A stretch of 63,625 bases of DNA, the filler included. It is 6 parts of 6 records of this genome, joined end to end, with 100 filler letters (N's around TTAATTAATTAA, not from the genome) between each part and the next. Parts side by side here need not be neighbours in the genome. Positions count along the whole stretch, not along the records: positions 50,768 to 58,323 come from DRR723986_10431; 5 more parts are not named here. One strand, written 5' to 3'. The notes under the pieces are model-generated. The model saw only the letters and a program-made list of their open reading frames with translations. It was not told the DNA's origin and did no database searches. Position numbers and translations under genes: made by a program. Shown here in pieces: positions 1-63,625 of the stretch. Every line of letters begins with the position of its first letter. The first letter of the stretch is position 1.

Positions 1-193
1 AGGCAGCCTGCCTGCAACCGGCGCAGCCGCAGAAACTTTCTCGGCACTGAGAAATCCGGCATGCATTCTTTGTTTGTAGTACCGGCTTCAGCCGGATTGC
101 TAGATCTTCCATTGCGTTTGATTCCGCCTAAAGGCGGTACTACGAACAGCAAACCGGAGCCACACTCCCGGCGGCGGTGACGGCCGAAGGAGC

Positions 194-640
194 TCAAGCC
201 TGTTTTGTATCTAGGGCTGCGAGTTGCTTAGAGGCCCTGTCGGTGAGAGGTTCACTTGCGCCCGAGGCGTCTGTGTCAGTCAGATTTACAAAGAGCGTTG
301 TCAGCAAGCCGTTTACAAAGCTGAAGACAAGCACCCAAAACAACACGCCGGAGTTTGGGCGTAAGCCCACGATGCCAAACACGCTCTTCACTGCGAATTC
401 GTTTCCGAAGAGGGCAATTGCAACGGGCAAAAGCACACCAACGCAGAAAGTTCGCCGCGAAGCGGCAGTAACGTTGATCAGCCAGCAAAATAGCGTTGAT
501 AGAATCGCCGCAGTGCAAAATGCCAGGGCTGCGAACAGTGGAGGTGCAAGCCACTGGGATGCTCCGGGGAGTAGGAAGCACGCGAGAATGTTCAATATGA
601 CAATTGCCGCAACGAAGGACGAGGCAACTTGCTTAAGCAT
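194..640 (-). CDS. Hypothetical integral membrane protein (about 4 TM segments)
   Basis: ORF 194-697; the ATG at 640 has a GAGGAG RBS upstream; four hydrophobic stretches; co-oriented downstream of the DUF3592 gene. Confidence 0.6.
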   Translation of the reverse strand: MLKQVASSFVAAIVILNILACFLLPGASQWLAPPLFAALAFCTAAILSTLFCWLINVTAASRRTFCVGVLLPVAIALFGNEFAVKSVFGIVGLRPNSGVLFWVLVFSFVNGLLTTLFVNLTDTDASGASEPLTDRASKQLAALDTKQA

Positions 641-720
641 GAAACTTTTCTCCTCAATATTGAGAAAGGCTATGACACTTGACCACGAGCGCCGCACAGC
701 AACCTGGGCTCATCCAGCAG

Positions 721-1233
721 CTAATCCAGCACCCTAAGATTGTCCAGCAACACAGCGTCGCCACTCAATCCAATCCACCAGAGCAGGCAGAATCCGGTTG
801 TAAAGCCCAGCCAGAGAATTCCGAAGGCAATCACAAACTTGATTGAACTGTGGATTCCATAAGACAAGGCCGAATGCTCTGGATTCGTCGGATTGTACCT
901 GACTTCGACCTTAGATGCATTACTCAGTTTGGCGTAGATCTTCTCGTGGTTTTCGCGAACGTTGCTCTGAGCGTAGCCAAAGGCAAGCGTCTTGCCTTCA
1001 TACTCACGGCCGTTGACCGCGTACTCATATCGAACGGCGACTCCATAGGTATCTCCATCTTCGCCGCCGCTGGTTTCCAGCTTGCATTCCTTCAACGCAC
1101 CGACGCAACCAGGCCAACTTTCTGCCTCCACCGACCGCTTCAGGCTGAGGAGCCCGTAGCCGGTCAATCCAATTCCAATCGCAAAGAACAGCCCCATAAA
1201 CGCGACCGGAAACCAAACGCCGACTTGCATCAT
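721..1233 (-). CDS. DUF3592-domain membrane protein
   Basis: N-terminal TM, 'SWP..G.(l)', 'VRYEYAVNGREYEG', 'VEVRYNPTNPEHSAL', C-terminal TM: typical DUF3592 pattern. Confidence 0.8.
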   Translation of the reverse strand: MMQVGVWFPVAFMGLFFAIGIGLTGYGLLSLKRSVEAESWPGCVGALKECKLETSGGEDGDTYGVAVRYEYAVNGREYEGKTLAFGYAQSNVRENHEKIYAKLSNASKVEVRYNPTNPEHSALSYGIHSSIKFVIAFGILWLGFTTGFCLLWWIGLSGDAVLLDNLRVLD

Positions 1234-1254
1234 TTTCCCTTTGTCCTGGTGGAT

Positions 1255-2226
1255 TTATAGTACATCGCAACGACAGCGCTCATCTCGCCTGATGGGCTCA
1301 GCCGGAAAGACCTGTTGCAAGTTCGCTTGCCGTAGTCTCTTACGACGTGGCTCAGAGCACGCCGCGCAATGCCCTTGTAATGCGTCCCAGTCCCACAGAT
1401 CTGCGGTGACGATTGTACGAAAAGCTGCAACCTGTTGCATCAGTCGCTCCAGAGTTTGAAGCCGCGGCAGTCCTACCTGTCCCTTGCTCTGCAGGTGTTC
1501 AATGGCTCCATTTCCGGATCGGAGCGGGATGACACTCACGTGCCGACACCCGCACTCTTGGGCAAATTCGATGGATCTAATGCACCATTGCAGCCCCTCT
1601 TCCTCGCTCATTCCCGGCGGGCGAAGCAAAACGAACGCCCTAACGTCAACGCCGTTCTGCTGGGCCCAATCACATGCACGACGATAATCGTCGGTTGTCA
1701 TGGATTTGTTCAGCAGCTCAAGCGTTGGCGGATGGCAGGTCTCCAGCCCTTGTGCGAGCTCGAGAGTGCCATCAATTTGCGCAGAGAAGTCAAGGATTGC
1801 ATCTGTGGTCAGCTTGGGGTGATTCTCCACGATGACCCGGTCGAAGTGGCGAACGAGCTTTGCGATTTCGGCAAGAGCGCGCTTGGGAACATTCGCCGTC
1901 GAGAAAAAATTTGAAGCATTGTAAAGCTTGATCCACGAAGGCGGATTCTCGACAGCCGAAAGCCGCTCGACACCATACCGCACCTGGGCAATAATGTCGT
2001 CCGCACCGGTGGGTGCTGTTGTCGTATACTTCCAGAGGTCACACATCAGGCAGTGAAATCGACATTCACTACCGACCATGAAGACAGTACCGACAGAACG
2101 TGACTCCCTGGACTTGTCGGCAGGTTCCCACTCGGTCGTCACGTCCAACGGGCGAGTCGTTTGCGTGGGGCGTTTGACCTCCGGACGCAACGCGACGATT
2201 TCACTGGTAGTCAGTTTCGGAAGCAT
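1255..2226 (-). CDS. Radical SAM protein, RaSEA/TIGR01210-like (Elp3-related)
   Basis: CxxxCxxC (CRFHCLMC), 'WIKLYNASNFF', 'AQGLET', C-terminal CAAC and CRC cysteines; start moved to the ATG at 2226 to avoid overlap with comF. Confidence 0.75.
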   Translation of the reverse strand: MLPKLTTSEIVALRPEVKRPTQTTRPLDVTTEWEPADKSRESRSVGTVFMVGSECRFHCLMCDLWKYTTTAPTGADDIIAQVRYGVERLSAVENPPSWIKLYNASNFFSTANVPKRALAEIAKLVRHFDRVIVENHPKLTTDAILDFSAQIDGTLELAQGLETCHPPTLELLNKSMTTDDYRRACDWAQQNGVDVRAFVLLRPPGMSEEEGLQWCIRSIEFAQECGCRHVSVIPLRSGNGAIEHLQSKGQVGLPRLQTLERLMQQVAAFRTIVTADLWDWDALQGHCAACSEPRRKRLRQANLQQVFPAEPIRRDERCRCDVL

Positions 2227-2282
2227 CACAATTCTGGAATCATCATCGTTGGCGGCGACCTTGTTTGACGGGCCAATCGACC

Positions 2283-3077
2283 ATGGACAGTAAATCAAGC
2301 GTACCAGCGAAAGTCGCTCACAGCCTTCGATTCATAGCGGGATTGGCGGACGTCATTGTGCCACCGCAGTGCGTCTTCTGCAATCAACCCACCGGCGGCG
2401 ATTCGATCTGTGGTGTTTGCCACCAGCGATTGGATCGTGCGTACTATCGATGCGACTTCTGTGCAGCTCCTTTGCCGGCGGTCGTCCCCAATCACGACTG
2501 CTTGAAATGCCGCGGGAAACGCTGGCGGTTCTCCAAGGTTCTCACGCTGGGCGTGTACTCAAGTCCGCTGAGTGACATCGTGGTTGAGATGAAGCAGGTT
2601 TATGCTGCCACGCAGCGGCGGATCATTGGCGGCCACTTGGGCGAGATAGTCAGGGCCAGGGCAGAGAGTTTGGGTTCATCGACTAATCGCCCAATCGTAC
2701 TTCCCGTCCCCAACCACTGGACGCACCGATTTACCGGAGCTGCCAACACGGCTTGGGAGCTCAGCCAGAGTGTCGCCGACCGGGCAGGACTGGATTGCAA
2801 AAGCGGATTGATCCGCAGAATCCGACGAACTGCTAAACAGGGGACTCTTCCTTGGAGCGAAAGATCGACAAATGTTCGCGGTGCATTCACCCTCCGCCGG
2901 GCACATCGCCTAAGCGGAAGGCATGTTTTCTTGGTTGATGACGTGTTCACAAGCGGGGCGACGGCAGCAGAAGTCACCAAAGTACTGCTTGCTGGCGGTG
3001 CATCAGCTGTCGACATTGTCGTGGTGGCCCGTGGTACAGGCATCAAGACCGTCAACGAGCCTAAACAGGCCCCGTGA
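2283..3077 (+). CDS. comF: ComF-family double zinc ribbon / phosphoribosyltransferase-like protein
   Basis: Four CxxC pairs at the N-terminus; PRPP-binding loop 'VFLVDDVFTSGAT'. Confidence 0.85.
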   Translation: MDSKSSVPAKVAHSLRFIAGLADVIVPPQCVFCNQPTGGDSICGVCHQRLDRAYYRCDFCAAPLPAVVPNHDCLKCRGKRWRFSKVLTLGVYSSPLSDIVVEMKQVYAATQRRIIGGHLGEIVRARAESLGSSTNRPIVLPVPNHWTHRFTGAANTAWELSQSVADRAGLDCKSGLIRRIRRTAKQGTLPWSERSTNVRGAFTLRRAHRLSGRHVFLVDDVFTSGATAAEVTKVLLAGGASAVDIVVVARGTGIKTVNEPKQAP

Positions 3078-3322
3078 AGTCGCTGCGCTAGAATTCAACA
3101 GTGCTCCGTTTCACTATGTCGGTTAGTTTTCAGGGGCTGAGTACTCTTGTGGCCAAGAGCGGCACTGGCGTAGAAAGACGCGACAGCCTATAGAATGTCA
3201 GTCTATGTGGTAGCTGGCCCGCTTGCGTAGCGCAGAATCAGTCACGAAGCGGCACGTGGCGGCGACCGCGACTGGTCGAGAGTTTCCTTCGAGTTCATTT
3301 CCTTCTACTCCAAGTCCCGACG

Positions 3323-4315
3323 ATGGTTGAACCAACCGATTCAAAAGCCGAAGAAGCGACGATTGAGATCGAAGCCAAAGTTGGCAAGAAGCCAAAATCG
3401 AGCCTGCAAAGAGCTATCTGGCGCGGATGCAGCATCATCGCTCCGCCGCTAGTTACGCTGCTGCTGCTCATTTGGATCGTCAATGCGGTGGAACAATATG
3501 TTCTTCTCCCGCTCGAATCTGCAGGGCGAACCGTACTAGTTTGGACGACATCCGACATCGTGCGGTCTTTGCCTGCTGGCGCTGAATTCATCGACGTAGA
3601 AGAGGGCGAACGCAAGAAGTTCAAATTCGGTGGATTGACGTACGTTGAAGCGCCCTTGGGTGGTCGATACCTGCCAGAGTACGTCGTCATGTGGGTCAAC
3701 CACCGGCTCGACCTACTTCCCGAAGGAATGCAGAACCCTCTGTCAGCAACCAACTACTATCATTCGTACGTAAAACTGCGATACATGCCGCGGCAGTTTA
3801 CGATTCCACTGCTCCTATTGGTGCTCTTCTTTGTTCTCTATTTCGTGGGACGATTCCTTGCCGCCGGAGTAGGGAGGTTCTTTGTCACTGGCTTCGAAAG
3901 AGTTATCAACAAGTTGCCGCTAGTTCGCAATCTCTACTCGTCCGTCAAACAAGTTACGGACTTCGTGCTGAGCGAACGGGAGATTGAATTCACCAGAGTG
4001 GTTGCCATCGAGTACCCTCGAGTTGGAATTTGGTCGCTTGGGTTCGTAACCAGTGATAGTATCCCGACACTCAGAAATGCGTTGGGAGAAGAAGTAGTCA
4101 GCGTCTTTATGCCCACATCACCGATGCCGATGACTGGTTTTACCGTGAATGTTCGCAAGCGAGAGCTGATCGATATGGAACTGACGATCGACCAGGCGAT
4201 TCAGTTCATTGTCAGTTGCGGTGTCGTTTGCCCTCCGCCAGGCGCGACCCGGGTCCGGAATACGAATCCGAAATTGATCAACGCCGAAGAGTTAGACGAC
4301 GTCGAAGAGCAATAG
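3323..4315 (+). CDS. DUF502-domain membrane protein
   Basis: 'LPLVRNLYSSVKQV', 'VAIEYPRVGIWSLGFVT', 'VFMPTSPMPMTGF' signature segments. Confidence 0.85.
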   Translation: MVEPTDSKAEEATIEIEAKVGKKPKSSLQRAIWRGCSIIAPPLVTLLLLIWIVNAVEQYVLLPLESAGRTVLVWTTSDIVRSLPAGAEFIDVEEGERKKFKFGGLTYVEAPLGGRYLPEYVVMWVNHRLDLLPEGMQNPLSATNYYHSYVKLRYMPRQFTIPLLLLVLFFVLYFVGRFLAAGVGRFFVTGFERVINKLPLVRNLYSSVKQVTDFVLSEREIEFTRVVAIEYPRVGIWSLGFVTSDSIPTLRNALGEEVVSVFMPTSPMPMTGFTVNVRKRELIDMELTIDQAIQFIVSCGVVCPPPGATRVRNTNPKLINAEELDDVEEQ

Positions 4316-4373
4316 CATCTTTCAAGCACTTCTCCCAGAGGTCGCCGCGGCTTTACTCTTTGGCGCGGATTTA

Positions 4374-5252
4374 TTATTCGGCGGCGGCTCGTGCGATGAC
4401 CGTTGCGGATGCGTCACCGCAAGATAGTTTGGTGCCGGGGTCAAAGTTGCCTCGCTTCAAGATAGCGAGAGCGACGGCCCGTTTTTCGCCGGTTGCCTGG
4501 ACGCTGGTCAGCGTTCCGGCGGGCTTGCCGTCGGCACCGAGCTGGCTTGTTTCGGACGCATCCGCGTCGTAATTTTCGAGTTCGACAAGGCACAGCTTCT
4601 TCTGAAGTTGACCGCGTGCGTCAAGTCGGGCGATAGTCTCCTGTCCCAGGTAACAGCCCTTTGTAAAGGAAATCGCGGTGTCGTCGCGGTCCATCTCCTG
4701 CGGGATCGTCTTTTCGCCAATTTCAAGCGCTTGGAAAGGCCACATCGCCCGAATCCTCGCCTCAGCGAGTGCGGCGTCGCTGGCAGGATTGAATCCCGCC
4801 TGCTCCAGATTAGAGAGGTTGGATGCCAGGTCGCCATTTGCGACAACGACAAGTCCGCTGTCGGGGCCAACGACCGTCGCCGGAACGACAGCAACTGCCG
4901 AAGTGGCCTCAAGGGCTTTCACGGCACTGGAGCAATCCGAGACAACTACCAAAGTCGTTGAATCGGAATCGTTGCTAATCACTGCGTCTTCGCGAATGAT
5001 ATACCGATCGATGTGATCGGCAATCTCCTGAGCGGCGGAATGCTGACAAAGTAGCGATACTCCGTCTGCGGTGCGGAGGCACATCCCGAACGCGACACTC
5101 CAGCCGCGAACGTTCGTCACGAAACCTTCGCAGCTTTGCCCCGGCTGAAGGCTCACCACATCGTTGGTGAAGAGGTTGTTCAGCACTTTTGCAGCGTCAT
5201 CGCCCGTTAATCGAATAACAGCCGACTGCGGCAGAGTCTTAAACCAGTTCAC
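4374..5252 (-). CDS. ygfZ: YgfZ/GcvT-family folate-binding protein
   Basis: Signature 'ISFTKGCYLGQETIAR'; N-terminal 'IRLTGDDAAKVLNNLFTNDV'. Confidence 0.85.
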   Translation of the reverse strand: MNWFKTLPQSAVIRLTGDDAAKVLNNLFTNDVVSLQPGQSCEGFVTNVRGWSVAFGMCLRTADGVSLLCQHSAAQEIADHIDRYIIREDAVISNDSDSTTLVVVSDCSSAVKALEATSAVAVVPATVVGPDSGLVVVANGDLASNLSNLEQAGFNPASDAALAEARIRAMWPFQALEIGEKTIPQEMDRDDTAISFTKGCYLGQETIARLDARGQLQKKLCLVELENYDADASETSQLGADGKPAGTLTSVQATGEKRAVALAILKRGNFDPGTKLSCGDASATVIARAAAE

Positions 5253-5333
5253 GGTGCTGGAGCCCTTTAACGATGCCTAAGAATCAACAAGCTGATTAAA
5301 ACCTTCGGGACGTTCACCATTGTCCGGCTGCGA

Positions 5334-5795
5334 CTAGGCTTCGTCGCTGGCTCGCATTGCGGGCGTGAGCAAGAGCTCGTGATCGCAGAATTCTGCCGCG
5401 TCGAAGTAGAGGTCCAGCTCTCGCGCCGCGCTTTCCGGACTATCCGAAGCGTGGACGAGGTTCATTTGACGCGAGCTCGAGAAATCGCCACGAATCGTCC
5501 CTGGAGCTGCATTGAGACCGTTGGTAGCGCCCAGCATGTCGCGAATCACGCGAATCACATCTAGACCTTCGACGGCCAACGCAACGATCGGCGCTGACGT
5601 GATAAAGTCCTCGAGACTCTTGTAGAACGGCTTTTCAACGTGTTCGGCATAATGCTGCTTGGAAAGTTCAGGCGTGACTCGCAGCATCTTCATCGCCACG
5701 ATGTTCAACCCCTTAGCTTCAAAACGGGCGATGATCGTGCCCATTAATCGTCGTTCTACACAGTCAGGTTTTAGCAATACGAGGCTACGTTGCAT
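5334..5795 (-). CDS. ndk: Nucleoside diphosphate kinase
   Basis: 'LKPD', 'HYAEH..KPF', 'APGTIRGDF', catalytic 'NLVHASDS'. Confidence 0.97.
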   Translation of the reverse strand: MQRSLVLLKPDCVERRLMGTIIARFEAKGLNIVAMKMLRVTPELSKQHYAEHVEKPFYKSLEDFITSAPIVALAVEGLDVIRVIRDMLGATNGLNAAPGTIRGDFSSSRQMNLVHASDSPESAARELDLYFDAAEFCDHELLLTPAMRASDEA

Positions 5796-6217
5796 CTTCA
5801 GTTTCTCCGATAGCTAGATTGTTTTTGTCGCCGGTTTTTATATTTCAGAACGGGCCCTGAACGAGAACAGAACTCTTCGCAGACCCCGAAAATCCTTTGG
5901 ATTAATCCAAGAGCGAAGATTGTCCACCAAATCGGCTTCATGCAAAGGGGCGTTCTCCGCCGAAGCGGTCTGAGCCGAGGAGATTCGATCTGGTCTGATT
6001 GCCTTCGCTTCAACCTTTGGAAACGGGCCTGCTAGAAAGTGTCCGTAGCTTCCCCAGTTGCGGCCACGCTGACGACCATTTTTAAATCGGCTCAGCGAGC
6101 CTCGAACGAAGAAAGTGCGCAATAAAAAGGGGCGGTCAGCGCCAATCACGCACACCACCCCTCGTTGTCTCTCACACGTATCCACTGATGACGCTCTGCT
6201 TGCACTGAATCTGACGT

Positions 6218-7462
6218 TTAGAACTTCAAACCGAGAGATTTCAGACGCTTTGCGGTCTCGGCCATCAGCGCATCTTCGTCAGCTTCTGTCGGGGCTTCGT
6301 AGGTGACGGAGAATCGCAAGAACGGCCCCGCCTCAGTCCAGGGAACGGTGATGATTGATTGCTCAGTAATCAAGTGCTGGCTGGCCTCCTCCGAATCGGC
6401 AAAGCTCAAGCCCGACTCCGTGCCGACAGGTGCCTTGGTGTAAAGGAAGTATGTTCCACCTGGCATGCTGCATTGGAATCCGACGTCCTTCAGCATCGTG
6501 ACGAGTTTTTCCAATCGTCGCTTGTACTTCGCATGGATGCCGTCGGGAATCGAGTCATCGTCCAAGGCAGTTGCTGCGGCTTTCTGAATCGCCGGGAACT
6601 GACCGCTGTCACAATTGTCTTTTACGTCGGCAAATGCACGCACCAGAGTTTCGTTACCGCAAACCCAGCCAATTCTCCAGCCGATCATATCGAAGCCCTT
6701 ACTCAGCGAGTGGACTTCAACGCCAACATCCTTGGCTCCCTCGACGGACAGAAAACTAAGCGGTTCGGAGTCGAAGGAAAGTACAATGTGCGCCGCGTCT
6801 TGGACAACGACGAAATCGTGCTTCTTCGCCAGCTCAATGACCTGGGCATAGAATTCGCGCGTCGCTGTTTTACCGGTTGGGCTGTTGGGATAATTGAGCA
6901 CAAGCAGCTTGGTTCGCTTCCAAGTCTCGTCACTAATACTGCTGAAATCCGGGAAGAAGTCGTTTTCCTCCAGCAACGGCAATGGGTGTACCTCACCACC
7001 GTAATACTTCGTGTGCGTCCCCGCGACAGGGTAACCCGGCACGGTCATCAGCGTTACATCGCCGGGATTGATGAAGCAGCCGGGAATGATCGCGAGGGCG
7101 GTCTTACTGCCGATGCAGTGATTGATCTCGGTAGTTGCGTCGAGTGTGACGCCGAGTCGTCGTTTCATAAACCGGGCGGCTGCATCCTTGAACTCTTGGA
7201 TGCCGTTGTCAGCATATCCGCGGTTTCCGGGATCGTTGACTTCCACAGCCATTGCTGCACGTACCGCTTCCGCCGCCATCGAGTCATTCTCGCCGATGCC
7301 GAAGTCGATCAATTGCCGGTCAGGATAATCCGCAAGCGCCTTACGCTTGGCGCGTTTGATCTTCTCAAACTTGTAGATCGCGGTGCCCTTACCGTAGTTG
7401 GAACCACCAATTCGGTCGGCGAATAGTTGCTGAAAGTAAGGATCTGCCGTCGCTGTGCTCAT
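6218..7462 (-). CDS. dapL: LL-diaminopimelate aminotransferase (PLP class I/II)
   Basis: 'LNYPNSPTG', PLP lysine motif 'SLSKGFDMIGWRIGW'; N-terminal 'FADRIGG..YGK..IYKFEKIKRAK' resembles DapL proteins. Confidence 0.8.
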   Translation of the reverse strand: MSTATADPYFQQLFADRIGGSNYGKGTAIYKFEKIKRAKRKALADYPDRQLIDFGIGENDSMAAEAVRAAMAVEVNDPGNRGYADNGIQEFKDAAARFMKRRLGVTLDATTEINHCIGSKTALAIIPGCFINPGDVTLMTVPGYPVAGTHTKYYGGEVHPLPLLEENDFFPDFSSISDETWKRTKLLVLNYPNSPTGKTATREFYAQVIELAKKHDFVVVQDAAHIVLSFDSEPLSFLSVEGAKDVGVEVHSLSKGFDMIGWRIGWVCGNETLVRAFADVKDNCDSGQFPAIQKAAATALDDDSIPDGIHAKYKRRLEKLVTMLKDVGFQCSMPGGTYFLYTKAPVGTESGLSFADSEEASQHLITEQSIITVPWTEAGPFLRFSVTYEAPTEADEDALMAETAKRLKSLGLKF

Positions 7463-7960
7463 CGTATCTTCAACTTGCAATGAATAATGTCGATCGTTAA
7501 GGGCGTCGGAGGAGTGCCGCGCATGGACATCCGCTTAGGAGTCTAGAAACGCAACGTTCCAGCACTACTCCGGCTCGGTAACCACCAAAAAAGACTACCG
7601 GCAGTGTTCGTTTTCGGCAACCGCTCCAGCCAGCTACCCCAAAATCAAGCCCCGTTTGCCATTTCAATTCTCATCATTGGGTACCCCGGAAACAGTATGG
7701 GCTGTGTAGCGAGCAGGGTGATGATTCTGAAAGATTAATACTCGGCGAAACGAGACAGATCAAGAACTGGAATATTCACCTTAAAAGAGTCTCAACCAGA
7801 CCTGAAGCTGGTGGCTCGTCCATTCGACCCGTGCATACACGGCGATGCATCAGCGACAGACTGTGCAACAACACCGACGGGCAAATTATCGCGGGAAATC
7901 GGTTACACTCTCTATCATCGTCTCCTTATCGACTCATCACTGTTCGCTCCGGTTGGGCCA

Positions 7961-9415
7961 ATGAATCCTCAATTCCGCGGTGGCAACAGCCGTCTGCTGA
8001 CCCGCGCTCTTGAGCAAAAGATGTTGCCCACTGCGGTTCTGGATGCGGCCGGCACGATCGTCTATGTGAATGGACGATTGTGCGAGCTCATGCAGCTCGA
8101 TTCAACATTGTTGGTGGGAAAGGAGTGTAGTTGGAAAGTGCCGCAGGACCGAGAACCTGCCGGTCTGCTACTTTCTGCCCTTGCTCCGCCTGAGAGTGCA
8201 CGCGAAGGAGCGATAGCCGCGCGAAAATTCGCGACGCCTCCAATTTATGGATCCGACATCGATGCACAGCTCTTCATACCGCTCACAGACGATATCGGTG
8301 CGATCTCGTTGACAATCGTCTTGCTCGGTCGCTGGGAACAGATCCAACGCCAGTTGCCGCAGGCCGATTCGACGGCTCGGGCAGCAGACGTGCACGCTGC
8401 CATAGTGCAAATGCGCGCCAAGCATACTTCGCTAGACAACCTAGATGCACTCTATGGTACAAGCCCGCTTTCTCGGCTCGCTATGCAGCGATCTCAACTG
8501 GCAACTCAGGCCGACGTGGATGTTCTGGTCAGCGGGCCTGAACAGATCGGAAAGTCTTCGGTTGTTAATGCGATTTATGGTAGCAGGCTAGCCAAGCAAA
8601 ACATTCGCCCACTGATGGGCACGATTGTAACCATTGACGGCGAAGTGGTCGGTGTTGAACAAGTGCTCGGGCAACTTGAAGTGCTCCTTTCTCGCTTCCG
8701 GCCGGAAGCGGCCAAAGCTGCCAACTCGCTCTATGTTCGTCGAATGGATCTGTTGGATGAATTATCGATGAGCCAAATCATTGGCTTCGTTAACCAACAT
8801 TCGTCGCGGTGCACGTTCTTTGCAAGCGTTACGCCGGAGGGGCGGAAACAGTGTGAATCCAAGGACCCTGCATGGCGCGATGCTTTTGCGCGGATCGGTG
8901 CGATCGAAATTGATATCCCAGCCTTGGCAGAGCGGCGGGAAGATTTGCCATTATTGACCCAACACACACTCGCGAAAATCGCCGATGAACTAGGGCAAAC
9001 GCCCCACCCCATTCGTCCCACCGCGATGGAACTCCTGAGCGCCTATCCATGGCCCCGAAACTTTGCTGAACTCGATGAGGTGCTGCGTTATGCGGCAGGA
9101 CACTGCGTCGGTGATGAGGCAATTGACGTGACCCATCTGCCGATCGGAGTAAAGGCCTTTCCAGGCACAGTTCATCAGCCCGGTGCTTCGGCAGTGGAGG
9201 CGGTGAGCCTGGATCAGATTTTAGAAGACGTCGAACGGGAAGTCATCCGTCGAGCACTCGATGCATCACCGCGCAATCGCGCAGGCGCAGCTCGACTGCT
9301 TGGAATTAGTCGACCGCGCCTACTGCGTCGAATCGAACTATTGGGGCTGTCCACACCGAAGAAGGATCCTTCCGACTCATTGTCGGACGATGGACGCACC
9401 GATAACGTAGAATAG
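7961..9415 (+). CDS. PAS - degenerate AAA+ (sigma54-activator-like) - Fis HTH regulator
   Basis: PAS-like 'AVLDAAGTIVYVN', Walker A-like 'SGPEQIGKS', 'IPALAERREDL', 'AYPWPRNFAEL', Fis HTH 'NRAGAARLLGISRPRLLRRI'; no GAFTGA; start uncertain (7811 or 7961). Confidence 0.8.
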   Translation: MNPQFRGGNSRLLTRALEQKMLPTAVLDAAGTIVYVNGRLCELMQLDSTLLVGKECSWKVPQDREPAGLLLSALAPPESAREGAIAARKFATPPIYGSDIDAQLFIPLTDDIGAISLTIVLLGRWEQIQRQLPQADSTARAADVHAAIVQMRAKHTSLDNLDALYGTSPLSRLAMQRSQLATQADVDVLVSGPEQIGKSSVVNAIYGSRLAKQNIRPLMGTIVTIDGEVVGVEQVLGQLEVLLSRFRPEAAKAANSLYVRRMDLLDELSMSQIIGFVNQHSSRCTFFASVTPEGRKQCESKDPAWRDAFARIGAIEIDIPALAERREDLPLLTQHTLAKIADELGQTPHPIRPTAMELLSAYPWPRNFAELDEVLRYAAGHCVGDEAIDVTHLPIGVKAFPGTVHQPGASAVEAVSLDQILEDVEREVIRRALDASPRNRAGAARLLGISRPRLLRRIELLGLSTPKKDPSDSLSDDGRTDNVE

Positions 9416-9453
9416 AGAAGTATTTTTTTCGAAGCCAACGAGCGAACACTACG

Positions 9454-10017
9454 TTGATGAGTAGCCTGAATCCTTACGCACCGCCTGAAAGCGAACTTGA
9501 CCCTAGTGGCACGGATCAGCCGACGATCGGTCGAGCGTGGAAAGAAGGCGATAATCTGGTAATCGGTCGAAATTCTCTACTTGGCACGCGATGCTTTGCC
9601 ACAGGCGCCGAGACGCTGCGGCACATCACAATTCAAGTTGATCACAATCCGCGTTGGATCTATCCACTTGCCGTTCTCGCGATAGTGCCATTTCTAGTGG
9701 CTCGCGCCTCGACTCGAAAAAGTGCTGAACTGACCATCCCCATTGCGCCTCACGTATATGCTACTCATCGCAAGCGTGTCAACATCGGGTTGCTCCTGTG
9801 CCTGGCTGGATTCGCTGGCGTGGTCGCTGCACTCAACGTCGGATTCCCATTCCTTGTTCTGGTTGCGTTTATCGCTGGCGTCGTTGGATTCGCACTATCA
9901 AGTCGTGAACCTGTGCAGATCAAGGTCGTCTCGTTCAAAGATGACTTGCTCAAAGTGAGTGGAGTCCACCCAGTTGCACTGGAGGCATTTCCCGATCGGG
10001 CGACGGTCGAAGCATGA
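9454..10017 (+). CDS. Hypothetical membrane protein
   Basis: N-terminal 'NPYAPP' motif common in planctomycete membrane proteins; about 3 TM segments. Confidence 0.65.
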   Translation: MMSSLNPYAPPESELDPSGTDQPTIGRAWKEGDNLVIGRNSLLGTRCFATGAETLRHITIQVDHNPRWIYPLAVLAIVPFLVARASTRKSAELTIPIAPHVYATHRKRVNIGLLLCLAGFAGVVAALNVGFPFLVLVAFIAGVVGFALSSREPVQIKVVSFKDDLLKVSGVHPVALEAFPDRATVEA

Positions 10018-10039
10018 TCGGTACATCCTGCCCAGTATG

Positions 10040-11581
10040 CTAAAGCTTCGTTCGTTCCACCAGGTCGAACGACTCACCGGAAGAGACTTTTGTCTTCACC
10101 GTTGGCTCGCTTGGTTCCTTGTCGCGGCGATCGAAGAAGTAAACATCGCCACGCCCGGTAACTCGTGCCTGTTGACCGGTTACGATGATGGCGGTTGCTT
10201 CGTCGATGCCGATGCCAAGAAGCTGCGGATAGGTTTGGACTAGTTGCTCTTGATCGGGATGCCGACCGCGTTGCGTGAAGTGTTGATCGATGGCAACGCC
10301 AGGTAAAAAGCCAAGTCCACCACGTTCATAGCCAGGCGCGATGATGTCGAAGTTTTCGATCGGCGTCGATCGCGCGAGGTAGCGGGCCTGCACCGAAGCT
10401 CCCGCCGACGAACCGCCGATCACACCGCCTCGATTCAACACCGCGATCATTTGACGGTGAGTCGCGGTTCCGTAGTACGAATCTGCAAAATTCCATTGAC
10501 GACCGCCACCGAACCAGATCCCCGTGGCTCTTTTCAGCGGCGTATAAAAACTGACATCGGTGTTGGCTTTCACACGATCCTTCGTATGTAGAGTCACTGC
10601 ACTGGCGACGCCCATTCGTTTCCACAGGCGAACCATACTTGAGTTCGCTGGGACCTCGGCATCTTCTGTGCAAGGCACGTAGATCAAACGTGCATCCTTT
10701 CCACCAGCGTCTTCGACGAACTGTTCCATCAGCCCCTTTGGCATTCCACCGCCACCGACAATGTACAGTTTGCCATTCTCGACGATGGGACTGTCGGGAA
10801 CGGCTGGGGGGAATGCGTCTAAGCTTTCCTCCATTGCAATGCGACGCCACTGAGTGAGATCAAGCAGCCAATCTGTGATCGGCATCGACCGTGACTGCCG
10901 CGGCTTAATCGTCTTCACGCGATCGGTACCGTTGACGCATAGTTGGAATCCTCCGTCGCCGTAGCAAAGCATCTTGCGGCGAGAAAGCAGGACCACTGCG
11001 TCAGGCTCGAGCTTCAGTGCAAGCAAGGTCTCGTGTGTTTCCGTGTCGTTCTGTCCGTCGCCTACAGCGTCGGCTTGTGGGAGCTGAACTACGGTATCGA
11101 ACAATAGGCCGAAACCCTCGTCGTTATCGCTGGCAGCGGCGACAGCGGAGGAAACACAACACACCGAGCCGCCATCTTCAATAAAGCTCTGAAGCTTCTC
11201 CTTGATCTTAGAACGTGTCGCTGCATCGACATTGGTCGGCGAATGCCAGAGAATGACCGACTTGTCCTCGTCAAGCGAGGTTGCCGATGGATCGAGAAAG
11301 GATTTGGAGGTCAGACTGTTGAAGCCTTGCAATTCACTAGGTAGAGCAATTTCGTTGTCGAGTGAAAGGACGACCGCTTGGTCATCTGAGTCGATAGCAA
11401 TCTCACGAAAAACTCGAAGAGTTGCTTCAACATTCTCTCCAAGAATGACGCGCCCCGCGATCCGATGCTTCTCCGGCCAGTGCTCGTACTCTGCAACAAA
11501 ATCGGTTGCGTGCAATGGCTGACACGCTACGAAGGCGACCGCAAAAGACAGGACCTGAATTACTAACTGCGCGTGCTGCAT
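10040..11581 (-). CDS. Secreted cyanophycinase-like peptidase (S51) with an extra N-terminal domain
   Basis: Signal peptide; C-terminal half has 'IVGGG', 'GIWFGGGRQ', nucleophile 'GGSSAGA', 'IDQHF', 'GIGIDEAT'. Confidence 0.8.
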   Translation of the reverse strand: MQHAQLVIQVLSFAVAFVACQPLHATDFVAEYEHWPEKHRIAGRVILGENVEATLRVFREIAIDSDDQAVVLSLDNEIALPSELQGFNSLTSKSFLDPSATSLDEDKSVILWHSPTNVDAATRSKIKEKLQSFIEDGGSVCCVSSAVAAASDNDEGFGLLFDTVVQLPQADAVGDGQNDTETHETLLALKLEPDAVVLLSRRKMLCYGDGGFQLCVNGTDRVKTIKPRQSRSMPITDWLLDLTQWRRIAMEESLDAFPPAVPDSPIVENGKLYIVGGGGMPKGLMEQFVEDAGGKDARLIYVPCTEDAEVPANSSMVRLWKRMGVASAVTLHTKDRVKANTDVSFYTPLKRATGIWFGGGRQWNFADSYYGTATHRQMIAVLNRGGVIGGSSAGASVQARYLARSTPIENFDIIAPGYERGGLGFLPGVAIDQHFTQRGRHPDQEQLVQTYPQLLGIGIDEATAIIVTGQQARVTGRGDVYFFDRRDKEPSEPTVKTKVSSGESFDLVERTKL

Positions 11582-11683
11582 GGGATTGGAAATCCTGAGG
11601 ATAGGCTTCGGGACGGTCAGTGGGACTCTGCAGGTAGTCTAATTAGATGCCTAGGTCCCGATCGCAAATGAACAGCCGTTGAA

Positions 11684-12583
11684 TCATAGCAGATCCAACT
11701 GCTTGGGCTCTCGATACGGGGCGGGAATAGCCGGAAGCACCAAGTTGGCGTCCTCCGCAACAAGGCACTTTGACAATTCTTCATAGAACAGTCGCGCCAT
11801 CTGAGGAGCATGCGTGTCGTCGGGCGTGTGTGTGAACACGATCGGACTCAGGCCTTTGCGGATCCAGCCGGAAGCAATTTTGGCCCATTGCTGGATCTGA
11901 GGAAGCGCCTGGCGAACTTGGTTTCGACCAATCAGCCGAAGCATCGGCGACTGCCCCGCAACGGTCTGACGTACCGGTGTCTTGGGTTTTCTTTGCTGCG
12001 ACTTTCTCTCTGCCTCATCGTCCGGTTCACGGCTGAGAAGCGCCCGGGAATCAAATAGCACCTTATCGATATTTCGTTCGCGCAGTAACTGATTTGCCGC
12101 CCGTTCATTTGGGCCCTGGTCGTACCAATCAAGGTGCCGAAGCTCGACAGCCCAGGCGTAACCAGTTGGTAATCTGTCCAAAAACTGTTCCAGAGCACCG
12201 ATCTGGCGAGGCGAGAAATCAGGCCCCAGTTGCAGGAAAGTGCTACCAAGTCTTTCGGCGTCTCTCAAAATCGCAAGAGCGTCCAAGAATTGAGCAGTTT
12301 CCGATTCAGCACCGACTAGTTGTCGTTCGTGTGATACTGACCTCGGAAATTTCATGCAGAAGTGGAACCCCTGCGCGGAGATTTCTACCCATCGCCGAAC
12401 TTGCGATTCAGTTGGAATGGCGTAGAAACTGCTGTTGCCTTCAACTGTATTGAACATCCGTGAGTAGTATCGAAGGTAATCCCGCTGTGGTGTTCGGCGT
12501 GGATAGACGTCGCCCACCCAGTTCGAGCAGCCGAAGACAGGGCAACCCAGCCTGATCGGAAGCTTCGGTGTGACATGACTCAT
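11684..12583 (-). CDS. DUF72 (YecE-like) protein
   Basis: 'FNTVEGNSSFYAIP', 'MKFPRSVSH', 'FLQLGPDF', 'AVELRH'. Confidence 0.88.
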   Translation of the reverse strand: MSHVTPKLPIRLGCPVFGCSNWVGDVYPRRTPQRDYLRYYSRMFNTVEGNSSFYAIPTESQVRRWVEISAQGFHFCMKFPRSVSHERQLVGAESETAQFLDALAILRDAERLGSTFLQLGPDFSPRQIGALEQFLDRLPTGYAWAVELRHLDWYDQGPNERAANQLLRERNIDKVLFDSRALLSREPDDEAERKSQQRKPKTPVRQTVAGQSPMLRLIGRNQVRQALPQIQQWAKIASGWIRKGLSPIVFTHTPDDTHAPQMARLFYEELSKCLVAEDANLVLPAIPAPYREPKQLDLL

Positions 12584-12602
12584 GGGTGCACCGGCGTCGA
12601 GG

Positions 12603-14291
12603 TCATTCGTAATCCCACTTGCTGATCCACGGATCCTTCGTCTTTCGCTGTAGTGCTTTCAACCGAGATTTCATGTCCGCAAGCAGTTGGGCGTGTTCGG
12701 GCTTGAGCGCCAAATTGTCCGACTCATCTGGGTCGTTGGCAATGTCGTACAGCTCGAACTGTTCGCGTTGAATGTACTGCTGCACTGTTCTCTTTCCGTA
12801 CAGCGTCTGTGGGCCCTTCGTGTAGCGGTCTTGCCACGTCGGAGCGGCCCAAAGATCTGACGCGAATGGGTAGGGCAGTTGATAGGCGATATTCCAAATC
12901 AGTTTGTAGCGATCGTTGTGGACCACCCGCATCGGGTAGTACATCTGAATCTCATGGAAGGTATGCGACGCAAAGACTTCCTTCCATTGATCGGGAGCGG
13001 TTTGCTTGTTCAAAATCGAGCGCCAACTGCGTCCATGAAAATCCTTCTTCGCGTTCTTAGATCGTCCAAGTGCACCGGCGAAGTCCAGAATTGTCGGCGC
13101 GAGATCGACATGACTGAGGTAAGCGTCATTCTCGCGGACCAAAGCAGCCGAATTCTGTTCACCAGGATCACTCGTACTCGATGCATCCTTCGCCTGTCCA
13201 CGCGAAGCTGCTTTGGCTAATTGCGGCGTCTTCACAATCATTGGCACTCTCATTCCGGGTTCGTAGAGTGTGGTCTTTGCGCCTGGAAACGCCATTCCAT
13301 GGTCACTGGTGAAGATGATGACTGTATTGTCGTACTTGCCCAGCGACTTCAGATTGGCAACTAGCTGCCCAAGGCCGGCGTCAATACGCGAAATGCTCTC
13401 GTAGTACATGGCCAACTCCGCTCGGCAGACCGGCGTATCGGGCAGGAAGCTCGGCACAATAACCTTCTCGGGATCGTAGTACTCGCTCGCTATCCCTTCG
13501 TAGCCCTCAGGCCGATTCCCAAAAGGGTTCGGTCGGTGGGGCAGATCCTCGCGCCTACCGCCACTGCGATGCGGATCGGACGTGCAAAAATACAAAAAGA
13601 ACGGCTCCGCGGACTCAGCGTCTTGCAAGTGGTCGCGAACCGCGTTGGCCATCTGTACCGGATTGCGTGAGTTGCCGCTGAGTGTTGTCCCGAACTCGAA
13701 GACTTCCCCCGGTGCAACGTGATACTTGCCAATCCGTACGGTTTGGTACCCTGCCTCAGTCAGGCGGACAGGCAGGCTCTTTACGCGATCAAATGCACTA
13801 AAGTGGTGATAACTGTGTTGGTGACCGTAGTGTCCATTGAAGTGGTTGTGCAAACCAGTCAGGATAACTGAGCGGGACGCACTGCAACTGGCCGTCGTGC
13901 AAAATGCATTTCGAAAGATCACCCCCTCACTGGCGAGCATGTCCATATTGGGTGTTCGAATCGCGTCGTTGCCGTACGCGCCAATGTCCTGACTCTGATC
14001 GTCGGTCACAAACAGAACGATATTAGGCCTAGTCTCTGCATCCTCAGCGAAAGAGTTACTTGGTGCAAATACTAAGGCGGACACAGCGGCAACCAGTGAC
14101 ACGAGTCGCAGAATGATGCGCCTGTTGTTGTCATGGGGTTTGCGTGTCTGTGACCGCTGTAGTCGTTCTCTGAGGTGAAGCATGATCGTTCGTGTTGTTG
14201 AAGTAGTGGTTTGATTTGCGACCGGTGCGGCGTCGTTCGACCTTGGAGTAGTAGGCGGCGTGAGCGGAGTAGCCTGATCTGCGGAGTCCAA
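12603..14291 (-). CDS. Formylglycine-dependent sulfatase (N-sulfoglucosamine sulfohydrolase-like)
   Basis: 'RPNIVLFVTDDQ', 'CSASR' (CxAxR), 'GKYHV', 'FTSDHG', 'ELYDIANDPDE'; true start probably downstream of 14291. Confidence 0.9.
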   Translation of the reverse strand: MDSADQATPLTPPTTPRSNDAAPVANQTTTSTTRTIMLHLRERLQRSQTRKPHDNNRRIILRLVSLVAAVSALVFAPSNSFAEDAETRPNIVLFVTDDQSQDIGAYGNDAIRTPNMDMLASEGVIFRNAFCTTASCSASRSVILTGLHNHFNGHYGHQHSYHHFSAFDRVKSLPVRLTEAGYQTVRIGKYHVAPGEVFEFGTTLSGNSRNPVQMANAVRDHLQDAESAEPFFLYFCTSDPHRSGGRREDLPHRPNPFGNRPEGYEGIASEYYDPEKVIVPSFLPDTPVCRAELAMYYESISRIDAGLGQLVANLKSLGKYDNTVIIFTSDHGMAFPGAKTTLYEPGMRVPMIVKTPQLAKAASRGQAKDASSTSDPGEQNSAALVRENDAYLSHVDLAPTILDFAGALGRSKNAKKDFHGRSWRSILNKQTAPDQWKEVFASHTFHEIQMYYPMRVVHNDRYKLIWNIAYQLPYPFASDLWAAPTWQDRYTKGPQTLYGKRTVQQYIQREQFELYDIANDPDESDNLALKPEHAQLLADMKSRLKALQRKTKDPWISKWDYE

Positions 14292-14300
14292 ACGGTAGTG

Positions 14301-15806
14301 CTACGCCCAGTTCTTGGATCGCTCAACCGCTTCGCTCCATCGCCCACGCAGCCGTTTGGCTTCCGATCGCGGCATCTCGGGTGTAAACGTTCGATCAGCT
14401 TGCCAAACCTGTTCGAGCTCCCGAGTACTGGCCCAGACGCCGACTCCAATACCTGCCATGAAACCAACGCCCAGCGCAGTTGACTCAAAGACCTTCGGCC
14501 GAACAACTTCGACGCCAAGAATGTCGGCTTGGAATTGCATCAGCGTATCATTCATAGCCGCACCGCCGTCGACTCGCAGCGATCGGATCTTGAGTTTCGA
14601 ATCGCTCCGCATCGCCTCAAGAACGTCGGCCGTTTGGTAGGCGATGGACTCAAGGGCGGCACGAGCTACGTGGGCTTTGGTGGTCCCACGAGACATTCCG
14701 ACCATACTGCCTCGGGCGTAGGAATCCCAGTGCGGAGCTCCCAAGCCGGCGAAGGCGGGCACGAGGTAGACTCCCCCATTGTCTGGGACCTCCAAAGCGA
14801 GTTGCTCGACGTCCTCAGTCTTGCGGAACAGCTTGAGACCATCTCGCAGCCACTGAACAACGGCTCCGGCGACAAAAATGCTGCCCTCCAAAGCGTATTC
14901 TCGCTTGCCGCCAATATCCCACGCGGTTGTGCTGAGCAAGTTGTTTTCGGAAGTACGACGTTTTGCACCGGTGTGCATCAGCATGAAGCATCCTGTGCCA
15001 TAGGTGTTCTTAACCATGCCCGGGCGCACGCACTGTTGTCCGAATAGTGCCGCGTGTTGATCCCCCGCGATGCCGGTAATTGGGATCGTTGCCCCCAGTA
15101 GTTTTTTCTCTGTTTCGCCAACAAAGCCGCTGGAGGGCACAATCTCCGGAAGAGCCCCAATTGGAACGCGCAGCTCCTTGCAGATGCTTGCATCCCACTC
15201 GGCTAGCCCGATGTCGCAAAGGAGTGTGCGGGACGCGTTGGAAAAATCAGTAGCATGAACTGCACCACGCTCGGATGATCCGCCTGTTAGCTTCCAGATG
15301 AGCCAACTGTCGACGGTGCCGAGCATTAGATTCCCGGCCCGCTGCAAGCTCCTCGCCTCTGGAACGTTCTTCATGATCCAGGCGTATTTGGTTCCCGAAA
15401 AATAGGCGTCAATCACCAACCCGGTCTTGTCGATGATTTGTGCAGCGAGATCGCGCTTCTTCAGCTTGTCGCAGGCTGGGGCCGTTCGTCGATCTTGCCA
15501 AACGATGGCATTGCAGATCGGCTGTCCCGTCCGCTTGTCCCAAGCAACGGCTGTCTCGCGCTGGTTCGTGATCCCGATGGCTGCAATCTGGTTAGCCGCA
15601 ATCTTCGCCTTTCGGAGAACCGACCGCGCCGTTGCCAACTGAGTTTTCCACATCTCTTCTGGATCGTGCTCGACGAGCCCAGACGCGGGAAACTGTTGAG
15701 TGAACTCTTTCTGCGCGACGGCTACAACTCCGCCCGCCTGGTCGATCAGGACACTACGAGAGCTTGTCGTTCCCTGGTCCAGTGCCAGAATGTACTTTGT
15801 CGTCAA
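14301..15806 (-). CDS. glpK: Glycerol kinase
   Basis: '[11 protein letters not shown]', 'GITNQRET', '[10 protein letters not shown]', 'KNTYGTGCF', 'VDGGA'; TTG start with GGGAG RBS. Confidence 0.96.
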
Positions 15807-15865
15807 TCTAAACTCCCGATGCAATTCCCTGATTATGCGATCCCGCCAGACTTACCCTTGTCGCG

Positions 15866-17551
15866 TTATTCGCTCGCAGCCGTGCTTGCGGTTTCGTCTA
15901 AATCGCTCGACAGGGTGTCTTGTCCAGTTGCACGCAAGTAACCTGCCCAGCAGAACATCAGCACACCTACGATAACGTATCCACCAACCCACTGCATAAC
16001 TTGTGGCAAGTTCTCGGCAGGGAGAACAATGCTATCTGGTAGAATGCCACCACTGATGGGAAACAGAATTGGCGTCGTGGGGAGCGGAGAGTGCATCAAT
16101 CCGAACAGTGTACAAGCCGCCGCGCCAAAGTTAAAAAGTCCGGCAGCGACCAGGCGTCGATCGATCGCCATGGCCATCGAAGCGGCCCAGAAGATGGCCG
16201 TCAAGATAAAGCCATTGGCAAGCTCTAGGGTTGTCGAAAGTTTGCTTTGCAGTTCGTCGGAGAACACGTCGGCAGGATTCGTACCGGCCGCAAACATGCT
16301 ACCCTGCATCTCCCCTGCAAAGATGTTCAACAACACCGCCAACGCGGGAACACAAGCCAAAGCGACGGCAGGATAATGACGCCGCGGAGTCGCAAGAAAG
16401 CTTTGAGCGGCTATTTCAAGTCCCACAAAAACTAGAATTGGATAAACGGCCGCCTTTGGCAAGAACTCGTAAAAGTAGCCAAAGTAGCCTGTCGTTCCAA
16501 GCAAGCCGATCGTTAGGGCTGTTGCCAGCGTGTATGCCGCTCGACCTCCCATCGCTTTGTAGGCTGGGTGTCCGATGTAAGGCGTTGTCTGGATGACGGC
16601 ACCGCACATTGCCGCCAGGAGTGTGGCGAAAGCTTCGATTCCGATCACCGTGTTAGTGTTATATTCATCGCCCGCTGCTGCTGCACTTTCGGTGCAATCA
16701 ATACCACCAACGACCGTCGCGAGTGCAAACGGAATCACGATAGGAAGGTAGTTCACTGTGTCACCCATCGCAGACAGCCAGCTAAAACTGAGGGCCGTAA
16801 GCCACTCGCTCGGCCACAGCCCTAGAGCTGGATCGAGGCTTGAAGCTTCTCCCGACTCGATCACTCCCAGACTACGCATAATGACGAAAAGAACGCCCGC
16901 GACGACTAGGCCACCAACTGCACCGGGAATCTTCAAAGGTAGCGGTACTTTGCCAACTAGGGCCGTCAAGATGACTGCCAGGGCGACGAGTCCGACGATT
17001 GGTTCGCGAAGTACTTCAAGAAGCGGTTGATATGTAATGAGGACCAGTGCAATCGCCGCCAGCGAGCCCAACAGGCCGGCTCGGGGAACAACACTGCGAA
17101 CCCAGCCGCTGCCGAAGGCGCAGACTAGCTTGATCAGGCCGCTGACAAAGATGCTGCATATACCGATCTGCCACGCCTTCATTGCTGCAGCCATCTGCGT
17201 CGCTTCGTCAGGATCGCTCACTCCACCAAGCGCCGCCACGTATGCCGGACCAAGCACAAAGAAGACCATGCCAAAGGTGCTTGGCGTGTCCAGCCCGAGA
17301 GGCATCGCGGTGATGTCGTCGCGGCCAGTCTTTCGCGCCAGCACGAAGGCTAGCCAGAAGAATGCTAAGTCGCCGACCAGCACGCCAATTGCGGTGCCTG
17401 GGATCATGTAGCGAAGTGCGAATTCCGCCGGAAAGCCGAAGTTCATTTGCAGCAGGCTGACGATCAGCAAAAGGCCAGCAACGTTATCGAGCATCAACCC
17501 GAAGAACGCATTGATGTCGCCCAGCGATGCCCAGCGATATCTGCTCTTCAT
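15866..17551 (-). CDS. NCS2/AzgA-like permease (xanthine/uracil/vitamin C permease-related)
   Basis: 12 or more TM segments; 'GDINAFFGLMLDN', 'TAMPLGLDTPS', 'TTPYIGHPAYKAMGGRAAY'. Confidence 0.75.
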   Translation of the reverse strand: MKSRYRWASLGDINAFFGLMLDNVAGLLLIVSLLQMNFGFPAEFALRYMIPGTAIGVLVGDLAFFWLAFVLARKTGRDDITAMPLGLDTPSTFGMVFFVLGPAYVAALGGVSDPDEATQMAAAMKAWQIGICSIFVSGLIKLVCAFGSGWVRSVVPRAGLLGSLAAIALVLITYQPLLEVLREPIVGLVALAVILTALVGKVPLPLKIPGAVGGLVVAGVLFVIMRSLGVIESGEASSLDPALGLWPSEWLTALSFSWLSAMGDTVNYLPIVIPFALATVVGGIDCTESAAAAGDEYNTNTVIGIEAFATLLAAMCGAVIQTTPYIGHPAYKAMGGRAAYTLATALTIGLLGTTGYFGYFYEFLPKAAVYPILVFVGLEIAAQSFLATPRRHYPAVALACVPALAVLLNIFAGEMQGSMFAAGTNPADVFSDELQSKLSTTLELANGFILTAIFWAASMAMAIDRRLVAAGLFNFGAAACTLFGLMHSPLPTTPILFPISGGILPDSIVLPAENLPQVMQWVGGYVIVGVLMFCWAGYLRATGQDTLSSDLDETASTAASE

Positions 17552-17923
17552 AGATTTTCTCCGCAGTATTCAGACAGTGGCAAAGCGGAGACGCTCGCTT
17601 TGCCAGCATTTTATAGCGGAGTAAGTTAGCAGAATTGTTGCGAAAGAGTACTCTGTTTCTCAACAGCCATGGGCCGTGCTGAGAACGCGAACGCTCACCG
17701 ATAGCAGTGCGAGTCGCACGAGTCGTTAAAGACGTCGGATATTCACTTTTCCGACCTATCGCGAGATTGGCGACCGGAGATCGAAGAAGGCGCAGAAGCA
17801 CACCTTCGTGAATTCGCAATCGACTACAACATGCGAAGTCTTGCAATGCTGTAGGCCATCGAATATTGCCCAGCCGGTGCGCTCTTGTCGCTGATCTATT
17901 GCTGCGACAGTAAAACTGAGCCG

Positions 17924-18250
17924 CTACTCGGTGACAGCAACTTTTTGCTTCTGAATGAAGTGATACTCACCAGACTTGTCGGAAAGTTTCGAAGCCCGCT
18001 TCTCAGCTTCGCCCTTCTGGTCAAATTCGAACAGTGCGACGCGTTTCAGGTTCTGATTGAAAACCGCCCAGTAAATTCGAGTGCGGCTTTCAGTCTTGGC
18101 CTTCTTTCGGGTGCGGGTCGCGGTTGCCGTGGTGGCGGGAGCTTCTTCGGACTTCGCGGCGACCTTTTTCTTGGTCACTCGAGTGGAGGCCTTCGCTGCA
18201 GATCGGGTCTTTGGCGCGGCTTTGGAGACAGTAGTGGCACGAGCTGCCAT
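17924..18250 (-). CDS. Small basic protein with a Lys/Ala/Thr-rich N-terminal tail and a compact C-terminal domain
   Basis: ATG 18250 preceded by an AAGGAG RBS; 108 aa; low-complexity basic N-half, 'IYWAVFNQNLKRVALFEF' C-half. Confidence 0.75.
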   Translation of the reverse strand: MAARATTVSKAAPKTRSAAKASTRVTKKKVAAKSEEAPATTATATRTRKKAKTESRTRIYWAVFNQNLKRVALFEFDQKGEAEKRASKLSDKSGEYHFIQKQKVAVTE

Positions 18251-18836
18251 GGTTGAAGCTCCTTGACGAAACAGAATAAGTACTGAAGAGAATGGAAAAA
18301 TGGCACGAGAGTGCGTGGCCGGCATCCTTGATATTGCTCGCCCGCTACGAATGCAGACGTCTCTTCCATGGAGAGCCAAGGCAATTGCACCGCATTCTGG
18401 AGGTAGGACAGGTCGCACGTCAGCGTCTATCACGTCACCGACAGCAACCTAAGCGAATGCTGATTTCTCACGAACCCGGGCGCTGGGTAGCGATGATGGT
18501 TCACAATCCGTCAAATTGGTAGGCAGTCTTATCTCTTGACCGAGACCTATTATAACCGCTCTCACTCGAATTTCCCAGCAAACACGCTCCATGTGCGAAA
18601 TCTATTTCCACTTTCCGAACCAAAAAAGCTTGACTTTGCCGTCTGGGAAGTGAGCAAGCTCCCTGTCGATTAACGTGCCTCGCATGCCTGCAGCATCGTT
18701 TTCGACCTATTTCCGCCACTCCTCTGCCAGGACGCTTTCCTTCCACACCATATTGTCACCACTCCCACTCTGGCCCTCGGAGGGGCATCAGCCAAAGCGA
18801 GCATCCAACACGGGCTACCCGCTTCGTCATCACGTC

Positions 18837-18857
18837 ACCTCTCCCTCTGGGAGAGGT
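18837..18857. repeat. REP-like palindrome ACCTCTCCC-TCT-GGGAGAGGT at the contig end
   Basis: Perfect 9-bp inverted repeat with a 3-nt loop; the contig breaks 2 nt later, consistent with a dispersed repeat. Confidence 0.55.
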
Positions 18858-18859
18858 CG

Positions 18860-18959
18860 NNNNNNNNNNNNNNNNNNNNNNNNNNNNNNNNNNNNNNNNN
18901 NNNTTAATTAATTAANNNNNNNNNNNNNNNNNNNNNNNNNNNNNNNNNNNNNNNNNNNN
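18860..18959. other. Artificial contig spacer (N44-TTAATTAATTAA-N44)
   Basis: Identical 100-bp spacer recurs five times and has stop codons in all six frames. Confidence 0.99.
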
Positions 18960-21934
18960 GCGTACTGACGGTGACGGCGATCGACCTGGAAGCAGGTACG
19001 CTGGATTACAGCTACACGCTGTCGGATAACACCAGTGGTGATGCCACCAAAGACACGTTCTCGGTTCGTGTAGAGGACGTGGATGGTGACTTTGCCGAGG
19101 ACACGCTGACGGTCGCAATCGTAGATGATGCGCCAGTCCTAGTGGCCGATACAGACAATGTGGCTTCTGAGTCGGCCGGCCCTGCAACGGGGAATGTGCT
19201 TACAGGTGATGAGGCGGACACGCTAGGCGCAGATGGTGGAACAGTTGTCGGTGTCGTCAAAGGTGGCGTTACGGGTACGGATACGGACAGCAGCGAAACT
19301 ATTTCAACCGATGGTACGGACAATGCTGTCGCCGGTGATTACGGTACCCTGACGATCAAGGCAGATGGTAGTTACAGCTATACGCGTGACTTGAGCATAC
19401 CGATTGACGACGGTGATACGGACACATTTGTGTACACGGTCAAGGATGGTGACGGTGATCTGAAATCAACCACAATCACAATTACCCTGGCTGATAATGA
19501 ACCGTCCGGTACCGATGCTTCTGCAATAACGCAGGATACAGAGGCGGCAGGTGACGCGGTCGATAGCGATACCGGGACACTGGATTTTCAGGACTTTACC
19601 GACGTCAGCTTCGTCTATGACGGTGGTCTTGGTGCCGCTACTGAATCGTCAGCTGCTGGTGTGACAACGTTTGCGGCCGATAACGGCTCCTGGACGCTTA
19701 CGATCAATGAGTCCACGGGTGCATTTACATTCACCCAGAATGACACCTATATCCATGATTCTGATGAGGATAGCGCTCAGGGGCAGATTACCGTCACCTT
19801 GACGGATGGCGATAATGATACAGCGTCACCAAAATTAACCCTGACCATTACGGATGCGGGCGTCACCGCTGTCGCTGACGAGAGCTCGGCCAACGAGCCC
19901 GGCTCGGCAGTTGGCAAGGAGAACCTGGTCCTTATCCTTGATCTTTCTGGCAGTATGGATTGGGACGAGGCCGGCAACGAATCTGGCGATCGTGACTTTG
20001 ATGGAACGACTCGTCTTGATCTGGCAAAGGCCGCGATCGCGGATCTTTTTGCCACCGGCAATGTCAACGCGGTATATATTGTGACCTTCTCCACCGATGC
20101 CGATAGTCTGAATGGCGGTAGCTGGTATACCGACCTTGACGCCGCGCTTACCGCAGTTGAGGCGCTTAGCGCAGGTGGTCGCACCAACTATGATGCAGCT
20201 CTTGAAGAGGCTATTAATTCACTTGATGCAGAGATATTCCCTGAAGGCGCGTCGGCTACCAAGGCTATTTTTCTTACTGACGGCGAGCCAAACGAGCCAG
20301 ATAACAGTGAGGGTATAAATTCGACAGAGGAAAGTGACTGGATTGACTTCCTTGTGAACAACGGTTTCGACGATGCTTACGCCGTCGGTTTTGGTGGGAT
20401 AGGCTCTGGAGAAATCTCAGAGCTTGAGCCAATCGCTGTCGATGTCGGAGCCGGCGAAACCGCAGGCACCTATGATGGAGGCACCGATGCCCAGGACGAC
20501 AATGTCATTATTGTGGCTCAGGGGGGGTCGATATCCGTTGGTCTCATCGAAACTCTGGATCCTGTGCCGGCAACCGGTAACGTGCTGGATAACGATACTG
20601 GCATCGAAGGGCCACTCTCACTGGCTGAGGTCAGCTATGATGGCCAGATGCATGATTTTGCAGTCGATGGTGCAACGGCGACCTTCACACTTGGCGACTA
20701 CGGCGAGGTCGAAATTTCCTCAGACGGCTCGTATAGCTTCTCGGTGACGGAAGACGTAGACAGCCTGGAAACCGCCGTTATCACCTATGTTGCGCAGGAT
20801 GCAGATAGTGATACTGCCTCGGCGACCTTGACCCTGCAGGCTGCACCACGGGTTTCAGTCGACAGCATCGTAGCGGGTGATGGGCGCCTTGCGGAGGCGG
20901 GAGAGACCTCGCAGTCATTTACGGTGAATCTGCAAAGCGCCCCTCTGGCGACGCAGAGCTTTGCCTTGACCTCGGCGGCCCTGGCATCCGGTGATGTTAC
21001 TGCCGCTGTCTCGGGTACTGGCGTGAGCTATGACTCCACCACCGGCATGGTGACTCTCCAGGCCGGCGTCACCTCCTTTGTGGTCACCCTGACCGCAGTC
21101 GATGACGCGGAAGAAGAGGGTGTCGAGCTGTCTTCGCTGTCGATTGGCGGCGCATCGGCAGACTTCTCTATTGCCGATGACGATCTTCACGTTCTGCGCG
21201 ATGCCACGGACGCCAATGAGACCCTGACCGGTGAAGATGGCACAGTAGATATCTTTACCTGGGAGCTTGCAGATGCACCAGATGCACCGCCTGCAGAGCC
21301 TACTACTACCACGTTTGACAAGCTCAAGGTTGAAGATGATGAAGAGGGAGCTGATCAGGAGAGTAAGGCCTTTGCTAGTCAGGACTTTACGGTTGATGGT
21401 GAGGGAACTCTGAGTTTTAAACTCAAGTTTGACGAATTTGATGATGAGGACGATTACGTAAGCTGGAAGTTGCTTAATGAATCGAACGAAGAGGTAGCTG
21501 GTGGTTATTATGATGAGGATGATGAAAGGGAGATTTCTGTCGAGGTATCCAATCTAGAGTCTGGAAGTTACACGCTCGCTTTGGAAGTAAATGGCTATGA
21601 AGATAAAGCCAAAGGTCAAATAAAGGATCTGACGTTGACGGATGATCCGGGCAATTCTTCGGCCGCAGCATCCCACGCCGATATCGTCGCAGGCTTCAAC
21701 CCGGAAGAGGACGTGCTTAACTTCTCAGATCTGCTGTCGGATCCGGATGCGGAGGTTTCATTCTCGGAGGCTGGCGGATCTACCACCATCACCATTACCA
21801 ACGTCACAGACGCGGGTACCAGCCAGAGCATCACGCTGGATGGTGTGGGCCAGGCTGAACTGGAAGCGGCTCTGTCTCCCGGCGTGAATCTTGCCGACCT
21901 GCTCAATAGCGGGTCCTACTCGTCGTCAGATTGA
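18960..21934 (+). CDS. C-terminal part of a giant T1SS-secreted adhesin (LapA/BpfA-like): Ig-like repeats, VWA, Calx-beta-like, T1SS C-terminal target domain; 5' truncated
   Basis: Very acidic; repeated 'D.DGD...TL.I.I.D..P' units, 'GNVL..D', VWA MIDAS 'DLSGS..T..TDGEP', terminal 'DVLNFSDLL...QSITLDGV'. Confidence 0.88.
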
Positions 21935-22075
21935 GGGCTGTTATAGCGGTTGGCCTGAGCGTGAGACGTCGTGCAGTTGGTGCATAAGTCGACTATCGAC
22001 GCCTGATCGTTCTGGGCTATGATCAATCCTCGTCATCCTCTGGATGGCGGGGATTTTTGCTTTTGGGGGTAGGCG

Positions 22076-22393
22076 ATGCCGTATGTAAAACGCAATGCAC
22101 AGGGCGAGATAGAAGCCATCAGCCAGAGCCAGGACGAGGGCTTTGATGACCTGGTGCCTGCCGATAGCCCGGAGCTGAGCGCCTTCTTGCAGAGCATAGG
22201 TCATGCAGACTCGCAGCTCAGCGCGACCGACCAGAACTTCGTCCGTGTGCTGGAAGACGTGGTGGAATTGCTGATCGACAAGGGAGTGATCCTGTTTACC
22301 GAGCTGCCTGACTCAGCCCAGCAGAAAATGCTGCATCGCCAGCGTCTGCGCAGCAAGATGGGCAACAACCTGGATTTACTCGGCGACGACTGA
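22076..22393 (+). CDS. Conserved small protein of Lap/T1SS loci (often auto-annotated 'tryptophan synthase subunit beta-like')
   Basis: 'MPYVKRNAQGEI', 'D..FVRVLEDVVELLI.KGVI.FTELP..AQQKM..R..LR' pattern; location between adhesin and lapD. Confidence 0.75.
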   Translation: MPYVKRNAQGEIEAISQSQDEGFDDLVPADSPELSAFLQSIGHADSQLSATDQNFVRVLEDVVELLIDKGVILFTELPDSAQQKMLHRQRLRSKMGNNLDLLGDD

Positions 22394-22412
22394 TTGCCCG
22401 AGGCAAGAATAC

Positions 22413-22441
22413 AAAAGGGGTGCCGTGGCACCCCTTTTTTT
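22413..22441. terminator. Bidirectional rho-independent terminator
   Basis: AAAAGGGGTGCC-GT-GGCACCCCTTTTTTT between convergent genes. Confidence 0.85.
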
Positions 22442-22486
22442 GTAGGCCGCCGGTGGGAGTTATCTCCCGACGATAGCCTGGCTCTA

Positions 22487-24406
22487 TCAGGCCTGAGGCA
22501 GGCTAACACCCGGGCCGGTAGCACCGTCCGCACCCACTTCCTTCAGGGTGGCCCACTCTTCGTCGGTCCGTACGCCCTCTGCAATGACAATCAGGCCGAT
22601 AGAATGGCCCACCGTGCACAGGGTGCGCAGCAGGGTCTGGTTGGCGGCATTCTCGTCGATACCGCGGACGAAGGTCGCCTCGATCTTGAGGTAGTCGATG
22701 CCGATGTCGCTCAGCTTGCCCAGTTCGGCCAGCTGGTGTCCCACGTGCTCGATACCCACGTGGCAGCCGTACTCCTTCGCGCGACCGGCAAGCTTGCGGA
22801 AATTCTCCAGGTGGCGGAAGGCCATGGACTCGGGAATTTCTATCCACAGCTTGCCGGCAGCTGCAGCATGGGCCGACATCTTATCGCTGAACCAGCTGAC
22901 GAAGTCCGGTTCAACCACCGCGGCCACCGAGAGATTGACACAGATCGGCTCGCCAACGGTCTCGATGGTCTTCAGCGCCATGGTGATGACCTCCTTGTCT
23001 AACTGGTAGGAAAGCTCCAGGCGGTTAATCCAGGGCAGGAACGCGCCCGCCGACAGGGTGTCACCCTCCCACTGCAACCTTACCGGCGCTTCGTAGTGCA
23101 GTAACTGGCCTTCCAGACCGATCACCGGATAGGAGTCCAGCCTGAACAGGTGCTGGCTGAATGCCTGCTCGAAAATATTGCGCCAGTCGTCCATCTGTTC
23201 GCGGATCGGCTTCATCTGTACATCGCCCTTATTGGCGACGCTGATCTGGGAGGCGTCTTCACTGTCGGCGGCCAGCAGCGCCCCGTCAAGGCGGGTCATC
23301 AGGCTGCCGATGGTGTCGCCGTGGACGAAGATGGTCGTTGCGCCGGGCGTCTTGACCGATTCCATGCCATGCGACTCAAGTGCCTCGCGAATGGCATCAC
23401 GCGCCTCGTTGGCGGCGGCCAGAGGATCAACCGCCCTCGGTGCCAGCAGCGCAAAGTCGGAGCCGTTAAGTCGCGATGCAGCCCAGCGGCTGTGTGACAT
23501 GGTGATCCGGGTGAAGGCCTTACCAACGTCCTTGAGCATGTTATCGATCGCCTTGCGACCGTAAACCTGGTTCAACTGGGCGAGGCCGCGCAGGCGGATC
23601 AGGCTGAGGCTGCCGGTGGAGTTGACGTCGTCACTCTGCAAGGTGGCGTCCAGGGTCTCCATGAACGGATCGCGGTTCATCAGGCCGGTTACCTTGTCGA
23701 CATGGGCTTCCCGCTGCCATTTCTCCAGGCGCTTGGCTTCCTGGCTCAGCATCTGCTTGATGCGCCCGGACAGGTTGTTCATGGCGCTCACAACCTGCTT
23801 GAATTCCAGGGTGTAGGGCTCGGGAATGGTGATGAAGCGCCGGTCACCGATCGCCTGGGCCTGGTCCACCACCTCGCTCAGCGGGCGCAGGATAATCTTC
23901 AGCAGGTAGCTGCCCAGGGCTCCGGCCAGGACCATGGCAATGAAGAACACGATGGCCAGCTTAACGGTGCTCTGCCACAGTTCCTTGTAAGCGAACTTGG
24001 AGTGGCTGCGCAGGGTGATGGTGCCGAGCTGCTGCCAACCCTTTTGCACGGAGGCAATGCCCGGCTCTACCTCGATCGCGAACAGGCGGATGAACCACTT
24101 GGGCGCGTCCTCAACCGGCTTGGTGTCCTCGCGGAAAATGGTCACGGTGCCCTCCGGGTCCGCGAGCTGGATCATCTCGTAGAAGCCGGTATCGAACTGG
24201 GCCGACAGGGTGAGCTCGAGCAGAACCTCATCGGCCCCTTGCTGGGTCAGGGACAGCGCCAGGGCGTTGGCGTTGTCTGCGTTCTTCATGCTCAGCTGCT
24301 GCTCGAGGTAGTTCTTGGCCGAGAGACTGCTCACCACGAAGCTGCCGCTGAACACGAGAGTCAGCAGCAGCACGATAGCCAGCCAGAGTTGTTTGAATAG
24401 TGACAT
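22487..24406 (-). CDS. lapD: LapD-type c-di-GMP receptor (periplasmic LapD/MoxY domain, HAMP, degenerate GGDEF and EAL)
   Basis: 'MSLFKQLWL', 'FDTGFY', 'APKWF'; GGDEF replaced by NGSDF; EAL as 'EAPVRL'; 'IEHVG' in place of DDFG. Confidence 0.9.
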   Translation of the reverse strand: MSLFKQLWLAIVLLLTLVFSGSFVVSSLSAKNYLEQQLSMKNADNANALALSLTQQGADEVLLELTLSAQFDTGFYEMIQLADPEGTVTIFREDTKPVEDAPKWFIRLFAIEVEPGIASVQKGWQQLGTITLRSHSKFAYKELWQSTVKLAIVFFIAMVLAGALGSYLLKIILRPLSEVVDQAQAIGDRRFITIPEPYTLEFKQVVSAMNNLSGRIKQMLSQEAKRLEKWQREAHVDKVTGLMNRDPFMETLDATLQSDDVNSTGSLSLIRLRGLAQLNQVYGRKAIDNMLKDVGKAFTRITMSHSRWAASRLNGSDFALLAPRAVDPLAAANEARDAIREALESHGMESVKTPGATTIFVHGDTIGSLMTRLDGALLAADSEDASQISVANKGDVQMKPIREQMDDWRNIFEQAFSQHLFRLDSYPVIGLEGQLLHYEAPVRLQWEGDTLSAGAFLPWINRLELSYQLDKEVITMALKTIETVGEPICVNLSVAAVVEPDFVSWFSDKMSAHAAAAGKLWIEIPESMAFRHLENFRKLAGRAKEYGCHVGIEHVGHQLAELGKLSDIGIDYLKIEATFVRGIDENAANQTLLRTLCTVGHSIGLIVIAEGVRTDEEWATLKEVGADGATGPGVSLPQA

Positions 24407-24428
24407 CGTCAGTCTCCTTGTGGACGGG

Positions 24429-25124
24429 CTAGCCCAGCCCTTCCGCTGATGCCCGGGCTAGCAGGTCGCGCCAGCGCGAGAGCTTGGCCCCAGGGTCCTT
24501 GGTTGCCGGCGCCGCAGCGCCTCCTACCCACAGGCCGTTACTGTTAAAGCCGAATACCGGGGTGAGGTCGGGCCGCATCGAGGCGGGGCGAATTTCCATT
24601 ACGAGGTTATCGAGAATTTTCGGGTCGGCACCGGGCAAGGGGTAGAAAGCCAGCACCATGTGGGCGGCGTGCACCTTGCTATAGGGGCCACCGATCTTGG
24701 CCTTGACGTAGGTGATGCGGAGCTTGTTCATCTCCACGCCGGTCAGCAGCAGCGTAGCGTACTTGGCGATGGCGAAGTCTTCACAGTCACCCTTGCGATA
24801 ACCCATGACTTCCAGCGGGGTTGCCCAGTAGTCCTTATCGCCCCAGGCCTGGGGATCTTCCATCCAGCGGATACGGGTGTTGAAGAAGTCATTGACCAGC
24901 ACGATCTTCTGGTCGTCGGTCATGCCCTGGGCTTTGTCGATGGTGGCGCGCCAGTCAGCGATGGTGTTGGCGGCCTGCTGCCCGTATCGGGTCAGGGCCA
25001 GATTCTGCATTTTGTCGAGGTCGGGCGCGGCCAGCACCAGCCCGAGCCCACCAGCCAGCAGCAGGCCCAGCAGGCTGCACAGCAGTCCACGGCGGTACGA
25101 AGGCATGGTGACGCGTTTCAGCAT
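24429..25124 (-). CDS. lapG: LapG transglutaminase-like cysteine protease (C93)
   Basis: Signal peptide, 'VNDFFN', 'WGDKDYWATPLE', 'GDCEDFAIAKY', 'AHMVL', 'ILDNL'. Confidence 0.93.
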   Translation of the reverse strand: MLKRVTMPSYRRGLLCSLLGLLLAGGLGLVLAAPDLDKMQNLALTRYGQQAANTIADWRATIDKAQGMTDDQKIVLVNDFFNTRIRWMEDPQAWGDKDYWATPLEVMGYRKGDCEDFAIAKYATLLLTGVEMNKLRITYVKAKIGGPYSKVHAAHMVLAFYPLPGADPKILDNLVMEIRPASMRPDLTPVFGFNSNGLWVGGAAAPATKDPGAKLSRWRDLLARASAEGLG

Positions 25125-25265
25125 GCGGTATTGGTTGTAGCCCTTGGTCCGAAGTTCTCTGTCGCCGGGAATGTGATCGGCAGGTACAGTTTGAAGGGTG
25201 AGTGTAGTCCAAAAATCGCAAGTTACCTATCTGGGCATTCCCCGGGGGTATCCACCCTCAGTTTA

Positions 25266-25281
25266 TGTGACGTAGTTCACA
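25266..25281. promoter_or_regulatory. CRP/Vfr-type binding site between divergent lapG and the TolC gene
   Basis: Perfect TGTGA-CGTAGT-TCACA in AT-rich flanks; TATACT -10-like hexamer at 25324-25329 facing the TolC gene. Confidence 0.65.
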
Positions 25282-25396
25282 TTATTTAAAAAAATGTAAA
25301 ATTTGCTTTTCCCTATCATGACCTATACTAATGACGCAAAGAACAAGCGCCTGAAGCCATTGAAACTTCGGGCTTTAATTCGTGGGGAGAAATTCA

Positions 25397-27259
25397 ATGA
25401 AAAGGAAGCAGAGTTTTATAGCTGCTGTGGTCGTGGCCGCCAGTGCACTGAGTACCGGCGTTAGGGCAGAAATTGCCACATTCGAAGAAGCCCTGAAAAC
25501 GGCCGTTGGCTTCAGCCCGGCGGTGAATGCTGCATGGTACAACTTCATGGCGACCAGCGAGGCCAGGAGAGCCGCCCAGGGAGGGTACTTCCCCAGCGTT
25601 GACCTGTATGCCGACGCCGGCCGCGAGGAGCGTGAGACGCCGCTGGTCGACTTTGGCGACTATTCCCGCGATGCGGTACGCCTGAGCGTCACCCAGATGC
25701 TGTTTGACGGCTTCGATACCCGCGAGACTGTCCGTGCCCTTGGCTTCGACAAGCTGTCCCAGTATTACGAACTCCAGCGCGCCTCCCAGGAAGCAGCGCT
25801 GGAAGCAGCCCAGGCTTACCTTGATACCGTGCGCTACCAGCAGTTGGTGTCCTATGCCAAGGACAACTACGTGGTACACCGCCAGGTATACGACAAGATC
25901 GCCGAGCGTACCGGCGGCGGTGTCAGCCAGGGGGTTGACCTTGAGCAGGCCGCAGCGCGTATCGCGCTGGCGGAGTCCAACCTGCTGACAGAAATGACCA
26001 ACCTGCACGATGTCCAGACCCGCTTCCAGCGTGTGGTGGGCCAGATGCCGGCGGAAGACCTGCCGATCCCGGCCGTGCCAACCGGCATGATTCCGGGCAT
26101 GCGTGACGCAGCGCTGCAGCTGGCTTATGAGCAGAGCCCGCAGATCGATGCCGCGATTGAGAACCTGCGCTCGGCGCAGGCCCAGGTAAACCGGACCAAC
26201 GCGCCTATGATGCCGCGCCTTGATCTGCGCTACCGCAACGAGGTGGAGCATGATACCGACGGTATCGACGGCCGCTTCGACATTGAAGCCATCGAACTGG
26301 TGCTGTCTTACAACCTGTTCCGTGGCGGTGCCGACAGTGCCCGCAAGCGCGAGTTCTACAACCTGTACAACGCGGCCATCGAGGAGCGCAAGCAGGCTTG
26401 CCTGAACGTACGCCAGAACACGATGATTGCGTTCAACGATATCAAGGCACTGGAAGAGCAGGTAATGTTCCTGAACAACCAGCTGCTGTCGCAGGACAAA
26501 ACCCGCCGTGCCTATACCGACCAGTTCGACCTGGGCCAGCGTACCCTGCTCGACCTGTTGGACTCCCAGAACGAATACTTCGACGCCCAGCGCGCGGCCA
26601 TGACTGCCCGTACCAACCTGATGAGCGCCCAGGCCCGCACCCTGGCCAATATGGGCCTGCTGACCCAGGCGATGAGCATGGAAGGGTTCAACGAGCAGGA
26701 AATTGCCGAGATGAACCTGGAGCTGTCACGGGGTGACGATCCCAACGGTGAGGCCCTGTGCCCGCCGGAAGCACCCAATGAAGTATTCATCGACAAGGAA
26801 GCCCTGTTCGCCGAGCTGTATGGCAGCAATACCGGTGACGCCGCCATGGCAACCGGTGCGGTCGGCGCGCTTGCCGCTGGCAGCGCTCGCTACCGCACTG
26901 CCGGGGAAAACATCGTCGGTGTTGACCTGAATGTCCTGTTCGAACTGAACTCTTCTGTTATCAGCAGTGCCTGGGATGACGAAATTTCCCGCATCGCCGA
27001 TGTGATCAAGGAGAACCCGGGCGTCGATGCGATCGTCGAGGGCCATACCGACACGACCGGTACCCCCGAGTACAATATGTGGCTGTCGGAGCGTCGTGCC
27101 AATGCGGTGCGTAAGCTGCTGATCGAGAAGCACGGTATTCCCGAGGCGCAGCTCAAGGCTGTAGGCTTTGGCCAGACCCAGCCGCGTGCCGATAACGACA
27201 CCCGGGAAGGTCGCGCCCAGAACCGTCGCGTTGAGCTCTATATGCGCGATGGCAGCTAA
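25397..27259 (+). CDS. lapE: TolC-family T1SS outer membrane protein (LapE/AggA-like) fused to a C-terminal OmpA-like peptidoglycan-binding domain
   Basis: Signal peptide, 'GYFPSVDL', 'QMLFDGF', 'GQRTLLDLLDSQNEYF'; C-terminal 'EGHTD..G..EYNMWLSERRA', 'GRAQNRRVE'. Confidence 0.88.
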   Translation: MKRKQSFIAAVVVAASALSTGVRAEIATFEEALKTAVGFSPAVNAAWYNFMATSEARRAAQGGYFPSVDLYADAGREERETPLVDFGDYSRDAVRLSVTQMLFDGFDTRETVRALGFDKLSQYYELQRASQEAALEAAQAYLDTVRYQQLVSYAKDNYVVHRQVYDKIAERTGGGVSQGVDLEQAAARIALAESNLLTEMTNLHDVQTRFQRVVGQMPAEDLPIPAVPTGMIPGMRDAALQLAYEQSPQIDAAIENLRSAQAQVNRTNAPMMPRLDLRYRNEVEHDTDGIDGRFDIEAIELVLSYNLFRGGADSARKREFYNLYNAAIEERKQACLNVRQNTMIAFNDIKALEEQVMFLNNQLLSQDKTRRAYTDQFDLGQRTLLDLLDSQNEYFDAQRAAMTARTNLMSAQARTLANMGLLTQAMSMEGFNEQEIAEMNLELSRGDDPNGEALCPPEAPNEVFIDKEALFAELYGSNTGDAAMATGAVGALAAGSARYRTAGENIVGVDLNVLFELNSSVISSAWDDEISRIADVIKENPGVDAIVEGHTDTTGTPEYNMWLSERRANAVRKLLIEKHGIPEAQLKAVGFGQTQPRADNDTREGRAQNRRVELYMRDGS

Positions 27260-27284
27260 TAGCCACCGTTAAGGCAGTATCCTG

Positions 27285-27311
27285 AAAGGCGGCCAATTGG
27301 CCGCCTTTTTT
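27285..27311. terminator. Rho-independent terminator (probably bidirectional)
   Basis: AAAGGCGGCCA-AT-TGGCCGCCTTTTTT. Confidence 0.85.
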
Positions 27312-27359
27312 GTTGTCTGGAAGGTGGTGAGTGTGCCGTTCAGCAGCGCTTCGTGATGC

Positions 27360-28028
27360 CTATACCGAGCAAGCGGCAATCCTGCTCAGGTGACTGTAGG
27401 GCAGGCCGCTTTCCTTATGCCACTGGTTGAACGCGGCCTGGATCAGCTTCAACTCCTGCTGGGTGCCCGGTGTGTCGGTGATATCCAGCCCCGCACGGCG
27501 CAGACACTTCACGATATCACCGGTCAGTACAAAGGTGTCCTTGCCCATGTTGCGCAGGACGCGTTGTCCGCTCATACCGCCGAGCCGGGCACCTCGTTTC
27601 TTGAACAGGGCAAAGAGGCCGATCAGGTCCTCGGATGGCCAGCGTGATACCAGTTTCCCGAAGCTGCCATGCTCCTTGCTCACGTCCAGAATCCATTGTG
27701 CATTGTGCTGGATAGTCAGCACTTTCTGCCGGTTGCGGATGATGCGCGGGTTCTGGCAGATGCGGTCGATCTGATCGGGGCTCAGGAGCACGACCTTTTC
27801 CGGCGGGAAACCGAAGAAGATGTCCTCGAAGTCATCCCACTTCTGGTTGACCACGCGCCATACGAAGCCTGCCTGGAAAATGCAGCGGGTCATTTCGGCA
27901 AGCCAGCGATCGTCCCGGGTAGCTGAGAGGGCTCTCGCACTGCGCACCTGCGGCATCATCCGTTCCAGTGCTTTATTGCCGCCGTGTTTTTCTGCGGCGC
28001 GGTGGTGAATCGATGCAAATTTTTCCAT
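27360..28028 (-). CDS. DNA-3-methyladenine glycosylase I family protein
   Basis: 'DDRWLAEMTRCIFQAGFVWRVV..KW..FE..F.GF', 'IIRNRQKV'. Confidence 0.85.
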   Translation of the reverse strand: MEKFASIHHRAAEKHGGNKALERMMPQVRSARALSATRDDRWLAEMTRCIFQAGFVWRVVNQKWDDFEDIFFGFPPEKVVLLSPDQIDRICQNPRIIRNRQKVLTIQHNAQWILDVSKEHGSFGKLVSRWPSEDLIGLFALFKKRGARLGGMSGQRVLRNMGKDTFVLTGDIVKCLRRAGLDITDTPGTQQELKLIQAAFNQWHKESGLPYSHLSRIAACSV

Positions 28029-28139
28029 GAGTCAGTCCGTGTCATCCGGTCCAGTTACTGGCAAGGGCAGCGTGCCGATACCTTACGGAACTCTGTCGTT
28101 ATGCGCGTGGCATCAAAGCTTAGCAGCTTTCTCACAGGC

Positions 28140-28170
28140 AAAAAAAAGCCCGCATCGCTGCGGGCTTTTT
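28140..28170 (-). terminator. Rho-independent terminator of the TonB receptor gene
   Basis: AAAAAAAAGCCCGCA-TCGC-TGCGGGCTTTTT. Confidence 0.85.
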
Positions 28171-28185
28171 GCTTTGTGCTCAGGC

Positions 28186-30684
28186 TTAGAACATGTACTT
28201 GAAGCGTGCGCCCCAGACCTGTCCTTCGTCCTGGTAGTTGGAGTGAGAACCCGCCAGTACCGGCGTGTCATAGCCCTGTGACAGCGCTGCTTCATCAAAG
28301 ATGTTGCGACCGTAGGCCATGATTTCCCAGCTATCGCCACGCAGGCCGGCACGCAGGTTGACCTTGGTGTAAGCATCAACAACGTCTACGGGGTCATTAT
28401 CACCGGCAGAGTTGAAGTCATCGCGATAGTTGATGTCGGTGCTGACAAAGATCTCCATCTCATTGGACAGCGGGAACACGTAGTCAGCGTAAGCCGCCGC
28501 GCTCCAGTCAGAGGCGTACAGGGTGGGCTCGTCGGAAAGATCGTTACCGGTTGCGCCTGCCGGTGTGCCACACAGCGGGTCCACATCAAGCTGAACCGCG
28601 GTACACGGACCATCCGCGAAGTCCTTATAGGTCGCATCCAGCCAGGCGAAGTTCACACCCAGGCGCAGGTTATCCGTTGCCTGCCAGAGGCTATCGACCT
28701 CTAAGCCAAGAACCTCAGAGTTCGCGGCATTCTTCACGCCAAAACCTACGCCTTTGAAGATCGCGGTTTGCAGATCAGAGTACTCGGTGTAGAACACAGC
28801 CCAGTTCAGGGTCATGCCACCATCGAGCAGCGTGTGCTTGCCGCCGATTTCGAAAGCATCCACTTCCTCATCGTCGAATTCAAAGTCCTCGCTCGGGACG
28901 GTAGCAACAAATCCCGGAGGAGGAATCTGGCCTACGATATAGCCGCCGGGCTCGCCGTCATCAGCAGCAGTAAAGCCGCCGCTCTTGAAGCCCTGGGAGA
29001 AGCTCGCGTAGAACATGCTGTTGTCGGTAGCGTCCCACTGCACGTTGATGGACGGGGTCCAGGCGTCAGTTTTGCGATCATCCTTGTAGTCATAGGCATA
29101 AGTGTTGAAGCTTTGTGCCTGGATGATTGCAAGGAAGTAGTTGTCGCTGGGGTTATTGATACCGTTATTGCTCTCGCCGAGGAATTGCTGGCTGACAACG
29201 TCTTTGGTCTCCTCGGTGTAGCGCAGGCCGACGGTGACCCGGAAGGTGTCTGTCAGGTTAAAGGTACCCTGTCCAAATGCCGCCCATGACTCGGAGTCCA
29301 GCTGATAGTAGTGGTTACGGGAAATCTGGTTTGCCGAGAAGGCCCCGCCGGTCAACACGGCCAACAGGTTTTGTGGCACAAGTTCAGGGGGGGGGTTGCC
29401 CGGCGTGGTTGCGGAGATGAACTCCGGGAACAGGCCATCAAAATTGGTATCGAATACCACCTGGGAGTTAAACTCCAGGTCGCTGGTGTCATAGTAGACA
29501 CCGGCAACATAGTCGAAGAACTCACCGCCCGGTGAGGTGATGCGGAATTCCTGGCTCCACTGCTCGAAGTCCTGGTCATCGTCACGTGAGATAAACTGCA
29601 GCGGCAGCCAGTCAACGTCAGCACCGTCCACATAGTTGTATTTCGAGTAGCCGGTAACCGAGGTCAGGGTGACGTTGCCGACGTCCCAGTTGGCCGTCAG
29701 TACGGCATTGTCGAACTCGTTATTGCTGCTATCGGGGTTCTTGCCAATACCGATGCCATCTGCCTTGGATCTTCCGTAGCCATTGTCTTTATAGACGGCG
29801 AATTCCTTGCCAGCGGAGTCCGGGTAGTCAGGGAAGTTGAAATCCATCAGTGCGTAGGCAATGCTGGCGAAGGCCGAGCGATTGGGAACCTGGGCCTCAC
29901 GCTCTGCTGGGCTCAGGTAAGTCAGCGTACCCGATGCAGCGCCATCCCGCTCGTAATCAGAGTTGCTGTACTTGAACGCCACATCGAAAGTGTCGGTTGG
30001 CGCCCAGTTCAGGCTGATGCGGTAGCTGGTTTCTTCCTCTGCACCGTCCACCTCGCCGGTATAGAGGTTGTCGACGTAACCGTCGGTTTCACGGTATTTG
30101 AATGCCAGTCTCGCCGCAAAGGTATCGGTCAGGCCGCCACCGACATAGCCTTCATACAGCTGGCCGTCGTTTTCTTCAAAAGAAGCAGCGATTTCGCCCT
30201 CGAGTTCGTCGCCCGGGGCGTTCGAGCCAGTGATCATGTTCACTGCGCCTGCAACCGTGTTACGGCCGAAGAGGGTACCCTGCGGACCGCGCAGGACTTC
30301 TACCCGCGACAGGTCCAAAAATCCAGCGCGCAGCTGGCGGGCACGACCCATGTACACGCCGTCAACGTAAACACCGACGGACTGCTCAAAGCCGCGGTTG
30401 TTACCGGAGCCGACGCCGCGCATGTAGATATTGGTGTTAACCGGGGCGTTGGCAATGTGCAGGTTGGGCACATAATCAGCCAGCGCGGACATGTTCGGGA
30501 TACCGGCATCCTGGATTTTTCCACCCTGGATGGCAGACACCGAAATCGGTACGTCCTGGAGGCTTTCGGCCCGCTTCTGCGCGGTCACGATCACTTCTTC
30601 GAGTTGTTGGGCCTGGGTAAGGGTGGTGGCTGTTGCCAGGGTAACGGCTGCAACCAGTGGTGCCTTGCGGAATGACACGGGCAT
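28186..30684 (-). CDS. TonB-dependent outer membrane receptor
   Basis: 'LEEVIVTAQKRAESLQDVPISV', 'VEVLRGPQGTLFGRN', terminal 'GARFKYMF'. Confidence 0.95.
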   Translation of the reverse strand: MPVSFRKAPLVAAVTLATATTLTQAQQLEEVIVTAQKRAESLQDVPISVSAIQGGKIQDAGIPNMSALADYVPNLHIANAPVNTNIYMRGVGSGNNRGFEQSVGVYVDGVYMGRARQLRAGFLDLSRVEVLRGPQGTLFGRNTVAGAVNMITGSNAPGDELEGEIAASFEENDGQLYEGYVGGGLTDTFAARLAFKYRETDGYVDNLYTGEVDGAEEETSYRISLNWAPTDTFDVAFKYSNSDYERDGAASGTLTYLSPAEREAQVPNRSAFASIAYALMDFNFPDYPDSAGKEFAVYKDNGYGRSKADGIGIGKNPDSSNNEFDNAVLTANWDVGNVTLTSVTGYSKYNYVDGADVDWLPLQFISRDDDQDFEQWSQEFRITSPGGEFFDYVAGVYYDTSDLEFNSQVVFDTNFDGLFPEFISATTPGNPPPELVPQNLLAVLTGGAFSANQISRNHYYQLDSESWAAFGQGTFNLTDTFRVTVGLRYTEETKDVVSQQFLGESNNGINNPSDNYFLAIIQAQSFNTYAYDYKDDRKTDAWTPSINVQWDATDNSMFYASFSQGFKSGGFTAADDGEPGGYIVGQIPPPGFVATVPSEDFEFDDEEVDAFEIGGKHTLLDGGMTLNWAVFYTEYSDLQTAIFKGVGFGVKNAANSEVLGLEVDSLWQATDNLRLGVNFAWLDATYKDFADGPCTAVQLDVDPLCGTPAGATGNDLSDEPTLYASDWSAAAYADYVFPLSNEMEIFVSTDINYRDDFNSAGDNDPVDVVDAYTKVNLRAGLRGDSWEIMAYGRNIFDEAALSQGYDTPVLAGSHSNYQDEGQVWGARFKYMF

Positions 30685-30711
30685 GTCGAGTCCTCTTCTG
30701 ATTAAAATTTT

Positions 30712-30811
30712 NNNNNNNNNNNNNNNNNNNNNNNNNNNNNNNNNNNNNNNNNNNNTTAATTAATTAANNNNNNNNNNNNNNNNNNNNNNNNNNNNNNNNN
30801 NNNNNNNNNNN
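30712..30811. other. Artificial contig spacer
   Basis: N44-TTAATTAATTAA-N44. Confidence 0.99.
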
Positions 30812-31183
30812 CAATCCTTGCCAGTCGACGATCTCGTTCCCGCCGACCGGGTCCTCCAGCTTATTCAGGACCGCGCGGACATCGATATCAGCGGACCTGA
30901 ATTCAATTTCGTGCGGTCCATCCGTGTCTATGATGTCCGGTATGCGCGACAGCATGAATCTGGACGTGAAGGCGACTGCAACCGTAGCTCCACCGTAGTC
31001 CTCGGCACATACGGAACCCAAGGCGACTTCGCCTGGCAGAGGTCTTCAATCACCGCCCTACCCGCCGCCCACGTCGGTCTTGAACGCTGGGGCCAGAATT
31101 GCCCCGGCATCTATCACCGTTCCGTCTTCGTCGACTGGCGTGACTATGAAGGGAACTACGGCTTTGAGCAGGTGAACTACTAG
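30812..31183 (+). CDS. 3' part of a hypothetical protein (5' truncated by the contig edge)
   Basis: Open frame from the contig start to TAG 31183 with C/G-ending codon bias; no recognisable motif. Confidence 0.5.
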   Translation, partial: QSLPVDDLVPADRVLQLIQDRADIDISGPEFNFVRSIRVYDVRYARQHESGREGDCNRSSTVVLGTYGTQGDFAWQRSSITALPAAHVGLERWGQNCPGIYHRSVFVDWRDYEGNYGFEQVNY

Positions 31184-31467
31184 CGCCTACAAAGACAGCG
31201 TTGGCATTCATCCGTATTGACCTAAGTGCTCTGAGTTACTCAATTACCGGTCGTTCACTACTGTCGATGCCAAGGTCTGTAGAGCGGGACAGAACAGACG
31301 TTGAGATTGCTAGATCTAAGGTCTGCTTCACGCGCTTAGCGCCAGCCAGGGATTACAGCTATTGCGGGAGGTGACCAGTCTCGGCCAACGCGAGATATCA
31401 TTGCATTGCCCGGCAAGATCTCGCACTTCAATCATACTGCGGTCATCAAAACTGGATCCACTCAAGT

Positions 31468-32406
31468 CTACCGCGATCGTGTTTTTGACATTGGTGGGCG
31501 AGACCGGGCAAGCAGGTTTTTTGCTGCCGAAGTAATACGATCACGCAACCACCGGTGCGCCGGATCGGTGCTGTCGCGGCGATGCCAAACCAGAAAAACC
31601 GGCACAGGTTTGCAATTAAACGGGAGAGGCGCCTGGTCAAGTTCCCGGAGTGGCCCAAGCGACATGTAGTTCAACTCGGTCGCAATCAGGTCGCTGCCTT
31701 TGACGAAACGCGGGATGGCGCCGAAATTGGACACGGAGACAACAGGTTCCACCATTTCTGAACTATCGACATCCGACACGGCATTGAACGAGCTCCGGCC
31801 ATCGGCGAACCGCACTTCGATACGCTTATCAGTCCGGTATTCCTCCCAACTGGCTGGTGGTTGGCGAATTGCGGCATCGTAAAAGCAGACCATTTCGCCT
31901 TCAAAAAGTTTTGACTGGATGATCTCGGGGCCTTCCGGTGGCACCGGCGTGACAATGAGATTACAGCGTGCGTCGTTCAACAGGGCCGCCGAGGGAACGC
32001 CCGATGGCATGAAGGTCAGGTGAAGTTCGACACCCGAACGAGTTGCGGCGTGCAGGATGCCGGGGAACAGCACGTCCCGCGTCAGATCATTTGCCGCAAT
32101 AGCAAAGCGCAGCGGTTGCAGCTTTGGGTCAAAGGCCCGTTCATCGGCCAGCCGCTTCATGCTGTCGAGGACATGCATCACCGGGTCGCGAAGGTTACGG
32201 GCGCGTTCCGTTGGCACGATACCGCGCCCAGACCGCACAAACAGCGGGTCGCCGAAGATGCTGCGCAACTTGTTCAGCGCGTGGCTGATGGTCGATTGCG
32301 TCAGGTCCAAACGATCCGCCGCGCGCGACACGTTCGACTCCTGCAAAACCGTCACAAAGATGTTCAGCAGTTGCCAGTCGAGCTTCCTATGATCGAGTTC
32401 ATTCAT
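31468..32406 (-). CDS. LysR-family regulator (NodD/LeuO/DntR-like)
   Basis: 'LDWQLLNIF...NVSRAADRLDLTQSTISHALNKLR..FGDPLFVR', 'DPAHRWLR'; divergent from the TRAP operon. Confidence 0.92.
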   Translation of the reverse strand: MNELDHRKLDWQLLNIFVTVLQESNVSRAADRLDLTQSTISHALNKLRSIFGDPLFVRSGRGIVPTERARNLRDPVMHVLDSMKRLADERAFDPKLQPLRFAIAANDLTRDVLFPGILHAATRSGVELHLTFMPSGVPSAALLNDARCNLIVTPVPPEGPEIIQSKLFEGEMVCFYDAAIRQPPASWEEYRTDKRIEVRFADGRSSFNAVSDVDSSEMVEPVVSVSNFGAIPRFVKGSDLIATELNYMSLGPLRELDQAPLPFNCKPVPVFLVWHRRDSTDPAHRWLRDRITSAAKNLLARSRPPMSKTRSR

Positions 32407-32498
32407 ACCATATATCGATATCAATCGATGGATCGAAGGTCTACAAATTCCTAACCTCTCCCGAATCCGGAAATCCAGAGCCAATCAGGGAGGAAATC

Positions 32499-33509
32499 AT
32501 GAATCTACGCACACTCGTTGCAAGTGCGGTTGCCGCGGCAACCTTTCTTGTCCCGCCAGTTTATGCAGAAGAGCTTTCGGTCGCGACATTTGTGCCGCCC
32601 AAGCATGCGACCAACACGATCCTGTTCGATTGGTTCGGAAAGGAGCTTGAGGCGCGCTCGGGCGGGTCGCTGACGATGAAACTCTATCCCGCCGGTCAAT
32701 TGGGCGCAGGCCCAGTGCAGCAATACAAACGCGCCGTTGAAGGCGTTGCTGACATCACCTTCGGGCTGCAGGCCTACACCCCGGCGCTGTTTCCCAAAAC
32801 CATGCTGATCATTCCGCCCGGCAAAGCGACCAATTCGATGGAAGGGACCGAGCGGTTGCTGTCGGTTTACGAGGACCATCTTGCCGACGAATACGGCGAT
32901 GTGAAGCAGCTGGGCGTATTCACCGTGGCCGGGGCTGCCTGGGCGGCAACCAAGGACGTGTCCACGCTTGACGGGTTAAGCGGCGCCAAGATGGTGCCTT
33001 ATGCAGCGATGACCACACCGATCATCGAAGCCCTGGGCGCGACCCCGGTGCAGATGCCGGTGACCGAGATGTATACCGGCCTGTCGACCGGCACGATTGA
33101 TGCCACGACCGTCGGGTATTCCAACATGACCCCGCCGTGGAACTTTTGGGATGTGTCCAGCCATCTAGTGGAAAACGTGCCGGTTCAGTTCGCCGTGTTC
33201 TTCGTGGTGATGAACAAGGAACGCTACATGGGCCTGTCGGACGAGCATCGCGCGATCATCGACGATTTGGCGGGTGAGCCATTTTCGCTGAAGGGTGCCG
33301 AAGCCTTCACAGCAGTTGAGACGCGTGCGTTTGGCATGCTCGACGGGGCCGCTCAGATGGCGAATGTTACCCGCATCAGCGTCAGTGACGACGAGCGGGC
33401 CAAGATGGATGCCGCCGTCAATCAGGGGCTTGACGCGATTTTTGCCGATTATGAAAGCCGCGGCATCGCCGATGCCAGAGCAATCTACGACGCGATCAAC
33501 GCCGACTGA
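32499..33509 (+). CDS. dctP: TRAP transporter substrate-binding protein
   Basis: GGAGG RBS, signal peptide, 'YPAGQLG', 'GVADI', 'LGATPVQMP..EMYTGLSTGTID'. Confidence 0.88.
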   Translation: MNLRTLVASAVAAATFLVPPVYAEELSVATFVPPKHATNTILFDWFGKELEARSGGSLTMKLYPAGQLGAGPVQQYKRAVEGVADITFGLQAYTPALFPKTMLIIPPGKATNSMEGTERLLSVYEDHLADEYGDVKQLGVFTVAGAAWAATKDVSTLDGLSGAKMVPYAAMTTPIIEALGATPVQMPVTEMYTGLSTGTIDATTVGYSNMTPPWNFWDVSSHLVENVPVQFAVFFVVMNKERYMGLSDEHRAIIDDLAGEPFSLKGAEAFTAVETRAFGMLDGAAQMANVTRISVSDDERAKMDAAVNQGLDAIFADYESRGIADARAIYDAINAD

Positions 33510-33573
33510 CCATCAAACAGGCGCGGGTCGCAATGGCCCGCGCCCTTCGCATTCTCATTTCTGGAGTAGAACC

Positions 33574-34329
33574 ATGCCAAGACTTGAAAACAAAGTTGCC
33601 GCGATCACCGGCGCAGCCCAGGGCATCGGCGCCGCGTTTGCGCTCCATCTCGCCAAGAATGGCGCGAAGGTCGTGGTCTCGGATATCGCCGACCCGTCAG
33701 CAACGGTTGATGCCATCAAGGCGGCAGGCGGTGAAGCCGTGGGGCTGAAAGTTGACGTCACCAATAACGGCGACCTTGCCCAAATGGTGCAGACGGCCAA
33801 ATCTAAATTCGGCGGGCTTGATATCCTGGTCAACAACGCCGGAATCTTCTCAACGCTTCAACCCAAACCGTTCATGCAAATCGACGAAGATGAGTTCGAT
33901 ACGATCATGACGGTGAATGCCCGCAGTGTGCATCAGGCGACCAAGGCGGTCGTGCCTGCTATGATCGAACGTGGCGGCGGAAAGGTGGTGAACATTTCGT
34001 CAGGGACGTTCTACTACGGACCGCCGGGCCTGTCGCACTACACCGCTTCCAAAGGGGCCATTTTCGGATTGACCCGCTGTCACGGTCGCGAATTGGGCGA
34101 CAAGAACATTCAGGTCAACGCGATCGCACCAGGCCTGACCGAAAGCGAAGGCGTCAAGGCCAACGAAGCGTTCAATCCATTCGGCGCACCCACGGTGGCG
34201 ACCCGTTCGATCAAGCGCGAAATGGTGCCCGAAGACCTGTTGGGGACGCTGATCTATCTGTGCAGTTCCGACAGTGATTTCGTCACCGGCCAGACGCTGA
34301 ACGTCGATGGCGGCAAGGTCAACGTCTGA
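33574..34329 (+). CDS. Short-chain dehydrogenase/reductase (probably NAD-dependent)
   Basis: 'TGAAQGIG', Asp after beta2 ('VSD'), 'NNAG', 'YTASK', 'GQTLNVDGG'; GGAG RBS. Confidence 0.92.
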   Translation: MPRLENKVAAITGAAQGIGAAFALHLAKNGAKVVVSDIADPSATVDAIKAAGGEAVGLKVDVTNNGDLAQMVQTAKSKFGGLDILVNNAGIFSTLQPKPFMQIDEDEFDTIMTVNARSVHQATKAVVPAMIERGGGKVVNISSGTFYYGPPGLSHYTASKGAIFGLTRCHGRELGDKNIQVNAIAPGLTESEGVKANEAFNPFGAPTVATRSIKREMVPEDLLGTLIYLCSSDSDFVTGQTLNVDGGKVNV

Positions 34330-34371
34330 TCCGCGTGCTTTAACCCGGACCATTGAGCAAAGGAGAGCGGC

Positions 34372-35865
34372 GTGAGCAAGACAGCAGACATAGTCAGGAC
34401 GACCCTGTATATCGATGGTGAAGAACGCGCTGCGAAGGGAGGCCGGGAATACGGCCAGTTCAACCCGGCAAGACCCAAGGAATTGGTCGGTCACGCCGCG
34501 CTCGCCGCATCGGAAGATGTCGATGCGGCGGTTCGGGCGGCGCATGCTGCGTTCCCGACATGGTCAGCGCTGAGCTTCGCCGAACGCGCCGGAATGTTGC
34601 GCCAAGTTGCCGCCGCACTGACGGCGGATAAGGCGGATGTCGCGGCGCGGTCGAAACTGTTCACCCGGGAACACGGCAAGATCACCCGCGAGACCATGAT
34701 GGAGCTCTCCCGGCTTGGCGACCGGTTCCTGCTGAGCGCCTCTTATGCCGAGCGGCTGGCAAACGAAGAGCAGCTTTCCGGTCCGCCCTTTGACACAATT
34801 GTCACGCGTCAGCCGCGCGGGGTTGCGGCACTGATCGTGCCATGGAACTGGCCGCTGTCCATCCTGGGGGCCAAGCTGCCGCAGGCGTTGATTACCGGCA
34901 ACACGGTGGTCGTCAAACCGGCGCAGAACTCGGCCCTGGCGCCGACTCTGACGCTTCAGATCATCGCCCGTTTGCTGCCACCCGGTGTCGTAAATATCGT
35001 GACCGGCGCGGCACGGGACATCGGCGATGCGCTCGTCGGTCATCCGCTGGTGCGCAATGTCAACTTCACCGGTTCGATCCCGGTGGGCAAGCACGTGATG
35101 AAAATCGCGGCCAACAACCTGACGCCGGTCACGCTGGAACTGGGCGGCAACGACGCCGCTTTGGTTCTGGAGGATGCGGAACTGAGCGCCGAGGCGTTCC
35201 AGAAGATGTATATGGCCTCCTTTGCCTCGACCGGTCAGATCTGCATGGCAATGAAGCGCCTTTACGTCCACGAAAACCGCTATGACGAGGTGGTCGATGG
35301 TCTTCGGGCGGCTTGCGGTCGCGCTGTTGTGGGCGACGGGTTGCTGCCCGAAACTACGATGGGGCCACTGAACAATGGCAAGCAACTGAATGTTGTGAAG
35401 TCGATGATCGCCGAGGCCCGAAGCCACGATGCCGAGGTTTGCGAACTGGGCCAGGTGCCGGACGAGGCGCTTTATGACGGCGGCGGGTATTTCCAGAGGC
35501 CGACCTTGGTTCTGGACGCAGATCAGGGTCTGACCGTGGTGCAGGAAGAACAATTCGGTCCGGTGCTTCCCATTTCCAAGTTCCGCACGGAAGACGAAGC
35601 CGTCGCGCTGGCCAACGACAGCATTTTCGGGTTGTGTTCTTCGGTCTGGTCAAAAGATGCCGACCGCGCCACCGCGATCTCGCGCAGGTTGGAAGCCGGC
35701 TACACCTATCTCAACAACCACGGACCGATGGCACAAGACAGCCGCGGCCCGTTCGGTGGTTTCAAGCAATCCGGGATTGGCCGAAACCTTGGCTATGACG
35801 GTGTGTTGGCATTTGCCGAACCGCACTCGATTTCGGGACCCGCCGGGTTCCTGTTCGGGAGCTGA
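34372..35865 (+). CDS. Aldehyde dehydrogenase
   Basis: 'IVPWNWP', 'FTGS', 'LELGGND', catalytic Cys 'GQICMA', 'EEQFGP', 'PFGGFKQSGIGR'. Confidence 0.95.
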   Translation: MSKTADIVRTTLYIDGEERAAKGGREYGQFNPARPKELVGHAALAASEDVDAAVRAAHAAFPTWSALSFAERAGMLRQVAAALTADKADVAARSKLFTREHGKITRETMMELSRLGDRFLLSASYAERLANEEQLSGPPFDTIVTRQPRGVAALIVPWNWPLSILGAKLPQALITGNTVVVKPAQNSALAPTLTLQIIARLLPPGVVNIVTGAARDIGDALVGHPLVRNVNFTGSIPVGKHVMKIAANNLTPVTLELGGNDAALVLEDAELSAEAFQKMYMASFASTGQICMAMKRLYVHENRYDEVVDGLRAACGRAVVGDGLLPETTMGPLNNGKQLNVVKSMIAEARSHDAEVCELGQVPDEALYDGGGYFQRPTLVLDADQGLTVVQEEQFGPVLPISKFRTEDEAVALANDSIFGLCSSVWSKDADRATAISRRLEAGYTYLNNHGPMAQDSRGPFGGFKQSGIGRNLGYDGVLAFAEPHSISGPAGFLFGS

Positions 35866-35868
35866 CAA

Positions 35869-36408
35869 TTGAACGACAAGCAAAACCTTCCACGCCTGAT
35901 CAGCACACTGGATACTGCGCTGAAGTGGATAGCGCTGGTGTTTGGCGGGTTGACGCTGATCTTCATGACCGGGTTCTCCGCCTGGAACGTGCTGATCATG
36001 CGCAAAACGTTCAACGCGCCGATCCTCGGGGCCGAGGATCTGCTGGTTCTGGCGTTGGTGGTGATCGTCGCACTGTCGATCCCTTATGGTGCGCGCACCA
36101 GGGCCCATATCGAGATCGAACTGTTGGAAACCCGCATGTCCGCCGGGTTCGCCCGGTGGTCAATGATCCTGATCAAGGGTCTTGGCGTGGTGCTGCTGCT
36201 CGTCATGGCGCGGCAGCTTTGGCACGCGGGCCAAAGCACGGTGCGCTTTGGCGAAACCACGCAACAGTTGCTGATATCTTTCGAGCCATTTTATTATATG
36301 CTTGCGGTCTCAGCCCTGCTCTATGGGGCCGTTCTGATCACCGACATCTGGCAACTGCTGCGCGCAGGCCGCGTTGTTCCCTTGGATGCAGGGGAGCCAA
36401 AGCCATGA
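35869..36408 (+). CDS. dctQ: TRAP transporter small permease
   Basis: 4 TM segments, 'HIEIELL' motif; stop overlaps the dctM start (ATGA). Confidence 0.88.
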   Translation: MNDKQNLPRLISTLDTALKWIALVFGGLTLIFMTGFSAWNVLIMRKTFNAPILGAEDLLVLALVVIVALSIPYGARTRAHIEIELLETRMSAGFARWSMILIKGLGVVLLLVMARQLWHAGQSTVRFGETTQQLLISFEPFYYMLAVSALLYGAVLITDIWQLLRAGRVVPLDAGEPKP

Positions 36409-37763
36409 TGAGCATGACACTTCTTGGCCTCTTGGGTCTCGGGGCGTTGTTCGTCCTGCTTGCCCTGCGCATGCCGGTCGCCCTGTCGATGCTGGGTGTG
36501 GGGTTTGTTGGCACAGCGATTGCCAACGCCAACAAGTTCATCCTTATCGGCATGGATCATGATCAGGCCTGGGCGCGCGGCTGGAAGACGGCATATTCTA
36601 ACTTGTCTGGCGAGACGTTCGAGGCGGCGTCGAACTACAACCTTCTTGTAATCCCGATGTTCGTGCTGATGGGTGCACTGGCGGGAGCCTCAGGCATGTC
36701 GCGTGATCTCTACGATGCGGCCTATCGCTGGATGGGGCATCTGCGCGGCGGGCTGGCCTCGGCCACTATCGCCGCCTGTGCCGGGTTTGCAGCACTTTCG
36801 GGCTCGTCGCTGGCCTCGGCGGTCACCATGGGTCGCGTCGCATTGCCGGAAATGAAAAAATACAAATACAAGGACAGCCTTGCCACCGGATCGGTCGCGG
36901 CAGGTGGGACTCTGGGTTTTCTGATCCCGCCCTCGGGCGGCATGATCATCTATGCAGTTTTGACCGAACAATCGATTGGGCGGCTATTTATGGCCGGAAT
37001 TATTCCGGGCATCGTTCTGACCTTGCTGTTCATCGCCGCGATTTATCTTGTGGTTCTACGCAAGCCCGAAACCGGCCCCGCCGGCCTGCGGTCAAGCAGT
37101 GCCGACCGCCGTGCCGCCTTGCTGCGGGCGCTGCCCATTCTGGGCGTCGTGTTCATCACCATCGGCGGTATGTACACAGGGTTCTTCACCCCGGTCGAAG
37201 CCTCGTCGGTGGGCGCGTTCTTTACCTTTGTCGTCGCCATGGCGCGCAGATCGCTGACCCTTCAGACGGTTCAATCCGTGGTGCTTCAAACCATGAGCGC
37301 AACGGCGACTGTGTTCATGATCATCATCGGCGCCTTTGTTTTCATTCCCTTCATGTCACTGACCGAGGTTCCTGCCGATCTGGTGACGCTTCTGACATCC
37401 CTGCCCATCGGCGATACCGGCGTTCTGCTCCTGATCATCCTGGCCTACATCCTGCTTGGCATGTTTCTTGAATCCATCGCCATGCTGGTGCTGACCATTC
37501 CGGTGGTCATTCCTATCGCCGTGGGACTGAACTGGGATCTGATCTGGTTCGGCATCATCGTGGTGATCGTGCTGGAAATGGGCATGATCTCACCCCCGGT
37601 GGGGATCAATGTCTTCATCGTCAAATCCATCGCACCCGATGTGCCTATGCGCGAGATTTTCATTGGCATTCTGCCGTTCTGGCTGGCCATGGCGCTGATG
37701 CTGGGGCTGCTGATCGTGTTTCCGCAGCTGGCAACCTTTTTGCCGCAGACCCTTTCGGGGTGA
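36405..37763 (+). CDS. dctM: TRAP transporter large permease
   Basis: 'IPMFVLMG', 'GGTLGFLIPPS', 'SIGRLFMAGIIPG', 'ISPPVGINVF'. Confidence 0.93.
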   Translation: MMSMTLLGLLGLGALFVLLALRMPVALSMLGVGFVGTAIANANKFILIGMDHDQAWARGWKTAYSNLSGETFEAASNYNLLVIPMFVLMGALAGASGMSRDLYDAAYRWMGHLRGGLASATIAACAGFAALSGSSLASAVTMGRVALPEMKKYKYKDSLATGSVAAGGTLGFLIPPSGGMIIYAVLTEQSIGRLFMAGIIPGIVLTLLFIAAIYLVVLRKPETGPAGLRSSSADRRAALLRALPILGVVFITIGGMYTGFFTPVEASSVGAFFTFVVAMARRSLTLQTVQSVVLQTMSATATVFMIIIGAFVFIPFMSLTEVPADLVTLLTSLPIGDTGVLLLIILAYILLGMFLESIAMLVLTIPVVIPIAVGLNWDLIWFGIIVVIVLEMGMISPPVGINVFIVKSIAPDVPMREIFIGILPFWLAMALMLGLLIVFPQLATFLPQTLSG

Positions 37764-37815
37764 AGGCAGTGCGCATGACACTCCCAAATCTTCACACCGC
37801 CAACCGAGTGGACCC

Positions 37816-38193
37816 ATGAGCATACGTTTTTTCTCCACCAAAAACCGGCCGATTCATTTGGGCCCTTATCCTCTGGAACAGTTGCAGCGGATCGATGCGG
37901 CACCTGATCTTTCGGCGGTACCGCCGACGCCAGTGTTGGATTTCCGGCGGCTGGACACGCCGCATTCGCTGGTCAACGCGATGGGCGAGTATCAGGCGAT
38001 GATGGATGTGATCCGCGACGGGATCGTCAACCCAGAAGCGGGGGCCGCCCCAGCCGACCCGCAGGAACGGGCCAATCACATGAAAGCGTTTGGCTATTTT
38101 CAGGACGCCTCAATGATGGCGACCTGCCGGTTGCCACAGGACGCGCTTTTGCTAGCGCCGACACGCAACCCCGATATCGACCGGCTGGCGCAT
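37816..38193 (+). CDS. rdhA: N-terminus of a catabolic cobalamin-dependent reductive dehalogenase (NpRdhA/BhbA-like); 3' truncated
   Basis: 'FSTKNRPIHLGPYPLEQLQR' and 'PADPQERANHMKAFGYFQDASMMATCRL' closely parallel the NpRdhA N-terminal region as recalled; no Tat signal; the Fe-S motifs would lie beyond the contig end. Confidence 0.75.
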
Positions 38194-38293
38194 NNNNNNN
38201 NNNNNNNNNNNNNNNNNNNNNNNNNNNNNNNNNNNNNTTAATTAATTAANNNNNNNNNNNNNNNNNNNNNNNNNNNNNNNNNNNNNNNNNNNN
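38194..38293. other. Artificial contig spacer
   Basis: N44-TTAATTAATTAA-N44. Confidence 0.99.
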
Positions 38294-38383
38294 GAGACCA
38301 TGCGCCAGACCGGCATGGACATGATGGAGCAGTACAAGGAAACCTCGAAGGGCGGGCTGGCCGTCAATATCGTGGAATGCTGA
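38294..38383 (+). CDS. sdaA: C-terminal end of Fe-S L-serine ammonia-lyase (5' truncated)
   Basis: Translates to ETMRQTGMDMMEQYKETSKGGLAVNIVEC*, the conserved SdaA 'YKETS.GGLA' terminus. Confidence 0.85.
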   Translation, partial: ETMRQTGMDMMEQYKETSKGGLAVNIVEC

Positions 38384-38466
38384 TCCGCCTTTTCCCGCCT
38401 GTCGTAAGCTGAACATCCCCGGCGGCCAGAACCTGCGCCGCCGACTCTCTCTTTCAAGGGGCCGAC

Positions 38467-38871
38467 ATGGCGCTTTACATCACCCCGCTTTTCGCGGGTC
38501 TGCTGACGCTGCTTTACATTTTCCTGAGTGTTCGGGTGATCGGCGTGCGCAAGAGCGAACGCATCGGCCTCGGCGATGGCGGCCATGGCGGTTTGCAAAG
38601 ACGCATGCGCGCCCACGGCAACTTTGCAGAATATACCCCGCTGGGGCTGATACTCATGCTGCTTCTGGAGCTGACGGGCGCCACGCCCTGGCTGCTCTGG
38701 GCTCTGGGTGTGGGTCTTTTCACCGGCAGGGCCCTGCACGCCTACAGCGTCAGCCAGGAACCGGAGCCGCTCAGATTCCGGATTGCAGGCATGGCTCTCA
38801 CATTCACCGTTCTGGTTGTCGCGGCACTGATGTTGTTAACGCGCTCGGCAAACGGTCTGCTGACCGGCTGA
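38467..38871 (+). CDS. MAPEG-family membrane protein
   Basis: 'GLGDGG', 'RAHGNFAEY', 'GRALHA'. Confidence 0.9.
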   Translation: MALYITPLFAGLLTLLYIFLSVRVIGVRKSERIGLGDGGHGGLQRRMRAHGNFAEYTPLGLILMLLLELTGATPWLLWALGVGLFTGRALHAYSVSQEPEPLRFRIAGMALTFTVLVVAALMLLTRSANGLLTG

Positions 38872-39489
38872 TCAGATCTGCTGCAGCCGGGTCTTGTGTG
38901 CGTGCGCAATGTGAAGCCGAGCAGCGGCTTCTGCTGCGGCACAGTCGCCCCGTGAAATCGCGTCAACGATTGCGGCATGTTCCTCGACTGCCGTTTCGCG
39001 CCGTTCCGGCGTATCCAGCGTCGTGCCCGCCATCAGGATGAGCGACAGGCGCAGGTGGTCGATCTGGTCGACCAGATAGCGATTGTGCGAGGCCAGGCAC
39101 AGGCGGCGGTGAAACTCCCGGTTCGAGCGCACCAGGCTGTCCTTGTCGGCAATGCGCTTGCGATCTGCGCTGACCAGATCCTGCAGGATCTCCACTTCCG
39201 GCTTTGACGCATGCTTGGCGGCAAGTCCGGCGGCCGTTCCTTCCAGAACTTCCCGCATGAAGTAGACTTCGTTGATCTGGCCATGATCAAGGGTCGGCAC
39301 CACCATGCCACGGTTGGGCTCGTGCACGGCGAGGCCCTGGGCCTCAAGCCGTTTCAGGCCTTCGCGGATCGGCGTTCTGGAGACGCCGAATTCTTCCGCC
39401 AGGTCTGCCTCGCGCAATCGGTCGCCGGGTTTCAAGACCCGCTCTTCAATAAGGCCGATCAGCCGGTGGTAAATTTCAGATCCGTTCAT
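38872..39489 (-). CDS. GntR-family (FCD) transcriptional regulator
   Basis: 'LKPGDRLREADLAEEFGVSRTPIREGL', FCD 'NREFH', 'EEHAAI'. Confidence 0.92.
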   Translation of the reverse strand: MNGSEIYHRLIGLIEERVLKPGDRLREADLAEEFGVSRTPIREGLKRLEAQGLAVHEPNRGMVVPTLDHGQINEVYFMREVLEGTAAGLAAKHASKPEVEILQDLVSADRKRIADKDSLVRSNREFHRRLCLASHNRYLVDQIDHLRLSLILMAGTTLDTPERRETAVEEHAAIVDAISRGDCAAAEAAARLHIAHAHKTRLQQI

Positions 39490-39622
39490 GATGTCTGGTT
39501 AGCGGCAAGCTGGGGTTCGCGCAAGCAATTGCAGCTTTCGGGTCGCTTGACCTTCCGAAACACTGTCTTCCGGAAGAGAAGCGTTTTTGCGATTACCGGG
39601 AGAAGCACCTGTCTACGCACGC

Positions 39623-40711
39623 TCAGGTGCCGGGCGTAAACAGTTTGCCGCCGACAACCGGCTTGCTGACACCGGTCGTGCCTGGAAAGGTGGTTGGCAG
39701 ACCGGCCTTCAAACGCGCGCCCAGGAAAGCCATTGCCTGGGCTTCCAGGGCATCGCCGTCGATCCGGTAGTCGTCAGCCGACACGACATCTCCCGCAAGA
39801 AGCTTCGCCAAGGCTTTCATCAGAACCGGATTGTGCCGTCCGCCGCCACAGACCAGCCAAAGCCGAGGAACCCGCGGCAAAAGCTTTTCCGCGCTGGCAA
39901 TGGCGGCTGCCGTGAAAGCGAGCAAGGTAGCAGCGCCATCCTCCAGGCCAAGACCTTCAGCAAATTCGCCGGAGAAACTGTAGCGGTCGAGGGACTTCGG
40001 ACCCGGCTCGGCCAGGAACGGATGGGTGAGCGCTGCCTGAAGACGACCTTCATCGACCGTGCCCTTTGCCGCAATCGCCCCGCCCGCGTCATAGTCACCG
40101 GCACCGTGCTTGCGGACCCAATCGTCCAGGAAAGCATTGCCCGGTCCGATATCGAACGCCAGCAGCTTGTCGCCTTCAATATAGGTAAGATTGGAAACCC
40201 CACCGATATTGAGGAAACACAAGGGCTCCTTGTCTTCGCCAACCAGTGTCTTGGCGAGCGCCTGATGATAGACAGGGACCAAAGGAGCTCCCTGCCCGCC
40301 TGCCACCATATCTGCCAGGCGAACGTCGCCGATCACCGGAACATTGAGATCCGTTGCAAGAGACTGCGGATCACCCAGTTGGACCGTTTCGCCCTTGGCC
40401 GGATCGTGCCAGACCGTTTGGCCGTGAAAAACCACGGCATCCGGCGCGAGACCGTGCGTTGCCAGAAACCCCAGGATCGCCTCGGCATGGTCGCGCGTTA
40501 CCGCAGCGGCGATTTCCGGCCAGTCGTCGCGTCCGGTTCCCTTGCGCGCAGCAGCTTCCAGCACCCGGCGCTTTGTCTCTGGCCGGTAGCTTGCCGTTTC
40601 CGCAGGGCCGAACCGGGCAACCGTCCGACCGTCGGTTTCGATCCACGCCAGATCGATACCGTCGGCCGAAGTGCCCGAGATTGTTCCAAGGATGGAGTAG
40701 TGATCGCTCAC
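39623..40711 (-). CDS. anmK: Anhydro-N-acetylmuramic acid kinase
   Basis: 'SGTSADGID', 'HGQTVWH', 'GGQGAPLVP', 'NIGGVSN', 'CGGGRHN'. Confidence 0.95.
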   Translation of the reverse strand: MSDHYSILGTISGTSADGIDLAWIETDGRTVARFGPAETASYRPETKRRVLEAAARKGTGRDDWPEIAAAVTRDHAEAILGFLATHGLAPDAVVFHGQTVWHDPAKGETVQLGDPQSLATDLNVPVIGDVRLADMVAGGQGAPLVPVYHQALAKTLVGEDKEPLCFLNIGGVSNLTYIEGDKLLAFDIGPGNAFLDDWVRKHGAGDYDAGGAIAAKGTVDEGRLQAALTHPFLAEPGPKSLDRYSFSGEFAEGLGLEDGAATLLAFTAAAIASAEKLLPRVPRLWLVCGGGRHNPVLMKALAKLLAGDVVSADDYRIDGDALEAQAMAFLGARLKAGLPTTFPGTTGVSKPVVGGKLFTPGT

Positions 40712-42060
40712 AGGCTTTCCTGAACTGCCTTGAGACCGGCTTCTGCGATGTCGAACAACTCGTTCACCTGGGCTTCGGTAATGATCAGTGGCGGACAGAA
40801 GGCCATGGCGTCCAGCATGTTGCGCGAAATCAGGCCCTTGTCGTGGAACATTGCATTGGTTTTCGCGCCGAGCGCGCCGGGCGTTGCCGCAAGCGCCTCA
40901 TGCGACAGTTCCGCGGCACCGATCAGCCCGATGCCGCGCGTCTCAATTACCAGCGGATTTTCCGCAAGGCCGGCAAGGCGTTTCTGGAAAGTCGGTGCGA
41001 TGGCTCTGACATGGCCAACCAGATCGCGCTCCTCGATGATCTTCAGGTTTTCAAGCGCGACAGCTGCTGCAACCGGGTGCCCGCTACCGGTGTAACCATG
41101 ACCAAGCACGCCAATCTTGTGGCTTTCGTCCGCAATCGGCTGATAGACCGTGTCGTTGATCAGCAGCGCGGAAATCGGCTGGTAGGACGACGACAAAGCC
41201 TTGGAGAGGGTCATCATGTCCGGCTGCAGATTGTAGGTTTCCGTGCCGAACATGTTGCCGGTCCGGCCAAATCCACAGATCACCTCATCGGCGACGAAGA
41301 GAATGTCATATTTCTTCAGAACCGGCTGAACTGCTTCCCAGTATCCGTCCGGCGGCACGACCACGCCGCCGGCGCCCATCACCGGCTCGGCAAAGAAGGC
41401 CGCGATCGTTTCCGGGCCTTCGGCCAGGATCAGGTCTTCCAGGTCCTGTGCACAGCGCCTTGCGAAATCCGCCTCGCTTTCACCGTCCTTTTTCATGGTC
41501 CGGTAGTGCGGGCAGGTGGTGTGCAGGATCTGCGGCAGCGGCAGGTCGAACGAGCGGTGGTTGTTGGGCAGGCCCGTGAGACTGGCCGAAGCGATGGTGA
41601 CACCGTGGTAGCCGCGCACGCGCGAAATGATCTTCTTGCGCTCCGGCTGGCCAAGCGCATTCGACCGGTACCAGATCAGCTTGATTGCCGTGTCGTTGGC
41701 CTCAGACCCGGAGTTGGTGAAATAGGCCTTCGACATCGGCACGGGAGCCATCTCGACCAGCTTTTCCGCCAGCTCGATCGACGGTCCATGGCTCTTGTAG
41801 GTGAAGGTGTGGTAGTAGGGCAGCTTCTCCATCTGCCGGGCGGCCGCATCGACCAGGCGCTTTTCACCGAAGCCGACGGCAACGCTCCAGAGACCGGCCA
41901 TGCCTTCGATGTAACGCTTGCCGTTGATATCCTCCACATAGATGCCCTCGCCCTTCTCGATCACCAATGCGCCTGTCTCTTCCTGACGGCGGGCGTCGGC
42001 GTATGAATGGAGCTGGAATGCCGTGTCGCGGGCTTCAAGGGAATTCGGCAGCTGTGCCAT
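40708..42060 (-). CDS. Class III (omega-amino acid/polyamine) aminotransferase
   Basis: 'AGLWSVAVG', 'NSGSEAND', 'YHG', 'DEVICGFGRTG', PLP Lys 'LSKALSS'. Confidence 0.92.
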   Translation of the reverse strand: MAQLPNSLEARDTAFQLHSYADARRQEETGALVIEKGEGIYVEDINGKRYIEGMAGLWSVAVGFGEKRLVDAAARQMEKLPYYHTFTYKSHGPSIELAEKLVEMAPVPMSKAYFTNSGSEANDTAIKLIWYRSNALGQPERKKIISRVRGYHGVTIASASLTGLPNNHRSFDLPLPQILHTTCPHYRTMKKDGESEADFARRCAQDLEDLILAEGPETIAAFFAEPVMGAGGVVVPPDGYWEAVQPVLKKYDILFVADEVICGFGRTGNMFGTETYNLQPDMMTLSKALSSSYQPISALLINDTVYQPIADESHKIGVLGHGYTGSGHPVAAAVALENLKIIEERDLVGHVRAIAPTFQKRLAGLAENPLVIETRGIGLIGAAELSHEALAATPGALGAKTNAMFHDKGLISRNMLDAMAFCPPLIITEAQVNELFDIAEAGLKAVQESL

Positions 42061-42442
42061 GAAGGGTCTCGTCTCAAATGCGGTTGGAAAGATCCGGCCG
42101 CAGGCGACTCAAAGGTTCCTGCGCGGTGGGGCACACGGTAGGCCATAGCCTGACAAAATTGAAGAGATTGCTTGGGACGATTTTTCCTGCAAACGAACCT
42201 CGAAAGGCCGGAGCCACATGCGAGGCATCGCAGGTGGTGATCGTTGGCTGAAGACCGTTTTGCCTGTGAGGGCCATCACATGTCTCCGGGGCTCAGCCGG
42301 GCTACTTACATCTTGTCCGCAGAAACGGACACACCACTGGCAGGAGCAACCCTCAAGCAGATGGCCGGTGGAGCAAACGGGCGGAGGCAGAAAGCTTCCG
42401 CCCGTGCGCTTTTCGGCCAACCCGGGATCGCCTAGCTCACAT

Positions 42443-44314
42443 TCAATTTGTCGCAGAAAGCGCGCGCCGCTCCGGCATGGCTTCGTCCGCTGTCCAGAGC
42501 GCAACTTCGAGCTCCTGCACGCGCCCCCTGATTGCGACGGCTTCCCTGCGTGGCGGCATTCCCAACATCTCACCACCTGCCTCGGCGGCTTTCGTCAGGG
42601 CGGTGGAAAGGACGATCGAAGCGCCACGTGACTTGCCGACTTCCATCAGCCTGCTGGCCACATTCACGCAGTCGCCGGTTGCCGCGATCTGCTGCTGGTT
42701 CTCATGCCCCAGACGCGACAGCACCACCGGACCGAAATGGCCGCCAAGGCGTACGTCGCGAATTTCGGCGTCGAGCCCGGAGGCAAGGATCCAGCCACGC
42801 ACGGCAACAACGAGATCAAAGGCACAGCGACAGGCGTCAGCGGCATCCTTTGGTCCGGCGTCCGGAATGCCGAATCCGATCATCGCCCCGTCTCCCATGA
42901 AATCCAGTACCAGCCCCTTGTTGCGCGCGGCCTCATTGACGACCAGCGTATGAAAGGCCTTCAGAACATCCCGGGTTCGCGCAGGACCCAGTTTTTCCGA
43001 AAGGGCGGTGTATCCGGCCAGATCAATGAACAGGATCGCAACCGGCTGCTCCCGCGGGACCAACAGAAAGCCGGGATCATCGGCAATACGCCGGGCAAGA
43101 TCCGGCGCCTGAAACCGGCTGAGAGCCTCCCGGGCCGCCACCAGCCGGCGCACCCGGAACCACTCGAAACCCTCACGCAGCACAGCAAGCGCGACAACCG
43201 GCGGCACGCTTGCCGCAATCGGCAATGCCGCGTTGAGCCAGATGCCCTGGTTGAAACAGATGACGACGACGGTCAGCCAGCCCAGCAATAGCAGCAGATA
43301 AACGATGGTTGCGCTGGCCAGCGGCAGGAACACGACAACGGCCATGCCCAGTAGCGTAATGGAAACGGCAGCGAGTGCATCGAAACTGCGGACCCGGCTG
43401 TCGCGTAGCAGAACCGATCCGTCCAGCAGGTTGGCAATCCCCGTCGACAGGACCTCCACCCCAGGCAGGATAGGGTCGAACGGAGATGAAAACCGGTCAC
43501 CAACAGCCGACGCGGTGACACCAAGAAGCACCAGACGACCGCCAAGAGCTGCCTTGGCGGCTGCGGCGTCCTGAAGAAGCGATTGCGCGCTGACGGTTCT
43601 GATGGTGCCGCCCTTGCCATAATAGTTCAGCGGTTGCTGCCACTGCAGATCCAGCGACTGCACTCGCCCGGAAATCCGGATACCTTCCGCGGTCACCGAT
43701 GGAGGTGCACCCAGGAACCCGGCAACAGCCAGCATGCCAAACGAGGGAGCCAGTCCCTGGTCGGTCTTGAAAATAAGAGGGATATGGCGCGGTGTGCCGC
43801 CGGCATCGGTCGAGACATTGACGAGGCCGACGCTGGCAGCTTCCGCGAAGGCTTCAAAAGGGCGCAACTCGGTTTCGGGAGCCGGCACGAGTACCGCCGC
43901 AGCCCTTTCAAGCGGGAACTGGCCACCGGCCGCAATCACCGTAGGCAGAGAAGCAAGCGCCGTCGCAAGGCCGGCGTCTGCTGCCTCGTTCGATTTTCCC
44001 ATCAGCAGAATATCGATTGCCAGGGCCTTGGCGCCTGCGTCCCGTATCCGGTCAACCAGCTCGGTCAGAAACACCCTGTCGACCGGATAGTGGCCGGCTG
44101 CGGCCACCGTCTGATCGTCGATGGCCACGATCACCACATCCTGCGGCGCTTCGCGCGGTCCCTTGATATGGATACGAAGATCGAGAAGCACCGTTTCCAG
44201 CCGGTCAAGCACGCTTGCCCGTCCGGCAACATGGCCCAACGCCAGGGAGCCTGCCCAGACGGCCCCGACGATCATCGCCAGGACCACGAGACAGACGTAG
44301 AGCTTCAGTTTCAT
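42443..44314 (-). CDS. CHASE2-sensor class III adenylate/guanylate cyclase
   Basis: CHASE2 'VVIVAIDD', 'PGVEV', 3 TM, cyclase 'LFIDLAGYT', 'DFMGDG', 'GDCVNVASRL'. Confidence 0.9.
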   Translation of the reverse strand: MKLKLYVCLVVLAMIVGAVWAGSLALGHVAGRASVLDRLETVLLDLRIHIKGPREAPQDVVIVAIDDQTVAAAGHYPVDRVFLTELVDRIRDAGAKALAIDILLMGKSNEAADAGLATALASLPTVIAAGGQFPLERAAAVLVPAPETELRPFEAFAEAASVGLVNVSTDAGGTPRHIPLIFKTDQGLAPSFGMLAVAGFLGAPPSVTAEGIRISGRVQSLDLQWQQPLNYYGKGGTIRTVSAQSLLQDAAAAKAALGGRLVLLGVTASAVGDRFSSPFDPILPGVEVLSTGIANLLDGSVLLRDSRVRSFDALAAVSITLLGMAVVVFLPLASATIVYLLLLLGWLTVVVICFNQGIWLNAALPIAASVPPVVALAVLREGFEWFRVRRLVAAREALSRFQAPDLARRIADDPGFLLVPREQPVAILFIDLAGYTALSEKLGPARTRDVLKAFHTLVVNEAARNKGLVLDFMGDGAMIGFGIPDAGPKDAADACRCAFDLVVAVRGWILASGLDAEIRDVRLGGHFGPVVLSRLGHENQQQIAATGDCVNVASRLMEVGKSRGASIVLSTALTKAAEAGGEMLGMPPRREAVAIRGRVQELEVALWTADEAMPERRALSATN

Positions 44315-44829
44315 TGACCGAAACGGGACATAAGCCCTGCGGCCCTTTCCGCTGACCATGTGGCCGGTGCGAAGGGAAGGCCCGGGGCGACGTCCGCTCC
44401 TTCACCGGCTGCGAGCAGCACCGTATCGCTGCCATCCGGCCGGGATACCGACACGTGACCGCGCAAAACGAAGACAGACGTGCGCTCCGGCCCGACATCC
44501 ACTGCGTAGATCGTGCCGCGAACGGCGGCAATGGCGTGAGGGGTTCGCACCTGGAACGGGCCACTGCCTGGCTCGACCTCGATCAGCATCGCATCGGTTT
44601 CGAGATCGACGTCTTCCGGGCGCGTGGCGCCTGCGGCGGTGTCGATGTTGAAAGCACTGGCTGCTTCTGCTTCGATCACGAGACCGTTCGCGCACTGATA
44701 CACAGTCCTGGGCGGATCCTGGACCTGTGTGCGTTCGCAGCCGTTCACATTTTGCGCCATGGCCGTGGAGGAAGCTGCGAGCATCAACCCGATCAGGGTT
44801 CCGGCCAATTTCAATCGTCTTGTTGACAT
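44311..44829 (-). CDS. Secreted/periplasmic FecR-domain protein
   Basis: Signal peptide, Cys pair, 'FQVRTPHAIAAVRGT.YAVDV...TSVFVLRGHVSV'; stop overlaps the cyclase start. Confidence 0.85.
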   Translation of the reverse strand: MSTRRLKLAGTLIGLMLAASSTAMAQNVNGCERTQVQDPPRTVYQCANGLVIEAEAASAFNIDTAAGATRPEDVDLETDAMLIEVEPGSGPFQVRTPHAIAAVRGTIYAVDVGPERTSVFVLRGHVSVSRPDGSDTVLLAAGEGADVAPGLPFAPATWSAERAAGLMSRFGQ

Positions 44830-44953
44830 TGCAATCCCGATAGGCTTGTCAATTTTAGGTAAGGCATCGCCGTGAGATACCACCATGGTATGACACAACA
44901 ACCGTTGTAACCACCGTTGTACTGGTGCTCGCATCACACGAGAAAGAGAGAAT

Positions 44954-45655
44954 ATGGCTACCGAAGAGAGTTTGAATAAGGAAAAGCTCCTGGGACAGAG
45001 CTTTATTTTCGAAGCGCTGGATGACGAGAGCCGCAAGGATCTGGCAGCTTTCGCACATGTCAAACGCTACACCGCAGGCGATATCATTTTCGACATGGGA
45101 ACGCCGGGGCAAAGCATGATGGCAATTGCGGAAGGCTCGGTGCGCGTCAGCATGCCGACGCCCAGCGCCCGCGATGTTACCTTGTCGGAACTGCATCCCG
45201 GCGACATCTTCGGCGAAATTGCCCTGCTCGATGGCGGCGAGAGGTCAGCAAACGTGCGCGCCCTGACCAACTGCAAGCTGGTCGTGGTCGAACGGAGGTC
45301 TCTGCTTGAAGTGCTCAATCGCGATCCGGCTCTTTCCATCCGGCTGATCGAGCTGCTTTGCCAGCGCGTTCGCCGGTCGGACGAACGGATGATGGAAATC
45401 GGTTTTCTCGGTCTGCCGGAACGTCTCGCCCGCCTGCTGCTCCGCATCACCGTGACCGCTCCCGGCACTGAAGAAAAGCCGCTGACCAAACTGTCGCTCT
45501 CCCAGTCGGAAATCGCAGAGATGATCGGCAATACGCGAGAGACAGTGAACCGGTGCCTGCGCAAGTTCCAGAAAGCAGACCTGATCGACCTCAAGGAAGG
45601 CTGGCTGATCATCCGCAACCGGGAAGGCCTGGAGGACGTCGCGGACTTCGTGTGA
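44954..45655 (+). CDS. Crp/Fnr-family cNMP-binding regulator (Clr-like)
   Basis: cNMP pocket 'FGEIALLDGGERSA', HTH 'SQSEIAEMIGNTRETVNR'. Confidence 0.92.
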   Translation: MATEESLNKEKLLGQSFIFEALDDESRKDLAAFAHVKRYTAGDIIFDMGTPGQSMMAIAEGSVRVSMPTPSARDVTLSELHPGDIFGEIALLDGGERSANVRALTNCKLVVVERRSLLEVLNRDPALSIRLIELLCQRVRRSDERMMEIGFLGLPERLARLLLRITVTAPGTEEKPLTKLSLSQSEIAEMIGNTRETVNRCLRKFQKADLIDLKEGWLIIRNREGLEDVADFV

Positions 45656-45724
45656 GGAACACGAGAGCCGTTTTGGCCAGAACTCGGGACGCGCTGGCTG
45701 TCATCAGACAGCCGATGTCGGGGC

Positions 45725-45740
45725 AGTGTCGCGCGTCACA
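45725..45740. promoter_or_regulatory. Candidate Crp-type site upstream of the BA14K gene
   Basis: AGTGT-CGCGCG-TCACA, 8/10 match to TGTGA-N6-TCACA, 80 bp upstream of the ATG. Confidence 0.4.
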
Positions 45741-45820
45741 GGCCCCGGCGAATGATCTCTCCTAGGTAAGAGGGACAGGCGAACACCACTTCGCCTTTAC
45801 CAAGCCAAAGGAAGATCCAG

Positions 45821-46087
45821 ATGTTCAGGAAAACCATCTTCACCGCCGTTGCCGCCGCAGCCCTGGCAACCACGACCTTCGCCCCTGCCGCCTTTGCCGG
45901 GGGCTATGGAAAAAGCAGCCACAAGGGCTATCAGCACCAATGGGCTTTTGGCGCTCGCGATGCGGTTGTGACACGGCATATCGACTGGTGCTTTGGCCGC
46001 TACAACTCCTATCGTGTTTCCGACAACACGTTCCAGTCCGGGCAAGGCTCGCGCCTGCAGTGCTCCTCTCCGTTCATTAGCCGCTGA
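45821..46087 (+). CDS. BA14K-family secreted protein
   Basis: Signal peptide; '[20 protein letters not shown]...G.R.QC.SP'. Confidence 0.88.
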
Positions 46088-46188
46088 CCATTCGCCTGAC
46101 AGAAGACATTTGCCGGCAAAGCGGGCAGAGCGCGGAGATCATATCCCGGCTCTGCCCCGCCGGAATGCGCCTCCGGCAAGAGCCAAAA

Positions 46189-47760
46189 TCAAATGCCGTT
46201 CTCTTCAAGAAAGCGATGGATGGCACCAAGGCACACCTGCCAGGCAGGTTCCTGATCGACCAGAATGTGATTTCGGCTTTCCAGTGCCACGAATTGCGCC
46301 CCCGGGATGCCTGCCGCAACAGCCTGGCCGAGTTCCAGCGGAATGCGCTGATCGTATCTGGAGTGCAAAACGATTGTCGGCGCCTTTACCTGCCCGAGGC
46401 GATGCCGGACATCGATACGGCCGAAGGCTTCCTGAAACCGCGCCGCGTTTTTCGGCGAGGTTGTCTGACGCTGAAAATCATCGAACCAGTCCAGGGTTTC
46501 CGCGCTGGCATCCGGCATGAAGGTTTGTGTGAAAATATGCCGGTAGGCCGGATTATCCGTTCCCCAGCCAAGTTCCGTCAGCGTGATCACCGCTTCGCGC
46601 CGGGCCTGTTCCTCCGGTGAGGCGAGATATCGCCAGCCGGCAGCATACCCGCTGATCAGGATCAGTCCGGAAACGCGCTCGGGATGACGCACGGCGTATT
46701 CAACCGACACGGCACAGCCCTGAGAAATACCCACCAGCGGAAACCGCTCCAGCCCCAGGGTATCGGCAACGACCTCAAGATCCTCGACAAAGGCGTCGAA
46801 CCCGAGATCGTCCACGTCCCAATCTGACAGACCGCAGCCTCTCTCGTCGTAGCGGATCAACGTGCGGCCGCGGGAAAGCTCTGCAAAGCTTCTGCCCCAG
46901 ATCGGGCTCGACCAGTCGAACTCCAGGTGGTTCAGCCAATTGGCCGCCTTCAGAATAGGTGGGCCGGACCCGATGCTGGCATAGGCGATCCTGGTGCCAT
47001 CTGCCACGTCGCAAAATCCGATATTCTGCGCCCTGAGGGCATGGGCACGGGCCTTGCGAACCCTGTCTGCGGGGTCGGCCGAACTCGTCTCGGCAAGCAC
47101 GACGTGGTCAGACGAAAGACCTGAGGTCGAAGTGACCCGCTGAAGGCCTGCCGGTGACGGATCACTTCGCATCCGCTGGTGCGCCTCTGCGCCTTCCGGG
47201 TCGGCTTCCAGCCACAGTCGCTGCCACTTCCGACTGGCAGCCGGGCCAATATCCCTGTGGGTCGCCAGACGCCTGTAAACTTCCACCTGCGCCAGATGGA
47301 CGTCTTCACGTTCAGCCGTCAGCCAGGCATCGAAAGCCTCGTCCCCGGCACCGTCCAGGCCGTCCAGCAACATATTCCCGAGCCGCGTGGCCATGTCCTC
47401 AAGCTCGATGACACCAAGCATCCCTGCCTGGTTCCGAAGCCTTGCGTGAATATCGAGAATGTCGATACCGATGCCTTCAGCATCGAACTGGACGCGCTCG
47501 CGGTCGGCGATGATGCGCAACCGGTCCGGCGTATCTACCGCCCGCCGCAGCTTGCTGAGCGCCCAGCGCAGCGCCGCTTTCGGATCGTCCGGAAGGTCCC
47601 AGAACAGCTCACACAATCGCTCACGCCGATGCGGCCGCCCCGTCGCAACCAGAAACGCCAGAAGCGCCCGTGCCTTCTTGGAGGCCGGCAGAACAATTTC
47701 CTGCCCCATGGCCCTGACGCGCAGTTCCCCAAGGAGCGAAATTTCCAGCGCCTGGGACAT
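46189..47760 (-). CDS. SARP/OmpR-like winged-helix DNA-binding domain fused to an alpha/beta hydrolase
   Basis: 'LLGELRV', 'KARALLAFL', 'RERLCELFW', 'LRWALSKLR'; hydrolase 'NWLNHLEFDW', 'YDERGCGLSD', 'GISQG', 'SRNH'. Confidence 0.85.
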   Translation of the reverse strand: MSQALEISLLGELRVRAMGQEIVLPASKKARALLAFLVATGRPHRRERLCELFWDLPDDPKAALRWALSKLRRAVDTPDRLRIIADRERVQFDAEGIGIDILDIHARLRNQAGMLGVIELEDMATRLGNMLLDGLDGAGDEAFDAWLTAEREDVHLAQVEVYRRLATHRDIGPAASRKWQRLWLEADPEGAEAHQRMRSDPSPAGLQRVTSTSGLSSDHVVLAETSSADPADRVRKARAHALRAQNIGFCDVADGTRIAYASIGSGPPILKAANWLNHLEFDWSSPIWGRSFAELSRGRTLIRYDERGCGLSDWDVDDLGFDAFVEDLEVVADTLGLERFPLVGISQGCAVSVEYAVRHPERVSGLILISGYAAGWRYLASPEEQARREAVITLTELGWGTDNPAYRHIFTQTFMPDASAETLDWFDDFQRQTTSPKNAARFQEAFGRIDVRHRLGQVKAPTIVLHSRYDQRIPLELGQAVAAGIPGAQFVALESRNHILVDQEPAWQVCLGAIHRFLEENGI

Positions 47761-48209
47761 GTATGTCTCTGAACTCACTTTGGAAAAACACTTCGCGTCT
47801 TTGTAGCACCTAAAAGAAGGCTGGTAAAACAAACCTGTCAGAACTACCGCCTGCGCCTTCGCCGATTGCCTGGCGCTACGTCCATTAACCGGAATTCCGT
47901 TATTACCCCTGGGCCTGCACCCAGCCGAGATGACCCATCACCCGCCAAAACGATCCTGAAATCGGATCAAAACGAATTATTATTGCTAAGTTTCGTGGTC
48001 GCAAAAATTCTTTTCAAAGAAACAGGAAATGCGCCTTGTTTTGGACACGGTTTCAACTTAGGTAACGGGTATCGATATTGTTTGTCGAACTTTGTGACTG
48101 CGCGGTTTTCCGTGTTCTGAACGATCTTCCCATCAACGTCGACCTAACCGCGCCGCCCCGCATACCGTGAGGCGCGCAAACTACCATGACCGATTGAAAG
48201 GAAATCGTT

Positions 48210-48419
48210 ATGCCAGTAGGTACCGTAAAATTCTTCAACACCACCAAAGGCTTTGGCTTCATTCAGCCGGAAGATGGCGCTGCCGACGTGTTCGTGCACA
48301 TCTCCGCTGTAGAGCGCGCAGGCATGCGCAGCCTGGTCGAAGGCCAGAAGGTCAGCTTTGAAGTTGTCCAGGACCGCCGTTCCGGCAAGTCCGCTGCTGA
48401 CAACCTTCAGGAAGTCTAA
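48210..48419 (+). CDS. cspA: Cold-shock protein
   Basis: 'GTVKFFN..KGFGFI', 'DVFVHISA'; long structured-looking 5' leader upstream. Confidence 0.95.
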
Positions 48420-48481
48420 TTCTGCATCCAACTCTGTTCGGTGACCACGGATGTACTGGCACCGGGCAGCAGGATGAATGG

Positions 48482-48512
48482 AAAAGGCCGGGGTAACTCC
48501 CGGCCTTTTTTT
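48482..48512 (+). terminator. Rho-independent terminator after cspA
   Basis: AAAAGGCCGGG-GTAACT-CCCGGCCTTTTTTT. Confidence 0.85.
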
Positions 48513-48547
48513 GCAACCACCACCAGTGAACGGTTGGAGACGCACAG

Positions 48548-48799
48548 ATGACTTCGTCCAAGGATAATGAAAGCCCGCTTCGCACACGACGGGAAACTGC
48601 GGAAAGCAAGGCGGAAACAACCCGTCGGGTCGCGCGTGAAATCAATGAGGCCGAGACATCTGCCCGCGATGCCAAGACGGCCCGGCTGAAAGCTGCAAGA
48701 CTGGCGAACCAGGACAAGCAGGCTACTTCCGCCACGAATACCGCCAAGGGCAAGTCAGCCCCGGCAAAACCCCGCAAACCCATTGTGCCCAAAGCCTGA
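48548..48799 (+). CDS. Small basic hypothetical protein
   Basis: GGAG RBS; 'ARDAKTARLKAARLA' motif typical of small alphaproteobacterial proteins found near csp genes. Confidence 0.7.
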   Translation: MTSSKDNESPLRTRRETAESKAETTRRVAREINEAETSARDAKTARLKAARLANQDKQATSATNTAKGKSAPAKPRKPIVPKA

Positions 48800-48948
48800 C
48801 GCCAGGTTTCATTCCTCTTTTTCCAGGGGCTTCTTGAGGGCACTTTCGGCAAGGCGAGCGAAACGGGCATTCAAAATGGATCGCCCCGATTGCCGTTCGG
48901 CGATCGCTTCTGCTTCTCCGGCCAAAGCTTCGGAACCATGGCACACCG

Positions 48949-49482
48949 TCAGGCAGTCGCCAGTTCCATGACCTGCGCCGGCTCTCTGCAACCGGGAAAG
49001 AGCTCGTATTCTACGTGTTCCACAACTGCAAATCCCAAAGATCCGTAAAAGGCGACTGCGCCCGCGCTGGCGCATAGCACCGTGACCTGAAGCCGCCTTG
49101 CGCTCAAACCTTGACGCTGAACATGCCGGATCAATCTGCGTCCAGTCCCCAATCTCTGGAACGCCTGGCTGATGTAACAGCCCCAGACATAGACAGTTTC
49201 CCCGCGAGCTGCGTAGACGCAGCTTCCGACGATCCGATCGTCATGAAACGCGAGGACCACCCGTTCATCCGTCGCAGGCAGAATGCCACCCAGATCTTCT
49301 CCGGCAAGGGATTCGACCATCGCGGTGGCAGTGTCGCTACCCAATTGTTCCTGGTAGGTTTCCCGCCAACAAGTCGCAAGAAAAGCCCTGAGACGGGATC
49401 TGGGCAGGCCGTCTGATAGATCGCCATCAGACGCAAATTCGACCAGTTCCACCACGTTTCCTGTTCCTGGTTCATCAGGCAA
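48949..49482 (-). CDS. GNAT-family acetyltransferase
   Basis: Acetyl-CoA motif 'FQRLGTGRRL', 'AVAFYGSLGF'. Confidence 0.75.
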   Translation of the reverse strand: MPDEPGTGNVVELVEFASDGDLSDGLPRSRLRAFLATCWRETYQEQLGSDTATAMVESLAGEDLGGILPATDERVVLAFHDDRIVGSCVYAARGETVYVWGCYISQAFQRLGTGRRLIRHVQRQGLSARRLQVTVLCASAGAVAFYGSLGFAVVEHVEYELFPGCREPAQVMELATA

Positions 49483-49537
49483 TCACAGATGAGGAACACC
49501 TCTTCTCGCGCACGGGCAGAACCGGTTCTCCAGCAGC

Positions 49538-49846
49538 CTAACGGTGGCTTGAACCGAATGTTTTTTCAAGCAGCGTCGAGTTGGAACCAGAAGCAGCTTC
49601 GCCAACCGCTTCAAGTTGATCCTGCGTGGTCATGCGCTCGTACGCTTCCCCATCGGACTGTATGCGATACTGCGGCATGCCATCGCGAGCAGGCAACCTG
49701 CCTGTCACACGATACGTCAGGCCGGACATGCCCTTGCCACCGAATACGTTTTTCAGGCGCACGGCCTGCCCTATCCTGAAACTGTGGTCCGAAGAGCCAC
49801 CCGAGGCTCTGCCCTGGCTGGTATTTGCGACCGTTTTCCTGGTCAT
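49538..49846 (-). CDS. Conserved hypothetical protein (SH3-like small alphaproteobacterial family)
   Basis: 'FRIGQAVRL', 'YRVTGRLPARDGMPQYRIQSDGEAYERMT..DQL'. Confidence 0.65.
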   Translation of the reverse strand: MTRKTVANTSQGRASGGSSDHSFRIGQAVRLKNVFGGKGMSGLTYRVTGRLPARDGMPQYRIQSDGEAYERMTTQDQLEAVGEAASGSNSTLLEKTFGSSHR

Positions 49847-50612
49847 GATAACTGGGTATCCTTTGATTTGAAGAATTCGCCGGCTGAGATCCGCCAAGTG
49901 ACGCTATGCTATCGACAGATACGTGTATCAGCCTGTTCAATCGGCATACGGTGGCCACTTCCGTAAACTGTCCTTGATCCGAGAAGGCCAAATGCATGAC
50001 GGAAAGCGGTAAACATCTGCGCCGCCAAATGTGTCATGACCGGTTTCGCGGGTACACTTGTCCAGGGAGGGCGCAGGCCTAAGCAGCACCCTGACAAGGA
50101 AAAAATACACTTATGTACTTTGAATTTTCATGACAAAATAGGCGGTGAGATTGATTTTTATTTTGTTCCGCGCTTATTTTTCTAATTTTCAGCATACACA
50201 TTTTACAATAATAATCAAACATCAAAATATTTTGAGATTTTATTTCTTCCAATTCTTTTGGAATGACCCGAAACGCCCCCTTCTTATAGGGACGATCCAA
50301 GCCGGGCGACCGTAATCACCTGCCCAAGAACATGCGGCATGTGTCATCGGAAACAAGATCCGATTTCCCGGATCAGGCACATTGGGATTCGGCAAATCAC
50401 CCGCTGACGACCTGGCCTTTAAACGACATTAGCCCCCACGAGAACCTGTCCGGTCCATCGCATGGAAAGCGGGAATCCAAAGCACGAATGTAGCTATTGC
50501 GGAAACGGCAAATGCTGAAATTGCTTCCTGGAAACTGTCCAGACAGACCGACAACGCTTCAGCGCAACACACACAGGTGCAAGCAGATCAAATACTGATG
50601 GTGCGGGAAAAG

Positions 50613-50667
50613 TGGCGCACCGGGGAGGATTCGAACCCCCGACCCCCAGATTCGTAGTCTGGTGCTC
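50613..50667 (-). tRNA. tRNA-Arg(ACG), 5' truncated by the contig end
   Basis: Reverse complement: GAGCACCAGA-CTACGAA-TCTGGGGGTCGGGGGTTCGAATCCTCCCCGGTGCGCCA; ACG anticodon, T-loop and CCA present. Confidence 0.92.
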
Positions 50668-50767
50668 NNNNNNNNNNNNNNNNNNNNNNNNNNNNNNNNN
50701 NNNNNNNNNNNTTAATTAATTAANNNNNNNNNNNNNNNNNNNNNNNNNNNNNNNNNNNNNNNNNNNN
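50668..50767. other. Artificial contig spacer
   Basis: N44-TTAATTAATTAA-N44. Confidence 0.99.
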
Positions 50768-50797
50768 CCCAGGGTTCGAATCCCTGAGCCTCCGCCA
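50768..50797 (+). tRNA. 3' end of a tRNA (probably tRNA-Ser)
   Basis: CAGGG-TTCGAAT-CCCTG T-arm followed by AGCCTCC-G-CCA; G discriminator and CTCC end fit Ser; anticodon not visible. Confidence 0.7.
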
Positions 50798-51126
50798 TCA
50801 TTCCTTTTGTCTACGATGTTATCTGGTCGCCTTGCGCGGCTATTTTTGCGTTTGCTGCTTTGGGGTGCTGCTCCCGGATCACGCAACCTCCTCAAAAGTT
50901 ATCAAAATACACTGTCTCGCCCTGTTGGGACGGACGACCCGAGGCGGGATTGCAGGCTAGTTGATCTGGTCACAACGGATCAGACGTCACTCAAAAGCCA
51001 ACTCATCCAGATACCTCAAGCGATGACCACCAAAGGAAAGTTCACGTTGCCTGCGATGGCTCTGCACCGGTTGTGGCCGCCGAAGATGTCGGCGGAATAT
51101 TGCGATAACACAAAGAAAGACACGAC

Positions 51127-51309
51127 ATGAAACGATATCTCATTCTGGCCGTTCTTGGTCTCAGTGCCTGCGAAACGCCTGCTGAAATCTCCGCACGAGA
51201 GCAGCTTGATGCCGCTTGCCTTGCGGGAAATCTCCAGGCTTGCGCGGCGGTTCAGGAACGCGTGGCGGCAGAGAACCTTGCGCTTGCCACAAGTTCCTTG
51301 GCGTTTTGA
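51127..51309 (+). CDS. Small lipoprotein
   Basis: MKR, hydrophobic core and lipobox LSAC; Cys pair 'ACLAGNLQAC'. Confidence 0.7.
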   Translation: MKRYLILAVLGLSACETPAEISAREQLDAACLAGNLQACAAVQERVAAENLALATSSLAF

Positions 51310-51593
51310 TGAGTTGAGGGGTGGGGGGCGGAGCCATTCTCACCGGCACGGGATGTGTGGCACTCAGGCTTGAAACATCCCGGCGGGCGCAGGAAAAAAC
51401 ATCTTCTTTGCGCCGCACCGCCACCCTTTCAACGCTGCCCCTACCACCCTCAAGCCCGTGCAAACGCTATGCCCACTCCCAGATGCCGAAACGGCAGGCG
51501 TGTATATGGGAGCGATATGTTCGGTTGCCGATCTGCCAAAGCACTGTCATGCACAGGCATCCGATCTGCGCAGGTGCAATAAAGAGTTGTTGA

Positions 51594-52760
51594 ATGACCT
51601 TCGAAAGTATTGATCTGTTTTTTAACATCGTCACGACGGGTATCTGCCTGTTTTGCGCACATCTTTTGATGCTCAGACGCCGCGATCCGGGCGTCTATCT
51701 GCCGCTGGCGCTGTTGTTCCTGTTTCAAGGCATTTCCACCGGCGTGGCGGTTATGACCGAGGCTTATGATCCCACCGGGACGGGGCTTTTGTCCCGCTTC
51801 AATTTGATCACCGGCGCATTGGAAATCGCCTGTCCGTTCCTGTTCTGGGTCTATGTGCGTGCATTGACCACAGAAGGCGAGCCAGAGCGCATTGCGAACC
51901 TGCGAAACCACATTGGCCCGATTGTCTTTGTGACCTTGTGTTTCTGGTCCCTGTTCTTCTTTCCAACCGAAATGTCCGAGGCCCAACTGGAAGAGGATGT
52001 TCCGCAACTGGTGGTGGTTTTGCTGGTCGGTTTGGCGGTGTTGGTCGCAGATATTGCCTTCAAGATCATGATCGGCACCTACATCTATCTCACGGTGCGC
52101 CGATTGATGGCTTATCAAACCCGGCTGAAAGAGGTCTTTGCCAGCACCGAGAACAGGGAATTGACCTGGGTTTGGGTCATTCTTGCAAGTGCCGTTTTCT
52201 ACCTTTGCGTCAACTTTGCCTTCACCGGTCTGATCGGGGTCGGCGCCTTCACCGAAGACACTGTTGGCCCGTGGATCAACACTTTAAGCAGTTTTTCACT
52301 GCTGGCATTGTTCTGGGTGATTGGCGTCTGGGGGTTGCGGCAACGCCCCGGACTGGTCCGCATGGCGGTCGTTGAACAGCAGGTGCCGGACATGCCGCCG
52401 GTGCAGAAATACGAAAAATCCGCCCTTGATAAGGACCGCGCCCAACGTATCGCCCGCAAGATCGAAGCGGCGATGGCCAAGGATTTGCTGTACCGCGATC
52501 CGAACCTGTCGCTGTGGGATCTGGCCAAACATATTGGTGTGACCTCGCACTATGTCTCGCAAACCCTCAACACCCATCTGGGCAAAAGCTTTTTTGAGCT
52601 GGTGAACGGCTGGCGGATCAAGGATGCGATCAAGCAACTGACAACAACGGACGCGACCATTCTTGTGATCACCTATGATGTCGGCTTCAACTCGCGCTCG
52701 GCGTTTTACAAAGCGTTCAAGCGCGAGACCGGAAAAACCCCCACGGACCTGCGCAAATAG
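51594..52760 (+). CDS. Membrane-embedded (about 7 TM) AraC-family regulator
   Basis: TM N-domain; 'KYEKSAL', 'LYRDPNLSL', 'VGFNSRSAFYKAFKRETGKTP'. Confidence 0.9.
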   Translation: MTFESIDLFFNIVTTGICLFCAHLLMLRRRDPGVYLPLALLFLFQGISTGVAVMTEAYDPTGTGLLSRFNLITGALEIACPFLFWVYVRALTTEGEPERIANLRNHIGPIVFVTLCFWSLFFFPTEMSEAQLEEDVPQLVVVLLVGLAVLVADIAFKIMIGTYIYLTVRRLMAYQTRLKEVFASTENRELTWVWVILASAVFYLCVNFAFTGLIGVGAFTEDTVGPWINTLSSFSLLALFWVIGVWGLRQRPGLVRMAVVEQQVPDMPPVQKYEKSALDKDRAQRIARKIEAAMAKDLLYRDPNLSLWDLAKHIGVTSHYVSQTLNTHLGKSFFELVNGWRIKDAIKQLTTTDATILVITYDVGFNSRSAFYKAFKRETGKTPTDLRK

Positions 52761-52822
52761 GCCGGCCACTTTTACAAAGTAGATCGGAGACCAAGCCTGA
52801 GCGTTTCCGCGCGGCGGCCGGT

Positions 52823-53305
52823 TTAGTTCTTTTGGCGATAGCTTTCGTGGCATGCGCCGCAAGATTTGCCAACCGCGCCAATCGCTCCGCGCAATGCATC
52901 GAGACCTGCACCGGCAGATTGCTCCATTGCGATGGCAGCTTCGGCAAGTGCCATCCCCTTTTCGGCGGCGGTGCTGCCGGGTTGCCAGATCGCGGGTAGG
53001 GCGCCAGTAATCTCAGTGCCAAGCGCCTCGTTGTCGGACCCCTGAGGCCACATGCGCGACTGATCCATTTGCGCCAATGCTGCAAGATTGCCAGCCGCCG
53101 CACTGGCCGCCTCCGCGTCATAGGCGACATCCCCCTTGGCCATGCCGCCCAGAACGCTGATGTTGAATGCATAAAGCGTCATCTGTGATTGCCGCGCCTT
53201 GACCGCCGCCAAGGTGGCCTTGTCCGCATGACCATCTCCCATTGCCGTTGTGGCAACAACCGCAGCGGCAACAATTCCGCCAATCGCGCAAATACTCCGT
53301 TTCAT
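52823..53305 (-). CDS. Cytochrome c' / c556 (class II cytochrome c)
   Basis: Signal peptide, 'ARQSQM', 'ALPAIW', C-terminal CGACH; GGAGG RBS. Confidence 0.9.
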   Translation of the reverse strand: MKRSICAIGGIVAAAVVATTAMGDGHADKATLAAVKARQSQMTLYAFNISVLGGMAKGDVAYDAEAASAAAGNLAALAQMDQSRMWPQGSDNEALGTEITGALPAIWQPGSTAAEKGMALAEAAIAMEQSAGAGLDALRGAIGAVGKSCGACHESYRQKN

Positions 53306-53396
53306 CCGCATTCCTCCCAAAAACATATATGCGGATCAGTGTAGCTGTGAGAATAATCAAAGGAAGTCGGAATAATTGCATAGGGTTTGCGAAATT

Positions 53397-54239
53397 ATGC
53401 ACAGCTCAAACTGGGACAATCTGCGGTATGTCCTCTCCGTGATCGAGGCCGGATCGGTCAGCGCCGCCGCCCGCGATCTGGGCGTGAACCATGCAACCGT
53501 GCTCAGACGTGTTGCGGCATTCGAAGCTCAGAACGGCGGTGCCCTTTTTGACCGCAACGCAAACGGCTACCGGGTTTTGCCCGGTAAGGAGGCGCTGGTT
53601 CAGGCGGTGCGGGAGGTTGAAAACGCTGTTCTGAGCGTTGAGCGGCTGATGCTGGGGGCAAATCCGCAGCTGAGCGGCGTGGTGCGCATTTCATCCACCG
53701 ACACCATTTGCCAGTATTTGCTGCCCGACGTTCTACAGAGCCTCAAGGCAGAAGCCCCGCAACTTGAGATCGAATTGCTCAGCAACAACAGTCACCTCAA
53801 TTTTGCCCGGATGGAGGCCGATTTGTTTGTGCGCCCCGCGATGACCCTGCCGGAAGACATGATTGCAACATCCGTGAGACCGCTTGTGTTCAAGGCCTAT
53901 GCCATCTCGCCGGATCAGGACCAATGGTTCAGGTTGCAAGGCCCATTGGCGCGATCCGCACCGGCAAAATGGATGTCAGCCAATGTGGCGGAGGACAGCC
54001 TGAGGTCGGGGTCGGACAGTTTTGTCGTCCTGTCGCGCATGGCGCGATCGGGGGCCGGGATCGCGATACTGCCGTCCTTCGTCGGCGACCGTGTTTCCGG
54101 GCTTGTGCATCTGGTGGACAGAATGCCCGACATCGAAGTGCCCATCTGGGTGGGTTCCCATCAGGACTTAAGGGACATCCCGCGCATCCGCGCTGTCAGA
54201 AATTGTGTGATAGCCCATTTATCAACGCCGCAGATCTGA
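53397..54239 (+). CDS. LysR-family regulator
   Basis: 'NWDNLRYVL...GSVSAAARDLGVNHATVLRRV'; divergent from cytochrome c'. Confidence 0.92.
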   Translation: MHSSNWDNLRYVLSVIEAGSVSAAARDLGVNHATVLRRVAAFEAQNGGALFDRNANGYRVLPGKEALVQAVREVENAVLSVERLMLGANPQLSGVVRISSTDTICQYLLPDVLQSLKAEAPQLEIELLSNNSHLNFARMEADLFVRPAMTLPEDMIATSVRPLVFKAYAISPDQDQWFRLQGPLARSAPAKWMSANVAEDSLRSGSDSFVVLSRMARSGAGIAILPSFVGDRVSGLVHLVDRMPDIEVPIWVGSHQDLRDIPRIRAVRNCVIAHLSTPQI

Positions 54240-54471
54240 GGCCGCCATTCTTTCACAAGCTGACCTTCCGGCCTGCGACCGGCCCGGCTATTTGGCAGAT
54301 CACGAGCAGCTCTAGAAACGACACCTGCGAAATTCGGCTGTGTCCGGTTTGGCCGGACAGGACAATCCGCTGTCCTTCCAACTTGGAAGAGACCGTTCTT
54401 GGGGCGGGGTCCGTTAGACCAATCCGGTCAGGCGCTTCAGCCCGGCGGATTTTCTACACGGAGACCACAAG

Positions 54472-56661
54472 ATGACAATGATTGATCCCAGCCCGTTTCT
54501 GGCCCCCTTGGAGGCGGCCATCGCAAACCTCGCAGGGCCCGCGCCAGCGGCCCTTGTGGGCGTGGCGCGAGGCGGGCTCAGCGCACAGACTGCTGCCGGG
54601 GTGAAGACGGTTGGGCAGGATACGCCTGCCGAGGCCGACGCAAAATTCCACATCGCGTCTCAAACCAAGATGATGACCGCAGCCGTGGTCCTGCAACTGG
54701 CCGCTGAAGGGCGGTTCAGCCTTGATGACAAATTGTCCGATGTGATGGATGTCAGCCCGCTTGCGGGGATCGCAAATATCGAAACGGCGACGATGCATCA
54801 GTTGTTGACGCACAGCTCCGGCATTCCTGACTACGTCAGCGACTTTGTCGGCGAGGCCGGAATTCCGAGCCTTTGGATGCGCTTGCTGATGGACCCGCCC
54901 CAGAAAGTCGGCGTTGACGAAGCAATCGAATTCCTGATCGCCCAGAACGCCCCGGCTGAATTTGAACCGGGGCAAAAAGTCGAATATTCCAACACCGGGT
55001 ACTTACTGTTCCAGCTGGCGATTGAACATGTGACCGGCCAACCTCTTGCCGAAGTGTTCCAGGACCGGATATTCGATCCGCTGGGCATGGATGACACGTC
55101 CTTTCCTGGTATCGGTCGGCCCGACGGGATCATCAGTTCCTACAACACCATGGCGGGCCAGCTGATTGATGTAACGCATCTTCCCATTGATGATGCCGGT
55201 GATGGCGGCGTGGTCTCGACAACCGCCGACATGATCAAATTCATGCAGGCGCTCGTGGTCGATAAAACACTGGTGCCCGAAAGCCAGCTTGACGGGTTGG
55301 CGGACATCTTTGATCCAAGCGGGACCGGACTGGGGGACTTCGTTGGCTACAACGGTGGCGCTTTGGGAACAACCAGTCTCACTTTGGTTCACATGCCCAC
55401 CGGAACCATCATCTCAATCGCCCTGACCCATGCCAATCAGGTCTCAGAGTTGTCGTCGCTGTTTGAGCAGGTCAAGAACAACGTTCTGACCAATGAAGCA
55501 TGGTCCAATTCGGCCATCGGTGATGGCCCGTTAGAGTTTGGGTTCAGCGCGGCGGACCTTGGCATCAGCGAAGCCCCCGGTTCGGATGGGGCGCCACAGG
55601 TTCAGTTGCAAATGGAAGGTGTATCGCTGTTTCTGGATGGGCCTCTTGCGGAATTTGATACAGGCCGTCTGACGTTTTCCGATGGGTCGGTTCTGTTTGT
55701 AGCGGAGCATTCCGCGGCGCAATTTTCGGTGGCGCAGCACGCGGCAGAGGCGATGGATGCGGACAATCAGTTGATCGGCCGAGGCGGGAACAACCTTTTG
55801 ATCGCAGGTCATGGCAATGACGCCCTCAGCGGCGGTGCGGGGGATGACTGGCTGGATGGTGGAAAGGGGCATGACGTGGCCCGCTATGACGCGGATCAGT
55901 CGCAGTTCACACTGACCATTGGCCGCGATGGCACAGTGTTGACCGATCGCACGGGCACGCTGGGGGCAGACAAACTGATCTCGATTGAACAGCTGGATTT
56001 TGCCACTGGCAGTATCGATGTGCAGGCTTTGGAAGGGCTCGGAAATGTGCCTGCCTCTGATCTCTTGGGTATCATCGAGCTCTACACCGCCTATTTCAAC
56101 CGCGCTCCGGACGCGGCGGGCCTGGCTTTTTGGGGGGCGGCCATGGCCAATGGAACAACTCTTGCTGATGCGGCAGCCCTGTTTATGGATCAGGACGAGA
56201 CCAGAGCGGCCTATCCCGAGGGGCTGTCCAATGACGCATTTACGGATGCAGTTTACCAAAACGTGCTTGGCCGGATGCCCGATGCGGAGGGCAAGGCGTT
56301 TTGGGTCGAGGTTCTGAATGATGCCGCCAGCGGCGTGGGGCGCGATCATTTTATTTTGGCGGTTTTGGAGGGCGCAAAAGCAATGGCCCAGCCAGATGCA
56401 TCTGCGGAATTTGCGGCGCAACAAATGATTGATCAGGCCTATCTGGAACACAAGACCGACATCGGCACCTATTTTGCCGCGACCCGAGGCATGTCGGAAC
56501 TGAGCGACGCCAAGGCGGTCATGCAGATTTTTGACGGCTCTCTGTCCAGTCTGAACGCTGCACGCGCGGCAACTGATGCGCTTTATGAGAGCGCGGTTGC
56601 TACAGAAGGCGGCGCGTTTCTGGTTCCCATCGTCGGGATCTTGGATGATCCGTTCCTATGA
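54472..56661 (+). CDS. Serine hydrolase (beta-lactamase/D-peptidase family) fused to RTX Ca-binding repeats and DUF4214
   Basis: SxxK 'SQTK', 'LLTHSSG', YxN 'YSN'; RTX 'GGAGDDWLDGGKGHD'; DUF4214 'ELYTAYFNRAPDAAGLAFW', 'YQNVLGRMPDAEGKAFW'; no signal peptide. Confidence 0.85.
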   Translation: MTMIDPSPFLAPLEAAIANLAGPAPAALVGVARGGLSAQTAAGVKTVGQDTPAEADAKFHIASQTKMMTAAVVLQLAAEGRFSLDDKLSDVMDVSPLAGIANIETATMHQLLTHSSGIPDYVSDFVGEAGIPSLWMRLLMDPPQKVGVDEAIEFLIAQNAPAEFEPGQKVEYSNTGYLLFQLAIEHVTGQPLAEVFQDRIFDPLGMDDTSFPGIGRPDGIISSYNTMAGQLIDVTHLPIDDAGDGGVVSTTADMIKFMQALVVDKTLVPESQLDGLADIFDPSGTGLGDFVGYNGGALGTTSLTLVHMPTGTIISIALTHANQVSELSSLFEQVKNNVLTNEAWSNSAIGDGPLEFGFSAADLGISEAPGSDGAPQVQLQMEGVSLFLDGPLAEFDTGRLTFSDGSVLFVAEHSAAQFSVAQHAAEAMDADNQLIGRGGNNLLIAGHGNDALSGGAGDDWLDGGKGHDVARYDADQSQFTLTIGRDGTVLTDRTGTLGADKLISIEQLDFATGSIDVQALEGLGNVPASDLLGIIELYTAYFNRAPDAAGLAFWGAAMANGTTLADAAALFMDQDETRAAYPEGLSNDAFTDAVYQNVLGRMPDAEGKAFWVEVLNDAASGVGRDHFILAVLEGAKAMAQPDASAEFAAQQMIDQAYLEHKTDIGTYFAATRGMSELSDAKAVMQIFDGSLSSLNAARAATDALYESAVATEGGAFLVPIVGILDDPFL

Positions 56662-56668
56662 TGGGAAA

Positions 56669-56760
56669 CCCCATTCATCCTGCGCGACTGCTTCGCGGCA
56701 GTGTTCCGCAAGGCGTTAAGACCTTTGAGTATTGGCCCTGACGACGCAGGATGAATGGGG
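56669..56760. repeat. 92-bp element bounded by perfect 16-bp inverted repeats (MITE-like or long hairpin)
   Basis: CCCCATTCATCCTGCG (56669-56684) and CGCAGGATGAATGGGG (56745-56760), 60-bp spacer. Confidence 0.8.
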
Positions 56761-56953
56761 CAATGTCTTGGGCGTGCCGGTGTCAATCGTTGAATTCATG
56801 ATCAGGGGGTGGTCGCAAAAGGCTTGTCACTATGGCACCCGGATTTCGGCGGATCTTGCGAGTGGAAACTTTCACAACCCGACTGCCCTGAGTTGTGATA
56901 GGCTGGCGCTATTGAAAGATGTCTATTTCCCAAACCACACAAGGATAGCGCCA

Positions 56954-57703
56954 TTGCCTTACCCAAGTAGAACCGCCGAAAGTGATCTCTATGCATATCT
57001 CGTTTCCAAATATCTCGATGAGATCAGGGCGCCAAGGAATTACATGGTTTGTGTTGTGACGTCCGCCTCTGGTCATGTCTTCGTCGCGACCTCGGGCAGT
57101 GGCGATAGCATGATCGGGACCAAAGCGGTTCCAGATTTTCTGACCAAGGCCAATTGGTGGGGTGATTTGGACGGCGATAAGATGGGTAAGGGCAAGTTGA
57201 AGAAAGCCACAAGATACGCCCGTGATGATGTCGGTTCGGATGATCCCGAGAAAGCCGCGCGGGGGGCCGAAGCGGTAAGCCTGTTGGCGAAACACAAGTT
57301 GGCGACCGAAGCACCGGCCCGCAGTTCACCCGTCGGGTTAGGCGTGGCAAGTGCGGCAATTGCGGACAATTTGACGGCGCCAGATTATAAATACAGCAAG
57401 CCCGGTTCCTCTGTGATCTATGACACAAGCAGAGGCCGCCGGGACTGCGCCGAACCTCGCGCGCTTGAATTGGCGGGAAACGCGGGCGGCAAGATCACCG
57501 GGATGACAACAATCTGGCATGGATCGCCTGATCACAAGAACTACCGTGACTATGTGGACGACAGAAAGTTTGCAGATGTCACGATCAACGCGGCGAAGCC
57601 CTGTGATTTCTGCGTCGCCAACGAAGCAAGGGTAATGGCCGAGGTTGACCGTGCCACGACGCAGCCGACCGGCACTTTGCGGCGGCGCCATTCGATTGGC
57701 TGA
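56954..57703 (+). CDS. Orphan zinc-dependent deaminase-fold protein (CAE...PCxxC)
   Basis: 'YMVCVVT', 'HVFVATSG', 'RDCAEPRAL', 'ITGMTTIW', 'AKPCDFC'; in-frame TTG at 56954 with AAGGA 8 nt upstream (the ORF extends back to 56732). Confidence 0.7.
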   Translation: MPYPSRTAESDLYAYLVSKYLDEIRAPRNYMVCVVTSASGHVFVATSGSGDSMIGTKAVPDFLTKANWWGDLDGDKMGKGKLKKATRYARDDVGSDDPEKAARGAEAVSLLAKHKLATEAPARSSPVGLGVASAAIADNLTAPDYKYSKPGSSVIYDTSRGRRDCAEPRALELAGNAGGKITGMTTIWHGSPDHKNYRDYVDDRKFADVTINAAKPCDFCVANEARVMAEVDRATTQPTGTLRRRHSIG

Positions 57704-57894
57704 GGGAGCCCGACCCTAGATCGCAGTTTGCATTCGTTTGGGTGCGGATGCGGGACATGGAAGCAGGCCGCGGACCGAGCGTCGATCAATTGTGTTGCGA
57801 TTCAACGCTGCGACTTGGGCGCGCTCAGACAGATACTCCACATAACGCAACCGGCTTTGTGAAGCCCGCTTCGCCTGGGGCTTGGCCCGATCCC

Positions 57895-58302
57895 TCAGGC
57901 CATCGGCGCGACGACCTTGCAGCGCGTGATGGCGGCATCAACATTAAAGAACGCCTGTTCAATCGCCTTTTTCCCCAACCCGTTGAGCCGAATTTGAAAG
58001 ACTTTCTCGGTCCCGGCTTTGCATTTGACTGTCACCACACCGTTTTGAAGCGGGCCGTGAAAGCTCACGGTCGCGTCCACCTCTGGCGGGTTGGCAAGGT
58101 TCTGCGCCGTACGCTTGGCCGCGTCCTGGCCTTCGGCATCAAGCAAACCATCCTTGCCCAGTTTTACCTCGGCGTGTCGAAAGGCAGTGACCTTGGCGCT
58201 TCGATCATAAATTGTTGCATGCGGAAACCGTTTCATCGCATGGGTGGGCCAGATTTGAAAAAGCTGACCATCTCCGGTGATTGCAATCGATAGCCCAGCC
58301 AT
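57895..58302 (-). CDS. Orphan hypothetical protein (135 aa)
   Basis: ATG with an AGGAG RBS, globular composition, no recognised family; convergent with the deaminase gene. Confidence 0.65.
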   Translation of the reverse strand: MAGLSIAITGDGQLFQIWPTHAMKRFPHATIYDRSAKVTAFRHAEVKLGKDGLLDAEGQDAAKRTAQNLANPPEVDATVSFHGPLQNGVVTVKCKAGTEKVFQIRLNGLGKKAIEQAFFNVDAAITRCKVVAPMA

Positions 58303-58323
58303 GGTGACACTCCTGTTTCAATC

Positions 58324-58423
58324 NNNNNNNNNNNNNNNNNNNNNNNNNNNNNNNNNNNNNNNNNNNNTTAATTAATTAANNNNNNNNNNNNNNNNNNNNN
58401 NNNNNNNNNNNNNNNNNNNNNNN
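58324..58423. other. Artificial contig spacer
   Basis: N44-TTAATTAATTAA-N44. Confidence 0.99.
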
Positions 58424-58439
58424 ACTCCGGCACCTCTCC
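58424..58439 (-). tRNA. 5' 16 nt of a probable tRNA-Ser (truncated by the contig edge)
   Basis: Reverse complement GGAGAGGTGCCGGAGT matches a tRNA-Ser 5' end; divergent from rplU. Confidence 0.55.
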
Positions 58440-58789
58440 GCGGGGGTCTGGTGGGGGGCGTTTAATGGGCTTTGGCGGGGGGATCAAGGGGGGTTTTGGG
58501 GAAAATGCAAAAAACCCAACGCCGGCCCCTGTGGCGATGCGTGGGTATGAGTATTTGGGCAAGATGAAGGGCAGGCGGGCTGCGGTGTTGGGGGTGCGCG
58601 GGCGCGGTGAGATGGTTCTTGACTTTGGTGTGGCGATGGGGGAAAAGCGCGCATCCGGGCAGGGGTAACTTTGCCCGGGTTTCATTTTGTATACGCCCCT
58701 ATGGGCGCGCTGTTCGAGGTGGCTGAGCCATAACGCCGGATCTGTAACAGAGACGGGACCACAGGACGCGGAGAAAAAGGAAAACCACT

Positions 58790-59227
58790 ATGTTCGCGGT
58801 TCTGAAAACCGGCGGCAAGCAATATAAGGTTCAGGCGGGCGATATGCTGCGCGTGGAAAAGCTGGCCGCAAATGCTGGGGAAACGATCCAGTTTAACGAT
58901 GTTTTGATGCTGGGTGGCGATGCCGTTGTTGTGGGCGCGCCGTTTGTGGCGGGCGCGGCTGTGCAGGCCGAGGTTGTTGACCAGATCAAAGGGGATAAGG
59001 TTATCCACTTTGTAAAGCGTCGTCGTAAGCATTCGTCGAAGCGCACCAAAGGCCACCGCCAGCAGTTGACTTTGGTGAAAATCACCGAAGTTCTGGCATC
59101 GGGTGGTGACAAATCGGGTGTGAAAGCGGCTGTTGGTGCGGGCACCGACGCCCCTGTGGCCGAGGCGCCGAAAAAGGCCGCCGCAAAGAAACCCGCTGCC
59201 AAAAAAGCAGCGGCAGACAAGGAGTAA
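58790..59227 (+). CDS. rplU: 50S ribosomal protein L21 with an Ala/Lys-rich C-terminal extension
   Basis: 'MFAVLKTGGKQYKV', 'KGHRQQLT'. Confidence 0.97.
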   Translation: MFAVLKTGGKQYKVQAGDMLRVEKLAANAGETIQFNDVLMLGGDAVVVGAPFVAGAAVQAEVVDQIKGDKVIHFVKRRRKHSSKRTKGHRQQLTLVKITEVLASGGDKSGVKAAVGAGTDAPVAEAPKKAAAKKPAAKKAAADKE

Positions 59228-59233
59228 CCCCCC

Positions 59234-59503
59234 ATGGCACACAAGAAAGCAGGCGGTTCATCCCGTAACGGTCGCGATTCTGACGGCCGCCGTCTTGGCG
59301 TGAAATTGTTTGGTGGCCAGGCGGCCATTCCGGGCAATATCATCGTGCGCCAGCGTGGCACCAAGTGGTGGCCGGGTGAGGGCGTTGGCATGGGCCGCGA
59401 CCACACCATTTTCGCCACATCCGAAGGTAAGGTGACCTTTCACAAGGGCCTGAAAGGGCGCACCTTTATTTCGGTTCTGCCAGTCGCAGAAGCCGCAGAG
59501 TAA
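59234..59503 (+). CDS. rpmA: 50S ribosomal protein L27
   Basis: '[16 protein letters not shown]', 'IIVRQRGT'. Confidence 0.98.
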
Positions 59504-59527
59504 GCCGAGCTTCACGGGTAAGAACAT

Positions 59528-59559
59528 GGGGATCGGCGTGCTTGGCCGGTCCCCTTTTT
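59528..59559 (+). terminator. Rho-independent terminator after rpmA
   Basis: GGGGATCGGC-GTGCTTG-GCCGGTCCCC-TTTTT. Confidence 0.75.
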
Positions 59560-59578
59560 CGTGTTTACGGGGGCCTTT

Positions 59579-60180
59579 ATGGGCGTATCTGTGATCAGCT
59601 TCTTGGTGTTTGGTGCCTCGCAAGTGGGCACGCCGGGGCCTGCGAATATGGCGCTGATGGCCACTGGTGCGCGCTTTGGGTTTCGTGCGGCGCTGCCGTT
59701 TGTGGCGGGGGTGGCGCTGGGAAAGCAGCTGATCATTTGGCCCATTGGCTTTGGCCTGATGGAGGTGGTGGCCCAGGTGCCCGGGCTGTTTGAGGCGCTG
59801 AAATGGGCCAGCATTGCCTATATTTGCTGGCTGGCGTGGAAAGTGGCCAATCTGCGCTTGGGCCAGCCGGTTGTGGGGGGGCAGGCGCCTGGGTTTTTTG
59901 CCGGGCTGGTGGTGCACCCGCTGAACCCCAAGGCCTGGGCGATGATTGTTGCAGGTTTCACCAATTTCGTGGCGCCAGGCACCCCGACATTGCAGGCCAC
60001 GGCGGCCATTGCGGCCTGTCTTTTTGCCTTGCAGCTGGTGTTGCATCCGATGTGGGCATTGGCGGGCGATCGTTTGGCGCGCAGCGTGGCGGGGCGGCCG
60101 GCCGAGCGATATTTGATGCGCGGCTTGGCATTTCTCACTGTGGCCTCGGTGGTGCTGGTTTTGTTGGGAGGAGATATGAA

Positions 60181-60184
<4 letters not shown>
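59579..60184 (+). CDS. LysE-family translocator
   Basis: 'TPGPANM', 'LNPKAW', about 6 TM segments. Confidence 0.88.
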
Positions 60185-62919
<2,735 letters not shown>

Positions 62920-62950
62920 GCCAACACAGAGCGGATTACAGGGGGCACAG

Positions 62951-63625
62951 ATGACAGACACGCAAACAATTCCCGCAGTTATGGCAGGTTTGGGCCAGGC
63001 AGCGCGCGCGGCCGCGGCGGAATTGGCTTATGCGCCATCTGCGGCGAAAGAACAGGCGCTGCGGGTGGCGGCGGATAGGCTGCGGGGCAATACTGCCGAA
63101 ATTATCGCCGCCAATGCCAAAGATTTGGACTATGGCCGCGCCAAGGGCCTATCGGCGGCCATGATGGATCGTTTGATGCTGGACGAGGGGCGCATTGCTG
63201 CCATGGCCGATGGTCTGCGCGCCGTGGCCGCCCAAACCGACCCGGTGGGCGAGGTTTTGGCAGAATGGGATATGCCCTCGGGGTTAAACATACGCCGCGT
63301 GCGCACGCCTTTGGGCGTGGTGGGGGTGATCTATGAATCGCGCCCCAATGTGACCGCCGATGCCGGGGCTTTGTGCCTAAAGGCCGGCAATGCGGTGATC
63401 TTGCGCGGCGGATCGGAAAGCTTTCATTCCAGCGTGGCCATTCACGCCTGTCTGGTGGCCGGTCTTCAGGCCGCGGGCCTGCCCGTGGCGGCCATTCAGC
63501 TGGTGCCCACGCGCGACCGGGCGGCGGTGCAAGAAATGCTGACCATGACCGAAACGATCGATGTGATCGTGCCGCGCGGTGGAAAAGGGCTGGTGGGGCT
63601 GGTGCAGCGCGAGGCGCGGGTGCCG
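62951..63625 (+). CDS. proA: Gamma-glutamyl phosphate reductase, 3' truncated by the window end
   Basis: Translated from ATG 62951: 'DPVGEV', '[16 protein letters not shown]', 'LRGGSE', 'IVPRGGKGL'. Confidence 0.95.

What the first reader, a model, noticed from the sequence alone, without database searches (positions are those of the whole stretch)
56954..57703. Stand-alone orphan deaminase-fold protein with CAE...PCxxC zinc motif
Seen in sequence: the elements occur in cytidine-deaminase-superfamily order. A helix is followed by strand YMVCVVT, strand HVFVATSG, a long charged insert, C-A-E (first Zn ligand plus catalytic Glu), strand ITGMTTIW and PCDFC. Established: Cys in place of His in (H/C)xE occurs in some clades, e.g. 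YwqJ-like polymorphic-toxin deaminases, and nucleic-acid deaminase toxins usually have a delivery N-terminus (Rhs, LXG, CdiA) and a co-oriented immunity gene. Neither is visible here, and the size (about 250 aa) and insert do not resemble housekeeping Cdd, TadA or RibD. Inference: a possibly undescribed nucleic-acid or nucleotide deaminase acting as toxin, secreted effector or anti-phage factor, of interest for base editing.
Basis: partly seen in the sequence, partly recalled or inferred. Interest (0 to 1): 0.82.

Follow-up and report, generated by a model that had tools for sequence, protein, structure and literature searches.

The report
Rare stand-alone deaminase-fold gene family
This is a real, conserved gene for a small basic protein that looks like a stripped-down zinc deaminase of a rare, unnamed family, which in some marine bacteria travels alone as an integron gene cassette; what it deaminates is still unknown.

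Summary

The fold is reduced: there is no strand 4 or 5 after the PCxxC helix, and there are inserts before helix 2 and before PCxxC.

No neighbouring gene is conserved. In Saccharophagus, a gammaproteobacterial MAG, Thiodiazotropha and probably Nitrococcus, the gene is a single-ORF integron cassette bounded by GTTAGGC/GCCTAAC sites. That argues against a toxin-immunity pair.

Members are basic (median pI 9.3, against 5.6 for cytidine deaminases). I take this as a hint of a nucleic-acid or nucleotide substrate. A blasticidin-S-deaminase-like small-molecule enzyme remains a serious rival.

Verdict: a new family variant within a known superfamily, function untested.

The parts
56954..57703 (+). 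CDS of the 249-aa deaminase-fold protein (TTG start, TGA stop at 57701-57703)
   Evidence: ORF. Homologs start here. dN/dS is 0.134 against L001. An in-frame 3-nt indel is the only indel in the CDS against L001/L029.
56941..56945 (+). Shine-Dalgarno-like AAGGA, 8 nt before the TTG start
   Evidence: Sequence. Conserved in L001 and L029.
56830..56953 (+). Conserved non-coding leader upstream of the start. It is as conserved as the CDS among three Sulfitobacter-type sequences, while 56700-56830 is diverged with indels.
   Evidence: Three-way alignment. No sigma-70-like promoter was found by the consensus scan. No Rfam match.
56975..57022 (+). Helix 1 (residues 8-23), preceded by the family's N-terminal motif FPxRTxxSD (here PYPSRTAESD)
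   Evidence: AlphaFold2 model. Alignment A2.
57041..57097 (+). Strand 1 (YMVCVVT) and strand 2 (HVFVATSG). S47 is invariant and G48 nearly invariant.
57098..57433 (+). [quoted passage not shown] It contains a short conserved strand (127-130) followed by an L-x-D/A-P element.
   Evidence: Length varies among members from near zero to more than 150 residues. Model helices 79-92 and 98-119 have pLDDT above 90.
57446..57454 (+). C165-A166-E167: predicted first zinc ligand and catalytic glutamate, at the start of helix 2 (166-176)
   Evidence: C and E are invariant in 29 of 29 members. Helix position. hhalign pairs it with the CAE of tetrameric cytidine deaminases.
57494..57517 (+). Strand 3 (ITGMTTIW)
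57599..57625 (+). P216-C217-D-F-C220-V-A-N223-E224: predicted second and third zinc ligands at the start of helix 3, with the family-specific N-E
   Evidence: P216, C217, C220 and N223 are invariant. Helix 218-236. hhalign pairs it with the PCGxC of cytidine deaminases.
57662..57700 (+). Low-confidence C-terminal tail ending in RRRHSIG. Many members end in RR-x-[YF/H]-S-I or [YF]-E-[SA]-P-[FI], and 7 of 29 lack a tail.
   Evidence: pLDDT of the last block is 54.

Best explanation
The gene encodes a stand-alone, basic, zinc-dependent hydrolytic deaminase of the cytidine-deaminase-like (CDA) superfamily. It is the founding member seen here of a rare family that has no name in the libraries searched.

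Mechanism (inferred from the superfamily): Cys165, at the start of helix 2, and Cys217 and Cys220, at the start of helix 3, hold one zinc ion. The zinc activates a water molecule. Glu167 shuttles protons while an exocyclic amino group, most likely of a cytosine ring, is replaced by oxygen.

The fold is a reduced version of the superfamily core. It runs helix 1, strand 1, strand 2, a variable helical insert, helix 2, strand 3, a roughly 27-residue loop, helix 3, and then a short tail. The usual strands 4 and 5 are absent.

The protein needs no partner. In several Gammaproteobacteria the gene is the only ORF of a roughly 0.8-kb integron gene cassette. In Sulfitobacter it sits alone in an ordinary chromosomal neighbourhood.

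My inference on substrate: the whole family is basic and the C-terminal elements that close the pocket in small-molecule deaminases are missing. I therefore take the substrate to be polyanionic (single-stranded DNA, RNA or a nucleotide). I take the role to be an accessory, conflict-type function such as phage defence or mutagenesis.

Status of each step: the gene, its conservation, the motif invariance, the fold resemblance and the cassette structure are shown. Zinc binding, catalysis, substrate and biological role are inferred.

Odds:
- real gene: about 0.97
- deaminase-like fold: about 0.85
- active deaminase: about 0.7
- nucleic-acid or nucleotide substrate: about 0.45 (this last figure is the confidence given below)
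For: Real gene:
- dN/dS is 0.134.
- 31 representatives at E<=1e-3 among 1.84 billion.

Motifs:
- C165, E167, P216, C217, C220 and N223 are invariant in 29 members.

Fold:
- AlphaFold2 models have pLDDT 80.9/pTM 0.71 for the window protein and 85.4/0.80 for the compact homolog P0012.
- hhalign of the family against 26 tetrameric cytidine deaminases aligns CAE with CAE and PCxxC with PCGxC, at P=0.0017 and probability 15%.

Stand-alone:
- All 31 hits are 77-346 aa.
- No conserved neighbour across lineages.

Cassette:
- L003 and L004 share only a 732-bp block at 94.4% identity. It starts at a GTTAGGC box and ends just after a GCCTAAC box.
- The L004/L030 block ends in the next GTTAGGG box, and L004 carries 1.65 kb of extra cassettes after it.
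- attC-like hairpins flank the gene in L030/L031, L003, L004 and L005.

Basic character:
- Median pI is 9.31, with 28 of 29 members at or above 8. For the 26 cytidine-deaminase segments the median is 5.57 and none reaches 8.

Architecture:
[quoted passage not shown] 2011 list for the YwqJ toxin clade. They report C-terminal truncation only in toxin clades (PMC3239186, passages).
- YwqJ is reported to be an ssDNA cytidine deaminase (PMC13648612, abstract and section 5).
- Protein-language-model neighbours with a family name are YwqJ-deaminase clusters. The scores are only 0.76-0.84, so this is a lead only.

Neighbourhood:
- In 4 of 6 independent long loci the neighbours are TIR, PIN, PIN_12, AbiJ_NTD4, NERD, reverse transcriptase, serine recombinase, transposase or a Tse2-like toxin.
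Against: - No sequence model of any deaminase family recognises the protein. None of 29 members passes a Pfam threshold, and the single weak hit is PF14421 at E=0.015.
- PF14421 and PF00383 genome searches do not hit the loci.
- The PDB profile search is empty.
- Foldseek finds nothing at E<=0.001.
- I could not read coordinates, so the zinc-site geometry is unverified.
- The best structural matches, the three-cysteine site and the only profile-profile signal all point to the small-molecule CDA/BSD clade, not to nucleic-acid deaminases.
- A partner-less, constitutively active DNA deaminase would be mutagenic to its host, and a one-ORF cassette has no room for an inhibitor.
- In Sulfitobacter and a Paracoccaceae MAG the neighbours are ordinary genes.
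- No PADLOC match and no viral homolog.
- hhalign against two YwqJ-family sequences found nothing.
- Basic pI is only a weak proxy for nucleic-acid binding.
Confidence: 0.45

Rival explanations
1. The protein is a small-molecule deaminase related to blasticidin S deaminase and cytidine deaminase. It would deaminate a free cytosine nucleoside, a nucleoside antibiotic or a similar metabolite. That would give resistance or salvage capacity, which is why it can travel as a single-gene integron cassette without harming the host.
For: - The three-cysteine CxE...PCxxC site is the commonest state of the CDD/CDA/BSD group (PMC3239186 passage).
- The only profile-profile signal is with tetrameric cytidine deaminases (P=0.0017).
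- A one-ORF cassette with no partner is the classical layout of resistance cassettes (cassette structure; the comparison with resistance cassettes is from general knowledge).
- There is no immunity gene.
Against: - The C-terminal hairpin that the CDA/BSD group uses is absent. The BSD alignment stops at residue 100, and the model has no strand after helix 3.
- TIGR01354 and PF00383 models do not hit the family.
- The family is uniformly basic, unlike the 26 cytidine deaminases compared.
- BSD and CDA are among the smallest members of the superfamily, so they may top the list simply because only the minimal core is shared.
Confidence: 0.3
2. The protein is a secreted or injected toxin or effector (polymorphic-toxin type, YwqJ-like). 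Its delivery signal would be the conserved arginine-rich C-terminal tail, and its immunity protein would be encoded elsewhere.
For: - Its architecture resembles the YwqJ clade as described in PMC3239186.
- A Tse2-like ADP-ribosyltransferase toxin gene lies next to the Hahella homolog.
- 22 of 29 members carry a conserved C-terminal tail.
Against: - No Rhs, LXG, PAAR, CdiA or other delivery domain is present.
- No longer fused form was found.
- No conserved adjacent gene in any lineage.
- The cassette holds one ORF.
- 7 of 29 members lack the tail.
- There is no signal peptide-like N-terminus; the N-terminus is a conserved structured motif with pLDDT 94.
Confidence: 0.08
3. The protein is not an enzyme. 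It would be a zinc-binding structural or regulatory protein that keeps the metal site of a deaminase ancestor, or the AlphaFold models are drawn to the deaminase fold by the motifs alone.
For: - The sheet is reduced to three long strands.
- No sequence family recognises the protein.
Against: - The catalytic Glu167 is invariant together with the three Cys in 29 of 29 members, and P168 after it is nearly invariant. A purely structural zinc site would not need the glutamate.
- Two independent models give the same fold at pLDDT 81-85.
- 27 of the 50 best chains for the compact homolog are deaminases.
Confidence: 0.1

Closest known systems
Blasticidin S deaminase and homotetrameric cytidine deaminase (CDD/CDA group, C-terminal-hairpin division of the deaminase superfamily)
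   Same: - Same order of helix 1, strand 1, strand 2, helix 2 (C-A-E), strand 3 and helix 3 (P-C-x-x-C).
- A three-cysteine zinc site plus glutamate.
- A loop between strand 3 and PCxxC.
   Different: - No strands 4 and 5.
- A 0 to more than 150-residue insert before helix 2.
- PCxxCxxNE in place of PCGxCRQ.
- No match to PF00383 or TIGR01354.
- Basic rather than acidic.
- Oligomeric state is unknown.
YwqJ-clade toxin deaminases (PF14431). B. subtilis YwqJ is reported to be an ssDNA cytidine deaminase delivered by T7SSb.
   Same: As described in PMC3239186, the clade has:
[quoted passage not shown]
- an insert between strand 3 and the CxxC motif;
- some members truncated after helix 3;
- either Cys or His in the x-E motif.

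The nearest named protein-language-model clusters are of this family (weak).
   Different: - No PF14431 match in any of 29 members.
- hhalign against two proteobacterial YwqJ-family domains found nothing.
- Those two domains carry G-L-H-A-E and A-C-x-x-C.
- No LXG, Rhs or other delivery domain and no immunity gene.
- The conserved glycine is four residues before the Cys, not two.
Interbacterial DNA deaminase toxins SsdA (9c63) and DddA (8e5d, 6u08)
   Same: - Deaminase core.
   Different: - Those are C-terminal domains of large secreted proteins with cognate immunity proteins.
- This protein is free-standing and partner-less.
AvcD and other anti-phage dCTP/dCMP deaminases
   Same: They are deaminases used as cytoplasmic defence effectors. 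AvcD is held in check without a protein partner, by a small RNA (abstract of PMC10511110 in the listing).
   Different: - Those belong to the dCMP_cyt_deam_1 family, which does not match this protein.
- No PADLOC match.
- The gammaproteobacterial cassettes leave no room for an RNA antitoxin apart from the attC site itself.
Integron gene cassettes of unknown function
   Same: - One promoter-less ORF of about 0.65 kb.
- It is preceded by a GTTAGGC core site and a short leader with a ribosome-binding site.
- It is followed by an imperfect hairpin that begins with GCCTAAC and ends with GTTAGGN.
- It is shuffled among unrelated cassettes.
   Different: - The window's own copy (Sulfitobacter) and the Paracoccaceae copy show no such sites above the background of my scan.
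- An adjacent integrase was not shown for any locus.

Membership tests
CDA-like nucleotide/nucleic-acid deaminase superfamily | [H/C/D]-x-E at the start of helix 2 and (P)C-x-x-C at the start of helix 3 | tested here: met
   C165-A-E167 and P216-C217-x-x-C220 are invariant in 29 of 29 members. Model helices begin at 166 and 218.
CDA-like nucleotide/nucleic-acid deaminase superfamily | Three-layer alpha/beta/alpha fold with a five-stranded sheet (order 2-1-3-4-5) | tested here: inconclusive
   [not shown]
CDA-like nucleotide/nucleic-acid deaminase superfamily | One zinc ion bound by the three ligands; Glu-dependent hydrolytic deamination | not testable with these tools
   Needs metal analysis and enzyme assays. 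The co-fold with zinc returned no contacts.
CDA-like nucleotide/nucleic-acid deaminase superfamily | Recognition by a curated sequence model of the clan | tested here: not met
   None of 29 members passes any Pfam model. NCBIfam gives none. PF00383 and PF14421 genome searches miss the loci.
CDD/CDA/BSD group | C-terminal beta hairpin (strands 4 and 5 antiparallel) and match to PF00383/TIGR01354 | tested here: not met
   No strand after helix 3. The BSD alignment ends at residue 100. No HMM match. hhalign reaches only P=0.0017, probability 15%.
YwqJ-deaminase clade (PF14431) | Match to PF14431; G-x-[CH]-x-E in helix 2; conserved His in the insert | tested here: not met
   No PF14431 hit at E<=1 in 29 members. 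The motif here is G-x-R-x-C-A-E. hhalign against 2 family members is negative, but that profile is very thin.
YwqJ-deaminase clade (PF14431) | [quoted passage not shown] | tested here: met
   compared with the table text of PMC3239186.
LmjF36.5940-like deaminases (PF14421) | Match to PF14421 above 27.1 bits | tested here: not met
   One of 29 members hits at E=0.015. The search of 5 genomes holding a homolog gives no hit at the loci.
Polymorphic toxin systems | N-terminal trafficking or repeat domains and an adjacent co-oriented immunity gene | tested here: not met
   All hits are 77-346 aa. No longer forms were found, which is weak evidence. No conserved neighbour. The cassette has one ORF.
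Integron gene cassette (gammaproteobacterial copies only) | ORF bounded by G|TTRRRY core sites, with a 3' attC hairpin beginning with RYYYAAC | tested here: met
   - L004: GTTAGGC at 7967-7973, GCCTAAC at 8671-8677, GTTAGGG at 8781-8787.
- The homology blocks with L003 and L030 break at these boxes.
- Hairpins of 54-117 nt were found.
- The sites were found with my own scan, which gives 0-4 hits per shuffled locus. No curated attC model was available.
Integron gene cassette (gammaproteobacterial copies only) | Array attached to an integron integrase (intI) | tested here: inconclusive
   - TIGR02249 passes its cut-off in the Nitrococcus and Saccharophagus genomes, but 266 kb away or on another contig.
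- A partial intI with a stop lies about 122 kb from the gene on the same MAG contig.
- The arrays may be integrase-less attC clusters.
Integron gene cassette (window copy) | Flanking attC/core sites | tested here: not met
   No flanking site in the window, L001, L029 or L006 beyond the shuffled background. The gene has its own conserved leader.
Known anti-phage defence systems (PADLOC 2.0) | Match to a PADLOC model | tested here: not met
   No match for the window protein, P0004 or P0012.

The most novel reading that the evidence does not exclude
This would be a self-sufficient, partner-less nucleic-acid cytosine deaminase built on the smallest deaminase core yet seen (three strands, no strand 4 or 5). 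It spreads as a single-ORF integron cassette and acts as a one-gene anti-phage or mutator device. Its variable helical insert would serve as the built-in switch that keeps it harmless until triggered. It would also offer a new compact scaffold for base editing.
Probability: 0.2. Interest if true: 0.8.

Novelty: new variant of a known kind. Interest (0 to 1): 0.55.

Why it matters
New deaminase clades have repeatedly become tools (DddA, SsdA-type and Sdd enzymes for base editing) and have revealed new conflict mechanisms.

This family is invisible to every sequence model searched here. It keeps an intact catalytic signature on a truncated core, and it moves as a lone integron cassette. It is therefore a concrete, cheap-to-test candidate among the many integron cassettes of unknown function.

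If it acts on DNA or RNA, it raises the question of how a partner-less mutagenic enzyme is tolerated. If it acts on nucleoside antibiotics, it would be a new resistance-type cassette from marine bacteria.

If it proves inactive, the finding reduces to a rare orphan with a relic metal site.

Tried and rejected
- The longer 323-aa ORF from 56732 was rejected. The upstream part has a 1-nt indel against L001/L029. P0009, which matched it, is a frame-shifted ORF call in a relative.
- The co-oriented downstream ORF 57742-58293 was considered as an immunity gene and rejected. It is antisense to the real 135-aa gene (5 against 17 amino-acid changes for the same 19 nt differences). In L001/L029 a 3.1-kb insertion splits it.
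- Foldseek against the PDB gave nothing at E<=0.001 for either model.
- PDB sequence and profile searches found nothing relevant.
- PF14421, the one weak Pfam lead, was not confirmed on 5 genomes.
- hhalign against YwqJ used only the two sequences found in 401 genomes. It gave no signal, and the profile is too thin to exclude kinship.
- Homodimer co-fold with zinc: no verdict, score 0.00. This says nothing either way.
- The search for fused longer forms found none, but the tool calls that weak.
- The profile search at near lengths added no new members.
- The viral contig scan found none among 28 stretches.
It was repeated with 10 closer sequences.
- No whole genome is held for the window.
- RNA evidence is thin. 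Single short contigs in two metatranscriptome runs and one run of guessed type cover 56862-57095, 56603-56773 and 57507-57705. The tool warns that DNA carry-over is possible, so transcription is not shown.
- An attC covariance model was not built, because the MAFFT alignment of 11 sites was too poor in the centre.
- The R-body ADP deaminase preprint concerns a TIM-barrel enzyme and is irrelevant.
- Earlier findings of this scan returned nothing.
- Literature searches turned up no description of this family. They were keyword searches, not exhaustive, and supplements were not seen.
Full report
**1. What is there**

The ORF listing gives a 323-aa ORF at 56732-57703 (+). The real gene is shorter. 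All distant homologs begin at the motif that here reads PYPSRT. The codon in front of it is TTG at 56954 (GTG in the two nearest relatives), with AAGGA 8 nt upstream. The stretch 56732-56953 carries a 1-nt indel and much lower identity against L001 and L029.

Against Sulfitobacter mediterraneus DSM 12244 (L001), the CDS shows 44.3 synonymous and 22.7 non-synonymous differences over 248 codons. That gives dN/dS 0.134, and the only indel is in frame. The gene is real.

The window is a chain of contigs joined by N44-TTAATTAATTAA-N44 linkers. The gene's contig is 50768-58323, so the ribosomal protein genes after 58424 are not its neighbours.

**2. The family**

Pfam, NCBIfam, PADLOC and the PDB sequences give nothing for the protein.

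A full phmmer pass over 1.84 billion representatives finds 31 proteins at E<=1e-3: 16 at 1e-10 or better and 3 at 1e-30 or better. All are 77-346 aa. Ten clusters looked up hold 1 to 4 members each.

In an alignment of 29 members that are 23-94% identical to the query, S47, C165, E167, G190, P216, C217, C220 and N223 are invariant. The shared motifs are FPxRTxxSD, FMVxVVT, VAxSG, C[AS]EP[KR]AL, GMTTIW and PCxxCxxNE.

None of the 29 passes a Pfam model. The only deaminase-type hint is one member against PF14421 at E=0.015. That hint was not borne out on 5 genomes that hold a homolog. PF00383 finds 18 housekeeping deaminase genes in those genomes but never this gene.

**3. Fold**

AlphaFold2 with the family alignment gives pLDDT 80.9 and pTM 0.71 for the window protein. 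The elements are helix 8-23, strands 30-37 and 42-46, a helical insert, helix 166-176, strand 181-189 and helix 218-236. The compact homolog P0012 (201 aa) gives pLDDT 85.4 and pTM 0.80 with the same order. In both models the Cys-x-Glu and the PCxxC sit at helix starts, as in deaminases.

Foldseek finds nothing at E<=0.001, though its weak top rows are Cdd and blasticidin S deaminase.

VIA-align over 48,161 chains gives the following.

|---|---|---|---|---|
| Window protein | 3oj6_A, blasticidin S deaminase | 6.4 | rmsd 3.0, 95 residues, 20% identity | 29 |
| Window protein | 9c63, T6S cytidine-deaminase toxin | 5.2 | | 29 |
| Window protein | Cytidine deaminases | 4.7-4.9 | | 29 |
| P0012 | 3oj6_A | 7.3 | | 49 |
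| P0012 | 3b8f | 5.9 | | 49 |
| P0012 | 9c63 | 5.5 | | 49 |

An hhalign of the family against 26 tetrameric cytidine deaminases (taken) pairs CAE with CAE and PCxxC with PCGxC at P=0.0017, but with a probability of only 15%.

I could not read coordinates, so the zinc geometry itself is unverified.

**4. How the fold departs from the norm**

There is no strand after helix 3, so strands 4 and 5 are missing. [quoted passage not shown] There is also a loop of about 27 residues between strand 3 and PCxxC.

Iyer et al. 2011 (PMC3239186; passages read) state three relevant things:
- CxE is the commonest state in the C-terminal-hairpin division (CDD/CDA, BSD).
- C-terminal degradation is seen in the BURPS668_1122, YwqJ, OTT_1508 and XOO_2897 toxin clades.

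The family thus looks like the CDA/BSD group in its metal site and its best structural matches. It looks like the YwqJ toxin clade in architecture.

Sequence tests for YwqJ membership fail. There is no PF14431 hit. hhalign against the two YwqJ-family domains found in 401 genomes is negative. The language-model neighbours named YwqJ-deaminase score only 0.76-0.84.

B. subtilis YwqJ is reported to be an ssDNA cytidine deaminase toxin of the type VIIb system (PMC13648612; abstract and section 5 read).

**5. Surroundings**

On its contig the gene follows four genes:
- an AraC-type regulator;
- a cytochrome c' gene;
- a LysR regulator;
- a 729-aa protein with a beta-lactamase-fold domain, RTX repeats and DUF4214.

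It converges on a conserved orphan 135-aa gene at 57895-58302 (-). L001 and L029 are syntenic over 50784-57865 but carry a 3.1-kb insertion (LysR regulator, methyltransferase) right after the gene.

An all-against-all comparison of ORFs within 5 kb in ten loci finds no neighbour shared between lineages.

| Locus | Organism | Neighbours |
|---|---|---|
| L002 | Nitrococcus | Reverse transcriptase, TIR protein, large serine recombinase |
| L003 | Gammaproteobacterial MAG | PIN, transposase, PIN_12, AbiJ_NTD4 |
| L004 | Saccharophagus | REase-like protein, NERD nuclease, rve integrase |
| L007 | Hahella | Tse2-like ADP-ribosyltransferase toxin |
| L006 | Paracoccaceae MAG | Ordinary genes: Kdo transferase, luciferase-like oxidoreductase, Mur-ligase-type enzyme |

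**6. The gene is an integron cassette in Gammaproteobacteria**

L003 and L004 encode 91% identical proteins. Within 8 kb on each side, however, they share only one 732-bp block (7964-8695 in both, 94.4% identity) and a 73-bp repeat. The block starts at a GTTAGGC box (7967-7973). That box is followed by a 24-nt leader with AAAGGAG and the ATG. The block ends 18 nt past a GCCTAAC box (8671-8677) that follows the stop codon.

L004 and the metagenome contig L030 share 7964-8786, which ends inside the next GTTAGGG box (8781-8787). L004 then holds 1.65 kb of extra ORFs before homology resumes.

My scan for RYYYAAC...GTTRRRY hairpins finds sites on both sides of the gene in L030/L031 (111 and 117 nt, -55 and -52 kcal/mol), L003 and L004. 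It finds a site upstream of the gene in L005 (Thiodiazotropha). In Nitrococcus it finds sites around the TIR cassette, plus a degenerate copy of the same site directly upstream of the gene. Aligned, 11 such sites give the consensus GCCTAACAA...GGCGTTAGGC.

Three caveats apply:
- The scan is home-made and gives 0-4 hits per shuffled locus.
- No curated attC model was available.
- An adjacent integrase was not shown. TIGR02249 passes its cut-off in the Nitrococcus and Saccharophagus genomes, but 266 kb away or on another contig. A partial copy with a stop lies about 122 kb from the gene on the MAG contig.

The Sulfitobacter and Paracoccaceae copies show no such sites.

**7. What it most likely does**

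Shown:
- a conserved gene;
- an intact Cys-Glu...Cys-Cys signature on a deaminase-like core;
- no partner gene;
- cassette mobility.

Inferred: zinc-dependent hydrolytic deamination, with Glu167 as the proton shuttle.

On the substrate, two readings compete.

For a polyanionic substrate (ssDNA, RNA or a nucleotide):
- The family is uniformly basic: median pI 9.31, with 28 of 29 at or above 8. For 26 cytidine deaminase segments the median is 5.57 and none reaches 8.
- The elements that close the pocket in small-molecule enzymes are missing.
- The architecture recalls toxin clades.
- The cassette neighbours are often defence-type genes.

For a small-molecule substrate:
- The best structural and profile matches are BSD and CDA.
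- The metal site has three cysteines.
- A lone cassette with no inhibitor suits a harmless resistance-type enzyme far better than a mutagenic one.

A secreted toxin with immunity elsewhere gets about 0.08, and a non-catalytic protein or wrong fold about 0.10.

The one-ORF cassette, the absence of longer fused forms and the absence of any conserved neighbour make a classical toxin-immunity system unlikely.

**8. Novelty**

No library or paper search here names this family (keyword searches; supplements not seen). It lies inside a well-known superfamily, so it is not a new kind.

The combination is a new variant:
- an unrecognised family;
- a core truncated after helix 3;
- a variable insert;
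- stand-alone form;
- carriage on integron cassettes.

Its interest rests on an untested activity.

Noticed in passing
window 18860-18959, 30712-30811, 38194-38293, 50668-50767, 58324-58423: The window is a concatenation of contigs joined by N44-TTAATTAATTAA-N44 spacers. Genes on either side of a spacer are not physically linked. The apparent low-GC stretch at 50000-50750 partly reflects this.
   Followed up: yes
window 54472-56661 (+): A 729-aa protein combines a serine beta-lactamase/PBP-fold domain (PF00144, E 1.3e-45), RTX calcium-binding repeats and two DUF4214 stretches. It looks like a secreted hydrolase. It lies 293 nt upstream of the deaminase-fold gene and is syntenic in S. mediterraneus.
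   Followed up: partly
window 57895-58302 (-): A conserved orphan 135-aa gene converges on the target. It differs from L001 by 19 nt but only 5 amino acids, against 17 in the overlapping plus-strand frame. It has no Pfam, NCBIfam or PADLOC match.
   Followed up: partly
window 57865/57882; L001 8908-11992: S. mediterraneus DSM 12244 and metagenome contig L029 carry a 3.1-kb insertion (LysR regulator and a SAM methyltransferase) exactly between the target gene and the 135-aa gene. This is an indel hot spot.
   Followed up: partly
window 56830-56953: The non-coding leader of the gene is as conserved as the CDS among three Sulfitobacter-type sequences, while the 130 nt before it are diverged. It could be a promoter or regulatory RNA region. 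There is no Rfam match and no sigma-70 consensus hit.
   Followed up: no
L004 8787-10435 versus L030 1308-1314: Saccharophagus sp. K07 has about 1.65 kb of extra small co-oriented ORFs (191, 174 and 110 aa, no Pfam match for the two scanned) inserted between the deaminase cassette and a NERD-nuclease cassette. A near-identical metagenome contig lacks them. This is cassette shuffling caught in two relatives.
   Followed up: partly
L002 6135-7353: In Nitrococcus mobilis a TIR-domain gene (PF13676, E 2.4e-28; PADLOC PDC-S66/ThsB-like) is bracketed by two strong attC-like hairpins (135 nt at -74.8 kcal/mol and 83 nt at -54.7 kcal/mol). It appears to be a TIR defence-type integron cassette, two cassettes upstream of the deaminase homolog.
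   Followed up: partly
L007 8435-8968: Next to the Hahella homolog lies a 177-aa ORF matching the Tse2 ADP-ribosyltransferase toxin family (PF18648, E 1.6e-22). It is followed by an unassigned 195-aa ORF that could be its immunity gene.
   Followed up: no
[not shown]
   Followed up: no
P0009 (96 aa): A database protein that matches the window's upstream extension at 67% identity reads through into a shifted frame of the deaminase gene's start. It appears to be an ORF-calling artefact in a relative, not evidence for an N-terminal extension.
   Followed up: yes
family C-termini (alignment A2): 22 of 29 members end in a short tail of two related types: RR-x-[HY]-S-[IM], or [YF]-[ED]-[SAV]-P-[FI]-like. 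The other seven stop right after helix 3. The tail is low-confidence in the models and its role is unknown. It could be a lid over the active site, a recognition tag, or a phospho-site-like motif.
   Followed up: no
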